The notes under the pieces: model-generated | Told to the model about the DNA's origin: nothing | The model's database searches: none | What the model saw: the letters and a program-made list of their open reading frames with translations, nothing else | From: a virus | Lineage: Duplodnaviria > Heunggongvirae > Uroviricota > Caudoviricetes | Length of the DNA stretch: 4,674 nucleotides | Virus record (IMG/VR): IMGVR_UViG_2744054872_000006 | Location: 1 to 4,674 of that record | Reading direction: 5' to 3' (one strand) | In this document: piece after piece, positions 1 through 4,674 of the stretch | Position numbering within the stretch: position 1 is the stretch's first letter | Layout: each line of letters opens with the position of its first letter | Program-made: the position numbers and the translations under genes

Positions 1-1263
1 TCAGCGAACGTAAATAGTGCCGCCGTTCTCTTTTTCCCATGCATCGCTACGTGCATAGCAAACATCGAGAAGTCTTCTTGCCGCAGTTTCCTCTAAACCC
101 AATTCGACAACCAACTGCTCATGACGGCGGGTAACCACATCAAACAGGGTATGCAGCCCTTTAGTTGCCAGATCATCAATGAATTCCGGTTCGAACGGCA
201 GCTCTGCATCTGCCAACATAACCTCTTGCGCCCACTCAACTCGACGGACCAATTCCGGGCGGCGGCTTTCCATCTCTTTACAGATCAATTCATGGAAGAA
301 CTCTACCCAACCTTCCGGCTGAAACTCGCGGAAAATTGCCAACGGCTGGAAGTTTGGCATCAACCATTCGTTGATTCGGATATCAATGGCATAGCCCATG
401 TCGCAGCAGAACTGATAAGCAAAGTCCAGCTTAGAAACGATATAAGGACGCTCGTTATTGAACTCTTTAGGCGATGAGATCCCATAAGCCAGGAGGCGCG
501 GGAAGAAGGAGATTTGCCCTAACGTCGGATGAAGTTTGCTTGCAGGGAAACGGCGCTCAGTAATGCCATACATTTCCTTCTTGAGCGTCGCAAATTTGGC
601 ATTCTCATTAACCAGCGCGGTAACCTCTGCTTTTTTATTAGCAAATGCCACGCGCGCCTCGCTTGCATCTTTAATAGTTTTTTTGAGCTGTTGGTTAAGG
701 TCGGCGACCTGCTTACGCAGTTCCTGTCGCTCGCTTTTAGCTTTGTTATAGCGTTTCTCAAGGTTAAAAGGATCAAGTTTCATGATCTCTTTATATTGAG
801 ATTTTAGCGTTGAAATCTGTAAGTTCCGCAGTTCAACCATCGCGGTCATTTCATTGAGTTTTGTTTCCAGCTCAATGCTTATACGTTCGGCATTATCAGC
901 ACGCTGGTTGGCGTCATGCGTCGCATCGTCGATCGCGTCCTGTTGCTGGCGTTTCAAATGTTCAATTTGCAGCTGAAGCTCTTCAATTTCTTTACCCTTC
1001 AGACCGAGATCCAACTGCATATTTTCAGCTGCATCTACCAGGGAGTTATGGCTATCAGCTTCTGCGTTATAAACATCAATAAGCTGTGCGTGAAGCATCT
1101 CCGCTGACTGAACCGCATTATCAAAAAAACGTGCTGTGAGGTCATCACAACTAACGCGGCGTTGCGCGGCCCGGATGTTCTGGATAATGGCCGGAATACC
1201 GGCATTCAGGACATCAGGGATAGATACATTTTCGATTGATTGGTTTTGTGCTGAAGTGCTCAT
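1..1263 (-). CDS. Hypothetical coiled-coil protein (420 aa) with a long heptad-like, charged N-terminal half and a globular C-terminal domain; function unknown
   Basis: Long uninterrupted ORF with ATG at 1263-1261 and TGA at 3-1. The N-terminal ~230 aa are rich in E/K/Q/L repeats typical of coiled coils. The start lies 1 nt downstream of the stop of the 72-aa ORF (TGAAATG on the minus strand), suggesting translational coupling. The window begins exactly at this stop codon. No family recognised. Confidence 0.7.
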   Translation of the reverse strand: MSTSAQNQSIENVSIPDVLNAGIPAIIQNIRAAQRRVSCDDLTARFFDNAVQSAEMLHAQLIDVYNAEADSHNSLVDAAENMQLDLGLKGKEIEELQLQIEHLKRQQQDAIDDATHDANQRADNAERISIELETKLNEMTAMVELRNLQISTLKSQYKEIMKLDPFNLEKRYNKAKSERQELRKQVADLNQQLKKTIKDASEARVAFANKKAEVTALVNENAKFATLKKEMYGITERRFPASKLHPTLGQISFFPRLLAYGISSPKEFNNERPYIVSKLDFAYQFCCDMGYAIDIRINEWLMPNFQPLAIFREFQPEGWVEFFHELICKEMESRRPELVRRVEWAQEVMLADAELPFEPEFIDDLATKGLHTLFDVVTRRHEQLVVELGLEETAARRLLDVCYARSDAWEKENGGTIYVR

Positions 1264-1264
1264 T

Positions 1265-1483
1265 TCAAAGTTCCGTATTAGCTTGTGCTTCGGTCATTTT
1301 TCCTAAGTATGAAGGTGGAAGGACTACGCAATTTGTATCCAGTCCCTCACCTATGGCAGCCTGTAAAATTCTGGCTAAGGTGAGTCTCTTGTTGCGATAC
1401 CTGGTGATGACATGCCTGATACCGCCGGTCGGCGTAACAAAGGCGATCAGCCAGTAGTGATATTTCCGTCGGAATGGCCACAT
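1265..1483 (-). CDS. Small hypothetical protein (72 aa), possibly co-translated with the downstream 420-aa protein
   Basis: ATG at 1483-1481 is preceded on the minus strand by AAGGTG (plus 1488-1493) with a 4-nt spacer. The TGA stop at 1267-1265 sits 1 nt from the ATG of the 420-aa gene. Co-directional with all other genes. Protein family not recognised. Confidence 0.45.
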   Translation of the reverse strand: MWPFRRKYHYWLIAFVTPTGGIRHVITRYRNKRLTLARILQAAIGEGLDTNCVVLPPSYLGKMTEAQANTEL

Positions 1484-1487
1484 AGTG

Positions 1488-1493
1488 CACCTT
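1488..1493 (-). promoter_or_regulatory. Shine-Dalgarno-like sequence (AAGGTG) for the 72-aa ORF
   Basis: The minus strand reads AAGGTGCACTATG, placing a purine-rich GGTG core 4-5 nt upstream of the ATG at 1483. Confidence 0.4.
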
Positions 1494-1506
1494 GTAGATT
1501 GCTCTG

Positions 1507-1534
1507 ATAAAAAACATGATGAGTGTACATCACG
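1507..1534 (-). terminator. Candidate intrinsic terminator or RNA hairpin between the glycosyltransferase-like gene and the 72-aa ORF
   Basis: The minus-strand RNA would read CGUGAUG-UACACU-CAUCAUG followed by UUUUUUAU: a 7-bp stem including one G:U pair, a 6-nt loop and a U6 tract. The stem is AU-rich and therefore weak. It lies in the only sizeable AT-rich intergenic gap (1484-1580). Confidence 0.3.
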
Positions 1535-1580
1535 TTTTAAAAATAATGAATTATTAGAGCAATATTATTCTGATTCTCGC

Positions 1581-2267
1581 TCAAAAAAATGAGCTGATAA
1601 GGGGAAGCCAATCCTCTGACACTTCGCGAGGTCGCGGTTTGCCGTGGAAAAAGATTATTCGGCAGTCTTTTGGTAATGCCCCATTCCCCCTGGAGTAACG
1701 CGCGCTCGCATATTTCGAACCAGGTTCCACAACATCGGCCTTGTAACTTACAAACCATCCCGGATACAGATCCTGAAATGCTGGTGTATCATCACCCATA
1801 ACCTTCCGCAAAAACCCCTGATCACCCCAGCATTCAGTAGTAACACAACGAGCAATCCAACCTTCCGGATCTTGCCAGAATGCACTCCAGATATGCGCTT
1901 TTACACTATTTGGTATCCACAGGGCACCGCTGCCACGATATTGTGGATGGTAAAAATCCCTAAGCATGGTGAAGCTGGTTGGTGGATTCTCTAGGATTGG
2001 GCGTATATCACCGGCAATAACCGTGTCCAAATCCAGATAGAACAGATCATCGGTTATATCCGGTCGGAACAACTCGATTTTCGCCCACCAGCCACGGCAC
2101 TTTTGCCACTGGTTGATCAATGGGACAACTTTGACGCCAGGTACATGTAAACGCTTCAGGTCTGTCAGGCAAATAATTTCATAGCCTTTTGGCAGTTGAT
2201 TAACCAGCCACTGCACATCGGAAGCGTTATAGTCACCACCAGAGCGAAGAACTAAAGCAATCTTCAT
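1581..2267 (-). CDS. Putative GT-A-fold glycosyltransferase (228 aa) with a DXD motif, GT8-like
   Basis: ATG at 2267-2265 overlaps the TGA of the upstream phosphatase gene (ATGA, 4-nt overlap), with GGTG 4 nt upstream. The protein has an N-terminal [12 protein letters not shown] strand, a [18 protein letters not shown] segment (YLDxDxxV...DI, like the DXD nucleotide-sugar/metal site of GT-A enzymes) and a C-terminal [10 protein letters not shown] resembling the HxxGxxKPW motif of GT8 enzymes. Assignment is by motif memory only. Confidence 0.6.
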
Positions 2268-2956
2268 GCTGCACCATCACCTTTCACTTTCATCAATGTC
2301 AGGTTTCCGCAAAATACGGCACCTGTGTCGATATAATGCTGATTCCAGAATGTCTTCGGGCTTTTCACCGGAGTGTGACCAAAGATAAAACGATCTGCGC
2401 CAGAAATTTCGCCACCAATATCATCCATCGAATCACTGATACGCTCGCGCGCCCAGACAACGTTGAAAAGCGGCACCTCCTTACCGAATTGATATTCATT
2501 ATCCGGATAGTCGGCATGGGCTATAACGATAGTTTCTTGCCCGGTGTTCAACTCAATGATATAGGGCAGTCGTCTTACCAACTCCACCAGCGCCCTGGCT
2601 AATATTTCCTGATCAGCGTCCAGCATGAAGAACCATTGACCGCCATTCATTAGCCAGTTATTCACGTTGCCATCTGGACTTAACGCATCAATCATCAGCC
2701 GCTCATGGTTCCCCATCACTGCCCTGAACCAGGGCATCTGCAATAGTTCCAGACATTCGACATTTTCAGTACCGCGATCGATAAGGTCGCCGACCGATAT
2801 CAGTAAATCCTGCGCCGGGTCAAAATCCACACGATGGAGTTCGGACATCAGTCTGGTGTAGCAACCATGCAGATCACCAACAACCCAGACATTCCTGTAT
2901 TTGGTACCGTCGATACGGTGATAAATTGTGGGTGCCATCATGTATTCTTCAGCCAT
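2264..2956 (-). CDS. Serine/threonine protein phosphatase, calcineurin-like metallophosphoesterase (lambda orf221/NinI-type)
   Basis: Contains the PPP-family motifs VVGDLHGCY (GDxHG), VGDLIDRG (GDxxDR) and GNHE, plus a downstream FGHTP. It aligns along its whole length with lambda phosphatase as I remember it ([56 protein letters not shown]). The true start may be the ATG at 2941 or 2938 rather than 2956: these would give ATGA or TGATG overlap with the upstream stop and an N-terminus matching lambda's length. Confidence 0.9.
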
Positions 2957-3564
2957 TCTTTAAGAGTCATCTGCGGAATACCTCCCATTTTCCCGCATGA
3001 AACAACGTCAATCTGTTCACGCGCAGACTGGAATAACAAAGGCAGGTGACTTAGATTTTTTGGCGTGCCGCCGGAGTGAACGCGTGGTTCTTGTGTAGCG
3101 TCAACGCCCACCAGGGCGACATGTTTGAATCCGATATGGAAAGCCAGGTTCAGAGCACCATATGCACTATTGCCGCTGGCAATTTCATTCTCATCTTCAC
3201 AAAGGCCGAAATGTGCGGACCAGCGCCACGCCCACCACTCGGGAGAATTCGTATTTTTTGGCTCCGTGCCGCGCTCAGCCACACGACGGAAGCACAGAAC
3301 GCCATCTCTGACTTCACGTTCTTTAACATCGGGTAGTGCCATGCAATAACAAACACCACGGCGACGGCGGCCACGACCAACGCGCCGCATATTGTCTGGC
3401 GATGGATCAAGGGTGAAAAAATAAGAAGCGCGGTTAAGCCAGTCGATGGCCCCATTGACCGCTATAATCGGCACTCCGCGCGGCGCAACAAAGTTTGCGG
3501 CGCTTGGGCCACTGCCGACGATAATAACGCGATCACTGCCTCTAAATTTATTCTTGGGAAACAT
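2938..3564 (-). CDS. GSGPS-motif Rossmann-like transferase, paralog B (208 aa); GT42 sialyltransferase-like / DUF115 (MptE/Maf-like) candidate
   Basis: ATG at 3564-3562 with AGGAG (plus 3577-3581) 12 nt upstream. Carries VIIVGSGPS near the N-terminus, then IIAVNG, then [26 protein letters not shown]. This pattern recalls Campylobacter Cst-II (AGNGPSL ... RCN ... TSGxxxxAxAxALGYKxIYLxGID). It is clearly paralogous to the adjacent upstream gene. Contains an arginine-rich insert, [16 protein letters not shown]. Confidence 0.7.
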
Positions 3565-4124
3565 TGAATTGCACTGCTCCTACTTGCATTCAAAATATGT
3601 AAATCTGCGTGTTTTTTGCGGGTATCCAGGAACTGCTGTTGCCATTTTGAAATAGACACCTGCGTTGGATTCCGTAGGGCTTGAGGGTGCGCGCCATGCC
3701 AATGAAGGCCGTTTTGCAGAGAACAGTCATAGCCGACTAATACCACTACTTCAGCCCCTGATTCAGCAGCCAGACTGATAGCCTGCGCGCCGCTATTTAC
3801 CCCTTCCGCCGGTCCACAATATCGCCTGTACTCCAACGAAAATGATTTCGCCGCCGCCAGGTTGGCTGTCACTTTGCGGAATCTCCCTCCCGGTATGGTG
3901 GATCCGTATTGCTTCCACCATGACAAATCACCGGCGTATAAGGCATAAATGTCATCGAACATCTGCCAGGAATTGTTAACCGCGATGATTGAACAGCCAG
4001 TTTTTTCTATAGCAGCACAGTCCTCACGAGTGAGTGACGGACCGCTACCGACACAAAAAACAGTCCTAGTCGCCCTGGGTGGTATGTTCATTCTCAGCTG
4101 CAAATTCAGCCTCCAGGCGAGCAT
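3462..4124 (-). CDS. GSGPS-motif Rossmann-like transferase, paralog A (220 aa); GT42 sialyltransferase-like / DUF115 (MptE/Maf-like) candidate
   Basis: Carries FCVGSGPSL, IIAVNN and NSGAQAISLAAESGAEVVVLVGYD motifs collinear with paralog B. The start is uncertain: the ATG at 4124 has no SD, and the internal ATG at 4091 (Met12) gives an N-terminus of similar length to paralog B. The 3' end overlaps paralog B by 103 nt in another frame. Confidence 0.7.
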   Translation of the reverse strand: MLAWRLNLQLRMNIPPRATRTVFCVGSGPSLTREDCAAIEKTGCSIIAVNNSWQMFDDIYALYAGDLSWWKQYGSTIPGGRFRKVTANLAAAKSFSLEYRRYCGPAEGVNSGAQAISLAAESGAEVVVLVGYDCSLQNGLHWHGAHPQALRNPTQVSISKWQQQFLDTRKKHADLHILNASRSSAIQCFPRINLEAVIALLSSAVAQAPQTLLRRAECRL

Positions 4125-4221
4125 TCATTTCAGCGATTACCGGGTCCACTACAGCATCTGCTTCCTGTTCATTACGCGGCATGATCGATGCCAGCGATTC
4201 ATAATTAGCCTTGAATGACAC
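4066..4221 (-). CDS. Candidate small acidic protein (51 aa from GTG at 4221, or 38 aa from ATG at 4182), not in the supplied ORF track
   Basis: Hand translation of the minus strand gives VSFKANYESLASIMPRNEQEADAVVDPVIAEMNARLEAEFAAENEHTTQGD, ending at TAG 4068-4066. GGGAG (plus 4229-4233) lies 7 nt upstream of the GTG at 4221-4219. The ORF fills the otherwise empty gap between the VRR-NUC gene and paralog A, and overlaps the annotated 5' end of paralog A. Confidence 0.25.
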   Translation of the reverse strand: MSFKANYESLASIMPRNEQEADAVVDPVIAEMNARLEAEFAAENEHTTQGD

Positions 4222-4240
4222 GATTATTCTCCCGATGTTA

Positions 4241-4267
4241 ATGTGCGCTATATCAAAGAGCGCATAT
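4241..4267. promoter_or_regulatory. Imperfect inverted repeat (ATGTGCGC-N11-GCGCATAT) just downstream of the VRR-NUC stop; possible operator or RNA hairpin
   Basis: 8-bp arms with one mismatch and an 11-nt TATAT-containing spacer, seen directly in the sequence. Not followed by a clean U-tract on the minus strand, so not a canonical terminator. Confidence 0.2.
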
Positions 4268-4287
4268 GCACTAATTAATTTATTATT

Positions 4288-4674
4288 TTAAGCAGCATAC
4301 AACCACTTGTCGCCGTTCAATACATGCTCAATAGCCTCACCCTTTTTAAGGCTTATGTATTCCAGGATGGCGGTTATCGCTTGTTCTGCACCATACGCAA
4401 GAACGACGTAGTAACCTTCCTCTCTAAGCCTGCGCATCCAGGCGATCTGCTCTTTCGTCGGGGCTTTACCATTTGGTTCTTTAAGCTCAATTCGCATGCC
4501 GTGATAAATACCGCATGCTTTATCGAGACTCATGTCCGGATAACCTTTTTTCTGCCCTTCAGCCTTCATTTTCCCGGCGGTTGCTTTTGAACGTTTCCCT
4601 GGCTTTGTTGAATAAATCGAACTTTTGCTGAGTTGAAGGATCAGATCACGCATCCTCCCGACAACACAGACCAT
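4288..4674 (-). CDS. VRR-NUC domain protein (PD-(D/E)xK-type nuclease, 128 aa)
   Basis: The segment GYPDMSL...GMRIELKEPNGKAPTKEQIAWMRRLREEGYYVVLAYGAEQA matches the VRR-NUC pattern: a PD motif, then E-x-K, then a Q-containing helix and a hydrophobic strand. TAA stop at 4290-4288. The ATG is the last 3 nt of the window, so the start cannot be checked against upstream sequence. Confidence 0.75.
   Translation of the reverse strand: MVCVVGRMRDLILQLSKSSIYSTKPGKRSKATAGKMKAEGQKKGYPDMSLDKACGIYHGMRIELKEPNGKAPTKEQIAWMRRLREEGYYVVLAYGAEQAITAILEYISLKKGEAIEHVLNGDKWLYAA

Follow-up and report, generated by a model that had tools for sequence, protein, structure and literature searches.

A conserved three-enzyme module in the pmg operon of P1-like phage-plasmids and its possible role in protein glycosylation

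Introduction

What could three transferase-like genes, overlapping one another and a phosphatase gene, accomplish in a tailed phage? The block that raises this question lies in a stretch of 4,674 nucleotides, hereafter the window (positions 1 to 4,674 of IMG/VR record IMGVR_UViG_2744054872_000006, Caudoviricetes), and proved to belong to the pmg region of bacteriophage P1. Few phages are used as widely in bacterial genetics as P1, but no function has been assigned to its pmg genes.

Results and Discussion

The block belongs to the pmg region of a P1-like phage-plasmid

Alignment of positions 1-4600 of the window against phage P1 (AF234172) revealed an identity of 98.4%, and identities of 98.2-98.6% were found across P1, P7, RCS47, SJ46 and others, in which the same genes are annotated. 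The gene order of the P1 match is pmgM'-pmgN-pmgO-pmgP-ppp-pmgQ-pmgR-pmgS (Table 1). By this homology, we assign the block to the C1-repressed pmgN-pmgO-pmgP-ppp-pmgQ operon of a P1-like phage-plasmid. The initial annotation had placed it in a phage nin-like region. However, a lambdoid nin region lies between the replication genes and the Q antiterminator among nin-type neighbours, whereas the block in P1 is flanked by tail/baseplate genes on one side and pmgR/pmgS on the other, with pmgL/pmgM and pap also nearby, and ppp alone resembles a nin gene. The identical junction between pmgM and the insertion sequence, annotated as 'IS5 family transposase', occurs in many E. coli plasmids of 88-98 kb. 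The insertion sequence end is outside the module and marks the window as a variant of the P1-like phage-plasmids.

The operon is long catalogued and functionally uncharacterised. All four genes pmgO, pmgP, ppp and pmgQ are non-essential for plaque formation (PMC10695390, citing PMC9024508). The searchable literature on the genes and their P7 counterparts, on phage DUF115 proteins, on glycosylation in P1 and on phosphatases of phages gave no published function for the combination, just essentiality tables and transcriptome mentions. The earlier statement that no described system with this combination was known thus holds for function, but not for the cassette itself, which has been named since the P1 genome annotation, is PHROG-annotated and is dispensable.

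Table 1. Positions of the genes and control elements in the window
Feature	Position	Strand	Description	Basis
OpmgRa	1547..1563	-	C1 operator just 3' of the pmgQ stop	ATTGCTCTAATAATTCA, 3 mismatches to C1 consensus, 0.05 expected by chance; P1 annotation
pmgQ	1581..2267	-	GT8-fold retaining-type GT-A glycosyltransferase (predicted), 228 aa; third of the trio, ends the operon	phrog_1962; D36, DLD79-81, GDQ148-150, FHGKPRP207-213
ppp	2264..2956	-	Lambda-type Ser/Thr (PPP-family) metallophosphatase, 230 aa	PF00149 E 1e-15; phrog_246 NinI-like; PrpA/PrpB-like
pmgP	2938..3564	-	Putative Maf/MptE/GT42-fold transferase, 208 aa; second of the trio, more strongly conserved	Motifs including GVDA, SHLP
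pmgO	3462..4124	-	Putative Maf/MptE/GT42-fold transferase, 220 aa; first enzyme of the trio	phrog_4603 E 4e-74; motifs GSGPS, NSG...GYDCS, HWHGxH
pmgN	4066..4221	-	51 aa; first gene of the overlapping run	ORF; phrog_2350; P1 annotation
Control region 5' of pmgN	4264..4319	-	Predicted sigma-70 promoter PpmgN and C1 operator Oppp (former Op83)	P1 GenBank features mapped from L001 10264-10319
pmgM (3' part)	4288..4600	-	VRR-NUC nuclease-like, IS-truncated upstream neighbour	PF08774 VRR_NUC E 2e-5; P1 annotation
Insertion sequence end	4601..4674	.	IS5-family (IS903-like), interrupts pmgM	No P1 homology past 4600; IS903 ends of other records match 4601-4672

Organization and control of the operon

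The ORF list and the sequence give exactly the coordinates that had been annotated for an overlapping run of four consecutive minus-strand genes. The overlap is 103 nt between pmgO and pmgP (3462-3564) and 4 nt (ATGA, 2264-2267) between ppp and pmgQ, while that between pmgP and ppp is 19, 4 (ATGA) or 1 nt, depending on whether ppp starts at its first ATG (2956), at M6 (2941) or at M7 (2938). The start is likely 2941 or 2938, as the later starts fit the N-terminus of lambda phosphatase better. The 103-nt overlap cannot shrink, because no in-frame ATG, GTG or TTG lies between the pmgP ATG and the conserved PmgP strand; it originates from the C-terminal tail of PmgO, which is not conserved in PmgO homologs. 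A fifth overlapping gene, pmgN, which was absent from the first gene list, overlaps pmgO by 59 nt (26 nt if pmgO starts at M12), and its BLAST matches are confined to P1-like loci. Such a run points to a single unit of transcription and translation; in phage operons, short overlaps between genes on the same strand are commonplace, and the run by itself is nothing unusual.

A promoter-like site, GCGACA-17-TAAAAT, was found upstream of pmgN at 4313-4285. The operator Oppp was not recovered by a C1-consensus search allowing 3 mismatches, so its assignment rests on the P1 annotation. The operator OpmgRa, which is kept in the P1-like phage JK004, marks where the operon ends and pmgR-pmgS, a unit under separate control, begins. 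In addition, the P1 annotation has a late promoter, LPpmgL, upstream of the operon. None of the four proteins has a predicted transmembrane segment.

The gene pmgP lies in the -1 frame of pmgO, and the overlap contains two slippery heptamers, T_TTC_CCA at 3561 and A_AAT_TTA at 3549. A programmed -1 frameshift giving a PmgO-PmgP fusion in P1 is unsupported: the 86 nt downstream of the heptamers fold no better than shuffles (z 0.34), and the heptamers are missing from the homologous overlaps outside P1-like elements.

PmgO and PmgP resemble Maf, MptE and GT42 enzymes

Both PmgO and PmgP match PF01973 (MptE-like/DUF115) below the Pfam threshold, with 23.4 and 20.9 bits against a gathering score of 34.6. 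Among their relatives, 32 of 34 in the PmgO family and 30 of 34 in the PmgP family match at E<0.01, and some carry PF01973 in precomputed tables. The Pfam search gave no match to PF06002 (CST-I) for either protein, and NCBIfam has no family for any of the three transferases. The structural model of PmgP resembles Maf, MptE and the sialyltransferases Cst-I/Cst-II, at weak Foldseek E-values (2e-3), and a sequence-only search of the PDB with PmgP found no match, even with a profile. The Rossmann-type fold common to Maf, MptE and Cst-I/II is thus predicted for PmgP from its model and for PmgO by homology. These results agree with the earlier view that two members resemble GT42 sialyltransferases or DUF115 (MptE/Maf-like) enzymes. 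The two had also been called paralogs, which is right at the profile level, where hhalign of the family alignments gives a probability of 98.2% (E 4e-14 over 162 columns), but not pairwise, where BLASTP finds the GSGPS segment alone (E 0.003).

Each protein has an N-terminal GxGPS nucleotide loop and a second (S/T)G...GxD motif. In PmgO, Gly28-Pro29-Ser30, Ser111-Gly112 and Gly131-Tyr-Asp133 are invariant, and Ser27 and Asn110 nearly so. In PmgP, Pro20, Gly131-Asn132-Ser133, Gly153 and Asp155 are invariant, whereas Ser18, Gly19, Ser21 and Val154 are nearly invariant. The PmgO motifs align with those of Cst-II, an alignment not significant by itself, and the invariant residues His141/His143 of PmgO and His173 of PmgP are candidate counterparts of Cst-II His188. 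We infer that PmgO and PmgP are two distantly paralogous glycosyltransferases, which probably act as a pair.

Compared to the Maf flagellin glycosyltransferases and Cst-I/Cst-II, PmgO and PmgP, at about 200 aa each, consist of just the catalytic core, without the flanking acceptor-binding domains of Maf or the lid and membrane tail of Cst-II. Unlike Maf and GT42 enzymes, they form a heterologous pair that is sometimes fused, and they score under the PF01973 threshold and do not match PF06002. Sialic, pseudaminic and legionaminic acids are not known to be made by E. coli K-12, and therefore the donor of PmgO/PmgP must differ from those of Maf and GT42 enzymes. CMP-Kdo, the only CMP-activated ulosonic acid that we know E. 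coli K-12 to make, is a speculative candidate. A faint match of PmgP to the Kdo-III transferase WaaZ (NCBIfam E 0.11; hhalign probability 14% at the nucleotide-binding motif) is not significant and was rejected as support for this donor.

PmgQ is a GT8-like enzyme by fold and motifs

The AlphaFold2 model of PmgQ has a pLDDT of 95.8. In a Foldseek search of the PDB, almost all of the top matches listed were GT8 enzymes (E down to 1.8e-8, TM about 0.55-0.6), led by the protein-modifying enzymes Gat1, glycogenin and GlyE, with LgtC also among them. By profile, PmgQ matches Gat1 (6mw5, E 2e-8) and glycogenin, with the DxD, GDQ and His motifs aligned. Asp79-Leu80-Asp81 and Pro211 are invariant in the family, and Gly148-Asp149-Gln150, His208 and Gly209 nearly invariant. 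PmgQ thus combines a predicted GT-A fold with the DxD, GDQ and C-terminal His motifs, and the member formerly described as resembling a DXD GT-A glycosyltransferase can be specified as GT8-type from profile, model and Foldseek. The assignment is by predicted fold and motifs only, as no Pfam family, PF01501 (Glyco_transf_8) included, matched PmgQ at E<=1. Similar to glycogenin, the Skp1 alpha-galactosyltransferase Gat1, GlyE of the PsrP adhesin pathway, LgtC and WaaJ/WaaO, PmgQ has an alignable DxD, GDQ and C-terminal His-x-G-x-x-(K/R)-P on the GT-A fold. Unlike the solved GT8 enzymes, to which it is 11-17% identical, it is about 30-100 residues shorter and belongs to a phage family of its own.

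The trio recurs without the phosphatase

PmgO, PmgP and PmgQ (O, P and Q) recur together without the phosphatase in many unrelated phages and prophages across many Gram-negative phyla, and all named hosts recovered appear Gram-negative. Loci with the three genes close together were found in Enterobacterales, Pseudomonas, Ochrobactrum, Zhongshania, Methylophilaceae, Brevundimonas, Sinomicrobium and Longimicrobiales. The genes are close in most loci with enough flanking sequence, being adjacent in most and within about 6 kb in Pseudescherichia. Every isolated-phage record with P also has Q (27/27). An initial scan of viral contigs with the PmgP alignment recovered P1 copies only.

Natural fusions join O-P (P0291), P-Q (P0300, P0365) and Q-P (P0384). 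Methyltransferases are fused as well, as Q-P-methyltransferase (P0348), methyltransferase-P (P0386) and, in the jumbo phage RAS14, a TylF sugar-O-methyltransferase with Q. No phosphatase was present among the natural fusions recovered. The fusions O-P, P-Q, Q-P-methyltransferase and TylF-methyltransferase-Q tie the trio to one sugar-building pathway. Accessory genes beside or within the module encode methyltransferases (class I and FkbM), a further glucosyltransferase and a GT4-like enzyme; among the adjoining genes, none for nucleotide-sugar synthesis was noted. The comparison defines a conserved three-gene module with Rosetta-stone fusions, from which the phosphatase is set apart.

The setting of the module differs between elements. 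In at least six HK97-like prophages (L003, L004, L095, L110, L111, L112), it is flanked by the major capsid gene on one side and the head-tail connector genes on the other; of 80 related capsid loci, 14 have a PmgO-like gene 170-530 nt 3' of the capsid gene. The module of phiNP and Alloalcanivorax occupies a typical moron site between lysis and terminase genes, and that of IME392 is near replication genes. In P1 itself, the operon is not adjacent to the capsid gene. On the chromosomes of Pseudescherichia and Serratia, the PmgO gene directly adjoins, on the same strand, genes of Big_1 Ig-like surface proteins.

Ppp is an intact phosphatase and probably a passenger

The description of ppp as a lambda-type phosphatase was confirmed. 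Ppp matches PF00149 with 59.2 bits against a cut-off of 21.5 and phrog_246 with E 2e-113, and has the motifs GDLHG, GDLIDRG and GNHE. Similar to lambda PP (NinI), to which it is 64% identical in the P1 annotation, and to E. coli PrpA/PrpB, it retains all metal-binding motifs of the PPP family and scores 279 bits against a PrpA-type model. Unlike NinI, it is located inside a glycosyltransferase operon of a P1-type phage, and it falls below the NCBIfam equivalog cut-offs.

The four genes might work as a single system, with phosphatase and transferases acting jointly, for example on host proteins of defence signalling that would be both glycosylated and dephosphorylated. In favour of this, ATGA overlaps couple the translation of ppp to that of both its neighbours in P1 and P7, and the position of ppp has been kept since before the split from a Pantoea P1-like element, whose ppp is 59% identical. 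However, all non-P1 copies of the module lack ppp, as does JK004, where pmgP is followed directly by pmgQ, and in phage D6 ppp sits among other neighbours, with O, P and Q all absent. In addition, the slot between P and Q is occupied in other phages by methyltransferases or a GT4-like gene, the fusions include no phosphatase, and PADLOC defence and counter-defence models gave insignificant matches only (E 0.02-0.03). We regard such a system as highly improbable. By comparative genomics, ppp appears to be an unrelated passenger, a lineage-specific insert in the variable pmgP-pmgQ slot of the P1 lineage, translationally coupled to the trio yet functionally independent of it. The one co-translated module of four genes proposed earlier is thus kept as a transcription and translation unit, but not as a functional unit.

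A possible role in glycosylation of virion proteins

The reading that we tentatively favour, with a confidence somewhat short of even, is that the trio is expressed late and glycosylates a protein in the cytoplasm, probably one of the virion, where we infer both acceptor and donor. The functional core would be the conserved module of three soluble cytoplasmic enzymes, expressed after loss of the repressor and late in infection. Together with PmgQ, putatively a Mn-dependent, retaining-type GT8-fold glycosyltransferase, the PmgO-PmgP pair may assemble a short glycan on a protein, with nucleotide sugars of the host as donors; a structural protein of the virion is the most likely acceptor. Accessory enzymes of other phages may extend this glycan or add O-methyl groups. 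Parallels would be the virion glycosylation of mycobacteriophages and the glycosylation of flagellin by Maf. Non-essentiality of all four genes is expected, because the modification would be accessory. Among the roles listed in the initial annotation, protein glycosylation fits best. A wider claim is possible, if doubtful: PmgO-PmgP-PmgQ may form the centre of a system that glycosylates virions and is widespread among phages of Gram-negative bacteria, P1 included, placing a short glycan, variably O-methylated in other phages, on capsid or other particle proteins, with CMP-Kdo possibly the donor of the Maf-like pair, and co-opted in some Enterobacterales chromosomes for Big_1 Ig-like adhesins. 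We know of no virion-glycosylation system described in phages of Gram-negative bacteria.

Gene position is what supports this reading: the placement between capsid and connector genes in the HK97-like prophages speaks for a virion target, and the adjacency of PmgO to Big_1 surface protein genes for a protein acceptor. The paper on the P1 virion proteome reports no glycosylation, and its text contains none of pmgO, pmgP, ppp and pmgQ. The capsid-adjacent position could merely reflect a permissive insertion site in a late operon. Ser/Thr-rich capsid C-terminal tails were considered as a signature of glycosylation, but the tails showed no clear difference between loci with and without the module in a highly redundant sample, being for example GSLTAS and GSLSES with the module, and also short, some GSGS, without it. 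Big_1 Ig-like domains were also considered as acceptor in the phages and rejected: an HMM of the Big_1 domains encoded next to the chromosomal copies detected none in the phage loci searched or in P1 nt 1-48000 and 73116-89714, and tblastn of a Big_1 neighbour against 50,697 phage records returned nothing.

Alternatively, the trio might act from the cytoplasmic side on a glycolipid of the host envelope, be it LPS core, ECA or some other lipid-linked glycan, masking the phage receptor and thus limiting superinfection or loss of progeny on cell debris. P1 adsorbs to LPS core glucose, and GT8 includes the LPS-core glucosyl/galactosyltransferases WaaJ, WaaO and LgtC, the last being among the structural matches of PmgQ. 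PmgQ also aligns weakly with E. coli WaaJ (hhalign probability 43%), and the WaaZ match of PmgP, the Gram-negative hosts and the moron slot in phiNP and Alloalcanivorax are in line with this alternative. However, neither the WaaZ nor the WaaJ similarity is significant, and the proteins have no predicted transmembrane segment. Late expression leaves little time to replace surface LPS, and the operon would be silent in lysogens, where receptor masking would pay, because it is C1-repressed and downstream of a late promoter in P1. The repeated capsid-connector placement and the same-strand Big_1 adjacency point to proteins instead, and we consider the envelope target unlikely.

Less probable still, at a slim chance, PmgO and PmgP would be MptE/TPK-type pyrophosphokinases or other nucleotide-dependent transferases that make, with PmgQ, a phosphorylated or glycosylated small molecule. 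Glycosylation of phage DNA, also proposed initially, or of nucleotides to evade restriction has in its favour only the general precedent of phage DNA glucosylation and nucleotide-binding folds and is extremely unlikely, as P1 DNA is cut by ordinary restriction enzymes and protected via Dar proteins and methylation, the known DNA glucosyltransferases are to our knowledge GT-B rather than GT8 or Maf-like, we know of no base-hydroxymethylating enzyme in P1, none was seen among the genes adjoining the module, and in most phages the module lies among head genes, not replication genes.

Comparison with known glycosylation systems

In mycobacteriophages, as reportedly shown experimentally by Freeman et al. 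in 2023 (Cell Host Microbe; cited in PMC12894461), glycosyltransferases, with methyltransferases implicated, decorate capsid and tail-tube subunits, and the set is said to be accessory and variable between related phages. The P1-type trio would likewise be an accessory, phage-encoded glycosyltransferase set, accompanied by methyltransferases in other phages. Unlike the actinobacteriophage system, it occurs in phages of Gram-negative bacteria and consists of a Maf-like pair and a GT8-like enzyme. The same 2023 study is said to have found little evidence of virion glycosylation outside actinobacteriophages, a picture that would change if the trio glycosylates virion proteins. It would then offer a genetically tractable E. 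coli system for the roles of particle glycans (stability, shielding from proteases and antibodies, adsorption, evasion of surface defences), with relevance to phage therapy and P1-based delivery vectors, as well as small soluble enzymes for glycoengineering in the cytoplasm, which may transfer Kdo or hexoses. If the target were LPS, the module would be a new kind of late-expressed receptor-modifying function. The comparative result turns the 'putative morphogenetic function' of the pmg genes into a directly testable hypothesis.

Similar to the cytoplasmic adhesin glycosylation clusters (serine-rich-repeat Gtf/Gly, the Aah/TibC heptosyltransferases and HMW1C), O, P and Q are interleaved with genes of large surface Ig-like proteins in Pseudescherichia and Serratia. 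The likeness is one of gene order; the enzyme families differ apart from GT8, and no dedicated export machinery is evident. GlyE, from such an adhesin cluster, is a structural neighbour of PmgQ, and one Big_1 neighbour of PmgO is an inverse autotransporter.

Identity of the gene block

Megablast comparison revealed that positions 1-4600 of the window are 98.2-98.6% identical to P1, P7, RCS47, SJ46 and relatives, and in the GenBank entry for P1 the genes of the region are called pmgM, pmgN, pmgO, pmgP, ppp, pmgQ, pmgR and pmgS. Therefore, the region is not the lambdoid nin region suggested by the initial annotation, and its sole nin-like gene is ppp. The coordinates given there for the four genes were confirmed by the ORF list and the minus-strand sequence (Table), and the overlaps stand as well, with 103 nt between pmgO and pmgP, 19, 4 or 1 nt between pmgP and ppp depending on the ppp start, and 4 nt (ATGA) between ppp and pmgQ. 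Since pmgN in turn overlaps pmgO, the chain comprises five genes.

Table. Genes, control sites and other features of the region
Feature	Position	Strand	Size or remark	Basis
pmgN	4066-4221	minus	51 aa; 59-nt overlap with pmgO	
pmgO	3462-4124	minus	220 aa	ORF list, sequence
pmgP	2938-3564	minus	208 aa	ORF list, sequence
ppp	2264-2956	minus	230 aa	ORF list, sequence
pmgQ	1581-2267	minus	228 aa	ORF list, sequence
C1 operator Oppp/Op83 and promoter PpmgN	upstream of pmgN			P1 GenBank record
Late promoter LPpmgL	farther upstream of pmgN			P1 GenBank record
Two C1 operators and PpmgR	directly after pmgQ			P1 GenBank record
C1 operator	1547-1563		3' of pmgQ	sequence search
Promoter-like site	4313-4285			
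IS5-family (IS903-like) element end	4601-4674		last 74 bases; inserted in pmgM	terminal repeat
Chimeric ORF	4288-4674		128 aa; pmgM 3' part at 4288-4600	
Two -1 slippery heptamers	3549-3561	minus	T_TTC_CCA and A_AAT_TTA; pmgO frame, after pmgP start	
T run	1590-1596		just ahead of pmgQ stop	

The block is an old, annotated and dispensable cassette of P1. The genes pmgO, pmgP, ppp and pmgQ are all non-essential by CRISPRi and, as cited in the same paper, by single-gene deletion (PMC10695390). In contrast to its non-essentiality by deletion, pmgN was essential in the CRISPRi screen (PMC10695390); its overlap with pmgO and its position at the head of the operon make a polar or operon-level effect possible. 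The P1 virion proteome paper mentions none of pmgO, pmgP, ppp and pmgQ in its text and does not report glycosylation, and no literature report of P1 virion glycosylation was found. The deletion source, ref. 73 of PMC10695390, is presumably Gonzales 2022 (PMC9024508). PHROGs labels PmgO as 'alpha-2,3-sialyltransferase', PmgP as unknown, Ppp as 'NinI-like phosphatase' and PmgQ as 'glycosyltransferase'. The literature searched assigns no function to any of the four genes, in agreement with the earlier remark that this combination lacked a described system, and the conserved module of the three putative transferase genes pmgO, pmgP and pmgQ (O-P-Q) is functionally undescribed as far as literature was found.

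Predicted activities of PmgQ and Ppp

PmgQ had no match in the Pfam scan. In an alignment of 42 family members, D36, D79-L-D81 and P211 are invariant and G148-D-Q150 and H208-G209 nearly so, and the family profile matches the Skp1 alpha-galactosyltransferase Gat1 (E 2e-8), GlyE and glycogenins with the conserved motifs aligned. AlphaFold gives a confident model (pLDDT 95.8), and almost all of the top matches listed by Foldseek against the PDB are GT8 enzymes. PmgQ is thus predicted to be a divergent GT8-like, retaining-type GT-A transferase of the DxD/His kind, and the initial guess of a DXD GT-A enzyme is supported by the motifs, the Gat1 profile match and the fold model. Ppp is an intact phosphatase of the lambda-PP type, as its first description as a Ser/Thr phosphatase had it. 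None of PmgO, PmgP, PmgQ and Ppp contains a hydrophobic segment fit for a membrane span.

O-P-Q recurs in other phages and prophages

Among distant PmgP relatives, O, P and Q are adjacent in the P1 order, with no phosphatase gene, in the Citrobacter rodentium prophage phiNP and in a Pseudomonas prophage, and an Ochrobactrum prophage carries P-Q only, likewise with no phosphatase gene. A species scan with one genome per species yielded 18 loci, and HMMs built from our own alignments located partner genes close by in most of the loci whose flanks were long enough. The hosts comprise Enterobacterales, Zhongshania, Methylophilaceae, Microbulbifer, Brevundimonas, Sinomicrobium (Bacteroidota) and Longimicrobiales. 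Among isolated phages, Q was present in all 27 records with P, those of IME392/EP_H11 and of the jumbo phages XacN1, CM1, RAS14 and Xoo-sp13 among them. A PmgO-like gene stands without P or Q in a dozen related IMG/VR contigs (L119-L124, L129, L162, L166, L169, L181 and L185), in each case starting 170-530 nt past the gene for the major capsid protein; reduced versions of the module (O only, O+Q, P+Q) therefore occur. The 116-kb coliphages IME392 and EP_H11 encode, immediately 5' of O-P-GT4-Q, a protein assigned to DUF7217 and to phrog_289 (GTP-binding domain; L104 5788-6504 in IME392).

Only P1/P7-type elements and one P1-like element of Pantoea (59% identity) have a ppp homolog separating P from Q. 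The P1-like Cronobacter phage JK004 has the order pmgM-N-O-P-Q-R-S without ppp, Q beginning 40 nt past P, and phage D6 carries ppp (L108 4990-5682, 85% amino acid identity) without O, P or Q, among small lambdoid-type genes resembling those of lambdoid and P22-like phages (mEp213, phiV10, ES18). Therefore ppp is a lineage-specific insert and not, as had been supposed, a member of the module, and the D6 context suggests how it passes from one type of phage to another as a cassette of its own. The slot occupied by ppp in P1 holds a class I methyltransferase gene in Zhongshania and Alloalcanivorax, a GT4-like gene in IME392, and in RAS14 a TylF-type sugar O-methyltransferase gene fused to Q.

Fusions and accessory enzymes

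An exhaustive profile search yielded 546 representatives of the PmgP family, several long members of which are fusions: O-P (P0291), P-Q (P0300, P0365), Q-P (P0384), Q-P-methyltransferase (P0348) and methyltransferase-P (P0386). Four methyltransferase families (class I, FkbM, Methyltransf_24 and TylF) are fused to or adjoin the module, FkbM and TylF being typical sugar O-methyltransferase families, and additional glycosyltransferases (a GT4-like enzyme and phrog_854) accompany it. Judged from these gene contents, the fusions, methyltransferases and extra glycosyltransferases have the make-up of a putative glycan assembly line, which favours a single glycan pathway for O, P and Q. The fold alone would allow O and P to be pyrophosphokinases or to act in making a small molecule, but this make-up argues against such roles. 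For the PmgP-like half of P0291 the precomputed Pfam column gives PF27901, which had no match in the Pfam scans made here; a curated Pfam family for PmgP may exist.

Genomic position and candidate acceptor

In six HK97-like prophages (Ochrobactrum L003, Pseudomonas L004, Zhongshania L095, Martelella L110, metagenomic L111 and Onishia L112) the module, whole or in part, separates the major capsid gene from the head-tail connector/head-closure genes. Of 80 viral contigs in which a related capsid gene occurs, 14 have a PmgO-like gene 170-530 nt downstream of it. In phiNP and one Alloalcanivorax prophage the module lies between lysis and terminase genes, and in P1 between tail/baseplate genes and pmgR/pmgS, where it is C1-repressed. 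These sites are late or lytic-phase, unlike those of lysogenic-conversion genes. Adjacency to the capsid gene may reflect no more than a permissive late-operon site.

In the chromosomes of Pseudescherichia and Serratia plymuthica, O, P and Q are interleaved with genes for Big_1 Ig-like surface proteins, one of them an inverse autotransporter, and PmgO directly adjoins Big_1 genes on the same strand. Such chromosomal, non-prophage loci are L105 (Pseudescherichia, 2241-15359), L107 (Serratia plymuthica, 674-9102) and L089-L093. They also hold a Big_1-RCC1 protein, with a holin and a phage-type lysozyme added in Serratia, and no obvious signal peptide is seen at the N-termini of two of their small Big_1 proteins. 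Such a locus may form an island for glycosylated adhesins or for secretion dependent on holin and lysozyme.

Maf, Gat1, glycogenin and GlyE, the best structural neighbours, are protein-modifying. A protein acceptor is favoured because of these neighbours, the genomic positions and the Big_1 adjacency; it would be the most economical reading, and in phages the acceptor would most likely be a virion protein. The GT8 family also holds LPS-core enzymes. Big_1 domains were not found as an acceptor signature in the phage loci searched, and capsid C-terminal tails showed no clear difference between loci with and without the module in a highly redundant sample. For phages that infect Gram-negative bacteria, O-P-Q is proposed as a credible candidate system for glycosylating virions or proteins.

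Kdo as the donor is an idea that draws on host CMP-ulosonic acids, on the diderm nature that the module hosts appear to share, and on the gene neighbourhood, where no gene for the synthesis of sugar nucleotides was noted. K-12 is not known to make any CMP-ulosonic acid other than CMP-Kdo. Similarity to WaaZ was not significant.

IS junction and minor sequence features

Because the IS element sits in pmgM, the 128-aa ORF is a chimera of IS and pmgM sequence. The identical IS-pmgM junction occurs in many 88-98 kb E. coli P1-like plasmids and in one Cronobacter. As pmgP lies in the -1 frame relative to pmgO, frameshifting at the slippery heptamers would yield an O-P fusion resembling the natural P0291; a programmed frameshift is unsupported, the heptamers lacking conservation outside P1-like elements and a stable downstream structure. 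One gene on each side, a few kb away, dbn (L001, the P1 record, 16058-16599; 'possible glycosyltransferase') and pap (L001 5422-5928; putative acid phosphatase) flank the pmgN-pmgQ operon. The T run ahead of the pmgQ stop is T7 here and T6 in reference P1, which shifts the final codons; PmgQ has 228 residues compared with 233 in reference P1, and the difference lies beyond the conserved FHGxPRP...W region.

Follow-up and report, generated by a model that had tools for sequence, protein, structure and literature searches.

Phosphatases of the lambda type hydrolyse protein phosphate monoesters by means of a water activated by the metal ions; the general acid is the histidine in the GNHE motif. 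In lambda, the gene is part of the nin region and has ninG/ninH and Q as neighbours (H51 and H52 among our loci), whereas its counterpart in phage P1, ppp, lies in an operon of transferase genes. Two-hybrid contacts of lambda NinI with N and Q have been reported (PMC3224144), and our literature search found no role assigned to NinI beyond them. The P1 gene is already catalogued: annotated since 2004, it appears in the original P1 GenBank record as ppp, a serine/threonine protein phosphatase by homology, 64% identical to the lambda enzyme. Together with pmgO, pmgP, and pmgQ, it is non-essential for P1 plaque formation, as judged by CRISPRi and deletion (PMC10695390), and in PCR it serves as a conserved marker of P1-like phage-plasmids (PMC9603915). 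No mention of ppp, pmgN, pmgO, pmgP, or pmgQ is made in the main text of a study on the P1 virion proteome (PMC9024508). Two Escherichia coli enzymes, PrpA (PphA) and PrpB, belong to the same subfamily (NCBIfam NF008516, 279.3 bits, and NF007425, 238.8 bits), and their genes, unlike P1 ppp, are chromosomal (e.g., beside rsmF in L103). Since both scores fall under the equivalog cut-offs of 326 and 332, Ppp is an ortholog of neither and is better described as a related phage-type paralog. A closer relative is the orf97 phosphatase of phage D6, with 84-85% protein and 88% DNA identity to ppp.

Setting and control of ppp in the P1 operon

The window (the whole stretch of DNA analysed, 4,674 nucleotides) is about 98% identical to bacteriophage P1 DNA and belongs to the lineage of P1-like IncY phage-plasmids; in megablast searches, positions 1-4600 match P1, P7, and many P1-like elements at 98.2-98.6% identity, with P1 at 98.4-98.6%, and correspond to P1 positions 79116-83714. 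All of its long ORFs lie on the minus strand, in the order pmgM (3' part), pmgN, pmgO, pmgP, ppp, pmgQ, pmgR, and pmgS. The full ppp ORF spans positions 2264-2956 (minus strand, 230 codons, with the stop codon TGA at 2266-2264). P1 Ppp (AAQ14060), P7 Ppp (AAQ07555), and the RefSeq entry WP_001567998.1 represent the same gene at 98-100% protein identity, and P1 ppp occupies the same pmgP/pmgQ slot under the same operator and promoter as in the window, with allelic differences only. The original prediction had read the region as lambdoid and nin-like, a placement that does not hold: the flanks are P1 pmgP and pmgQ, not replication genes and the Q antiterminator among ninA-ninH, Pfam and PHROG profile searches found no nin or Q homologs in the window, and the transcription unit of ppp in P1 (Punavirus) is the pmgN-pmgO-pmgP-ppp-pmgQ operon under the C1 operator Oppp. 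Searches of the window with Rfam and with the PADLOC defence models returned no matches.

In the P1 record, the C1 repressor operator Oppp (Op83; 4265-4281, plus strand) and the predicted sigma-70 promoter PpmgN (-35 to -10 at 4294-4320, minus strand) are located upstream of pmgN, and PpmgN is predicted to drive the genes from pmgN to pmgQ. Both sequences are intact in the window, each with one mismatch to P1, and a promoter/terminator scan places a promoter-like site at 4313-4285, consistent with the annotated PpmgN; the same scan gives terminator-like matches inside coding sequences. At the other end, the C1 operators Op86b and Op86a and the promoter PpmgR (1498-1563, P1 annotation) form the downstream limit of the ppp-containing operon and the beginning of pmgR-pmgS. 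Under such control, ppp would be made in lytic development from the C1-repressed pmgN-pmgQ operon, and the operon would set the timing of its expression. With a GC content of 0.484, compared with 0.479-0.522 in its neighbours, ppp is not anomalous, and base composition gives no sign of a recent insertion.

The glycosyltransferase-like character that had been attributed to the neighbours is a fair description, firmly so for PmgQ and probably for PmgO and PmgP. The gene pmgQ (1581-2267, minus strand) is predicted to encode a GT8-like GT-A glycosyltransferase: its AlphaFold (AF2) model has a pLDDT of 96.3, the top Foldseek matches (6mw5, glycogenin, and LgtC; E about 1e-8 to 1e-7, TM 0.5-0.6) are GT8-family GT-A glycosyltransferases, including Skp1 alpha-galactosyltransferase, and the DLD triplet (DxD; D79, L80, D81) is invariant across 60 homologs. 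PmgQ has no match in Pfam, and its GT8 assignment is by fold and not by PF01501 sequence membership. For pmgO (3462-4124, minus strand; the true start is probably later than 4124), we predict a Maf/sialyltransferase-like (DUF115) putative glycosyltransferase, and for pmgP (2938-3564, minus strand) a DUF115/MptE-like protein. Both proteins give sub-threshold matches to the MptE-like Pfam family (PF01973) at the same motif as well as PHROG cross-matches (PmgP falls in PHROG 2111 with a cross-match to 4603), and a natural PmgO-PmgP fusion protein, P0171, which carries no phosphatase domain, aligns with PmgP in its PmgO-like half at 1e-7. It is this BLASTP comparison that reveals both the fusion and the paralogy, so we take PmgO and PmgP to be paralogous. 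An hhalign match between PmgP and PmgO was discarded because it is confined to columns contributed by P0171 and hence is no test of paralogy. Comparison of the PmgO and PmgP sequences with PDB chains gave chance-level matches only, which made a comparison of folds necessary. The first gene of the operon, pmgN (4066-4221, minus strand; 51 aa, GTG start), carries the strongest Shine-Dalgarno sequence of all the operon's genes. Distant homologs of PmgO, PmgP, and PmgQ are usually sited among capsid, connector, and tail genes; this setting suggests that the three proteins may glycosylate virions, and the flanking transferases look like a virion-glycosylation module.

Active site and translation start of Ppp

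Profile and structure-based comparisons agree with the prediction of an intact lambda-type PPP phosphatase at 2264-2956. The protein matches Pfam Metallophos (PF00149) with 59.2 bits against a cut-off of 21.5 and PHROG 246 ('NinI-like serine-threonine phosphatase') at 2e-113, and its best solved structure is lambda phosphatase 1G5B (E = 7e-95), aligned without gaps over 219 residues (11-229 of Ppp against 3-221). In a global alignment, 142 of 221 residues are identical (64%). The metal-ligand motifs, which had been seen as intact before any alignment, are so on alignment: motif I (GDxHG) is GDLHG at residues 27-31 in first-ATG numbering, with D28 and H30 corresponding to lambda D20 and H22; motif II (GDxxDRG) is GDLIDRG at residues 56-62, with D57 and R61 corresponding to lambda D49 and R53; and motif III (GNHE) occupies residues 82-85, with N83 and H84 corresponding to lambda N75 and H76. 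In enzymes of this type, the Asp and His of motif I are metal ligands, motif II provides a bridging Asp and a phosphate-binding Arg, and the Asn and His of motif III act as a metal ligand and as the general acid, respectively. Towards the C-terminus, the metal ligands H147 and H194 and the arginine R170 of Ppp are equivalent to lambda H139, H186, and R162, so that all nine lambda residues checked (D20, H22, D49, R53, N75, H76, H139, R162, and H186) are identical in Ppp; from the 1G5B structure, we take this set to comprise all metal ligands together with the catalytic His and the Arg residues that bind phosphate. By analogy, Ppp would be a PPP-superfamily enzyme with two active-site metal ions (Mn2+ type), its enzymatic activity is predicted from homology, and the same catalytic mechanism as in lambda phosphatase can be expected with confidence. 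Purifying selection acts on ppp, as comparison with the D6 gene yields a dN/dS of 0.20; against L048 and L086, two diverged relatives of the locus, dN is 0.28-0.32 and dS is saturated, so the ratio comes from the D6 comparison only.

The start of ppp is ambiguous by sequence alone, as had been predicted, with three in-frame ATGs at 2956, 2941, and 2938 (18 nt from first to last). At the pmgP/ppp junction (...AAAGAATGGCTGAAGAATACATGATGGCA), the second ATG and the pmgP stop codon (2940-2938) share the sequence ATGA, and directly after the second ATG comes the third. Use of the first ATG (2956-2954), as in the original P1 GenBank annotation, would add the five N-terminal codons MAEEY (2942-2956, minus strand). 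This ATG is embedded in pmgP, at the Glu and Trp codons of the conserved C-terminal sequence KEWLKNT*. In L048, a GTG takes its position and is followed by an in-frame TAA, which leaves the ATGA start as the only one possible there (MNPVYHRIDG); in L086, the position is likewise a GTG and the third ATG is absent, as it is in 2 of 51 P1 variants. The second ATG is thus the only start conserved in P1, L048, and L086. Shine-Dalgarno pairing is absent from all three ppp ATGs (-0.9 to -1.5 kcal/mol; -0.9 at the first ATG), compared with -5.0 to -7.4 kcal/mol for pmgQ, pmgP, and pmgN, a pattern that fits termination-reinitiation. The public annotations conflict, with 230 aa from the first ATG in GenBank P1 and 225 aa from the second in RefSeq PGAP (WP_001567998.1, in a plasmid identical to the window). 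On the grounds of ortholog conservation, Shine-Dalgarno values, and the RefSeq annotation, we assign the start to the second ATG ('M6'), 2941, which gives a lambda-type binuclear-metal Ser/Thr protein phosphatase of 225 aa (2264-2941, minus strand). In L051, however, the counterpart of the first ATG, embedded in pmgP, provides the downstream gene (there pmgQ) with its sole canonical start, so some initiation at 2956 is possible in P1 itself as an additional start.

Alignment to lambda phosphatase, which had been proposed as the means of fixing the start, is uninformative because Met1 of the lambda enzyme falls opposite Pro9 of P1 Ppp and the extra N-terminal residues of P1 are unrelated to those of D6; it is the comparison of P1-clade orthologs that fixes the start, in favour of the second ATG. 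Relative to the lambda enzyme, Ppp carries an N-terminal extension of 3 residues (or 8 from the first ATG). In D6, the start of orf97 likewise lies at an ATGA overlap with the upstream gene. At the 3' end of ppp, the stop codon overlaps the pmgQ ATG (2267-2265), again as ATGA. The phosphatase had been described as translationally fused into the transferase block; the overlaps with both neighbours are real, but the genes are separate ORFs in different frames, an arrangement that suggests translational coupling. Translation of ppp would proceed by termination-reinitiation at the ATGA formed by the pmgP stop and the second ATG, yielding the 225-aa protein.

Distribution of ppp and of the transferase genes

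To a shared pathway of Ppp and the transferases, which had been suggested from their tight packing, the distribution of the genes lends no support. Loci anchored on PmgQ were drawn from IMG/VR (80) and from a one-genome-per-species collection (71), and 98 of these count as distant (30 viral and 68 genomic). All near-identical P1 loci contain ppp, and so do two relatives at moderate divergence, L048 and L086, whose Ppp proteins are 67% and 59% identical, respectively. In 41 of the distant loci (17/30 viral, 24/68 genomic), a PmgO- or PmgP-like (DUF115) gene lies adjacent to PmgQ or near it, and a sensitive phmmer search for a PPP phosphatase near PmgQ returned none in the viral loci and one in the genomic set. 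This one case (L103) is not a linkage: the phosphatase is chromosomal pphA, on the opposite strand beside rsmF/yebU and 2.4 kb from a prophage-remnant transferase. With this coincidental neighbour set aside, the count of linked phosphatases in the 98 distant PmgQ loci is zero. Two P1-sized elements, L051 and L157/L158, keep the order PmgL-PmgM-PmgO-PmgP-PmgQ-PmgR with only ppp missing, and in the ppp-less relatives pmgP overlaps pmgQ in the same manner.

The reciprocal comparison gives the same picture. In 80 loci containing lambda phosphatase (839 kb), tblastn and profile searches found no relatives of PmgO, PmgP, or PmgQ, and D6 orf97 lies, unlike P1 ppp, among small lambdoid-type ORFs with no homolog of these three proteins. 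The presence of the D6 phosphatase apart from the transferases shows that the gene moves as a cassette, and a survey of 50,697 phage records places phosphatase homologs in 1380 of them, spread over many genera. Conservation as a set is thus a property of the transferases, into which ppp was inserted in a particular lineage; the two have no phylogenetic linkage, and the tight overlaps reflect gene packing in the operon and are not evidence for a common function. The absence of ppp from L051 and L157 could be a loss rather than an ancestral state. The retention of ppp in the same slot, with both overlaps, down to about 59% identity (L086) leaves room for a functional tie acquired secondarily.

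Function of Ppp and its meaning for P1

We propose that Ppp is a lambda-type phosphatase encoded by a mobile insert in the transferase operon, that it is translated by reinitiation at 2941, and that it acts independently of PmgO, PmgP, and PmgQ; we assign this reading a probability of roughly 80%. We see ppp as a lambdoid, NinI-type accessory gene that is mobile and would have entered the operon at the pmgP/pmgQ junction in the ancestor shared by the closer relatives of P1, although the direction of the gain or loss event is our inference. The substrates would most probably be phosphorylated host or phage proteins, and homology makes action on such phosphoproteins during lytic growth the most likely role, possibly one directed against host kinases.

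If Ppp and the flanking transferases instead worked in one pathway, the phosphatase could dephosphorylate a sugar-phosphate or nucleotide intermediate or free acceptor Ser/Thr residues for glycosylation. We regard this as improbable: beyond the close P1 clade, 41 of the 98 distant loci retain the DUF115 partner of PmgQ and none has a linked phosphatase, the syntenic L051 and L157 are without ppp alone, the transferases are missing from D6 and from all 80 lambdoid loci in which the phosphatase is present, and 64% identity to the lambda enzyme with an identical active site makes a new class of substrate unlikely. A later co-option of Ppp, after its capture by the transferase operon, would make P1 a classic model phage with phosphatase-gated virion glycosylation, in which PmgO, PmgP, and PmgQ would glycosylate virion proteins, as the head/tail gene blocks around their distant homologs suggest, and Ppp would work on the targets or donors of these enzymes, for example by stripping phosphate from the Ser/Thr acceptors or from a phospho-sugar linkage so that glycosylation could follow; we consider this version highly speculative. 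Also quite unlikely is activity on nucleic acids or nucleotides, either as a 2',3'-cyclic phosphodiesterase/3'-phosphatase that repairs the RNA ends left by anticodon nucleases of the host or as an ApaH-like Np4N hydrolase. Secondary matches to ApaH (PDB, E = 7e-11 to 2e-9; NCBIfam, 1.5e-19), to bacterial Pnkp (6e-11), and to a PHROG 'RNA ligase' family (2e-12) speak for such an activity, and Keppetipola and Shuman reportedly observed in 2007 that lambda phosphatase has 2',3'-cyclic phosphodiesterase activity in vitro. However, the ApaH, Pnkp, and RNA-ligase matches are confined to the metal-binding motifs near the N-terminus (about residues 21-90), the proteins that match best over the full length, lambda PP, PrpA, and PrpB (279 and 239 bits for the latter two), are all protein phosphatases, and Pfam and PHROG searches found no RNA ligase or kinase partner in the operon; judged by this motif-level similarity, a nucleotide or RNA activity would be a weaker alternative to a protein phosphatase.

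A more specific version of the proposed independent phosphatase is an anti-defence or host-takeover factor that would undo the phosphorylation carried out by Ser/Thr kinases of the host or its phospho-His signalling, as in kinase-based abortive infection or envelope-stress signalling. This possibility is tentative, with odds well short of even. Expression only after C1 derepression is in keeping with it, as are the dispensability of ppp on laboratory E. coli, which is typical of anti-defence genes, and the wide occurrence of NinI-like phosphatases as accessory genes; conflict between phages and hosts that is based on phosphorylation has been documented (PMC13645617). A mycobacteriophage 'metallophosphoesterase' with an anti-defence role was rejected as an analogue, being reportedly a DNA-damaging enzyme (PMC12287305). 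Against an anti-defence role, the PADLOC models show no relationship to Ppp, and we know of no target kinase for any NinI-type enzyme.

Through P1-like phage-plasmids, ppp is carried by about 13% of complete E. coli genomes, and the comparison supplies a corrected start (225 aa, at the ATGA overlap with pmgP) for a gene that GenBank and RefSeq annotate inconsistently. It also supplies a negative result of some use, namely that operon overlap at this locus does not equal a common pathway and that the phosphatase has the behaviour of a mobile cassette. The deletion library and CRISPRi tools available for P1 make this phage a convenient setting in which to ask for the substrates of NinI-type enzymes. 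The gene ppp is real, ordinary, and already on record in a model phage. Of more interest is a side observation on its neighbours: pmgO, pmgP, and pmgQ, so far labelled 'putative morphogenetic' genes, form a set of transferases that is conserved and whose products may glycosylate virions.

The IS junction and the promoter of the operon

The homology of this DNA to bacteriophage P1 extends to window position 4600, within pmgM, and the last 74 bases (4601-4674) form the terminus of an IS5-family element of the IS903 type, so that the 128-aa open reading frame at 4288-4674 is a pmgM-IS chimera. The identical 4600/4601 junction is shared by at least 13 P1-like IncY plasmids from E. coli and Cronobacter, some of which carry cargo such as fosA3 or dmsB. 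The insertion cuts off the upstream late promoter LPpmgL from the pmgN-pmgQ operon, thereby leaving PpmgN, predicted at 4294-4320 on the minus strand, as the sole annotated promoter remaining for these genes.

Reading-frame ends of pmgQ and pmgO

At the end of pmgQ (window 1581-1600), a homopolymer of seven T residues in the window corresponds to six in P1, which shifts the frame at the extreme end of the gene; the window protein ends in ...SSFF* (228 aa), whereas that of P1 ends in ...SSFFERESE* (233 aa). The T7 allele is also present in a further IMG/VR locus (L004). For PmgO, the annotated start at 4124 probably lies too far upstream (window 4060-4124), because residues 1-16 of the predicted model have pLDDT values below 50, homologs are mostly 180-200 aa long, with alignment beginning only near residue 20, and 59 nt of the long form are shared with pmgN. 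The ATG at 4091 (MNIPPRATR...) is a candidate for an alternative, later start.

PmgO and PmgP as probable partners

In P0171, a 376-aa metagenomic protein, a PmgO-like domain spans residues 6-181 (38% identity) and is followed by a PmgP-like one at residues 188-373 (51% identity); this natural fusion indicates that the two paralogs work together. In a P1 relative that lacks the phosphatase gene ppp (L157/L158), a CTP_transf_3 gene of the CMP-Kdo/CMP-sialic acid synthetase family (11090-11845) lies directly downstream of the pmgS-like gene. Its presence fits Maf/sialyltransferase-like enzymes of the PmgO/PmgP type with a CMP-activated ulosonic acid donor.

Genomic contexts of PmgQ and possible virion glycosylation

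Six of the seven sampled distant contexts (L155, L156, L240, L241, L242 and L243) place the PmgQ-like GT8 transferase within a head/tail morphogenesis block, with capsid or Mu-F genes on one side and connector, head-completion or tail genes on the other; frequent companions are a DUF115 gene, methyltransferases or polysaccharide pyruvyl transferase.

On a Salmonella enterica chromosome (L103, 6950-8256), a PmgQ-like transferase is paired with a hexapeptide-repeat acetyltransferase; flanked by tail-fibre and tail-fibre-assembly genes, the two lie in a prophage remnant adjoining pphA, a further example of such a transferase among virion or receptor-binding genes. A PmgQ homolog (49% identical) on a Pantoea-like chromosome (L244, 7001-7633) is solitary: acnB lies on one side of it and the lpdA side of the pyruvate dehydrogenase genes on the other, and its surroundings contain no phage genes; the PmgQ family is thus not exclusively viral.

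Glycosylation of the P1 virion is not known to have been reported; capsid-adjacent glycosyltransferases in mycobacteriophages were reportedly described by Freeman et al. in 2023. Because distant PmgQ homologs mostly sit inside head/tail morphogenesis blocks, our analysis suggests that P1 pmgO and pmgP (window 2938-4124) and pmgQ (window 1581-2267), annotated with a 'putative morphogenetic function', may constitute a virion-glycosylation module, comparable to the glycosyltransferases encoded adjacent to capsid genes in mycobacteriophages (PMC11256854).

Follow-up and report, generated by a model that had tools for sequence, protein, structure and literature searches.

A putative glycosylation cassette of phage P1 comprising the diverged paralogs PmgO and PmgP and a GT8-like partner

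We lean towards the view that the phage genes pmgO, pmgP and pmgQ encode a three-enzyme glycosylation cassette, expressed in lytic growth, in which PmgO and PmgP would be ulosonic-acid-type transferases acting beside PmgQ and using CMP-Kdo supplied by the host. PmgO and PmgP appear to be minimal (approximately 200 aa), soluble, single-domain enzymes of the Maf/WaaZ/Cst Rossmann-like PF01973 fold. The window (the whole stretch of 4,674 nucleotides that was analysed) is 98.4% identical to phage P1, and comparison with the P1 record shows pmgO and pmgP to be named genes of a P1-type phage. Positions 2938-4124 hold exactly two minus-strand ORFs. The layout of the operon is as follows.

1581-2267, minus strand: pmgQ, 228 aa, GT8-like GT-A glycosyltransferase, third conserved member of the module; phrog_1962 'glycosyltransferase'
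2264-2956, minus strand: ppp, lambda-type Ser/Thr phosphatase between pmgP and pmgQ; Pfam Metallophos, phrog_246
2938-3564, minus strand: pmgP, 208 aa, diverged paralog of pmgO
3462-4124, minus strand: pmgO, 220 aa, single-domain, Maf/WaaZ/Cst-like (PF01973-type) fold
4066-4221, minus strand: pmgN, 51 aa, first gene of the operon, overlapping the annotated pmgO start
about 4265-4281: C1 repressor operator Op83/Oppp, by homology with the P1 record
-10 at about 4294-4299 and -35 at about 4315-4320, minus strand: predicted sigma-70 promoter PpmgN, by homology with the P1 record

Operator and promoter were placed by transferring the P1 annotation by coordinates, with a 1-nt offset. If the assignment holds, the operon is repressed by C1 in the lysogen, and the cassette would therefore be expressed in lytic growth and not in lysogeny. 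The gene ppp is restricted to P1 and its nearest relatives, is missing at the O-P-Q loci of more distant phage-plasmids and of other phages, and is no part of the ancestral module. pmgN was seen solely in P1-like elements. In P1, pmgO, pmgP, ppp and pmgQ are non-essential (PMC10695390; PMC9024508); the O-P-Q module is accessory and plaque formation in the laboratory does without it. The P1 literature found on pmgO and pmgP consists of essentiality data, with no functional work, and virion proteomics of P1 reported no glycosylation, though it was not sought there (PMC9024508). P1 is among the most used phages in bacterial genetics.

A direct BLASTP comparison of PmgO with PmgP detects the N-terminal block alone (E = 0.003), which indicates strong divergence. 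At family level, hhalign gave a full-length match (probability 97.95%, E = 3.1e-13, 165 aligned columns, 25% identity), with the O-P fusion protein P0051 excluded from the PmgO alignment since its PmgP half would match the PmgP family. Each paralog cross-matches the PHROG family of the other, and their AlphaFold models (pLDDT 86 and 95) have an identical ranking of structural neighbours. Taken with the full-length profile match, this makes true paralogy, and not chance, the explanation for their similarity. A preliminary description, made from the DNA letters, had proposed an old duplication kept in tandem; the full-length family match supports this proposal. It had also listed GSGPS, AVN, SG and LVG-D motifs in both adjacent proteins. 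All are present and collinear, at coordinates obtained by translation.

4035-4049, minus strand: PmgO GSGPS loop, aligned with Cst-II GNGPS (residues 8-12) and WaaZ SGPTS
3975-3983, minus strand: PmgO AVN (checked by translation)
3789-3797, minus strand: PmgO NSG (checked by translation)
3726-3734, minus strand: end of PmgO LVGYD (checked by translation)
3726-3797, minus strand: PmgO N110-S111-G112 to G131-Y132-D133, helix and strand
3693-3704, minus strand: PmgO H141-W-H143-G motif, 8-11 residues past D133
3502-3516, minus strand: PmgP GSGPS loop (translation and family alignment)
3454-3462, minus strand: PmgP AVN (checked by translation)
3166-3174, minus strand: PmgP GNS (checked by translation)
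3100-3108, minus strand: end of PmgP LVGVD (checked by translation)
3100-3174, minus strand: PmgP G131-N132-S133 to G153-V154-D155, matching the helix and strand block of PmgO
3046-3048, minus strand: PmgP H173, invariant His just before helix 174-180

The PmgO segment from N110-G112 to D133 aligns with T131-S132-G133 to G152-I-D153 of Cst-II and with T171 to G192-L-D194 of WaaZ. Residues invariant in the PmgO family are N50, D66, W70, S111, G112, G131-S135 (GYDCS), H141, H143, W161, N179 and R182, while those of the PmgP family include N37, D53, N58, R94, G131-S133 (GNS), G153, D155 and H173. Relative to PmgO, PmgP has approximately 30 aa inserted after the third strand and before the NS helix. 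Neither paralog looks dead: both families keep their common motif residues unchanged.

Maf glycosyltransferase, MptE and Cst-I are the top structural neighbours of both models, followed by thiamine pyrophosphokinases (TPKs) and GT29 sialyltransferases. The GT42 enzymes and the DUF115/MptE group had been put forward as alternative assignments, but this is a false choice because these families have one common fold. Both proteins show the single-domain GT-A-variant Rossmann fold of GT42, the central-domain fold of Maf and the HPPK fold of the MptE type. Glycosyltransferase branches of the PF01973 fold use CMP-activated ulosonic acids. The two P1 proteins score 23.4 and 20.9 bits with PF01973 in Pfam, below the gathering threshold of 34.6, and the fusion homolog P0051 passes it with 44.6 bits.

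Single-sequence searches of the PDB with PmgO and PmgP gave nothing relevant. A merged PmgO+PmgP profile retrieved glycosyltransferases only, namely Maf and GT42, the latter with eight entries (best E = 0.005), with no MptE or TPK entry among its PDB matches; structure 8SD5 of MptE was not matched by any PmgO/PmgP profile at E up to 10. MptE (the archaeal 6-hydroxymethyl-7,8-dihydropterin pyrophosphokinase, 8SD5) and the TPKs carry out ATP pyrophosphoryl transfer. It is very improbable that one or both of the P1 proteins act in this way, passing pyrophosphate from ATP to a hydroxymethyl-bearing pterin, thiamine-like or nucleotide-derived compound. PF01973 (DUF115, 'MptE-like') takes its name from a single branch and includes the Maf glycosyltransferases too, and PmgO/PmgP profiles reach GT42, Maf and WaaZ but never MptE or TPK. 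The genes are fused to, and always found with, a gene for a GT8-like glycosyltransferase, often together with sugar-type methyltransferases. No folate, pterin or thiamine genes are present in any examined neighbourhood; instead of an MptE pathway, the context consists of glycosyltransferases, methyltransferases and phage head genes.

The likeness to GT42 that had been noted holds for the fold and the CMP-sugar-site motifs but does not extend to significant family-level sequence similarity. The Cst-II motifs GxGPS, N31, N51, T-S132-G and G-x-D153 have collinear invariant counterparts in both paralog families, with D in PmgO and PmgP at the N51 position, where the alignment has a one-residue offset. 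Separate family profiles matched GT42 at E = 0.26-1.3, and the merged two-family profile alone reaches 0.005; hhalign to Cst-II gave E = 0.004-0.007 with a probability below 10%. A His following the LVG-D block is conserved in both proteins (H141, H143 and H146 in PmgO; H173 in PmgP), although the first such His of PmgP, H164, is not. Its equivalence to the catalytic base H188 of Cst-II is drawn from motif order and is tentative: Cst-II alignments are unreliable past GxD, the Cst-II lid region (H188, Tyr156/Tyr162) is unalignable and the segments themselves differ (HWHGxH in PmgO, NLSH in PmgP). The H141-W-H143-G motif, which PmgP lacks and which never varies within the PmgO family, may bind the leaving-group phosphate or serve as a base, and H173 of PmgP might correspond to the catalytic His of GT42.

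The known enzymes Cst-I and Cst-II (Campylobacter jejuni; 1RO7, 2P2V/2P56) have 260-290 aa and a lid domain containing Y156, Y162 and H188. They are membrane-associated via a C-terminal tail, whereas PmgO and PmgP appear to be soluble. The Cst donor is CMP-Neu5Ac, which E. coli K-12 is not known to synthesize; this makes it an unlikely donor for PmgO and PmgP in the laboratory host.

Maf (5MU5, PF01973 Maf_flag10) has approximately 600 aa and three domains, of which the N- and C-terminal ones bind the acceptor, while PmgO and PmgP each correspond to the bare catalytic domain of approximately 200 aa. Maf is linked to genes for flagellin and nonulosonic-acid biosynthesis, to neither of which PmgO and PmgP show a link, their neighbours being phage head, lysis or adhesin genes with no cytidylyltransferase; unlike Maf, PmgO and PmgP form a phage-borne paralog pair with a GT8-like partner. 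In E. coli BL21, Maf puts Kdo on Ser/Thr from endogenous CMP-Kdo, and its activity depends on a pair of acidic residues together with a conserved Ser (bioRxiv 10.1101/2020.06.03.131540; PMC11339370). Invariant candidates for E324, D415 and the Ser of MmMaf, matched by motif order and spacing alone, are D66, D133 and S111 in PmgO and D53, D155 and S133 in PmgP.

The best profile-profile relative of PmgO and PmgP is WaaZ, the LPS inner-core Kdo III transferase of E. coli/Salmonella (CAZy GT73; TIGR04437, PF27901), itself a sub-threshold match to PF01973. By hhalign, the WaaZ family matched the merged profile from end to end, C-terminal subdomain included (95.9%, E = 6.4e-9, 184 columns), PmgP alone at 82.6% (E = 9.7e-6) and PmgO alone at 43.7% in the C-terminal half only. 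Common to WaaZ and the two P1 proteins are the SGP(S/T), AVNG, strand-end D, (S/T)-helix and GxD motifs. WaaZ differs in having 283 aa with an insertion of approximately 60 aa, in being a single copy encoded in the waa cluster (PmgO and PmgP are phage-borne with no adjacent waa genes) and in having C-H-T in place of G-N-S. With the curated WaaZ models TIGR04437/NF007333, PmgP scored 11.8 bits (cut-off 200), P0051 20.3 bits and PmgO gave no match; scores of 12-20 bits stand against equivalog cut-offs of 200-473 bits, and the NCBIfam search returned negligible WaaZ/PseD matches only.

PmgQ has an invariant D79-L-D81 and an invariant H208 within FHGxPRP in its family alignment, i.e. the DxD and C-terminal H-x-G-x-x-(K/R)-P motifs of GT8. 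Its profile matches the Skp1 alpha-galactosyltransferase 6mw5 (5e-6), glycogenin (7e-5) and GlyE 5gvv (3e-4). As no GT8 match above threshold was found in Pfam, PmgQ is a distant GT8 member at best.

These relationships are consistent with the following scheme. PmgO and PmgP would act as ulosonic-acid transferases, with Kdo, taken from the CMP-Kdo of the host, as the probable sugar. Each may bind the CMP-ulosonic acid through its GSGPS loop and the asparagine of AVN, with further contacts from the strand-end Asp (D53 in PmgP/D66 in PmgO), the N-S helix cap (S133/S111) and the GxD Asp (D155/D133). Two ulosonic-acid residues might be transferred, either successively or by a hetero-complex; Cst-II provides an analogy as it adds two sialic acids onto a galactose. 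PmgQ would use a UDP-hexose via its putative DxD/His metal site. CMP-Kdo is the most likely donor since it is the sole CMP-ulosonic acid supplied by every Gram-negative host, including E. coli K-12; the argument draws on availability (CMP-Kdo, which WaaZ uses as donor, is present in every host of the O-P-Q module) and on kinship with WaaZ, and on no specific signature. None of 26 loci has a gene for a KdsB-like cytidylyltransferase within 8 kb; the donor therefore has to be supplied by the host.

The order pmgO-pmgP-pmgQ is conserved across 43 non-identical loci, 19 of them species-level loci from a genome scan and 24 of them viral contigs from a scan seeded by a distant homolog. PmgQ follows PmgP in every viral contig (24/24) and in 16/19 genome loci, the three exceptions being contigs that end too early, and PmgO lies directly upstream of PmgP in 20/24 viral contigs. 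Gamma-, Alpha- and Betaproteobacteria, Bacteroidota and Gemmatimonadota are all represented among these loci, and the putative cassette thus recurs in many phages from three or more bacterial phyla. Natural fusions join O to P (P0051, the one full case) and P to Q (P0309 and P0397), and double O-like proteins are also found (P0367 and P0369). PmgP-PmgQ pairs without PmgO are present at four loci (L098, L101, L111 and L112), and lone PmgO-like genes occur in Rhizobiales prophages (L105-L108).

It is distinctly unlikely that only one paralog is catalytic, the other being a non-catalytic partner for acceptor recognition or stability in an obligate heterodimer. The pair stays together and is sometimes fused, the segment after GxD (the catalytic region of GT42) is fully diverged (HWHGxH versus RxxGGxPxNLSH) and the loci with PmgP and PmgQ alone show PmgO to be the dispensable partner. 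However, both families keep all the shared nucleotide-sugar-site residues (GPS, N, D, NS and GxD) invariant, which would be unusual for a pseudoenzyme, and the solitary PmgO-like genes of Rhizobiales prophages also argue against it.

In at least seven phages the module lies directly behind the TerL-portal-protease-major capsid genes, often with an FkbM/SAM methyltransferase gene. At other loci its neighbours are Big_1 adhesins of the inverse-autotransporter kind, and in one case Big_1/Big_13 domains are joined to a PmgO-like protein; some homologs adjoin lysis cassettes. Gene context thus favours a protein acceptor, which might be a virion protein or an Ig-domain surface protein, with the LPS core (the P1 receptor) as the main alternative. 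The most specific version of the proposal is unlikely to be right: in P1 and many further phages of Gram-negative hosts, a PmgO-PmgP hetero-complex of pared-down Maf-like domains and the GT8-like enzyme would decorate virion proteins, or the Ig-domain adhesins of chromosomal versions, with a short Kdo-containing glycan built from host CMP-Kdo.

Action on LPS, in the manner of WaaZ, is unlikely but has several points in its favour. PmgO and PmgP would add Kdo-type residues, and PmgQ a hexose, to the inner/outer core of the host during lytic growth, at the cytoplasmic face of the inner membrane, altering or truncating the P1-receptor core; fewer progeny phage might then be lost on cell debris, or superinfection might be reduced. 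WaaZ is the closest relative at profile level, and GT8, the family to which PmgQ is related, includes LPS core hexosyltransferases. To judge by the title of Frirdich et al. 2003, over-expression of waaZ reportedly modifies the inner core and truncates the outer core. Donor CMP-Kdo and acceptor are both in every host, and the position of some homologs beside lysis cassettes is a typical site for accessory genes. Against this, an operon repressed by C1, as annotated, could not give lysogenic conversion, and location between major capsid and head-completion genes, or beside Ig-domain adhesins, in many unrelated phages indicates protein targets. Furthermore, the PDB entries that PmgQ matches best are GT8 enzymes that modify proteins, as opposed to the LgtC/Waa types, and the P1 proteins fall far under the WaaZ equivalog cut-offs.

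The glycosylation cassette that we favour resembles those of mycobacteriophages, which have virion glycosylation cassettes with glycosyltransferase genes beside capsid genes. In both, glycosyltransferase genes, with or without methyltransferase genes, lie directly downstream of the major capsid gene and are accessory for growth. The mycobacteriophage cassettes differ in having other glycosyltransferase families, Gram-positive-type hosts and no ulosonic-acid-type enzymes. The analysis suggests that Pmg O, P and Q are not morphogenetic proteins. Should virion or surface proteins receive Kdo from the host pool, phage virion glycosylation, so far of mycobacteriophages, would be extended to Gram-negative systems. 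In that case PmgO and PmgP would be the smallest known Maf/WaaZ-type transferases and might give glyco-engineering in E. coli a set of compact enzymes. No native system that puts Kdo on proteins would precede a Kdo-containing protein glycan of this kind, and decoration of virions would be the first known in a classical coliphage. If the module instead acts on LPS, a phage would have a new means of editing the receptor that it uses itself.

An anti-defence role, with phage DNA or a nucleotide signal as the target of glycosylation, is highly improbable. DNA-hypermodifying phage glycosyltransferases are known (bioRxiv 10.1101/2023.12.21.572611), and an accessory module expressed in lytic growth would suit such a role. 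However, the module is without hydroxymethyl-pyrimidine pathway genes, its neighbouring methyltransferases are of the FkbM/small-molecule type and searches with PADLOC and for anti-defence families gave no match. Glycosylation is not known from P1 DNA, which also counts against this role.

The 3' end of pmgO and the 5' end of pmgP share sequence, and a Shine-Dalgarno sequence precedes pmgP.

3462-3564, minus strand: overlap of the pmgO 3' end with the pmgP 5' end, 103 nt, pmgP in the -1 frame
3575-3579, minus strand: Shine-Dalgarno AGGAG, 12 nt upstream of the pmgP ATG

An AAAUUUA heptamer stands in frame at 3543-3549, but a programmed -1 frameshift fusing PmgO to PmgP is unsupported and was rejected, since heptamer positions vary between lineages, with one of them the GSGPS motif of PmgP would be lost and the RNA structure further downstream is ordinary (z = -1.46). 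Within the overlap, the tail of PmgO, which is variable across the family and of low pLDDT, coincides with the conserved GSGPS motif of PmgP, and M1 of PmgP is conserved across its family. Overlaps of 3n+1 nt (7-133 nt) were found in 7/7 adjacent O/P pairs from other lineages. Translational coupling of pmgO and pmgP is therefore probable. Together, the full O-P fusion and the gene overlap suggest that PmgO and PmgP may form a complex; the earlier idea of a complex or of two successive steps gains from these and from the prevailing O-P order.

Positions 1-4600 of the window share 98.4% identity with bacteriophage P1 (AF234172 / NC_005856) and with many P1-like phage-plasmids, and all genes of the window are carried on the minus strand:

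pmgM (partial), minus strand, first in the direction of transcription
4066-4221, minus strand, pmgN
3462-4124, minus strand, pmgO (PmgO, 220 aa)
2938-3564, minus strand, pmgP (PmgP, 208 aa)
2264-2956, minus strand, ppp (Ppp, lambda-type Ser/Thr phosphatase)
1581-2267, minus strand, pmgQ (PmgQ, 228 aa)
1265-1483, minus strand, pmgR
1-1263, minus strand, pmgS

The segment 2938-4124 is made up exactly of pmgP and pmgO. Just upstream of pmgN, the P1 record places a sigma-70 promoter and a C1-repressor operator (Op83), with a late promoter further upstream, before pmgL; from these elements, and provided that the P1 annotation transfers, the pmg operon would be silent in the lysogen and active in lytic growth. 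The last 74 bases (4601-4674), inside the VRR-NUC nuclease-like gene pmgM, had no P1 match by megablast, which indicates a probable mosaic joint within this gene.

PmgO and PmgP are genuine, old paralogs, as the preliminary description had it. The GSGPS, AVN, N-S and LVG-x-D blocks occur in the same order in both proteins, with coordinates checked by translation. Pairwise BLASTP aligned the first block only (E 0.003), while family alignments built from 51 PmgO relatives and 328 PmgP relatives matched along their entire length (hhalign: probability 97.95%, E 3.1e-13, 165 columns, 25% identity), bearing out an old duplication kept in tandem. PmgP has an insertion of ~30 residues relative to PmgO, and each protein weakly matches the other's PHROG family. 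AlphaFold2 predicted both PmgO (pLDDT 86, pTM 0.83) and PmgP (pLDDT 94.6, pTM 0.92) with good confidence.

The pair had been assigned either to GT42 (Cst-II-type) enzymes or to DUF115/MptE-like proteins, the latter implying pyrophosphoryl rather than glycosyl transfer. This opposition did not hold, since both models share structural neighbours from the two groups.

Structural neighbours of the PmgO and PmgP models (figures paired where two values are separated by a slash)
Maf flagellin glycosyltransferase, 5MU5: 14.1 / 13.4
Archaeal pterin pyrophosphokinase MptE, 8SD5: 11.6 / 12.9
GT42 sialyltransferase Cst-I, 2P56: 10.8 / 10.8
SteA: about 10
Thiamine pyrophosphokinases: 8-10
Animal GT29 sialyltransferases: 7-9.5

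GT42 and DUF115/MptE are thus branches of one fold, and PF01973 (DUF115) itself includes both Maf glycosyltransferases and MptE (bioRxiv 10.1101/2020.06.03.131540; PMC11339370). Fold is a poorer discriminator than sequence profiles for PmgO and PmgP, which match PF01973 below threshold only. The PDB matches of a merged PmgO+PmgP profile were Maf and eight GT42 entries (best E 0.005), with no MptE or thiamine pyrophosphokinase among them. Because the precomputed annotation of one homolog named the WaaZ family, a profile of this Kdo III transferase (GT73) was constructed. The merged profile matched it over the full length (95.9%, E 6.4e-9); PmgP alone matched less strongly (82.6%, E 1e-5) and PmgO alone in its C-terminal half only. 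WaaZ also has a sub-threshold match to PF01973. By profile comparison, WaaZ is the nearest characterised relative. The proposed resemblance to GT42 stands, but Maf and WaaZ are closer to PmgO and PmgP than Cst-II is.

A G-P-S loop, an Asn closing strand 2, an (N/T)-S/T helix cap and G-x-D are common to PmgO, PmgP, WaaZ and Cst-II, and strand 3 ends in Asp in all but Cst-II, which has Asn. All five common motif elements are invariant in both the PmgO and PmgP families; thus, neither paralog appears inactivated. The segment following G-x-D has diverged (HWHGxH in PmgO, R-x-x-GG-x-P-x-NLSH in PmgP) and is not alignable to that of Cst-II, which contains Y156, Y162 and H188. The conserved His of PmgP, a candidate for the proposed catalytic residue, is H173, not H164.

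HMMs of the window proteins were used to search 24 species-level genome loci and 24 non-P1 viral contigs. Every one of the 24 viral contigs has a PmgQ homolog after PmgP, and so do 16 of 19 genomic PmgP loci, the remaining three being on contigs that stop too soon; PmgO is directly upstream of PmgP in 20/24 viral contigs. Ppp, PmgN, PmgR and PmgS accompany this O-P-Q module in P1-like elements only. The ppp gene (2264-2956) is a late insertion, since more distant P1-like phage-plasmids have M-O-P-Q-R-S without it and only P1 and its nearest relatives have it between pmgP and pmgQ. In the PmgQ family D-x-D and FHGxPRP are invariant, and its profile matches GT8 enzymes (Skp1 alpha-galactosyltransferase, 5e-6; glycogenin, 7e-5; GlyE, 3e-4). 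A 1-nt indel relative to P1, somewhere between positions 1263 and 2266, alters and shortens the C-terminus of PmgQ, which has 228 aa against 233 aa in P1; two other relatives have 230 and 233 aa.

When 1.84 billion representative proteins were searched exhaustively with an O-P fusion (database entry P0051) as query, 2133 relatives were obtained. Among the best 150 were this one O-P fusion, two P-Q fusions (P0309, P0397), two double O-like proteins (P0367, P0369) and one PmgO-like domain joined to Big_1/Big_13 Ig-like domains (P0317). That PmgO and PmgP are strictly linked to, and can be fused with, an evident glycosyltransferase is the strongest argument for glycosyl over pyrophosphoryl transfer by the two proteins, which probably work together, in keeping with the earlier suggestion of a heterodimer or successive transfers. 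Entry P0306 (484 aa) has a PmgO-like domain and ~290 extra C-terminal residues without a Pfam match, whose start (GLGDSIYQRAF...) is GT9 heptosyltransferase-like by eye. A ~192-aa protein that contains a DCD motif but matches no Pfam family also accompanies O-P-Q in several phages (L003 9757-10335, L095, L097, L099, L113, L115, L116) and may be a fourth glycosyltransferase.

The module repeatedly adjoins capsid or adhesin genes. In HK97-type phages of several classes, TerL, portal, protease and major capsid protein genes precede PmgO-PmgP-(FkbM/SAM methyltransferase)-PmgQ, followed by head-completion genes (L096, L112, L115, L119, L122, L124, L127). In Rhizobiales prophages (L105-L108, about 4258-8285), the portal gene, a gene for a collagen-triple-helix-repeat protein and a lone PmgO-like gene stand in that order, and in other loci module genes adjoin lysis cassettes. 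In Pseudescherichia and Serratia chromosomes, O, P and Q are scattered among inverse-autotransporter/invasin genes rich in Big_1 domains (L004 8001-10442, L090-L094); such Ig-domain proteins, as in the P0317 fusion, could be acceptor substrates. All host taxa found are Gram-negative.

The sugar donor must be supplied by the host, since no KdsB-like cytidylyltransferase was found within 8 kb in 26 loci and no sugar-nucleotide pathway among the 25 most frequent of 73 neighbouring Pfam families. To our knowledge, CMP-Kdo is the one CMP-ulosonic acid made by all these hosts. Maf enzymes expressed in E. coli put Kdo on Ser/Thr from CMP-Kdo (bioRxiv 10.1101/2020.06.03.131540; PMC11339370). From this precedent and a host-supplied donor, we infer the chemistry: PmgQ would carry out the UDP-hexose step and PmgP and PmgO two ulosonic-acid transfers, probably of Kdo, yielding a short glycan. 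The gene neighbourhoods point more to a protein acceptor, of the virion or surface. The main alternative is the LPS core, the P1 receptor, to which WaaZ as nearest characterised relative points.

RefSeq and PHROGs label PmgO 'alpha-2,3-sialyltransferase', PmgQ 'glycosyltransferase' and PmgP 'norphogenetic protein'; 'putative morphogenetic function' is a positional label only. A literature search found no published work on the function of the three proteins. The full-length paralogy, the widely distributed module with its fusions, its placement and the link to WaaZ are new. Both CRISPRi knock-down and single-gene deletion showed pmgO, pmgP, ppp and pmgQ to be dispensable for plaque formation (PMC10695390; PMC9024508). 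pmgN (4066-4221) scored essential with CRISPRi (EOP 1.4e-2) but non-essential on deletion; as knock-down of the downstream pmgO and pmgP had no effect, simple polarity fails to explain this discrepancy (PMC10695390).

In all seven lineages with adjacent O and P, the genes overlap by 3n+1 nt (7 to 133 nt). Such an overlap is the usual mark of coupled translation. The 103-nt overlap here (3462-3564) misleads gene callers, and hundreds of public entries have shortened ORFs (for example, P0003 and P0054): PmgO starts at M55 (166 aa, 173 members) and PmgP is called from its residue 31 (178 aa, 373 members), so that each shortened form lacks the GSGPS nucleotide-sugar loop. Within the overlap, in the pmgO frame, is a canonical -1 slippery heptamer (A AAU UUA, 3543-3549, minus strand), where slippage would join the first ~196 residues of PmgO to PmgP starting at residue 7; similar heptamers occur in 3/6 other lineages at inconsistent positions, and the RNA fold downstream is not unusual (z -1.46). 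pmgO also contains an A6 tract (3612-3617, minus strand). A 174-aa PmgO variant (P0002, 48 member sequences), reading ...RKKTRRFTYFECK*, arises by frameshift at this tract and ends at a TAG immediately ahead of where pmgP begins; it may represent a pseudogene or tract-length variation in some P1-like plasmids.

Follow-up and report, generated by a model that had tools for sequence, protein, structure and literature searches.

Can two adjacent genes of a phage-plasmid genuinely share more than a hundred nucleotides in different reading frames, and, if so, what keeps such an overlap in place? The question is raised by a 4,674-nt stretch of tailed-phage DNA (the window) for which an earlier note, made from the sequence alone, claimed a 103-nt out-of-frame overlap at 3462-3564 between two paralogous genes. 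The note entertained a genuine overlap, arising through genome compaction or coupled translation, a wrong start call for the downstream gene, and a frameshift artificially extending the upstream one. The analysis presented here makes it very likely that two co-transcribed paralogous glycosyltransferase-like genes, pmgO and pmgP, genuinely overlap at their ends and have done so over a long evolutionary time.

Identity of the locus and layout of the overlap

Sequence comparison identifies the window as a segment of a P1-type phage-plasmid. Positions 2900-4250 are 100% identical to the Escherichia coli plasmid NZ_CP032890, the window as a whole shares ~98% identity with phage P1, and the region is found in 580 of 5426 complete E. 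coli genomes (~11%). The ORF listing and the P1 annotation bear out the claimed overlap (Table 1), which is already annotated in the P1 reference (pmgO 79592-80254, pmgP 80152-80778) and appears with the same geometry in the PGAP annotation of NZ_CP032890. Since its length equals 3 × 34 + 1 nt, pmgP is read in the -1 frame relative to pmgO. The 34 codons that had been assigned to pmgP are correct, as is the location of its GSGPS motif on DNA that also encodes the pmgO tail, but the ~25 codons assigned to pmgO are in fact 33 sense codons plus the stop. Translation of pmgO may begin at M12 (window 4091) rather than at the annotated first codon. Next door in the operon, pmgP and ppp meet at an ATGA (2938-2941, PGAP), and ppp and pmgQ overlap by 4 nt. 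An antisense ORF of 69 aa (plus strand, 3446-3655) spans the overlap and was taken to be a by-product of the coding frames; antisense frames are largely open in relatives too, though not in the same frame, and nothing else supports them.

Table 1. Position of genes, overlap zones and signals in the window.
Feature	Window position	Strand	Details
pmgO (paralog A)	3462-4124	minus	220 aa; ORF listing and P1 annotation
pmgP (paralog B)	2938-3564	minus	208 aa; ORF listing and P1 annotation
pmgO/pmgP out-of-frame overlap	3462-3564	minus	103 nt; pmgP in -1 frame relative to pmgO
Conserved double-coding core	3526-3564	minus	39 nt; PmgO C188-L200 and PmgP M1-V13
Tail zone	3462-3525	minus	64 nt; PmgO L201-L220 and stop, opposite PmgP codons 14-34
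pmgO stop codon TAG	3462-3464	minus	within tail zone
pmgP start codon ATG	3562-3564	minus	identical position in nine lineages
Shine-Dalgarno-like AGGAG of pmgP	3577-3581	minus	12 nt before ATG
pmgO GSGPS	4035-4049		codons 26-30
pmgP GSGPS	3502-3516		codons 17-21

PmgO and PmgP are paralogous glycosyltransferase-like proteins

The proposed paralogy of the two products was confirmed by profile-profile alignment (hhalign probability 97.5%, E 7.5e-12) and by their having the same best structural match. Modelled separately with AlphaFold2, PmgO reached a pLDDT of 85.7, with residues 1-16 below 50, and PmgP a pLDDT of 94.4. Foldseek returned the Maf glycosyltransferase 5mu5 as best match for both PmgO (probability 1.00, E 2.4e-5, query TM 0.55) and PmgP (probability 1.00, E 5.6e-4, query TM 0.53), followed for PmgP by 8sd5 (MptE HPPK) and then by the Campylobacter Cst-I/II sialyltransferases. 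On these models, the two proteins are predicted to share a Maf/MptE-like glycosyltransferase fold. At the sequence level, their scores against Pfam PF01973 (23.4 and 20.9 bits) lie below the gathering cut-off of 34.6, several homologs carry precomputed PF01973 hits, and a search of PDB sequences with the PmgO profile yielded nothing significant. NCBIfam contains no family for PmgO, PmgP or PmgQ, and P0051, a natural in-frame fusion of PmgO and PmgP, gave only a far sub-threshold WaaZ match in it. The predicted fold would be common to Maf, MptE-like (PF01973) and GT42 sialyltransferase-like enzymes, and in both phage proteins the first strand leads into an N-terminal G-S-G-P-S loop; unlike members of the Maf/MptE family, they are single-domain proteins of ~200 aa, sub-threshold in Pfam and phage-encoded together with the PmgQ glycosyltransferase. 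The current PGAP name for PmgP is 'motility associated factor glycosyltransferase family protein'; 2133 representative clusters make up the family in its wider extent.

PmgQ is present in every locus with pmgP, and besides P0051 there are natural PmgP-PmgQ fusions (P0189, P0277). Both pmgO and pmgP are non-essential for plaque formation (PMC10695390, table; PMC9024508), and neither product is reported as a virion component in the P1 virion proteome paper. We infer that PmgO, PmgP and PmgQ probably serve a single, non-essential pathway of glycosylation.

The pmgP start lies at a conserved position inside pmgO

As read from the sequence, an in-frame TAG lies 18 nt upstream of ATG 3564 and no start codon intervenes; this ATG is also the sole canonical pmgP start upstream of the near-invariant GSGPS. 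The T and G of this ATG are the first two bases of the conserved pmgO Cys188 codon (TGT, window 3561-3563), and the AGGAG preceding it is built from the invariant pmgO Arg182 codon (AGG) plus AG. An RGGAG at the Arg182 codon occurs in 5 of 7 pair lineages versus 2 of 70 stand-alone pmgO homologs (Fisher p = 2e-5, with lineages that are not fully independent). The spacing between this element and the ATG is longer than optimal, and no sigma-70-like internal promoter was found in 3300-4300. Taken together with the conserved start, the arrangement suggests that PmgP initiates independently on its own Shine-Dalgarno sequence inside the pmgO coding sequence.

The junction of the pmgP ATG with the pmgO Cys codon and the -1 frame are kept in nine loci with PmgO identities of 40-74%, and the length of the overlap varies among them: 103 nt in P1, 70 in L084, 49 in L085, 109 in L087, 94 in L088, 94 in L090, 109 in L136, 94 in L190 and 40 in L193. 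A constant frame is what inheritance of one junction would give. On a neighbor-joining tree of PmgO the pair lineages are scattered, and the junction may have arisen once and then been spread by recombination, or may have been lost repeatedly. Homologs of pmgP present two N-terminal types, a 16-residue 'M[LF][PSQ]..K.G.G.R', common to 56 of about 110 homolog clusters, and a short 'MRAIIVASGPS'. Among the four genomic contexts sampled, an overlapping pmgO lies upstream of both 'M[LF][PS]' proteins (L190, L193) and is absent upstream of the short-type L191 and of L192, which has an unrelated 16-residue N-terminus.

The overlap consists of a constrained core and a drifting tail

Taken over its whole length, the overlap codes conserved sequence in both frames, although within either sub-zone the conservation lies largely in one of them. 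About 100 homologs, stand-alone ones included, conserve PmgO C188-L200 (CFPRxxLExxI), and PmgP codons 12-34 (R-x-I-I-V-G-S-G-P-S ... IIAVNG) are near-invariant. The structural models follow the same division: PmgO residues 191-200 have a pLDDT of 96 versus 60 for PmgP residues 1-10, and PmgO residues 211-220 a pLDDT of 57 versus 96-97 for PmgP residues 11-40. The core codes the end of the PmgO fold, with a helix from L194, together with a disordered N-terminal extension of PmgP, and the tail zone holds, opposite the PmgO tail, the first beta strand of PmgP, its GSGPS loop and the start of IIAVNG.

Several observations place the end of the conserved part of PmgO close to the boundary between these zones. 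Stand-alone pmgO homologs end 4-8 residues past the 'LE' of the C-terminal helix, the phrog_4603 match covers PmgO residues 25-202, and hhalign sets the PmgP C-terminus opposite PmgO residue ~202. Comparison of the C-terminal extension with homologs, which the earlier note had proposed as a check, shows that the last ~18-19 residues of PmgO lie beyond the homolog ends and are poorly conserved. The same note held that pmgO homologs ending at the equivalent of the PmgP C-terminus would speak against the overlap. Many homologs do end there, and the overlap nonetheless stands because the pmgP ATG lies upstream of the conserved C-terminal helix of pmgO.

Polymorphism was assessed on an unbiased sample of P1-like loci chosen via the neighboring Ppp protein. 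In this sample none of the 39 core sites is polymorphic (Fisher p = 0.017) and neither is any of the 13 pmgP third-codon positions in the core, versus 51/175 elsewhere (p = 0.02), while between lineages the pmgP-synonymous differences amount to 0.46 in the core versus 0.64 elsewhere; the p-values of these constraint tests are optimistic, since between-lineage synonymous sites are near saturation and the pairwise comparisons are non-independent. The tail zone diverges at a normal rate at pmgP-synonymous sites (0.69 versus 0.64 elsewhere), and its pmgP third positions are polymorphic in 4 of 21 cases versus 51/175 (p = 0.44). An apparent 150-nt polymorphism desert over the whole overlap, seen in the first 80 loci (0/34 pmgP third positions, p = 1.6e-4), was rejected as a sampling artefact for the tail zone because those loci were the best PmgO-protein matches, a choice that filters out PmgO amino-acid changes and thereby excludes every pmgP-synonymous change in the overlap. 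With Ppp-based sampling the depletion disappeared from the tail zone and from the 59 nt upstream, and persisted in the 39-nt core.

To model drift of the pmgO stop, pmgP synonymous codons were resampled with the pmgO frame held open through the helix (39 nt past the ATG). The next pmgO-frame stop fell at a median of 43-109 nt, and the observed lengths lie within the simulated range (P of a simulated length at or above the observed one, 0.17-0.88). The length of 103 nt is thus not beyond chance; what is conserved is the existence of the overlap and its fixed upstream edge.

Overall, pmgP can start only at ATG 3564, inside the Cys188 codon of pmgO, and the last conserved element of pmgO, its C-terminal helix, is coded downstream of that ATG, so that about 40 nt would have to be read in two frames. 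Past the helix, the pmgO frame remains open until a chance stop, 40-109 nt from the pmgP start depending on lineage and 103 nt here. The resulting PmgO tail is non-conserved and probably disordered, its sequence a frame-shadow of the conserved GSGPS motif of PmgP, and each shared stretch pairs an ordered, conserved segment of one protein with a variable, disordered segment of the other. Ribosomes translating pmgO would run through the pmgP initiation site.

Alternative explanations

The overlap would shrink to 13 nt if pmgP had been mis-called and truly started at GTG Val31 (window 3472-3474), yielding a protein of 178 aa. Such a start is found in many database entries (P0054, 178 aa, with 373 member sequences), similarly truncated pmgP calls exist (P0162, P0147, P0151, P0160), and in L087, L088 and L090 gene callers picked GTG starts with a 4-nt overlap. 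It would, however, strip PmgP of its first beta strand and GSGPS loop, a segment that is modelled at the high pLDDT given above and is homologous to PmgO's own motif; an alignment of 50 pmgP sequences shows no variation at V16 and P20 and conservation of 90% or more at I15, S18, G19 and S21. Moreover, the phrog_2111 profile (208 positions) matches PmgP residues 1-208, the ATG recurs at one position in nine divergent lineages preceded by a Shine-Dalgarno sequence, and across the overlap there is a deficit of polymorphism at pmgO-synonymous sites, which coincide with the first codon positions of pmgP (1/35 versus 36/167, p = 0.007). Without the start at ATG 3564 PmgP would lose the near-invariant GSGPS, which is not what a 5' extension artefact (Palleja category i) would show, and we regard the wrong-start account as extremely improbable. 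Still harder to credit is that pmgO owes its extra length to a recent mutation or to a frameshift introduced by sequencing or assembly. PmgO does run 18-19 residues past the C-termini of stand-alone homologs and of its paralog, a surplus of the kind that a 3' extension of the upstream gene (Palleja category iii) would give, and homopolymer frameshift variants occur elsewhere in the operon (P0002; pmgQ). Yet 3462-3564 is free of indels in all 154 independent P1-like loci, in a region carried by so many complete E. coli genomes, and relatives with earlier stops differ by substitutions. Removing the extension leaves a 40-nt overlap, the length seen in L193, so that even the shortest version overlaps. 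The longer C-terminus suspected in the earlier note is therefore real, but it stems from substitution-driven drift of the stop rather than from an error.

Programmed -1 frameshifting joins the products of gene pairs such as dnaX and the lambda G/GT tail chaperones, and a -1 slip within the overlap could likewise yield a PmgO-PmgP fusion beside the separate proteins. As in those pairs, the downstream frame is -1, here in all nine lineages; P1 carries two X_XXY_YYZ heptamers in the pmgO frame just past the ATG (T_TTC_CCA and A_AAT_TTA), and the in-frame fusion P0051 exists. In the seven lineages scanned, however, the heptamers are absent from L084, L088 and L090 and differ in sequence among P1, L085, L087 and L136; by our own calculation a chance heptamer is expected in ~13% of such overlaps (1/256 per codon, 34 codons). 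There is no stable downstream RNA structure (folding z-scores of 0.61 and -0.21 versus shuffles) and no Rfam match, and a slip at the P1 heptamers would delete the conserved C-terminal helix of PmgO. Unlike dnaX and G/GT, then, pmgO/pmgP has no conserved slippery site or stimulatory structure, and pmgP has a conserved start with a Shine-Dalgarno sequence of its own, all of which renders frameshifting very improbable. Somewhat less remote, albeit distinctly unlikely, is that the PmgO tail is functional in the P1 lineage, for example in docking to PmgP, so that the full 103 nt and not just the core would be under selection. Of 150 P1-like loci, 146 have the same tail and every variant is a singleton, and the predicted PmgO helix reaches residue 206, into the tail. 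Nevertheless, pmgP-synonymous polymorphism in the tail zone has a normal density, among lineages the tails differ completely in both length (0-24 residues) and sequence while pmgP-synonymous divergence equals that in the rest of the gene, residues 211-220 are modelled with low confidence, and the overlap length is as drift predicts.

Discussion

The case for a genuine terminal overlap can be set against known classes of overlapping genes. In the overprinted genes of small viruses, such as those of phiX174 and the lysis genes of RNA phages, one stretch of DNA is likewise read in two frames. The pmgO/pmgP pair resembles them in setting a constrained segment opposite a variable, disordered one and, within its 39-nt core, in the suppression of synonymous variation, but it overlaps only at the gene termini and creates no new protein, its disordered parts being a short N-terminal extension and a C-terminal tail. 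Furthermore, at ~94 kb the P1 genome offers no obvious compaction pressure, and the compaction that had been suggested as a cause is not needed.

A closer parallel is the holD-rimI overlap of Enterobacteria, which is co-directional, out-of-frame, conserved across genera and 32-56 bp long depending on lineage, and which was accepted as real on account of the conservation of the two protein ends (PMC2478687). The pmgO/pmgP overlap similarly joins a 3' end with a 5' end, out of frame and with a lineage-dependent length, but it is longer (40-109 nt, 103 here), involves paralogous partners and resides in phages and phage-plasmids rather than in the chromosome. The survey that described holD-rimI found no real co-directional overlap above 60 bp (PMC2478687); pmgO/pmgP is a rare, verified case of one longer than 60 nt.

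Short overlaps of the 4-nt ATGA or 1-nt type serve termination-reinitiation coupling and are enriched among the subunits of complexes, and coupling is almost abolished at distances of ~20 nt, as tested on intergenic distances with the stop upstream of the start (PMC10666635). The pmgO/pmgP junction shares the operon context of such overlaps, its neighboring junctions being of the ATGA/4-nt type, but the pmgO stop lies 40-109 nt downstream of the pmgP start and pmgP has its own Shine-Dalgarno sequence. Of the routes to a genuine overlap considered in the earlier note, classical termination-reinitiation coupling thus appears unlikely for pmgP at these distances. An alternative form of coupling, in which RNA structure hides the pmgP start until unfolded, is unsupported by the folding z-scores reported above.

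The overlap might also be a selected expression device and not an accident of history: with the ribosome-binding site and start of pmgP lying within the translated 3' end of pmgO, pmgO ribosome traffic would set the PmgO:PmgP ratio, and the arrangement would lock the paralogs and the PmgP-PmgQ cassette into one module. We consider this unlikely, though less so than any of the alternatives weighed above; if true, module locking would account for the survival of the junction during exchange among very different phages.

As a genuine terminal overlap, pmgO/pmgP reveals through its anatomy how such cases originate, with a short constrained core followed by a drifting read-through tail. It also exposes annotation errors in the region, where pmgP has been cut to 178 aa with loss of its nucleotide-binding motif, pmgO has been cut to 166 aa, or pmgO has been omitted altogether. 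Finally, the results link PmgO, PmgP and PmgQ as one predicted phage-borne glycosylation module, found widely among the temperate phages that infect Enterobacteria, and this link provides a concrete starting point toward establishing what P1 glycosylates.

Genomic context of the overlap

The window corresponds to the morphogenesis-proximal operon of phage P1 and P1-like phage-plasmids, with ~98% identity to P1, P7, RCS47 and SJ46 in megablast searches, and its positions 2900-4250 match E. coli plasmid NZ_CP032890 at 100% identity. All of its genes are encoded on the minus strand. At the window's end, the VRR-NUC nuclease gene pmgM is interrupted by an IS903-like element, and PGAP annotates NZ_CP032890 with a partial pmgM followed by an IS5-family transposase. 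Near its 3' end, pmgQ carries a homopolymer one base longer than in P1 (T7 versus T6 on the coding strand) that alters its last residues, yielding 228 aa here and 233 aa in P1; the NZ_CP032890 copy is labelled frameshifted by PGAP. The ppp start used by PGAP, and in a Klebsiella relative (L084), gives the classic 4-nt ATGA overlap with the pmgP TGA stop, and the 19-nt ppp/pmgP overlap of the P1 reference therefore probably reflects an over-extended ppp start.

Features of the window discussed in the text
Feature	Position	Strand	Remark
pmgS	1-1263	minus
pmgR	1265-1483	minus
pmgQ	1581-2267	minus
pmgQ homopolymer	1583-1589		A7 on the plus strand
ppp	2264-2956	minus	P1-annotated extent, start at 2956
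pmgP	2938-3564	minus	paralog B of the earlier note
ppp/pmgP overlap	2938-2956		19 nt, P1 reference
alternative ppp ATG	2939-2941		PGAP, L084
antisense ORF	3446-3655	plus	69 aa
pmgO	3462-4124	minus	paralog A of the earlier note
overlap, tail zone	3462-3525		64 nt
pmgP GSGPS motif	3502-3516		opposite the pmgO tail
overlap, core	3526-3564		39 nt
AGGAG	3577-3581		12 nt upstream of the pmgP ATG
A6 run	3612-3617		pmgO coding strand
pmgN	4066-4221	minus
pmgN/pmgO overlap	4066-4124		59 nt as annotated
ATG at pmgO M12	4091		would leave a 26-nt pmgN/pmgO overlap
IS903 end (IS5 family)	4601-4674		last ~72 bases, 96-97% match
pmgM (VRR-NUC)	window's end	minus	truncated by IS903-like element

The pmgO/pmgP overlap is genuine

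The earlier note, made from the sequence alone, had described a 103-nt out-of-frame overlap between two paralogous genes, with the GSGPS motif of the downstream gene encoded on DNA that also encodes the tail of the upstream one. These observations held: both ORFs share positions 3462-3564, with pmgP in the -1 frame of pmgO, the pmgP motif falls within this segment, and profile-profile comparison supports paralogy (97.5% probability, E 7.5e-12, 165 columns). The overlap is already annotated in the 2004 P1 reference (pmgO, 79592-80254; pmgP, 80152-80778), and the bare observation is therefore on record.

The same note had considered a frameshift artificially extending pmgO or a wrong start call for pmgP, neither of which withstood comparison with related sequences. 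None of 154 P1-like IMG/VR loci carries an indel inside the overlap, the indels detected in four of them all lying elsewhere in pmgO or pmgP. A GTG corresponding to Val31 does serve as the pmgP start in many database records (P0054, 178 aa, 373 member sequences), but this start would cost the protein its first beta strand together with the GSGPS loop. That segment is modelled at pLDDT 96-97, and a 50-sequence alignment shows no variation at V16 or P20 and conservation of at least 90% at I15, S18, G19 and S21. The call at ATG 3564 is therefore right, and the shorter product was rejected. In the window sequence, no ATG, GTG or TTG is present in the pmgP frame between this ATG and the motif, and a TAG 18 nt upstream closes the frame. 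Annotation error was rejected as an explanation of the overlap.

A 174-aa PmgO database variant (P0002, 48 member sequences) corresponds to a +1 A insertion in the A6 run, which shifts translation into the pmgP frame and to the TAG 18 nt before the pmgP ATG; the variant represents a natural pseudogene or else a sequencing error in the homopolymer.

The junction is conserved in divergent relatives

Homologs sharing 37-74% identity with PmgO span 175-205 aa, and the conserved family sequence terminates in "NCSRxTxLxCFPRxxLExxL". Stand-alone homologs, without an adjoining pmgP (~90), stop 4-8 residues past the "LE", and the PHROG profile ends at PmgO residue 202. Among nine loci with pmgP directly downstream of pmgO, the overlap spans 109 nt (L087, L136), 103 nt (P1 and the window), 94 nt (L088, a Citrobacter rodentium lambdoid prophage; L090; L190), 70 nt (L084), 49 nt (L085) or 40 nt (L193). 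In all nine the length equals 1 modulo 3 and the pmgP ATG falls at an identical site, with its T and G forming the first two bases of a conserved pmgO Cys codon (Cys188 in P1). The gene caller assigned pmgP a GTG start in L087, L088 and L090, with a 4-nt overlap and the motif cut off, and left pmgO uncalled in L190.

A 16-residue N-terminus, "M[LF][PSQ]xxKxGxGxR", is common to about half of the pmgP homolog clusters, and others start just before the first strand ("MRAIIVASGPS"). In four sampled genomic contexts, both M[LF][PS]-type proteins (L190, L193) had an overlapping pmgO upstream, which was absent for a short-type protein (L191) and for one with an unrelated 16-residue N-terminus (L192). 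The extra ~11 residues at the PmgP N-terminus are thus a frame-shadow of the PmgO C-terminal helix.

Overlap length was also simulated by fixing the first 13 pmgP codons, resampling the remainder synonymously and scoring the first pmgO-frame stop. Simulated stops fell at a median of 43-109 nt, making the observed lengths unremarkable (P(sim>=obs) 0.17-0.88), and in most cases the pmgO frame does not stay open beyond the conserved pmgP IIAVNG codons. The 103 nt are hence what stop-codon drift yields, and only the ~40-nt core calls for explanation.

Two zones under different constraint

AlphaFold2 models of the two proteins show predicted order/disorder complementarity across the overlap. In the core, PmgO residues 191-200 (helix from L194) reach pLDDT 96, versus 60 for PmgP residues 1-10; in the tail zone, PmgO residues 211-220 drop to 57, versus 96-97 for PmgP residues 11-40.

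A first sample of the 80 loci closest to PmgO contained no pmgP-synonymous polymorphism across the whole overlap, a result biased because selection by PmgO identity filters out PmgO amino-acid changes. In a second sample, chosen via the neighboring Ppp protein (71 loci, 49 haplotypes), the core harbored no polymorphic sites (0/39, versus 122/1025 outside the overlap; p=0.017), including at pmgP third positions (0/13 versus 51/175; p=0.02). The tail zone presented 5/64 polymorphic sites, and its pmgP third positions (4/21) did not differ significantly from the same outside set (p=0.44). Over the whole overlap, pmgO third positions, which are pmgP first positions, were polymorphic at 1/35 sites versus 36/167 outside (p=0.007). 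Among the nine lineages, the fraction of amino-acid-preserving pmgP codons with synonymous differences was 0.46 for the core, against 0.69 for the tail zone and 0.64 for the remainder of the gene; these pairwise comparisons are non-independent and near saturation. Together, these counts argue that the core is constrained in both frames and the tail zone only in that of pmgP. Within the P1 family the PmgO tail is identical in 146 of 150 loci and every variant is a singleton; weak, lineage-specific constraint is possible there.

An ORF on the opposite strand covers the entire overlap. In relatives, too, antisense reading over the junction is largely open, but in differing frames, and the ORF probably shadows the coding frames.

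Expression of pmgP

The GGAG preceding pmgP is formed from an invariant pmgO Arg codon, which is AGG or CGG followed by AG in 5/7 pair lineages versus 2/70 stand-alone homologs (p=2e-5, lineages non-independent). The junction RNA shows no stronger folding than shuffled controls and has no Rfam matches, and no promoter-like site was found in 3300-4300. We infer that pmgP would initiate independently while ribosomes translating pmgO run through its start. Translation of pmgP by termination-reinitiation coupled to pmgO is unlikely because of the strong distance dependence reported for this process in E. coli (PMC10666635). A -1 frameshift producing a PmgO-PmgP fusion would accord with the unvarying -1 frame, the pair of heptamers in P1 and a natural fusion, but the heptamers are missing or different in relatives, and this explanation was therefore rejected.

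A proposed glycosylation module

PmgO and PmgP have weak, sub-threshold matches to Pfam MptE-like, and the Maf flagellin glycosyltransferase 5mu5 is the best fold-search match of both; PmgP also matches archaeal MptE and the Campylobacter Cst-I/II sialyltransferases, and its newest PGAP name is [quoted passage not shown]. A PmgQ-like glycosyltransferase (phrog_1962) occurs in every pmgP-bearing locus, and natural fusions join PmgO to PmgP (P0051, tandem-domain P0249) and PmgP to PmgQ (P0189, P0277). P1 can form plaques without pmgO, pmgP, ppp and pmgQ, which are non-essential (PMC10695390; PMC9024508). PmgO, PmgP and PmgQ probably serve a shared, accessory glycosylation pathway.

Distant, stand-alone pmgO homologs (L093-L135, L184 and others) are mostly followed by genes for a 290-313-aa protein, putatively heptosyltransferase-like and bearing a "GMxGLGDxIYQR" motif, and a ~205-aa protein, instead of pmgP; in L184, the pmgO homolog is fused in frame to the putative heptosyltransferase-like protein (492 aa). 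The arrangement resembles a swap of alternative glycosylation cassettes behind pmgO. In a neighbor-joining tree of PmgO, the lineages with a pmgO-pmgP pair are dispersed, which suggests cassette exchange at the pmgO 3' end or repeated loss. In an Ochrobactrum-type prophage (L191) the pmgP-pmgQ homologs, and in L089 the pmgO homolog, lie inside head-completion/tail-completion gene clusters, a neighborhood that hints at virion proteins as possible targets of the module.

Discussion

The pmgO/pmgP overlap is both genuine and old, with a functional core of ~40 nt; the rest is most likely a tolerated read-through tail. A survey of 338 genomes reported no real co-directional overlap above 60 bp, the longest, holD-rimI, reaching 56 bp (PMC2478687). 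Like holD-rimI, pmgO/pmgP is a conserved terminal overlap of lineage-specific length; unlike it, the overlap is longer, links paralogs and sits in a phage. The pmgO/pmgP overlap is neither a programmed frameshift site nor a 4-nt coupling overlap. The PmgO tail fits the "3'-extension" pattern by which that survey flagged errors (PMC2478687).

Annotation of these genes varies in other respects. PmgO homologs start later than annotated PmgO, whose residues 1-16 are modelled at pLDDT <50, and PGAP sometimes begins pmgO at M55 (166 aa, GSGPS lost) or leaves it out entirely (NZ_AP045735). One product name, "norphogenetic protein", is a misspelling: in the original P1 GenBank record the pmgM note reads "putative norphogenetic function", the P1 RefSeq record uses the name for PmgP, and it has since spread to PmgO and PmgP homologs in NCBI, UniRef and nr.

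The overlap causes frequent mis-annotation of pmgO and pmgP, two widespread phage genes, and is a clean and well-supported departure from the 60-bp rule.

Follow-up and report, generated by a model that had tools for sequence, protein, structure and literature searches.

Bacteriophage P1 is a standard phage for transduction and engineering, and about 10% of the complete genomes of E. coli carry P1-like resistance plasmids. One of its short genes, pmgN, named hdmA in phage P7, follows the C1 operator (Oppp/Op83) as the first cistron and heads a block of genes ordered pmgN-pmgO-pmgP-ppp-pmgQ. The features of this gene can be compared with those of several groups of described systems. Overlapping cistrons in which the ribosome-binding site of the downstream gene lies within the upstream coding sequence are translationally coupled in trpE-trpD and galT-galK of E. 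coli and in the coat-lysis and coat-replicase pairs of RNA phages. Small acidic inhibitors encoded by phages include DNA mimics of the Ocr/ArdA type and host inhibitors of the T7 Gp2 or Gp0.4 type. Finally, Tad2-like anti-Thoeris proteins (PF11195) are encoded in the same slot as pmgN, after pmgM and before pmgR/pmgS, in other P1-like phage-plasmids.

The window analysed here (the whole stretch of DNA, 4,674 nt in length) contains a short open reading frame that agrees one-to-one in its coordinates with P1 pmgN and P7 hdmA and shares with them the GTG start, an overlap of 59 nt with pmgO as annotated and a C1 operator located upstream, the differences being that pmgM is truncated by IS5 in this element and that the product differs from that of P1 in a few amino acids. 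The finding is therefore a rediscovery of an annotated gene; comparative evidence is now solid for a gene that annotation pipelines call or drop inconsistently. We consider it very likely that this frame is pmgN (hdmA), a genuine gene of P1-type phage-plasmids, which would be controlled by C1, would harbour the TTG start of pmgO and would encode a protein acting in trans.

Identity and regulatory surroundings of the frame

The features of the locus, in the order in which they would be transcribed, are as follows:

4288..4599, minus strand: 3' part of pmgM (VRR-NUC nuclease gene), the upstream neighbour, 5'-truncated by an IS5 insertion in this element
4285..4320, minus strand: predicted sigma-70 promoter region of the pmgN-ppp operon (P1 annotation and consensus scan; prediction only)
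4265..4281, plus strand: C1 repressor operator closely preceding pmgN; in P1 it is named Oppp (at one time Op83) and has the coordinates 79435..79451
4243..4263, minus strand: part of the 5' leader that is hypervariable and prone to form hairpins, with the operator on one side and the pmgN Shine-Dalgarno (SD) sequence on the other
4230..4234, minus strand: pmgN SD, GGGAG, 7 nt before the GTG; -7.4 kcal/mol
4066..4221, minus strand: pmgN coding sequence, GTG 4221-4219, TAG 4068-4066, 51 codons, 51 aa, net charge -8
3462..4103, minus strand: pmgO (MptE-like or 'sialyltransferase-like'), the second cistron, its 3' end overlapping pmgP by 103 nt

The preliminary description of this DNA had presented the frame as unlisted, which is not the case, as it has been annotated as pmgN or hdmA since the P1 and P7 genome annotations. 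In P1 it is pmgN (P1_gp087, YP_006553.1; NC_005856, 79495..79650), in P7 it is hdmA, and in a RefSeq plasmid 100% identical to the 501 nt searched (window 3900-4400) it is WP_001567997.1. About half of the sampled RefSeq records list just one hypothetical protein under the pmgN region. The product matches PHROG 2350 over its full length (residues 1-51, E 3.2e-37) and is 90-98% identical to P1 PmgN and P7 HdmA (90% at the amino acid level to P1), the substitutions relative to P1 being F3S, A5V, I13V and A21T; its expected tryptic peptides include ANYESLASIMPR, NEQEADAVVDPVIAEMNAR and LEAEFAAENEHTTQGD. Its position is also that of the PmgN/HdmA family, namely between pmgM and pmgO, the 5' end of which it overlaps, with the Oppp/Op83 operator directly upstream, a sequence match with one mismatch to P1. 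In RefSeq pmgM carries the remark 'incomplete, missing N-terminus', and an IS5 transposase lies next to it.

All that had been said of the frame itself was confirmed in the sequence. It encodes a 51-residue acidic peptide (computed pI 4.2) and is open upstream as far as the pmgM stop codon (TAA 4290-4288), and therefore lies in the frame of the VRR-NUC gene; the gap from that stop to ATG 4124, the annotated start of the gene that had been called paralog A and is pmgO, is 163 nt, and pmgN runs 59 nt past this ATG. The peptide is, as supposed, predicted to be mostly helical (AlphaFold2, residues 7-13 and 18-50, mean pLDDT 77). An Asp-Pro/Gly conserved in the middle of PmgN may interrupt the long helix in this model, the alignment underlying which is shallow. 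An amphipathic helix or coiled coil was considered and rejected, the hydrophobic moment of the core being no higher than that of shuffled sequence.

The mRNA before the start reads CGGGAGAAUAAUC-GUG, that is, the strong GGGAG-N7-GTG site originally reported, and its predicted duplex with the anti-SD is among about the best 4-7% of 20-mers in the window. GGGAG is unchanged in 84 loci of the P1 clade, and in diverged relatives AGGGGA or GAGGGA occupies the same place; each diverged homologue has a purine-rich SD of its own. Further upstream, an operator-like TTTATTAGA core is retained in the diverged loci bearing PmgN. The hexamers of the P1-annotated PpmgN promoter correspond to TTGAAC (4320-4315) and TATGCT (4299-4294), and an alternative pair, GCGACA ... 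TAAAAT, lies at 4313-4285; in the sigma-70 consensus scan such sites were no more numerous than in shuffled sequence. Under this arrangement the operon would be silent in the lysogen and would be switched on once C1 is inactivated.

A 37-nt stretch of the leader occurs in 28 variants among the 84 loci, nearly all of them foldable, and in relatives unrelated GC-rich hairpins take the same position. The possibility that the region is an RNA element instead of a gene was rejected, as nothing relevant was found in Rfam at E <= 1 and the 241-nt leader with the frame folds no better than its shuffles (z = +0.75).

Conservation and selection on pmgN

The test proposed in the preliminary description, conservation of the frame in relatives, with its synonymous and nonsynonymous changes, gave a clearly positive result. 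At least 80% of PmgN is covered in 561 of the 573 plasmids having a tblastn match, and the 84 pmgN loci on viral contigs contain zero frameshifts and zero internal stops, with one variant starting with ATG instead of GTG. More diverged homologues, 37-53% identical, occupy the same slot in P1-like elements of Salmonella, Klebsiella and Cronobacter, and the gene is conserved across at least five enterobacterial genera with its DNA diverged (dS > 1). Over the 40 codons that do not overlap pmgO, pN/pS is 0.25 in the pmgN frame, the remaining two sense frames giving 1.0 and 2.5, the variable columns are distributed 14/7/26 over the three codon positions, and the most diverged pair gives a Fisher p of 3e-7. 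A synonymous excess specific to this frame, with no disruptions in relatives, is what distinguishes a coding gene from a chance open frame, and judged from these comparisons pmgN is a genuine protein-coding gene, translated in appearance, whose amino acid sequence is under purifying selection.

The part of the sequence conserved across genera upstream of the overlap, where synonymous sites are near saturation, reads (I/V)MP(R/T)N.xEI(D/E).HVDG..EM..R. The N-terminal 19 codons taken alone have a pN/pS of 0.30, which supports the upstream GTG as the start. An internal ATG (Met14, 4182) was rejected as an alternative, since it is without an SD (-1.5 kcal/mol) and since in the JK004-like clade purifying selection acts on the 19 codons that it would exclude. 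Within the P1 clade constraint on the N-terminal 27 codons is weak, as they contain 7 nonsynonymous versus 4 synonymous polymorphic sites. All homologues have a net charge of -7 to -11, and length, acidity and helical prediction are kept as well. The conservation of residues 36-41 is confounded with that of the embedded pmgO ribosome-binding site.

Antisense frames over pmgN have pN/pS values of 0.37-2.1 and contain stops in all cases. An antisense frame at 3949-4218 (plus strand), open in three relatives, was rejected as a gene because in other relatives the antisense frames carry stops, and 0.37 is the usual mirror of constraint on the sense strand.

In an exhaustive profile search the PmgN family was confined to P1-like elements. 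The HMMER search of 1.84 billion representatives gave 10 hits with E < 1e-3, of which the small ones were all PmgN-like and a 1555-aa repeat protein was considered spurious. Evidence for the PmgN protein from mass spectrometry or ribosome profiling was not found in the literature searched.

The probable start of pmgO within pmgN

Four features of the 3' part of pmgN bear on where its neighbour begins:

4122..4124, minus strand: ATG, the P1-annotated pmgO start, SD absent or weak (-3.0 kcal/mol), position not conserved in relatives
4110..4114, minus strand: pmgO SD, GGAGG, in pmgN codons Leu36-Glu37-Ala38; -9.3 kcal/mol
4101..4103, minus strand: TTG, the probable true pmgO start, in the +1 frame relative to pmgN, with GGAGG 6 nt upstream
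4089..4091, minus strand: alternative in-frame pmgO ATG, 23 nt before the pmgN stop, with no usable SD (-2.7 kcal/mol), a possible re-initiation start

It had been proposed that neither ATG has an SD and that pmgO may for this reason rely on coupling to the small frame. The first part stands, pairing being weak at both ATGs; what had been overlooked is TTG 4103 with its GGAGG-N6, given which pmgO need not rely on coupling. This GGAGG is in the best 1.3% of 20-mers and is the strongest SD in the operon. Starting from TTG 4103, pmgO would encode a 213-aa PmgO and would overlap pmgN by 38 nt. All 8 sequences compared, from the window, P1 and six diverged relatives, have the arrangement GGAG[GA]-N6-TTG, and in four of the loci (L003, L090, L092 and L093) the TTG is the sole in-frame start available for pmgO, which together indicate that pmgO probably has its own ribosome-binding site inside the codons of pmgN. 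The SD is invariant within the P1 clade, the Leu codon at the TTG site is always CTT, by which the TTG is preserved, and wherever both elements are kept GAG is used and not GAA, and CTT and not other Leu codons. Two loci (L094/L099) have lost the embedded SD as well as the TTG, and there the role passes to an ATG 17 nt upstream of the pmgN stop; ATGs near that stop, at varying positions, are also present in L004, L091 and L095. The overlap of pmgN and pmgO ranges from 17 to 41 nt across all relatives. In predicted folds TTG 4103 is mostly base-paired (unpaired probability 0.01-0.42), and the local RNA around pmgN/pmgO shows no excess of structure over its shuffles (z = +0.75).

It is thus probable, on the basis of sequence conservation, that pmgO starts at TTG 4103 rather than at the annotated ATG 4124 and that its start is probably misannotated everywhere, the conserved GGAGG-N6-TTG inside pmgN constituting a testable correction. 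Existing annotations of this start differ among themselves, with GenBank using ATG 4124, RefSeq PGAP cutting pmgO back to Met55, and the gene being left out in JK004 and by metagenome gene callers.

With regard to coupled cistrons, the likeness is in position, since the start of the downstream gene lies inside the end of the upstream frame: the pmgO SD and start are within the last 38-50 nt of pmgN, in a geometry conserved in relatives, although the overlap exceeds the usual 1-4 nt. If pmgO starts at TTG 4103, all ribosomes translating pmgN would cross its initiation site and terminate 35 nt further on, which would tie PmgO synthesis to pmgN translation. Coupling or occlusion of pmgO by these ribosomes is plausible from the arrangement, though not required, and because of its very strong SD pmgO may not depend on an upstream ribosome.

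A PmgN-PmgO fusion by frameshifting was also considered, as four database proteins (P0024, P0025, P0029 and P0043) switch from pmgN to the pmgO frame. They are singletons or rare clusters from short contigs with further frame changes, no slippery site was seen, and they were treated as assembly errors.

Possible roles of PmgN

According to the reading we prefer, PmgN would act in trans as a small protein-binding module, regulating or inhibiting some protein of the host or of the phage, and would have a role other than that of a virion part. That pmgN is labelled 'putative morphogenetic function' or 'head morphogenesis' goes back to positional guesses without support, and the paper on the virion proteome of P1 does not mention PmgN in its main text, where virion proteins are discussed. 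Searches of Pfam, NCBIfam and PADLOC returned no family match, a profile search against the PDB gave only noise at E >= 0.05, and Foldseek, also run against the PDB, gave 0 hits.

The slot between pmgM and pmgR/pmgS holds variable cargo among P1-like elements, as seen in six sampled contexts. P1-like elements of Atlantibacter and Yersinia encode Tad2-like (Thoeris anti-defence) proteins there, above the Pfam cut-off, an Enterobacter element encodes an 80-aa acidic protein (charge -10) with a sub-threshold Tad2-like match, and a Citrobacter element has a 77-aa protein (charge -8) directly after pmgM. In four P1-like lineages (L100, L101, L103 and L104) PmgN is absent, as are pmgO-pmgQ, with pmgM kept. 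Unlike the Tad2-like proteins, PmgN has zero Pfam matches, and in a profile comparison it resembled none of the other proteins encoded in this slot. An obligate partnership of PmgN with MptE-like enzymes was rejected, as pmgO occurs without PmgN in a Pantoea prophage (a homologue of 40% identity) and in the Citrobacter P1-like element.

Published phenotypes of pmgN conflict: deletion in P1 caused no plaque defect and left anti-restriction unchanged on laboratory E. coli, versus a CRISPRi knockdown that lowered P1 plating (EOP) about 70-fold. The deletion allele is partial and in-frame, removing codons 2 to about 26 and retaining the last 25 codons, and the disagreement may stem from this design.

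That PmgN is a counter-defence or host-takeover inhibitor, acting as an acidic decoy or DNA mimic, appears unlikely, although such a role is conceivable because the same slot holds Tad2-like anti-defence genes elsewhere. Like the Ocr/ArdA proteins and the T7 Gp2 and Gp0.4 inhibitors, PmgN is small and highly negative, in all its homologues, and would be expressed early, to judge from its position behind a C1-repressed promoter, and the CRISPRi result points in the same direction. Its charge is as dense as expected of a DNA mimic, but it has no sequence or fold similarity to these proteins, to any known anti-defence protein or PADLOC entry, or to any PDB chain, and at 51 aa, mainly a single predicted helix and not a DNA-shaped surface, it is small for a mimic. 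The partial deletion was without an anti-restriction or plaque phenotype on laboratory E. coli, and the argument from the hotspot is guilt by association from the six contexts sampled.

A broader version, in which PmgN serves in trans for counter-defence or host takeover and heads the accessory module pmgN-pmgO-pmgP-ppp-pmgQ in a counter-defence hotspot and the 70-fold CRISPRi defect is real, we regard as quite unlikely; under it the deletion would have missed the defect because the conserved C-terminal 25 residues and the pmgO ribosome-binding site are still present in the allele.

A similarly low probability is assigned to pmgN being an upstream frame acting only in cis, translation of which would open or occlude the pmgO ribosome-binding site, the peptide having no function. 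This would fit with the pmgO SD and start lying inside pmgN, with an overlap being kept in all relatives, with the variable N-terminal part in the P1 clade, and with the normal phenotype of an allele that lacks codons 2 to about 26 and preserves translation of the 3' end. It is disfavoured because a purely cis-acting frame would not show such constraint on its amino acid sequence, which before the overlap is conserved across genera with synonymous sites near saturation, and PmgN length, acidity and helical prediction are also kept.

Genes for small acidic immunity-type proteins often adjoin nuclease genes, and PmgN could in principle partner or inhibit PmgM, the VRR-NUC nuclease encoded next to it, given that pmgN always directly follows pmgM without a strong terminator intervening and that unrelated small acidic proteins follow pmgM in the Enterobacter and Citrobacter elements. 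This is, however, very unlikely: the four lineages mentioned above keep pmgM without PmgN, pmgM is truncated by IS5 and pmgN is intact in the plasmid that is 100% identical over the 501 nt searched, the C1 operator and promoter stand between the two genes, and the acidic protein of Enterobacter looks Tad2-like and not nuclease-related.

The last reading, that of an untranslated chance frame in the 5' leader of the ppp operon, could draw on the shortness of the frame, its GTG start and its omission from some annotations (including about half of the sampled RefSeq records), yet it is effectively refuted by the comparative data, which point to frame-specific selection in at least five enterobacterial genera at dS > 1, a conserved SD and hundreds of undisrupted copies, and leave it a negligible probability.

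Identity of the ORF and its surroundings

The ORF at 4066-4221 on the minus strand, which the preliminary description took to be unlisted, is the already annotated gene pmgN of phage P1 (79495..79650), hdmA in P7, and appears as WP_001567997.1 in a RefSeq plasmid that is 100% identical over window 3900-4400. As a discovery it is ordinary. The by-products of the analysis are a comparative proof that pmgN is coding, a pmgO start that probably needs re-annotating, the recognition that a neighbouring slot is a hotspot for cargo, Tad2-like genes included, and a partial deletion allele as a possible reason why pmgN deletion and CRISPRi disagree. On re-reading of the sequence the start, SD, stop, length, frame and overlap first reported were all exact: a GTG at 4221, a TAG at 4066-4068 and 51 codons, with a GGGAG SD 7 nt 5' of the GTG (anti-SD duplex -7.4 kcal/mol), the frame of pmgM as far back as the pmgM TAA stop, and a 59-nt overlap with the form of pmgO starting at ATG 4124. 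The product is acidic, as had been claimed (pI 4.2, net charge about -8).

The minus strand carries every long ORF of the window. Paralog A of the preliminary description corresponds to pmgO and paralog B to pmgP, and the gene order was taken from mapping onto the P1 reference NC_005856 / AF234172:

4288-4674, minus, pmgM (VRR-NUC), 5'-truncated in the window
4066-4221, minus, pmgN
3462-4124 as annotated, minus, pmgO
2938-3564, minus, pmgP
2264-2956, minus, ppp
1581-2267, minus, pmgQ
1265-1483, minus, pmgR
1-1263, minus, pmgS

The 501-nt stretch at 3900-4400 has matches of 95-100% identity in 563 of 5,426 complete E. coli genomes, nearly all on plasmids of ~90-100 kb, and is also matched by phages P1, P7, RCS47, SJ46 and their relatives. 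In one plasmid 100% identical over this searched part, pTetA_020022, pmgM is reduced to a pseudogene that lacks its 5' end and lies directly against an IS5 transposase, beyond which comes a DMSO-reductase cluster (window ~4600-4674); this implies that the window's 128-aa VRR-NUC ORF begins in IS-derived sequence and is severed from its own promoters. The window has an intact pmgR gene (1265-1483, 72 aa), reported as essential to completing the P1 head; the matching RefSeq record leaves pmgR unannotated and flags pmgQ (1581-2267) as frameshifted (228 aa in the window vs 233 in P1).

The P1 annotation places two features in the gap 5' of pmgN, a predicted sigma-70 promoter and the C1 repressor operator Oppp, once called Op83; the putative Oppp counterpart in the window lies at 4265-4281 and differs from that of P1 by one base. 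Window 4242-4312, comprising the leader from the C1 operator to the pmgN SD and the last ~20 nt of pmgM, is hypervariable among P1-clade elements that are otherwise 96-100% identical, one 37-nt stretch having 28 variants in 84 loci. A hairpin is predicted to be possible in nearly all variants, and also in the unrelated sequences found there in distant relatives.

Conservation of pmgN and selection on its frame

The preliminary description proposed checking the ORF by tblastn and by synonymous versus nonsynonymous change, and named stops or frameshifts in relatives as grounds against it; both checks came out in its favour. At least 80% of the length of PmgN was covered in 561 of the 573 plasmids with a tblastn match, and neither frameshifts nor internal stops were found in 84 IMG/VR loci (46 distinct sequences), where the SD is invariant and the GTG becomes ATG in one variant. 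Members of the P1 clade show fairly free variation over the N-terminal 27 codons (7 nonsynonymous vs 4 synonymous sites), and 4066-4140 is nearly invariant. Distant homologues, 37-53% identical and obtained by tblastn and profile search from a Salmonella arizonae plasmid, Cronobacter phage JK004, and Klebsiella and other ~90-kb contigs, are each flanked by pmgM and pmgO homologues and each have their own purine-rich SD (AGGGGA or GAGGGA) followed by an ATG. The shared core is (I/V)MP(R/T)N-x-x-E-I-(D/E)-x-H-V-D-G-x-x-x-E-M-x-R-R-L-E-x-E-(F/L)-A-E-E.

Selection was measured on the 40 codons 5' of the pmgO overlap in six sequences of the JK004-like clade. The pN/pS ratio was 0.25 in the pmgN frame, against 1.0 and 2.5 in the other two sense frames and 0.37-2.1 in the antisense frames, and the pmgN frame was the only stop-free frame of the six. 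Variable columns at codon positions 1/2/3 numbered 14/7/26, and in the most diverged pair 16 of 26 synonymous sites had changed vs 10 of 94 nonsynonymous ones (Fisher p = 3e-7). A chance ORF is effectively excluded by this frame-specific selection and by the frame being kept in relatives, and ORF 4066-4221 is a genuine gene conserved among relatives. Taken by themselves, the first 19 codons gave a pN/pS of 0.30, which indicates that the upstream start, and not the conserved internal Met14, is the real one.

A probable pmgO start inside pmgN

It had been suggested that pmgO lacks an SD and may rely on coupling to the small ORF. The first statement holds for ATG 4124 (-3.0 kcal/mol) and ATG 4091 (-2.7 kcal/mol) but not for a third candidate, and the coupling argument needs amending to allow for an SD within pmgN that is both strong and conserved, followed by a probable TTG start:

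4114-4110, minus, pmgO SD GGAGG, inside pmgN
4103-4101, minus, candidate pmgO start TTG, in the pmgO frame, inside pmgN

No other SD of the operon reaches the -9.3 kcal/mol of this GGAGG, which falls within the top 1.3% of all 20-mers of the window. In aligned diverged loci the pmgN codons Leu-Glu-(Ala/Asp/Lys)-Glu-(Phe/Leu)-Ala read CTGGAG[G/A]-N6-TTG, with the TTG in the pmgO frame, a pattern present in 8/8 sequences of the first set, made up of the window, P1 and six diverged relatives. In four of these eight (L003, L090, L092, L093) the TTG is the sole start codon before the conserved PmgO domain (T-V-F-C-V-A/G-S-G-P-S). Synonymous codon choice in pmgN maintains the pmgO SD/TTG site: Glu37 is encoded by GAG in every sequence that retains the SD, and where residue 40 is Leu its codon is invariably CTT, so that the TTG is preserved. 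Neither the position of ATG 4124, the start annotated in P1, nor the first 20 residues that it adds to PmgO are conserved.

Two more distant members depart from the pattern: in L095 the SD is weakened and an ATG lies 20 nt before the pmgN stop, and in L094/L099 both the SD and the TTG have been lost, an ATG 17 nt before that stop being used instead. Taken together with the TTG sites, these ATGs would place pmgO initiation within the last 17-41 nt of pmgN in every lineage, and the start of pmgO probably needs to be re-annotated to TTG 4103. Ribosomes on pmgN would cross the pmgO initiation site and then stop just past its end, and coupling or interference between the translation of the two genes may reasonably be expected. 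Predicted folds mostly place the TTG in base pairs, but the region as a whole shows no unusual degree of structure.

The annotation of pmgO (window 3462-4124) is inconsistent: GenBank P1 uses ATG 4124, RefSeq PGAP (NZ_CP032890) starts at Met55 (window 3962), losing the conserved GSGPS N-terminal motif, and the gene is uncalled in the JK004 record and by metagenome gene callers despite an intact ORF of 202-212 aa. Its overlap with pmgP, in a different frame, is unusually long and conserved as such (103 nt, window 3462-3564; 70 nt in Salmonella and JK004 relatives), and gene finders probably fail on pmgO owing to its double overlap, with pmgN and with pmgP. For ppp, the P1 annotation starts at ATG 2956, which is without an SD (-0.9 kcal/mol; window 2938-2956), and RefSeq uses ATG 2941, overlapping the pmgP stop; this start may also need revision.

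Published experiments, the PmgN protein and the variable slot

None of the papers searched assigns a function to pmgN-pmgQ. A study of the P1 virion proteome and knockouts lists an in-frame deletion of pmgN among those made, and reports non-essential knockouts without plaque defect and with anti-restriction unchanged. In a genome-wide dCas12a CRISPRi screen, pmgN was the only gene of the cluster whose knockdown hurt P1 (EOP 0.014, ~70-fold lower plating, with pin-point plaques, in two replicates), a contradiction that the CRISPRi authors themselves flag; knockdown of pmgM gave tiny plaques. Simple polarity fails to explain the pmgN result, since P1 was unaffected by CRISPRi on pmgO, pmgP, ppp or pmgQ. 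The defect may possibly reflect a real requirement masked in a partial deletion: by the primer table of the knockout study the deletion begins at the GTG and ends near codon 26. The allele thus retains 25 codons at the 3' end, where the helix is best conserved and the pmgO RBS is embedded. It is also possible that the defect is a guide-specific artefact.

AlphaFold2, run with a 13-sequence alignment, predicts a short helix at residues 7-13 and a long one at 18-50, with pLDDT >90 at residues 21-40; a conserved Asp-Pro/Gly lies mid-way along the long helix, which is not significantly amphipathic. PmgN gave no match in Pfam, NCBIfam, PADLOC, PDB sequence profiles or Foldseek, and when 1.84 billion representative proteins were searched exhaustively with a profile, the family turned up only in P1-like elements.

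The slot from pmgM to pmgR/pmgS (window 1265-4287) holds variable cargo among P1-like phage-plasmids (loci L099-L104).

Content of the slot between pmgM and pmgR/pmgS
P1, P7 and JK004 types: pmgN-pmgO-pmgP-ppp-pmgQ
Atlantibacter (L103) and Yersinia ruckeri (L104): Tad2-like (PF11195, Thoeris anti-defence) proteins, above the Pfam cut-off
Enterobacter (L100): 80-aa acidic protein with a near-threshold Tad2-like match, and a small membrane protein
Serratia (L101): weak DUF4406-like protein
Citrobacter element: an unrelated acidic protein of 77 aa, upstream of the element's pmgO

Four P1-like lineages that have pmgM and are without pmgO-pmgQ are also without PmgN, and by this comparison PmgN appears to travel with the pmgO-pmgQ block and not with pmgM. 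The slot has the look of a hotspot for accessory or counter-defence genes, and such a location would keep alive, by association alone, the earlier idea that PmgN is an inhibitor.
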